64,000 nucleotides of DNA from assembly GCA_976226885.1 (NCBI GenBank), contig OZ320321.1, forward strand, positions 19,530,001 through 19,594,000, written 5' to 3'. This document shows positions 1 through 64,000 of the stretch, in pieces. A program made the position numbers and the translations under genes. The notes under the pieces were generated by a model. The model had not been told where the DNA came from and searched no databases. It saw only the letters and a program-made list of their open reading frames with translations. Origin of the DNA: Iphione sp. A-MEVVRFRX5 (Eukaryota). Numbering within the stretch: the first letter of the stretch is position 1; each line of letters starts with the position of its first letter.

Positions 1-26444: not shown

Positions 26445-26745
26445 ACAAATGTTTCAGTGAAGTAGTTTACGAAATGTGTGTATGAGTGTGTGTGTGTTCG
26501 TCTATGAAATATAACACCTAGTAGCCCACCCTTTGAACTCTTCAGCTCCAAAGATGATTCATGGAGGGTGATTGCATGCCTTCTGTTCCAATGGTTATCC
26601 CTGGACAAATGTTTCAATGAAATAGTTTATGAAGTGTGTATGTCTGTGTATGAAAAATAGCACCTAGTAGCCCACCCTTCAGTTCCTCCCCCCCAAAACC
26701 TCTTCAGTTCCTAAAGGTGATTCATAGAGGGCGATTGCTTGTCCG
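26445..26745. repeat. ~160-bp tandem duplication
   Basis: ACAAATGTTTCA at 26445 and 26605; both copies contain CACCTAGTAGCCCACCCTT and GATTCAT(G/A)GAGGG(T/C)GATTGC. Confidence 0.8.
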
Positions 26746-28133
26746 AGGTGAGTGGCCTGCCAATGCTATGTGCGGATAATCCACGTCGGCGCTCCGTTAG
26801 AAAACGATGATTGCTGAAGATGCGGAAGACATATTGCCCACAAAATGTTCTCCCCAACTTGATTATGTCGGTGGCTCTCCCTATGCATACGACGTTGCTA
26901 TAGTAATCTAGATAAGTGACTTGTGGCAATGCTGCGGCTACGCTAATTTAATCCCATGCCTATTTGATCATAGTCTGTAAGATTATTTTGTGAATTTGTT
27001 CCATATTTCATCGTCCACAAATACATGGCTTCCCGCTGAGAGAGGTGCTTCGAATGCAGGAGTTCCTCACGTCGTTCGAAAATCTCATATATTTAATATG
27101 CATGGCTCGTCTACGTATTCACGGTTCCTTTTTATTATGTTGTCTGCTCGATTGAATACGTAAATGTATACATTTTAAGAAACACTATATAATGTATACA
27201 AATCATCCTTGAAAAAAAAACGCTGCCTTCGAGGGATGTAGTTTGAGATATAAAGAGGGCGGGGGGGGGGAGGGGAAGGGGAACTGCCGCTGGCTGTAGA
27301 TGTTCCAGACATAATGTCAAGATGAGCTTCCCTCGCTGATCTGCAGTACTCAAAATTGTCATCGCGAGATGCAGATATGTCAGCTAGTCCCTTCACATCT
27401 CATATCTCTTCACGCTCTCACGCACTACAAAGACAAGAGTCCTTGTGATGGGCTCAAAGCTTTGGTACTACATGTATAGTAGACACTTGCCCCAGCGCAT
27501 TTGACCTCGGTCCTGATGGGGTATGTCGTATTGATTTCAAACTGGCTATTAAAGTGCTATTTTTAGACGGTACGATTAACCCCTCTCCCCCCGGAATAAC
27601 CTCTAGAGAATATTATTTCCTGGATCTAAAGTATTCTGTGTAAATTGAGCAGAAAATACAACATTGACCCAAAATAATATCTGCGGGGAATGAATAGCTG
27701 TTATAAGCAGGGGGACAGCAGACCTTCTCTGCACTGTCTACTAATGACTAATAAATATTCCATACATATTCAAGCATCTAATCTTGATCTCCATGGAAAC
27801 AATATCTCACGAAGCCCCGAATAGAGAGCCATCTCAGCTATATAAACACACGTGGTCTATTTATACCTCAGCAGCACCAGGTAATTGGCCAAATTTCCTG
27901 GAAACGTTGACCAATCGACGCGGTCAGACGCTAAATATTAGGAAGAATCCCGACGTGGGTTTGCTCGTTTATTTAAGCAATACCCAGTGCCAGACCAATA
28001 GTTAGTGTTACTGCCGAAGTTGACCTGATCCCTACCTTCACCGTGTGGCCATTATGCTCGTCTGTGGGCAAATACATTTTTCATACCGAGATGACGTCTG
28101 TGGCTGCCGCGTGATGTATGTGATTACTAGAAG

Positions 28134-28137
<4 letters not shown>

Positions 28138-28170
<33 letters not shown>
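28138..28170. repeat. (GT)n microsatellite
   Basis: Directly visible. Confidence 0.95.
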
Positions 28171-28172
<2 letters not shown>

Positions 28173-29699
28173 TGAGGGGGTGATGGATTACCTGGATAAG
28201 CCATCGATTCCCTGTGTGAGCGAGATACAATATATCTTATCCTTTTGGCTAGGATCATATTGATCACACACACGCCTGGCATACCAACCACCAAGAGAGG
28301 GGGGGGGGAAGAGTGGCCCATGGCCAAGTTATATATATATATATATATCGCCCTAATATCCAAATCAATCACAATCTCTCCCCCCCCATGAATACAGTGC
28401 GACATTACGTTGTTTGAAGTTTTTTTCGAATTCTTTCTTTCCACTACTTGTCACTGGACGGAGGTGGCACAAATTGCTCAGATAATACGCCAGGGGGGGG
28501 GGGGGGCGTCCCTTGGCGCCTGATGACAGGGCAGGGTGATGGATGATGGTCATGTAGGGGGAGGGGGGGCACCTCCGCATGTCTGGAAAGCTCCAGTGTG
28601 TGGGGTCTTCTGTGGCGTCGTGTGCAGGACGCCAGAGAATGCCAGGCCCACCACCCTCGCCCCATCCTCCCCTCCCCCACTCCCACCAGCGCTAACAGAT
28701 GTACAAGGACGCTCAAGTGGGCGCCCCCGTAACTGTTTATAAACTTTTACTCGGACAGAGAGCCAACTTGTTCTCGGGGGTGCTTAAGGTGGTGCCCGGC
28801 TTCTCGTCTGAGCACTAGGAGGCTAGAGGTAGACTATAGTCAAGGAAAGTTACACTGATATAAAAAAAAATCTTAAACGAGCATATCAGATGTAGGCCCT
28901 TTTGAGTCATTCTGATAAATCGTGCCACATTTATGATACATCTGTTTTGGTAGAATGGTGACAAGGTGACGTGTACACGTTACATCTATAGGAGACTGAA
29001 TATAACCGCTCTGTTTATTTACGTTTGCGTGTAAGCATGCACGGCCGGGTGTGAGGCCTGTCTGTAGAGAGGGAATCTCCTATTACTGCACTTCGTAAAT
29101 GCCCTCCAGACCACTTCTCGGGGGGGGGGGGGTTGGTAAAAGCAGCACAGCAGCGTCTGGATCGCTTCCAGAACGAAAATAATGAGGCGGTCAGGCATCA
29201 TTCACTCATGCTCTGACGGGTTGATGCAACTCATCCAAACGTGAAAGCGAAGGAGGTAGAGGGGGCTGGGGTCAAACGAAAGAAAACGGTATCCCCCGTG
29301 GGAAGAGGCGTAGCCAACTCTGGAGGACGGGGGAGGGGGGAGGGGAGAACACTGCTCTAATGATAAGTGATTATGCTGTGTTGTGCCAGTGCAATTGACG
29401 AGGCCCTAAATGAGAGAGGAAAGCAAAAGAGGACCGGAGGAGGCGGTGTACATTTAGGGCAATCTTTGAAATGATGAGACAGCTGCAAAGCTGCTCAGAC
29501 ATATGTGTCAGCAAGTAATGATTTCCGCATGCTGCTGGTTCTTCCGTTAACCAAAACCCATCTTAATAATCCTGTAAAGCACAAGTGAAATATATATGCT
29601 TCACTGGGAAAAAATGACACCGTTTTAGAAAAGGGAAAAACCTATCCACAGCTAGGGTGCACATCTCAACAGTGAGCGCACAAGTGCAAGGGAAATACC

Positions 29700-31433
29700 A
29701 AGACCACCACCACCACCACATAGCTACACCGGGTTCTGTCAGTCTCTGTGACTGCTGCCGCTGCTCATTGAGAGAGCGAGAGAGAGACGGAGCTGCTCGC
29801 CAATCTGTCAGTGGTGGAGCAGCTCGGCCAGAAGCTGTGGATGGGCGCGTGTTGAAACCCGAGTCTCCGCCTCGCCTCGCCGCTGTTGCTGCCGCCGCTG
29901 TTACTTGCCGACTCCAGAGAACTCAAAACCTAAAGTGCCGCCACCACCGCCTGCACACCCTGTCGAGTCACTCCGACCGACCGAGATCCTGAAGACACAG
30001 GAGGCACCGCGAGCTAGTGTGGTAGTAGTAGTAGTAGTCACTATACAAGTTGACACGTGGGATTTTAGGTGGGAGCTGTTCTGACTTTCGGCGGACAGCT
30101 CTTCCTATACGATGCAGGAGCCACCATGTAGAGAGGATTAACGTCGGTCGGGGAGGAAGGAGAAGAAGAAGAAACAAACCTATATAGGAGGATGATCCTT
30201 CACTGCCCCACCGTGGTAGATCGGTCCGTGTCTACCCGGGCCGGTTGAGGACCTCGACGGCGCTAAGGGGGGGGGGGGGGACAACGGACAAAAACCACAG
30301 GAGAGATCAGCCACAGGAGAGATCAGCAGCCAAGCACACCCCGAGCCACCTCCAACCACCGCCGCTCTTACGACCAGTGACTATCATTATATCGTGTATA
30401 TCTGCAGAGCGACTGGCGGATTCTGCTGCTCCTGTACAGTCACATCTCCCCCTCTGCCGCCGCTGCCGCCTCTGCTGGAGCTGCTGGGGCTGGAGTTCAT
30501 TGCAGTTCATAACGAAGACAGCCACCTAAAGCGGTTTACTCCCCCCCCCCATCCCCACCCCCCTTGGGATGCTCTCTAGCTGTTTTGCGGCAGGGAGGGA
30601 GGGAGGAGGAGAGATGAGGACACACAGCCGCCTCCACGGGCGCCCCGGAAGGGGGGCAGGTAGAATATCCTCCTCCATTCGCTGCCCACCAGGCGGCGCT
30701 GGGATCAATAAAGGTGCAGTGGGCGGGGCGTAGGAGGAGGAGGAGCGGGAAGATTGGCCCCCTGCCGTGCTGTTTGTTGTCTTGCGGACCCCTGTAAGGC
30801 ACGTGGTAGCGCTCAACAGCGACTGCGCCGGCTCGAGCAAAGCGATTCCGCCACGGCGGGACACACCGGGAGCCACCGGCCGCTGCCGCCGCCGCCGCCG
30901 CCGGGGGAAACGGTCGTTTCTGCCGGGCGAGGGAGAAGCATTTCTCACACGGACGGAGGAGAACACGGTTGCATGTCAGTGGACTATCCGCCCCTGCAGT
31001 TAAGGACCAGAAGAGATGGGAGCCAGTGGAGGTTGACGGCAATGAAAATGTTTGTTGGCCACACACTCAACATGTTGGTATCCGGTTGACTTACTGGGAC
31101 TTAGGGAGAACGGGCTGATACAGATAGGAGGCAATGAAACGAGCTGGATGTGGTGACAAAATAAGTACGCTCTGTATATCCCCTTGGAGTCACATTCCAG
31201 AAAATGAAGCCAATGGGGTGAGAGTAAAAGACCACAGCGCACCAGCAGGCCGAGGTCATCAATAAGGTAACACGGCTCAGGAGTTCACGCTGCAAAAGTG
31301 AGCTGCGCATCATCGGCAAACGCTCTATAGGGTTCACACCCATCAAACGGAGCTGTAGGGTTATCAGATACAAGACACGACACGTGGTCTTCTTAATAGA
31401 TTGTCGTCAAGAGACCCACACACAAAAAAAGTC
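29700..31433 (+). promoter_or_regulatory. GC/CpG-rich putative promoter and 5' UTR region of the chitinase
   Basis: CpG-dense with (GCC)n runs and a GAGA tract (~29770), directly upstream of the inferred start codon. The TSS cannot be located from sequence. Confidence 0.45.
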
Positions 31434-31998
31434 ATGGAGCAGCGGCACGTTGGCCAGACCAACCACCACCACCACCACTACGAGGAGCAGCATTTGGACT
31501 TGCTCACTCACATCACCCTCAATGGTCAGTCGGGCCTGGGCCTGGAGAGCTGGAGGAGGCCTTTCTGGGGCGAGGGCATATTAGCGACGGCGGCGGCGGC
31601 GGCGGAGGGTCACTCTGGCCTACTACTGGAGAAGAAGGAGGGGGGCGGGGGGGTCATGCCCCTACACGACCCCTACCATGACCTTCACGCCGCCTCGCAT
31701 TCTGAGGGAGGAGGACGGCGACGACGAGGAGGAGGAGGAGGGGTAGGAGGGGGGCGTGTAGTTAACTGCCTGCATGGTTTACTCGCCCCCCTCGCCCACC
31801 TTTGGCGCCTCCGCCTTCTCCTCGTCCTGAGACGGCTGTTACCCGGCCGGCGCTGCGGTCGCGCCGTCGCCCTAATCGCCGCCGTGGCCGTCCTGGGACT
31901 ACTCCTGGATATCGCTTTGTTCGATGGCTCCCTGTTGAAGACACTATCGGCTCTAAAGAGCGCCGGGATGAGTACGCTGACCTTCAAGGCTATGGCAG
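31434..31998 (+). CDS. Chitinase exon 1 (inferred): cytoplasmic tail and transmembrane anchor
   Basis: AAAGTCATGG start context; 188 GC3-rich codons; hydrophobic [20 protein letters not shown] after an Arg-rich stretch. Donor GCAG|GTAAAT is phase 1, matching the exon 2 acceptor (G+AT=Asp). Linkage across the 13.7-kb intron is inferred. Confidence 0.7.
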
Positions 31999-34900
31999 GT
32001 AAATGACCTCTCCTCCCCCCGCCTCGCTCCCATCTTTTCGCATATATACCAAGGTGTCGGGCTATTCTTAGCGTTTTCCACTGAACACGGCCTTTGCCTT
32101 TTATCCTTGGTGTTGGGAGATGTCAAAGGTGGAAGACTATCAAACTGCAGCATCAATCAAAATTTAGCTACCTCTCGATTTATTGCAGACATAATAACAT
32201 ACGCTCTCACATTCAGACATGTTTCAGTCCTGACGTTACTTTATATAATGCTTTGTATCCGAAATATAACAAAGTTTGTTTTATTAATTCGGTTGTATGT
32301 CATATATTGTTCAGTCGTATGAATATATGAACTTTAACGTACGTGTTTTGGTGCTGGGCTTGTTTTATGAGAAGGGGTCAATTATACAGAACGTAAAACA
32401 ATATGGATAGACCCAGGGGGAGGACGTGTTACAATAAATCATTTTAGACCCTACGTTCACGAGATCGGAAAACAGAGTCCCACCTCTGGACTTGTTTTGA
32501 ATGAGAGAAAAATATCCCGGGTTGACATCAGTAAATCAATGAAATCGGATGTGATTAGAGATGAAAGGAAGAGTTATTCTTTGCTAAGTGAACTCGTGGC
32601 GTGAACCAACCCCCACCCCCAACCAACACCCCCCCCACACACACACACGCACACACAAATACTTGCAGGTGGCTCCCATCATTTTAGATATCGCACCTTG
32701 ACTGTACGCAACCCTTTCGGAGTCCCCCTGCAGATATTTTACACCTGCCTCTCTTGTGAGACAAGCCTATAGGTCCTTTCAGTCTAAACATTCCTGCGCA
32801 GCTGTCCGTTTCGTCACTGCCATCACCTCGTGTATATCATGGAGATGGAATACATGACAGCCTCGAGGCTCTATAGGTTCCTAATCAGACTTCTCCCGTG
32901 AGGAGCTGCAGTCGCCCCCCCCCGACTTTACATCCAGAGCCAGCCTTGTCCGAGCGTGGTGGATATATACTCTAAGGCCCTGTTCACATACAACCGGACC
33001 AAAAATCCGTCCCCGGACATGGGGACGGACAAAACCCCCTGCAGAGGACGCTGTAAATTGGTTACATATGGGTAGCAGAGGTCTCTTCAGCATTGTCTCT
33101 ATAGGAATCCACGTCCGGGTCCGGACAAAACCCACGGTCAATGGATTGAGATTACGTGTCTGCACGCGGACGCAGAAATGTCCAGACATATGTGAATGGG
33201 TATAATGATAAGAGATGGTTGGGAGAAAAACCGCACAGTGTCTGGACGTGGCAAGGAAAAATCTGGTTATATGTGAACAACCCCTAAGAGCTCCTTGCAC
33301 TAAAATTGAGTTTGCCAGGTACTGCCAGGCGGCGGACCGGCCGCCGCTCGCTCACGCTTCAAGCACGCTCACTGGAAACACCTGGCCCGATGTGATGATT
33401 GCAGAGAAGGCCCCGGTGATGGCTGGGACTGCCTCACTTACAGACGCGGCGGCGTTAAATGTCTCTGCGGCGGTCATGTTGAAGGCCTGTACAGACTATA
33501 GAAGTCTCTTCTCGCTACAAGACTATACTGAACATTTTAAAAATAGGTTGTACACCGGCCCGTCGTAGCATTCTTGCATGAGGAAAGCCGATTTCAAACA
33601 CACGTTACACATCGATTTCAAGTACACGTACACAACAGAATTGATTTTTTATTAAATCGGGAGATGTTTTGTGGAGAGAGTCCTTTCGTGATAGCTAGCT
33701 GTGCGTGTTACAACCAAAGAGTGATAAGCAGTCAGTATTTATCACTCCAGGTTGCAGTAGCAGTGATTTTGGAGTAGGATGCTAATGGTGCTTTTAGTAT
33801 GGGATCCGATGGACAATCAATTAATCAAGTGGGATTGTTTGTTGCTATTAACGGCATTCATATTTTGCTCAGGCGAGGAAATGATTCGTTCATGTACCTG
33901 TATACTGAACACATGCCTTGCTGTTTTGTCCCCGGGTGAGGATGTACCATGTTGAATTTACTTGCTAATCAACTCCTATCGTCTCGAAGTCTAGACCTTG
34001 GTGTGCACATAGGCATTCCCCTCCAGTAGATCATACAGGGCCTTCTCTCTTTTTTTAAACCTTGTTAGCAGATACGAATTTTTGGCTTCTCAGTCAGTTT
34101 CAGGACAAAACCGAAATCGGTATGTGGCTTCTTTCTTGTCAGTCCATTTGTTATAGCTTATCTCTGACCCTGCAAGCATGCATTTTTTTCTCCTTTCCTT
34201 ATGAATTAAAGGTGTCTTACCGACGGTCTGGTACATTCAATGCAGATTCCGACTCTCTCCACTATGGAGGGGGAAGGCGAATCGTTTGAGTGCATCCTAT
34301 AGTTGCACCTGTATACCTCTATACAATCCACATCCTTTCTTCGGGGTGGGCGGTGGGGGTGGTGGAGGGGGGCTGCAATGCCTCTATATTGTGTTTCTAT
34401 ATTTTGCAGAGAAAGCTGAGCCGACACAAACGGCTCAAGTCGGGCCCAAGATGGAATCCGCTCGTTCTTTAGTAGCACAAAGGAGGAATGCTCCATTGAT
34501 AGTGAGATCAGACGAATGTTTATATCTCTCTCGTCTTGCTTATGCTTTTCATTAGGGTTACTGCAGCTCTGTGATAACAGACACGTGTATAACGCAGATG
34601 AAAGAGACTGTAGTTCATATCACACTATTAGACTATTCACCATACAAATGGTACAGTACTATAAGAAATGATAGGTTTGCTCAGCTTGCTTTTTGTTACC
34701 TTTTACTACATGATGCATCATCGTACAGTCATGAAGTTGTTGTCAGCGAACTGAAGAAACACAGCTCTTCCAAGTTTTGTTGTGAGGTTTAGTGAAACAT
34801 CCTAGCTGTGTTACGGTATGGCAACATAAGATTTGGCAAAGTGATATGTAGAGATCAATAGGCCTGCAGTCCCTACCAGCCCTCAGCACTGCTCAGACAA

Positions 34901-37900
34901 TTCCCAGCTCTGCCAGCTTTGGACATGGTATATATGCCCTCAAAAGGGCTTCATGGATTGAATCACAAAACCATATGACATTTCTAAAGGTTTCTAAAAG
35001 TACTACAAACCTTAAAATCCAAGTCTGGGGTCTATAAAGATGATTTTTATGGCCTCTTCCTAATTTGCAAACAGTTGGAGTTTGCATTATAAGAGACAAC
35101 CATGACTTATATCATCAGCTTTTCAATGTCTTTGGGAGATGTGCCTAAGCCTCTGCTACCGAGTCAAGTGGTTAACCAGTGCTGTTTACCCCTGTTTTGT
35201 TACTCTGTGTTTGTTAGGTTGCTATGGTCACATGGCTTGAGGTCTACCTGTGCAGTTTTTGTCCGCATAATTTAGCTAACTTCTATTAATGTTCAACGTT
35301 TCTGCATGTGTCTCACGAGGCACCTTTATTATGGTAGAGAATTTTCGTGTGAATTCATTTTTACAATAATTGTGATGTCTAACACTTTAATGACTCCAGC
35401 CGTCATTAGGCTAAACACATCAGACAGGTACACCACATATTGTGTCTTAATAGCCCTACTGTCCTAAATACATTAGTAGGTTTGACATTTGTTATTGTAA
35501 CTTAAACAGAACTTTCATACTACTCGTAAGTCAGGCCCAAATTTGCTACACATTGTTACAGTACTGGCAGAGCAAATCGTCAAATACAGTACCATTATTA
35601 ACATTGCAAACATTTATATGATAGAGTAAGTTAACAGATACTCTTAAGTAATGGCAGTGTAATGATAATCAGTGCTGCCAGTACAGTGACATTATTTTAC
35701 AATAGAATATTTATATAAATAACACAACAAACCATTCATATAAGGATAAGGTACATAAAGTATATCAAATGTATTGTCAAATCTATTAGAGGAATGAGTA
35801 ACATTCAACATAAGTCATCAAATATATTATACCTTATTATGATTTCAATTTGCAATATAAAAGTAGAAGTCTGTCATTTACCAAACAGTATACGTATAAT
35901 GCTAATATTTACAAATTTGGAAGTATTGCTATAAAATCACATCCAAAATGTACTTGAAAACACGCAGCACAGTATTTTATGCATGGTCACCAACGTCAAC
36001 ATATACATCAATAACGAGGACATTTACGCGTTTCTCTTTTCCTTATGAATTCCATACGAACTAGTGCACAGTTTCTCTAGGATCCCTCATAGCTTGAATC
36101 GCATTTCTCCTTTCACTAATTAAAACACGAAGGTTGGGGAAGTCTGTACCATCTACTTGAGTGGCGATATCGTCATAACTGTGAATGTGTATTCTCTTTC
36201 AGTTTCACACGAAACGTTAATTAAGGGAGAGAGTTACCATTCAAAAGCCCCCAACTAATTGCCAAACAGCAGCTGCGCAAATGATGTCGCCGTAAACTTC
36301 AGCAGGTCTATATGTGTTATACAAAAGTACAGTGTACACGTGTTTTCTTCGGGAAAAACTTGACTCCCCAGTAACGCTGTACATGTGTTTCATTATTCTC
36401 CATTTTGAAAATAACTCCCACATTTTTGTACAGATAAATTTGAAAAGATACATATTGTTCTTCTCGTTTCCTCCATAGATGATTGAAAGAGGAGTCCGTA
36501 ACGAGAGGAAAGGCTAGGCCTATCTAATCCCCGAACAAAAAGCATAAATTCCACGTAGGTGGTCTGAGAAGAACACTATATAGATACAGATAGAACCTCC
36601 TCTCCCCCCCCTATGCAAGCCAGCCTTTTCCTTAATCCGCGGCCGTGAATAGCGTGGCTAATGATCCTCCATTGTCAGCACGCTGTTTTTTATTCTTGAG
36701 AAGATAGCCGGGGGAGGGGGAGAGAAAAAGTAAAGCACACGGCCGCATCCATCTTTACTGCTTAGGCGAAGTATATGTCTGGCTCACAACCAGGTGGGGA
36801 GGGATGCTAATTGGAAAGATCGGATAACGAGGCCGTCTTGTGTAGCTCCGTCAAACCCCAACCTCTAAGCCATTGATTGGGATATAGTTGCCGAGCGACG
36901 GAGGACCATTCTGTGATATACGCACAAAAAAAGCCTTTCAGGGTGTAATGAATATCCGCAAGGGAAAAAATTGCCTTCCTGAGGTAAATATCGGGACATT
37001 TTTTTTCTGTATCACCAATGTGCATATATACATAGGCACGCATTAATATCTCATCTATCTCTTTAAAGTACTTCCTAAGGTATTTTTCGCTTGCATGGAA
37101 CCAACTCATTCACCACAGGCCACCCAAGAGGTAAAAGCTCTGAGCATAGACTAAGTGGATTCCACATGCACTAACAGCTTTACATGGATCAATGCCTTAC
37201 ATGTGCTGACACACACCATTTTGAATTTTTCAATAAGGCCAAATTTATATACCTATATTTTTTTTACTTAAACAACACAGACATTGTTCTTTGATTGGTA
37301 CCTGTCCTCATAAGAAATAGACTGTGGCTGTGTTGTTTTAGGGCGAAAATAGACAACAGACGTGGCCATATGGAAATTGGGCCTTAGTGTGTACATGTAC
37401 CGGGGTATTCAGTTTTACTCATGGAACTAAGGAACTAAGGCTGTGCAGACGCTATGTTTTATGGACGGTATGTTTTATGGACCTTTTTTGTCGCAGTATA
37501 AGCGTGTGAAGAAAGCGAAAGGAAATACTGCGTTAAGATATAAAAGATCAAAGCTCCAGAGTTACATGTATTTGTACAGTAAAACCTTGCCAATGAGACT
37601 ACCCTAGGTTCTTCTTTGCTAAAGTAGTCCTATTAATGGGTGATCCCATTTCTGATTTTCTTTCCATATTTTGAGTACACTCACGTAAACTCTGGTTAAG
37701 TTAAACCATGCCTATGACCAGTTCAAATAACCATCTTAAAACAACTGACAAAGGATATAGTAACTTCAGTACAGAAAAGCAGAGAATTGAATATAGTTTT
37801 AAGGTGCTACAAGGTGAGATTTCATCAAAGGAAGAATGAGCAAGTCCTAGTAGATGTGAGCTATTCAGTTACTGCCGTTGTACACTGTTATAGGTGTTCT

Positions 37901-40900
37901 TCAAGGTGCTAATCCTTGCTTGGTGACAGCTTTGATGGTTCCCACTTCCTTACACACATCCTGCCACACTTCCTATTGTACGAATGTGCCAGTGTTCCCT
38001 TCCACGACTTCCCCACCTGTATTTCAGATTGCTGACTGCTGGACCTCTTTTAAATTTATTTCGTCTCCATCTGTCTAAGAGTAGTATCATTTGTGAGATT
38101 ATATGATCTTTTCATAAGTGGTCCAAGGTGAGGTTGGTTCCTCTATTGAGACTTTACAAAACATCAAATACAGGAAAATATCTTGAAAATCTTTGAAAAT
38201 CTGGATTGCTCCCCATTTGGAGGTGGTCCCTGAGAGGTTTTCTACTATTTGTAGGAACAGGAAGGTTTGTGCTCGCAAATAAGAACGCTTAAAAATGGTA
38301 AAATAAAATCCACAACTCAATCAGGTGAGATTTTTTCTGCTTCCGTGGTATTACAGGTTCGTAAACGCGATTGAATGGCTTATCACACTGTAGTTTGGAT
38401 AAAGTGTTTTAAACCTTATACTTGGTTAATGTTCGTACAAACAACAAATCCCATACCAAAAGCCTTAGTAATTTTTTTATCTTTTCTCTGACCCTGCAAA
38501 CTTTGTACTTCTTGTGCTGATCAAATCCATGCTACATATATAGACCTCTGTTGATTTTACATATCAGATGGTTGGGGATTATGCTATTGAGCCATATTAC
38601 AGAGGCACTGAATAAATGGAGTCTTCCTTCTCATACGCTTCAATCTTCACCATACTCTGTCATTTTACTAGCTTATGCATTCATACACCTGCTGACAAAA
38701 TCAATCTTTCCATTATACTTGCTGGTAATGATCTTAAGGAGGCGGCTCTAGGGTTCTATATAGTCATATACATGTATGAGGTCCACCTCCCTTTTTGCAG
38801 AGGAACTATTCTATTTTCCACGATGACATTTCGTTCACAAGAAAAACTGGGTCTACTGTACTCTCACGTGTTCGACTTCGATAAGCCAGCCCTGCAGGCC
38901 ATTGAAAAAAAACATCGTAAGCCATAATTGGCAGGCATATCTCCCAAGCCTTCCCTCAGATCTGCCTATCTGCACCCCAGTCAATGTTCGAATGACATCG
39001 TCCTGATCACGCAGGGGGAGGGGAGTTACATTGGACCACAGTGAGTCTAATAATAATCTTAGATCAATCTATATTGAACCACTACGAAGCTTATAGAAGG
39101 TGTGGAACAAAAATCTTTCATCGGGCAATATATAAATACTCCTGCGATTATTTTTGAATGTCTATTGCACTGTGGTTTAATTTGCATAATAAAGATGTCT
39201 TCTTTTACATATTATTATCATTATTATTCTGCCTCCCATTTCTCCGAGGTGTTGTGCAATCATCTATGACTGTGTAAACATAATGTTGAACTAGGATGCA
39301 ATGTTTCTCAAGCAGGATTCAGTACATATTTCATGTGGGTCTATTGGATAAAGCTTCGTCTACTTAGTCTTGTTACACACATTTCTAATTATGCCTCTCG
39401 ACTGTATCTTCTCGGGTTCACATGATCAAATTTCAAGACTAATGTATTCGACCAAATGTGCGAACCCCCCAAAGGGCAGATCTGCCATTTTTAGCAGCAG
39501 CTAGACTCTTTCGTCATGACAAATTCAGACTATGACCAATTCACTCTATGGCCATTTCCCTCTATGGCAATTTAAGCCCAGGATTAAATCCATGTCCAGT
39601 TCACTCCATAATCAATACATCAGTATGGGCAAACCACACCATTGCAACCCTGTCCTCTTTATCCCTGCCCCGCCATCCCTGGATACATCCGGCCATATCC
39701 CTATTCATATATCCCTACTCTTTTATCCCTACTCCTATATCCCTACTCGTATACCGCTATCCTTCAGCATTGTCTCAAAACCCCTGCTACCATACACTTC
39801 TCCTGCAACCCCAAGATTTACATCTCTACAATGTACTTCTATGCCTCCATCGTTCTGCAGCCTTTTCTCCATCTCCGTACCAATATATCCCTGCTGCTCT
39901 GACCCTGCTGGCATTACTGAAGCATATACATGTACACTCCCCTGGAGGAGGACAATTTCAAACATCTTATGCAGGAACTAAGAATAACTTTGAGTGCCTT
40001 TCGCGTTAATGAAACATGTAATCCCCAGTCCAACAACAATTCCAGGTATCTTTTGTATTAACGAAGCATGTGATCCTCAGGAAAGGGCAATTTCAAGGAT
40101 CTTTTGCATTTATCAAGCAATTACCATCAGGAAAAGGACCCATTCAACTTCTTTTTGTATCCTGCTGCCCTCTCCCCCCAGGGTTATGAAATCGGTCACG
40201 GAGAAAGTAGGTCATAGAGCAAGTTAGTGTGTGATTTCATCATGCTTTGTGTGAATAGGCGATGGTGCCAAGTAGCAAGTTCGCAGAATTGGTACAATAC
40301 AGACAGAAACTGCCCTAACATATCTCATATTCTCTTTTCTTACTTTTCACAGTCATTGAGTCACATCAACTTTGGTGTCCCATTCCATCACGTGTATGTA
40401 GAAAAAATATGGCTTAATATCCATGTGCGCATGTTTTCGCAGCCATTGCAGTGTGTTTTCACATTGGTTTGGGGGAACATAGGATAACAGTAGGAGTGTT
40501 TCCATGAATATGTGTAGCGTGTATTGTGTATCATGTATGAATGTAGGATGATCCTTAGATTGAGTAAAGTCCCAATTCACCATGTTTTCACAGTCATTAA
40601 TGTTTTAAATAGGAACTATGGTAATTCATTGGGGTGATACGTGATGGAACACACTACATATGACAACGGCAACACGGTTGTGACTTTTCATGGCATCATG
40701 GCCTTATCAGAACATGCTACACACTACACACATACATGGAAATTACGGCTAAGTCCCTCCCCAGTCTGCACACATGGAAAGCACCTCTCCAGAGAGATCC
40801 AGAAGGGTCCGGAAAATCAGCCAAAATTTCCAATTACAGAAAAATATATGCACACATGGAAAGCTGGCCTAAGTTACCAAGGATGGAATAATACTGTGAT

Positions 40901-55900: not shown

Positions 55901-56039
55901 CCAGGCCTGGTACGTGCGGCGCCACCTCCTCGGGGGAGTGATGGTCTGGTCGCTGGATCTGGACGACTTCACCGGCTACTTCTGTCGCGACGGGCCCTTC
56001 CCGTTGCTGCGCACCCTGGCGGACACGCTGAACAGGTAG
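31434..56039 (+). CDS. GH18 chitinase, 8 coding exons, 566 aa, N-terminally membrane anchored (gene span)
   Basis: join(31434-31998,45718-45906,48633-48889,50368-50492,51313-51436,52672-52857,54565-54684,55905-56039) = 1701 nt. All introns are GT-AG with compatible phases (1,1,0,2,0,0,0). Motifs [42 protein letters not shown] and WSLDLDDF are present. Confidence 0.9.
32976..33284. mobile_element. PIF/Harbinger-like MITE, 309 bp (family B), intron 1
   Basis: Left TIR GGCCCTGTTCACATACAACCGG; right TIR (reverse complement) GGGGTTGTTCACATATAACCAG; TAA at 32973-32975 and 33285-33287. Confidence 0.75.
40411..40869. mobile_element. Degenerate PIF/Harbinger-like MITE related to 1042-1604
   Basis: Right end CACACATGGAAAGCTGGCC|TAA; internal CACACATGGAAAGCACCT shared with ~1505-1521; weak left TIR GGCTTAATATCCATGTGCGCATG after TAT. 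Confidence 0.45.
43232..43415. mobile_element. Degenerate Tc1/mariner(pogo)-like MITE
   Basis: TA|CAATGGAGACTCTTTTAACGACCACC versus right end (reverse complement) CAGTGGAAGCTTTTCTGTAAAGACCACC; right TA not preserved. Confidence 0.45.
43993..44324 (-). mobile_element. MITE, 332 bp (family E), intron 1
   Basis: ~34-bp TIRs GGCC(C/T)AAACAAAAAATA.CTGTGTTTCC(G/A)GTAAC; subterminal CGACCGACCCT; TAA/TAT flanks. Confidence 0.8.
45718..45906 (+). CDS. Chitinase exon 2 (start of GH18 domain)
   Basis: TTGCAG| ... |GTAGGT; encodes [42 protein letters not shown]... Confidence 0.97.
46081..46415 (+). mobile_element. MITE, 335 bp (family E), intron 2, inverted relative to 43993-44324
   Basis: Left TIR GGCCTAACCAAAAAATATTTGTGTTTCCGGTAAC; right TIR GTTACCGGAAACACAGAACTTTTTTTAGGCC|TAA. 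Interior matches the reverse complement of the first copy (ATTTGA(T/A)ATAAGTT...ATTAAAATCT). Confidence 0.8.
48633..48889 (+). CDS. Chitinase exon 3 (catalytic DxxDxDxE motif)
   Basis: CTCCAG| ... |GTAGGT; encodes KVLLSVGGW...[17 protein letters not shown]. Confidence 0.98.
49134..49235. repeat. (GAT/GAC)n trinucleotide microsatellite, intron 3
   Basis: About 34 triplets, directly visible. Confidence 0.95.
50368..50492 (+). CDS. Chitinase exon 4
   Basis: TTTCAG| ... |GTGAGA; encodes [10 protein letters not shown]...[25 protein letters not shown]. Confidence 0.95.
51313..51436 (+). CDS. Chitinase exon 5 (absent from the ORF track)
   Basis: CCTTGCAG| ... |GTGACA; phase 2 start; encodes [41 protein letters not shown]. 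Confidence 0.96.
52672..52857 (+). CDS. Chitinase exon 6 (start of chitin insertion domain)
   Basis: CCTCAAG| ... |GTTGGT; encodes [30 protein letters not shown]...[10 protein letters not shown]. Confidence 0.96.
54032..54507. mobile_element. Non-autonomous CMC/EnSpm-like element, 476 bp, intron 6
   Basis: Termini CCCAGCTAACAC and (reverse complement) CCCAGCAAACAA; 2-bp TSD CT (54030-54031, 54508-54509); repeated subterminal CTACAA(C/T)(A/G)TTGTAG palindromic motifs. Confidence 0.75.
54565..54684 (+). CDS. Chitinase exon 7
   Basis: TTCTCAG| ... |GTTGGT; encodes [40 protein letters not shown]. Confidence 0.96.
55905..56039 (+). CDS. Chitinase exon 8 to the first stop (TAG 56037-56039)
   Basis: CGCCAG|; encodes [44 protein letters not shown]. 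Confidence 0.95.
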   Translation, partial: AWYVRRHLLGGVMVWSLDLDDFTGYFCRDGPFPLLRTLADTLNR

Positions 56040-56258
56040 CAGTCACTCCACGTCAGGATCGTCGCCGGCCCTGACTTCCCCCCGCCGCCTGCTGCCGCCG
56101 CCGACGTCGCCGACGACCGGAAGCTCGACGCGCGCCGTGAGTTGGAGGAGGAGGAGCGCCGCCTGGAGGCCGAGCTGAGGGCGTGGAGTTGGCGCCTGCG
56201 CAGAAACGTCTCCCGAACGCCGGCCAGCCAGTGGATCGAACCGGGCGACGAAATGTGA
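56040..56258 (+). CDS. Candidate in-frame readthrough extension of the chitinase (72 aa, then TGA)
   Basis: Encodes QSLHVRIVAGPDFPPPPAAAADVADDRKLDARRELEEEERRLEAELRAWSWRLRRNVSRTPASQWIEPGDEM; by hand GC3 is 62/72 versus GC2 38/72; stop context TAG CAG TCA. Confidence 0.6.
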   Translation, partial: QSLHVRIVAGPDFPPPPAAAADVADDRKLDARRELEEEERRLEAELRAWSWRLRRNVSRTPASQWIEPGDEM

Positions 56259-57714
56259 GTTGCAGCAGTCGCAGCGACCACTGCGCCACCTGGTCTCCTC
56301 CAGTTGAGGAGAAAGTGGCCTCCCCCCTCCCCCCTCCGCCGCCCCGGTGATTACTGGACGCACGTACACAGGTGGTGTACTGTGATATGGGTTGAAAAGA
56401 ATACCCTGGAGGACGAGAAACTTAGGCCCTATGCACATGTACGCGATTGAATCTTTTTGGAATCCCATCCGAAAGCAAAAGGACTGCCCATCGCGTGAAG
56501 AAACCAGCTGCAGGCGCTGGTGTCTATTCACTATTGAAGTCTATGAACATCGCATCTGATTGCAAAAGCAACCTGTTCTGCACCGATCAGGCTTTTCGGA
56601 GTTGGAGACAATTGTGGAAACATTGTCTACATTTGAACAGCTCCATTGTTTTAAGAAGACTGGGTAGAAATCGACATGGCTACCACATACATGTGCATAA
56701 CGCCTTACCGGGTTTGGCTTCGTAGGACTGGCATTTGATGTGATAAAGCCGGATGGACACAATTACATCAATTTCCGCAAAGGTCTCAAATGAAAAAAAA
56801 AAATCCAAAATGTCTTGTGATCTGTGGCAGGTGTTTAATACCGAAAAATTAATGTGCTTTCAGTCAGCTGGTGTAGATTTATATATGTAAGGATAATTTA
56901 AAACCTAGGCAATTATCTATTAAAAACGATTGATTATAGTGAACTAAGGAAAATAATATCTGTGAGAGAGTAACATGTATATATACACATGGATACTGAT
57001 GCCCTGTAGCGCAACTGTGATAACATTCAAGGGTTATCGATATGGAAGCTGTTACGATTAAACGTTATTAATATTTCTCTACCTGTATACATCACTTCTG
57101 TTTGCCATCTTATATACCCTCCCGACTACACCCAATCACTATCGACTTTCGGTACTGAATCGTAAATCAAATTCTACAGAATCATTTCCGAAGATTTAAT
57201 CGATAGTAGGGAATTGATTAGGGAACGTCCTTTTCTTGTTCTCTAATGCTGATTCATTTAAATAAATGTTCAAACAACTTAGTAAAAATACAGTTGAACA
57301 ATACATGAATCTACATATCTCACTCTATTTATTTATTTGTTTATTTATTTTCGCCCTAAGAGGATTCCAACTAAATTACTGGCCTTGTAACTCGTGACTC
57401 TGTCTGGCTCCCCCCACGACACATGTCAAGTAAACATTCTACCTACGAGATTCCCCGGTGACATATTGACTTACGATGGCTGCCGTGAAATGCCTTTAAA
57501 GAACCGCCGAGGACAGGTATTGGCAGGTTGGCCATGCGGGATGCATCCGGACCAACTGCCTGATGGGCACATTGACCGTTCCCACCAGGGTCCACGCCGC
57601 TGCTGCCCCGGCTAGCCTATCTGGCCGCATGCGTGGGGGGGGGGACGGCACCATGCAGCCTTTCCTGCCACACCAAGCTTCCTCTAGATACTACCGACTT
57701 CACTTCCTCCAACC

Positions 57715-58150
57715 CCCCACTCCGAGCCCCCACCCTGCCTCCTCAGTCACCTTAACTCTCCCTCCTTGCCTCACCTCTACACGCTACCATCACTACACAC
57801 AGACTAACAACCTCCCCAGCTTGCTGCCCCCCCCCATATTTCCTGGTGACCTCCAATCCCCACCCACCCCTACCCTGCCTCCTCAGTCGCCTTAACACCC
57901 CCCCCAGCCACCTCCCTGCACATGCTACCATCAGTACACACAGACTACAACCTCCCCAGCTTGCCCCCCCCCCATTTCCTGGTGACCTCCAACCCCCACC
58001 CACCCCTACACCACCTCCTCAGTTGCCTTAACTCCCGCCTTGCCTCCCCTCTACACGCTGCCATCACTATACGCAGACTAACAACCTCCCCAGCTTGGCC
58101 CCCCCCGTACTTCCTGGTGACCTCCAACCCCCACATCCTCCTTACCCCTG
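57715..58150. repeat. C-rich tandem repeat, ~135-140-bp unit, about 3 copies
   Basis: ACAACCTCCCCAGCTTG at 57807, 57947 and 58081; each copy contains TTCCTGGTGACCTCCAA. Confidence 0.9.
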
Positions 58151-58160
58151 CCCCTAACAG

Positions 58161-58272
58161 GATGTCGCTGATGGACGCTTCCCTGGTGGCCATGAAGGGA
58201 ACATCTGAGACCCGGCCGGTACCGGAACCGGAAAAAACCGAAGCGGACGCCTCTTTTACGAAGCCTATTTGA
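58161..58272 (+). other. Candidate alternative terminal exon of the chitinase
   Basis: Acceptor CTTACCCCTGCCCCTAACAG|G; the phase-2 frame is open for MSLMDASLVAMKGTSETRPVPEPEKTEADASFTKPI*; AATAAA downstream at ~58500 and ~58571. Confidence 0.3.
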
Positions 58273-58868
58273 GTGACGGCAGATGCGTAAAGTGGAAGGG
58301 GGCCGGGGCAATGGAAGAGAGCAACCAACTCGGTGGTTAAGGAAAGATCATACCCAGGGAGGCAAAAGGAACTGCTCTACAGATAACGATGATTTCACGT
58401 GTATCGCATTGGTCATTTATCTTTGGTTATGACAGAGAATTTATAACGAACGGAAAAGCAATATTAATCCAGGACAAGCGAGATCTTGATTTCAGAAACA
58501 ATAAATATAACATTGTTATGGGATACATAATCGTTTTGATAACCATTTACGTCACGTTTAATAACCAAAAATAAATCGCAATCTCTATTAGATTAAGCTT
58601 CAACGCAAAACAGCCTCAAACAACGCAGATGGTAATGGTGGAATTAAAGACACCAACCAATGAAGAGCAGTCGATACAGGAGAGGGACCGTGTCTTAAAG
58701 GCTCGCGCTTGTATTGCTGGCAGATCGACAATAGTCCACCCAGCCGGCGTGGACATTCACAAATATCGTATACAGTTGACTCTCACTCAAAGACGAGATT
58801 ACAAGGGAGACCAGATCACAACGGAGACCAGATTCTGCCAGTATACCAAACACACACACACATATATA

Positions 58869-59029
58869 CAGTCCACTCTCTCAATTCCGGACACCCTCCG
58901 TTCTGCTTCAAACCGTCCGCATTTGAAACGTGTCCGCATTGGAGATCGCTATATATATATTATACAAAATTATCGGGGAGGAGACCAGACCACAGTCCCA
59001 GTGGCCGTCTTCTAATTGAGAGTTGACTG
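58869..59029. mobile_element. Tc1/mariner(pogo/Tigger)-like MITE, 161 bp
   Basis: Left TIR CAGTCCACTCTCTCAATT; right TIR (reverse complement) CAGTCAACTCTCAATT; TA on both sides. Confidence 0.75.
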
Positions 59030-59466
59030 TACATGCAATTTTAAACAAGCACGTCCAGAAGTACCATGTGGATTTGAATGATCCCCGTTACTACAAGATT
59101 GAATACTTCACCAAGTGGATAGAACGTGTATTAGGAGTCACCCTTCATTACCGAGGAAGGCATGGATCCGCGTTCTGTTCTTTTTTTTTCATGTGGTGCC
59201 TCCGAGTGCCTCATACGTTGCCAACTGTCTCTTAAGCTGTCAAGAGTGTCAACGCCAGGGCCACATGCGATAGGTAATAGCATGAGAGATGCCCGGCGAC
59301 CGTGCGTAAATGTAATTTTTCACCTTCCCACTGCCACTTCCTACGAAGCCCCATCTACCGACTAACTACTACCTTAGCCATCATTAGAGCGGCTCTTGAC
59401 CCGACAGTGAACTGGCCTGTAGTCTGACCGCCACAGGAATATTCTACAACACCGTGTTTACCATAT

Positions 59467-59471
<5 letters not shown>

Positions 59472-59511
<40 letters not shown>
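59472..59511. repeat. (GA)n microsatellite
   Basis: Directly visible. Confidence 0.95.
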
Positions 59512-59514
<3 letters not shown>

Positions 59515-60513
59515 CGTTCTAGGCCACAATATTGCCACACGCCCCGTTCTGCAGGTCAGGTTTCTATGGTCGTAACCTGCATGGACAGGGGAAATAAAAA
59601 AAAAACACCCACACACAGTACACAGGCCATACTATCTCCCTCATATCCATACAATATTCACTCCCCGCAGGCCTCACCGCTACAGAGAGAGAGGGGGGGG
59701 GGGGGGGCTTACACCTTTTGTTGACCTATATTCCACGAAGCGACTTGGTCAGAGAGATAGAGCGGGGTTATCAGAGCGATTGCCGCTCCGGGGCCCGAGC
59801 AGCTCAACTGGGGGGAGAGAGGAGATTATTTAGGGGCTGACCCGCACTGCCGAGCTGCTCAGGAAAGGTCTGGACACAGAATGCGCGACGCCTGAAGAGG
59901 GATCGTTTGCCTATGCATGAAAGATTAAAATTGCCCCCCCCCTCCCCTCTAACCACCTTTTTTATACTTCAGTGTTTGATTAACCTTTCGTAACCGCGTA
60001 TTCAATTTCAAGACTTTACATTGAATTCCGAGTGCTCCAAACCGCTGAAAAATTTAAACGAGCAAATGTTGCCCTCAGATTGGGAAAGAACCAATCGATA
60101 ATGATAATAGGTCTGTGATGATGCATTAAGTGTCTAATAATACTCAGACCCCTCTCCTTCACAGCCTTGACGTGTTATGTCTCTAAGGATGAAAACAGTG
60201 TAATCTGTACCTAGTGCTTTGAAGCTTAATACATTACAACTTAAAGCATTTCCTGCAGTAATAATCTACATATAACGCTACATTTATTCAACCATCTTTA
60301 AACTGTGATCTACGGTAACTTTAGTTGGGACTATGGATCATGTTTAATATTCGTCTGAGAATTCATTGTCATTATGAAATTCTGACACATATTACTGGTG
60401 TGTGGTTGGCAGTGTCCACATCATTCTAACTCCGGTTCTACTTTGCAAAGTACATACATATATGATGCCGTTGTATATTTTATTTCTGCAGTGAACCCTC
60501 AGGAAGTGGGCAG

Positions 60514-61235
60514 CTCACTGACCAGGTCACCTCAGTAATACAACCAGAGCAGATGGAACTAAATCTAGATTTTATACTCTAGATCCCCCTCACTAATGAG
60601 GTCACCTCACTAATACAGTCAGTTCAGATGGAACTAAATCTAGACTTTATACTGTACATTCCCCTCACTACTCAGGTAACCTCAGTAATACAGCCAGTTC
60701 AGATGGAACTTAATCCTTACATTATACTGTAGATTCCCCTCACTAATCAGGTCACCCCAGTAATACAGCCAGTTCAGATGGAACTAGATCTAGACTTTAT
60801 ACTATATATTCCCCTCACTAATCAGGTCACCTCAGTAATGCATCCAGTTCTGATGTATCTGAGGCCCTTTTGACATGTATCGGTACCAAAGTTATGCTAA
60901 TGGATCTGAAACCATATTCCTATGAAATCAAGACACCCCTTCAGATGTGTATGAACTTTACAGCTATGCTTCCATATGCAGAAGGTGATTCCATCCAGGA
61001 CAGATTTTCTACAGTTATCGATGAATAGCTCATAGACTCCTATAATGAAATGCATGTGGTTACCATATGTAGCTTACGAACACTACGAGGGGTAGCTATG
61101 CTTTTGGATGCATAAGCATAACTTTGGTATGGATTCATGTGAAATGCTCCTAAATCTGTAACTTATATTTTAGATTCCCCTCACTAATCCTGTCATCTCA
61201 GTGATCGAAACTAATTTGGACGGAACCATTGGTGA
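60514..61235. repeat. 75-bp minisatellite, about 5.5 copies, last part split by a MITE
   Basis: CCCCTCACTA at ~60585, 60661, 60736, 60811 and again at ~61176; units contain CAGTTCAGATGGAACT. Confidence 0.9.
60863..61150. mobile_element. PIF/Harbinger-like MITE, 288 bp (family D)
   Basis: Left TIR GGCCCTTTTGACATGTATCGGTACCAAAGTTATGC; right TIR (reverse complement) GGAGCATTTCACATGAATCCATACCAAAGTTATGC; flanks TGA/TAA at a CTAAATCT site of the 75-bp unit. Confidence 0.75.
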
Positions 61236-64000
61236 CAGGATAAAGGAAATTCCACGGTATATATCTCCAGAAGAAATACAAAATGCACAGTACGTCAATT
61301 TTAGGTATATACCCCCCAAAACATCAGTCACACTATAGAGACAAAATGTGGTACTAAACAATTTATTTCAGAAATCCAGTGAGAACGTTTAAACGCCGTT
61401 AGATACGCAGAGGATTTTTGAACTAAACTCACTAGTATAATAAAAAAACTCTAACCAATTACGTTTCTGAAGTGGTCACATTTATGAACCCAACAGAACG
61501 TAACAAATGCTCTTGAGCAGCAGCAACGAAGCCTGATATGAAAGGTTTCTTGTTCCGACGTGACTTTCTGTTGCATTCATTTGCTGCGTCTTTAATTCAG
61601 CCTAGCGCTCAGAGGCGGTGTGACACGATTCGGCCCGAGTAAATTAAATCTATGGAGAAGATATTGGAACTAGTGAGCGGTAATTACTGTCAGCTTATTG
61701 CCGCACGAAAACCGCGGAGAATTGTCTAATCTAAAAAAGAAACATGACGAATAGCTACCTCGGGTCCTGCTGGTCTCCTGAACCCCGCGGGCAATTTCCC
61801 CGCGAAGCCCTATTCAGTGTAACACTTCCACCTGGTACAGACAGCGCCGCCTCGTGGGGGAAAGGTGTCAAAGAAGAAAGAGCTGGGAACTGGAAGTGCA
61901 AAGGGGGCATTAATTCCCCCCTCCCCCCCCCCGCCCCCAGCGGAACTTGGGTCCCCCAGTCCGACGTTATATAGCACGTACTGGGTTGCGTGGCCTCAAA
62001 GGCCATTCCTGTTGTGGTACTCTCACATTGATCGATGTCCTGAGGGAGCCTCCCGCCTCTGTAATACGTTGCCGGACGGCCCCTCGATTGGCCAGCCTCC
62101 CTGGGTCTAAAGCCTGTCGCTGTGAGAGAAAATCCGCCATTGCCTCATGAGCTATATTCGCCTAGCACGGTCACCAATCTTTTTTTTTTTTCGGCGACAT
62201 CGGGACATTTCGATAATAGCCCATGAAAGAATGGGAGGGAGCGTAAGACGAATCGAGATGCTCAATTTAGGAGAAGGAATTTTCATATTTCTTTTTTTTC
62301 AGGTTTTCTTTCAAACACGGGCACTCAGTCGAGCAACAATCAATCAAGGATTGTCCCAATGGAAAAGCGGGGGGGGGGTGCTGCTGGAAGAAGGCACATT
62401 GCATATTTAAAACCCCCGTGTCCTCTCCATAACTATTGTTCCCGTCATTTGCGGAATGCAAACTCCCCCCCCCCCTCCCAACCCATTGCGCCCCCGTGCC
62501 CCCCACCCCGACCCCTCCACGACCAATGGCTCAATTCCATCGTCATCTACTCGGTGATCATAGACAATAATTGGCTGGCCTCTCGTGCGTTCAGCGCCCT
62601 CTGTGCTCGGCTTCGTGAAGCCTGCGTGATGATGGCTTCATCGCTCCAATCCAAACGACTCGTGCATCATTGTCACAGCCGAGAAGCGAGAACTCTTACC
62701 CAGACCGTGTTATGCAGCAAATATTGTTCTTATATGCCTTTGGCTCAGATCAAAGGCGTCAGGGAAATAAGCACCAGGTCCAGTTTTTTTTCCAGGGGGT
62801 AGCTGCAGTAGTCTCTTTGATATACGGTGCATGTAAAATGAGGAAACAGGGGGGGGGGGATAGTAGTAAGGCAAAAGGGAAGACGCCCCACAAAAAGCTA
62901 ACACTTGTTTTTTTCGCTAATCAATGTCATGTGCAAGTGCAATGTCTGGGCAAAGAAAAACCTATCATGTTCTCTCCTCCTTTAGGTACATAATGTGTAT
63001 ATAAAGTGTGGCAATCTAGTGATGAGTCATTTCGTGAATATGTTGATGAATCATTTCGTGAATATGTTCCGTAGAAAACGATTTCCACGGTAGCGAAACT
63101 TACGAGTGACCTTGATCTGAAAACTAGTCGAGGAAAAAAGGCAGTCTGGTTAAGGAGGAGGTGCCACCATATAGTCCACACAGCACCGTAAAGATTTTAC
63201 TACACGGTGAAATACGGGGTAGGTTATTATAGGGTGAGGCGCGCACTTTTAATGAGAACATTACAAGACTTCTCTAGTTCATTAAAATCCGTAATGATTC
63301 GGCAGAGAGAAAGTCCGATGTTTTGAGGGAACGAATGACATATACTCTGTAATTTGCTTTTCGCTCCACTCAGCAAGGCTTCGACTATAGGCACCTTCTG
63401 ATGGAGAGAATTTGTTTTTACATTTCGTTCACCAAGCAGTCTTGTCTGGAGATGGTGTTAAGAAGAATGTATTGTTCTCTATTTCAATACATATATATAT
63501 TCTACGGTTGTAGACTAGACTACCTTCTATCTGGAGTGTTTAGTGCGCAAAAAACAGTCACATACAGTAGGATAAGCACATCACGAATGGGAATTAATTG
63601 GTAATAAGCTAAACTAATTTTTTCCAACATGGCAAAGGTAAGTTATGTGTAGATCGCATAATGATATATAATGATATATATATATGATTCTTCCCTTGGA
63701 ATGGCAGATAGCTAAATTTGCGATTGCGACAGTGCAGTTTCATATCTCATTGCTTGCTTGACATTTACAGGTAGACGCTTCCATTCCTTTACTCCTGACA
63801 TATTGTATAACCTTCGTATCAGTTCTAATCTTGGACTTGGTGCCTACATCTGGATATCAGCCCTTCTTTTTGTCTATCAATTTATGTCCTTTCATTTTGC
63901 AGTTAATTCTTCATAAAGAACACTCTTTGTATTAGATATAATCAAAGTAATCTTCCTCTAATGTCTTAAATCTTTCCCTAACCTAGTGATGAGAGGGCAG

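Follow-up and report, generated by a model that had tools for sequence, protein, structure and literature searches.

A chitinase gene of an annelid, Iphione sp., carries a TAG where its catalytic domain ends, and we argue that stop-codon readthrough is the best single explanation for it. We put the probability of this reading at about 0.5; this figure, like the likelihoods that we attach to the rival explanations, is a judgement and not a computed value. If we are right, then the TAG would be read through part of the time, and the gene would likely give a 566-amino-acid anchored enzyme together with a longer form that is likely the minor one. The window that we analysed is a stretch of 64,000 nucleotides (contig OZ320321.1, positions 19,530,001 to 19,594,000). 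The features that the argument needs, all on the forward (+) strand and numbered from the first letter of the window, are these:

31434-31998 (+): exon 1, with the ATG (start codon inferred), a His/Gly-rich N-terminus, and one predicted membrane anchor at about residues 142-165
45718-45906 (+): exon 2, start of the GH18 domain (gene model)
48633-48889 (+): exon 3, with the intact DxxDxDxE catalytic motif (Pfam PF00704, E 1.5e-21)
50368-50492 (+): exon 4 (gene model)
51313-51436 (+): exon 5 (gene model)
52672-52857 (+): exon 6 (gene model)
54565-54684 (+): exon 7 (gene model)
55905-56036 (+): exon 8 up to the stop, with 44 codons (GC3 41/44) for the last strand and helix of the GH18 barrel
56036-56056 (+): possible phase-2 donor CAG/GTAGCA (4.1 bits); an in-frame GT..AG of 21 nt runs from it to the AG at 56055-56
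56037-56039 (+): first stop, TAG, about 2 residues past the last residue of the crystallised chitotriosidase domains
56040-56045 (+): CAG TCA hexamer, which fits the CARYYA and CA[AG]N[UCG]A leaky contexts
56040-56255 (+): in-frame, coding-like extension of 72 codons (Pro/Ala stretch, acidic helix, Trp/Arg end)
56052-56075 (+): small hairpin, 12 nt past the stop, no stabler than shuffles (z -1.05 to +1.2)
56109-56213 (+): predicted 35-residue alpha helix within the extension (pLDDT 83-90 in mid-helix)
56256-56258 (+): second stop, TGA, inside a possible phase-2 donor AAT/GTGAGT (GT at 56255-56256, 7.8 bits)
57261-57266 (+): first AATAAA past the stop, which could serve for polyadenylation if exon 8 is the last one
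58161-58272 (+): best nearby phase-2 acceptor with a 36-codon frame, a candidate exon 9 (2.6 bits), without a homologue in the genome

The gene matches the GH18 profile PF00704 and has the DxxDxDxE motif; from that motif only, we would predict chitinolytic activity. An earlier, sequence-only reading of this DNA had proposed products of 566 and 639 amino acids, and our eight-exon model, with GT-AG ends throughout, gives the same sizes (566 residues, the stop, and 72 more codons). That reading overlooked the predicted membrane anchor of the product, with a hydropathy peak of 2.75 at residues 145-163. With its single hydrophobic segment, the protein probably has type II topology, in which both the catalytic domain and the tail would face the outside of the cell or the lumen. 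Upstream of exon 1, codon scores give no coding signal. A long GC-rich stretch that precedes the start codon (29700-31430) contains several open frames, also without coding signal, and is probably promoter or 5' UTR.

The genome has 15 other matches to the GH18 end exon, and the chitinase has six internal intron positions in common with its paralogues. The closest full-length database proteins are 47-50% identical to it, and it groups with a GH18-CBM14 protein from Lingula (support 0.95, FastTree, 56 sequences). Five GH18 chitinases with shared intron positions form a tandem cluster (G000:C19:33466000-33559000), with CBM14 exons for four of them. In another paralogue (G000:C11:48531001-48541000), possibly a retrocopy, a single frame of 736 codons spans the greater part of the domain together with four CBM14 repeats. 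Searches with the phylum-marker families PF00379, PF14830, and PF16915, which had no positive control, matched nothing and so turned up no arthropod cuticle family; the genome appears not to be that of an arthropod.

What points to readthrough is, first, the stop codon and its context. On recount, positions 56031-56048 (+) read AAC AGG TAG CAG TCA CTC. The basic observations of the sequence-only reading were all reproduced: the TAG with its CAG TCA, the 72 open codons to the TGA at 56256-58, the counts of GC3 62/72 and GC2 38/72 in the extension and GC3 41/44 in exon 8, the TCA as the sole A/T-ending codon among the first ten of the extension, and a chance of about 1/512 for CARYYA at equal base frequencies. 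With realistic frequencies the match is rarer, at 1/849 by local composition and 1/1271 by the codon use of the gene. Furthermore, none of the 42 serines in the chitinase's main frame is encoded by TCA, and the 199 GC3-rich codons that we examined nearby include no YYA. The chitinase ends in the UAG-CARYYA of type I readthrough, and the DNA around the stop is single-copy in the 1.18-Gb assembly. Readthrough expects a leaky hexamer and a stop at the edge of the domain, while a nonsense change or an assembly error would need both by coincidence.

Mechanistically, we imagine that the CAG-TCA hexamer would weaken termination by eRF1 and that a near-cognate tRNA would decode the UAG. By known cases, the inserted residue would be Gln or Tyr. 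RNA structure appears to be unneeded. In the windows after the stop, no stem-loop or pseudoknot rises above shuffles (z -1.05 to +1.83), and an Rfam search of the stop region gave no match, which leads us to reject structure-stimulated readthrough (types II/III, hdc-like). Genome-wide reassignment of TAG can also be dismissed: there is no TAG inside 32 GH18 exon matches (there is one TAA, which comes from an intron).

When we scanned the genome for TAG-CARYYA within GC3-rich sequence, we saw no excess, with 97 sites as compared to 130 for a reversed control, although the scan pattern is insensitive and sees only TAG sites with nine G/C third positions. Of the 97 scored sites, only the chitinase stop had a known domain before it and a long coding-like frame after it. 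One TAG-CAGTTA elsewhere (G000:C10:61413428-61414261) follows a 109-codon gag-like frame and has only 20 codons beyond; it looks like a broken retroelement.

Second, the extension is coding-like, and in frame 0 only. We scored it with a codon model that was trained on the chitinase gene, the last exon of a neighbouring gene, and segments of the paralogues, with the tail left out of training. The tail scored +4.8 bits in frame 0, versus -35 and -49 bits in the other sense frames and -23 to -65 bits antisense, so frame 0 is the only positive one of the six. Beyond the TGA the same frame scores -21 bits, and thus the coding pattern ends there. The score is modest for 72 codons, with the first half of the tail at -2.0 bits; exon 8 reached +17.3 bits over 44 codons, but it is itself within the training set. 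A modest score is as expected for a readthrough tail, and equally for a decaying one. The openness of the frame is unremarkable by itself, as 26-30% of shuffles have an open frame of this length. On the other hand, the combination of periodicity and codon score was matched in 0 of 20,000 single-base shuffles. Block shuffles, which at 10-40 nt preserve the runs of triplets such as GCC and GAG, matched the score in 0.05-0.14% of cases (10-20 nt) or 0.4-1.5% (20-40 nt). The tail is also acidic, with 15 Asp and Glu residues where 4.3 would be expected (0 of 20,000 shuffles). Among 72 GC-rich windows (GC at least 0.62) from 504 kb of DNA, 17 score at least as high as the tail. Judged by their translations, each of the 17 overlaps an exon, and several of these exons were used for training.

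Base composition tells the same story. By direct count, GC at the three codon positions is 54/38/62 of 72 codons in the extension and 28/20/41 of 44 in exon 8 ahead of the stop, and it falls to 43/37/41 past the TGA. As a control, the neighbouring GC3-rich gene goes from 54/35/65 before its plain TAA to 22/15/22 after it. In 14 of 14 paralogues, GC past the first in-frame stop is 0.29-0.48, without a third-position peak. The chitinase stop is therefore followed by a second, in-frame open reading frame with coding character, and a coding-like tail means that either translation continues into it or the ability to do so was lost recently.

We also considered what the tail might do. Between a Pro/Ala spacer and a Trp/Arg end, a single-sequence AlphaFold model, with a mean pLDDT of 65 overall, predicts a 35-residue helix, which is acidic and amphipathic. 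The tail would occupy the place of the Pro/Thr linker and chitin-binding domain of the paralogues, and it would tether or cluster the long form of the enzyme. The tail terminates in GDEM (56244-56255), which we take to be a loose and weak match to an ER-retrieval signal.

The leading rival is that a once continuous exon acquired the TAG by a young nonsense change, which would be either still polymorphic or fixed not long ago. The tail would then be a fossil C-terminus, and the change would be tolerated since the catalytic domain is whole; this would be an ordinary tolerated truncation. We consider it unlikely, but it is a serious contender. It accounts fully for the coding-like tail, a single base change turns CAG, TGG, or TAC into TAG, and at its end the tail has a strong phase-2 donor like those that close exon 8 in the paralogues. 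Young nonsense cases are described as a recognised false signal in readthrough work, in the part of that literature that we draw on (PMC5100048). Against this, a nonsense change needs two coincidences, namely the hexamer (about 1/850 to 1/1270) and a stop that happened to fall at the first codons past the domain among 73 tolerated positions. Also, the CBM14 exon that comes next in 11 paralogues is missing here, and we found no convincing further exon among 94 candidates.

No CBM14 exon was found on the same strand in the 128 kb downstream, where the best of 3260 local frames had E 0.28, while the control recovered 12 of 12 held-out paralogue domains at E <= 7e-8. So the chitinase lacks the C-terminal CBM14 exon of the GH18-linker-CBM14 genes, which argues against a freshly truncated member of that family. 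No second GH18 domain was found downstream either. Searches for relatives of the tail in Pfam, the Atlas, two word-based searches, and this genome found none. Among 1.84 billion representatives, none of the best 150 of 487 matches extended past query residue 70, and the three metagenome loci that we examined are not orthologues.

A second rival is that the TAG belongs to a splice donor, AG/GTAGCA at 56036. This donor might be used for distal splicing or to remove a 21-nt in-frame micro-intron (56036-56056), which would join the domain to the Pro-rich tail. The micro-intron would account for the stop, the odd TCA, and the tail at once, and of the in-frame acceptors in the tail, only the AG at 56056 scores above zero (4.8 bits). 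The phase and region of the donor agree with the exon-8 donor of the paralogues, three of which read onward into a phase-2 Pro/Thr linker exon and then a CBM14 exon. The genome does use AG/GTAG donors, and 10 of 14 paralogues have a GT donor that includes their first in-frame stop, with scores (-0.7 to 9.2 bits) that bracket the 4.1 bits here. Nevertheless, we think that splicing at 56036 is improbable. By a matrix built from 55 donors, it is weak: just 4 of the 55 real donors score as low, while 66 of 507 unused exonic GTs and 408 of 6698 random TAGs score as high. (We keep it as a possible donor because the exon-8 donors of the paralogues also get too low a score from this matrix.) A 21-nt intron would be far shorter than the shortest of 43 introns, at 214 nt. 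Distal splicing would leave the coding-like tail unexplained, as the introns of the paralogues are AT-rich at once, and under any splicing from 56036 the leaky hexamer would be due to chance. Alternative acceptors just after the TAG (56040) or the CAG (56043) score -5.4 and -7.7 bits and were rejected.

The second stop raises a related issue, which was missed when the 639-residue end was first proposed: the TGA sits in a strong phase-2 donor, AAT/GTGAGT at 56255. Only 8 of 314 TGAs in GC-rich context score as high, and GTGAGT occurs in 3 of 10 paralogue donors. As both stops are in phase-2 donor positions like the exon-8 ends of the paralogues, the tail may be part of an internal exon. But up to the next gene, we found no convincingly coding exon among 94 phase-2 candidates, and the best nearby one is at 58161 (2.6 bits). 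Under readthrough, then, the long form probably ends at the TGA at 56256, with 639 amino acids; splicing of the mRNA from 56255 onto a further exon seems to us possible but on the unlikely side.

The region downstream has some features of its own. A 136-bp tandem repeat (3.1 copies at 57706-58134, within 57430-58350) is single-copy by DNA search and ends in the strong acceptor at 58160, and the stretch before it resembles a decayed zinc knuckle. A 75-bp tandem repeat with 4.6 copies lies at 60514-60855. Between the chitinase and the next gene are retrotransposon-like open frames, gag-like and zinc-finger-like (G000:C19 ~19604200-19609400). The next gene (G000:C19 ~19612405) is a convergent, minus-strand neighbour. 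By eye, it has exons that resemble sushi, EGF, and HYR domains; it also encodes a membrane segment and a Pro-rich tail, and its GC3-rich last exon turns into AT-rich UTR directly after the TAA.

The remaining rivals seem weaker still. An assembly error at the stop codon is very unlikely. There is one assembly, with neither a second copy nor a second haplotype for comparison, but it is chromosome-scale (89 contigs, 1.18 Gb), the site is not a homopolymer, and an error requires the same coincidences of hexamer and domain edge as a nonsense change does.

We are just as doubtful of an ordinary stop with a GC-rich 3' UTR behind it, in which GCC and GAG runs or the shadow of an antisense gene would produce the periodicity. 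Triplet runs do occur in the tail, an open frame this long is common at such GC, and there is an antisense frame of 165 codons, which ends at a TGA opposite the TCA. However, block shuffles that preserve the runs attain the tail's score in at most 1.5% of cases, and the UTR of the neighbouring gene falls to 27% GC immediately after its TAA. We reject an antisense gene outright: the antisense frames score -23 bits or lower, the 165-codon frame has no match in Pfam, and the next minus-strand gene ends at its own TAA about 26 kb away.

Finally, A-to-I editing could convert the UAG to a tryptophan codon, and UAG is a favoured triplet for ADAR, but the stop region forms no long duplex (its best partner, at -36.9 kcal/mol, is weaker than that of 11 of 12 control windows), and we consider editing the least plausible of all.

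Where does this leave readthrough? It stands as the best explanation, with several rivals weakened (antisense coding, UTR, altered code, editing, and alternative acceptors), but it falls short of a demonstration, as we found neither orthologues nor homologues of the tail. The prior is also low. According to PMC5100048, the well-charted cases of functional readthrough are those of insects and of a small number of vertebrate genes, and beyond Pancrustacea readthrough was not found to be abundant. A more ambitious account would be that an annelid's anchored chitinase has swapped a spliced linker and chitin-binding module for a helical tail that is reached by readthrough, with a conserved UAG-CARYYA switch at the domain edge, in an animal outside the arthropods, to control how much of the enzyme is free-ended and how much is tethered or clustered; the tail might also be spliced onward. 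We offer this whole account only tentatively. If it is true, then a clean lophotrochozoan case would widen the range of functional readthrough, and recoding at the lumen-facing end of a membrane enzyme would act as a domain switch in chitin remodelling. The mechanism is already known, and CARYYA-type motifs are already known in cellular genes of insects. What would be new is the host gene, a chitinase, and probably the phylum: in titles and the beginnings of abstracts, we found no readthrough chitinase and no nuclear readthrough gene from an annelid.

Among known systems, the closest match at the stop is the type I readthrough of tobamoviruses. CARYYA drives readthrough in tobacco mosaic virus, and the chitinase has the same stop and hexamer. 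Type I readthrough requires no RNA structure, as appears to be the case here too, and the hexamer is active in mammalian cells, where CARYYA is reported to give about 15% readthrough and UAG and UGA are equally effective (PMC4132726). The differences are that our case is a cellular gene of an animal, that a short tail would be added to a membrane enzyme, and that it is known from sequence alone.

The readthrough genes of Drosophila are the nearest cellular parallel. The sequence-only reading had contrasted the chitinase's hexamer with the UGA-CUAG of known metazoan cases, and this contrast was overstated: as described in parts of PMC13278127, a Drosophila screen recovered CA[AG]N[UCG]A from cellular genes, with CUAG in a smaller subset. 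Like the chitinase, these hits and dfr/vvl, in which UAG-C is reportedly read as Gln (PMC8417969), have C at +4 and A at +5. The same portions of PMC13278127 describe GC3 periodicity on both sides of the stop in high-tier genes, the first two following codons excepted, and tails that are rich in Glu, Asp, and Ala. The chitinase has this pattern, with periodicity broken only at the first two codons and an acidic, Ala-rich tail. On the other hand, 63% of the insect top tier is UGA, with G at +9 (PMC13278127, same portions), as opposed to UAG here. The Drosophila cases are also backed by conservation, ribosome profiling, or peptides, often with conserved RNA structures, whereas ours is a prediction from the genome. 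The portions of the main text of PMC13278127 that we draw on do not mention chitinases or annelids, although its supplements may list chitinases.

As for the enzyme, the 566-residue form resembles the insect group VIII chitinases, which have a membrane anchor and a single GH18 domain without a chitin-binding domain. The likeness is one of architecture, and the function of the group VIII chitinases is itself described as unclear in the part of PMC9574080 that covers them.

In its intact DxxDxDxE motif, the gene is like GH18 enzymes of the AMCase and chitotriosidase type (PF00704) and like its own GH18-linker-CBM14 paralogues; the six internal intron positions are in common with the paralogues. 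It differs in having a predicted membrane anchor after about 140 residues, no signal peptide, and no CBM14 exon. Human chitotriosidase also has a catalytic-only form, of 39 kDa, which is made by proteolysis or splicing. In the annelid enzyme, unlike in those chitinases, the short and long forms would arise by recoding.
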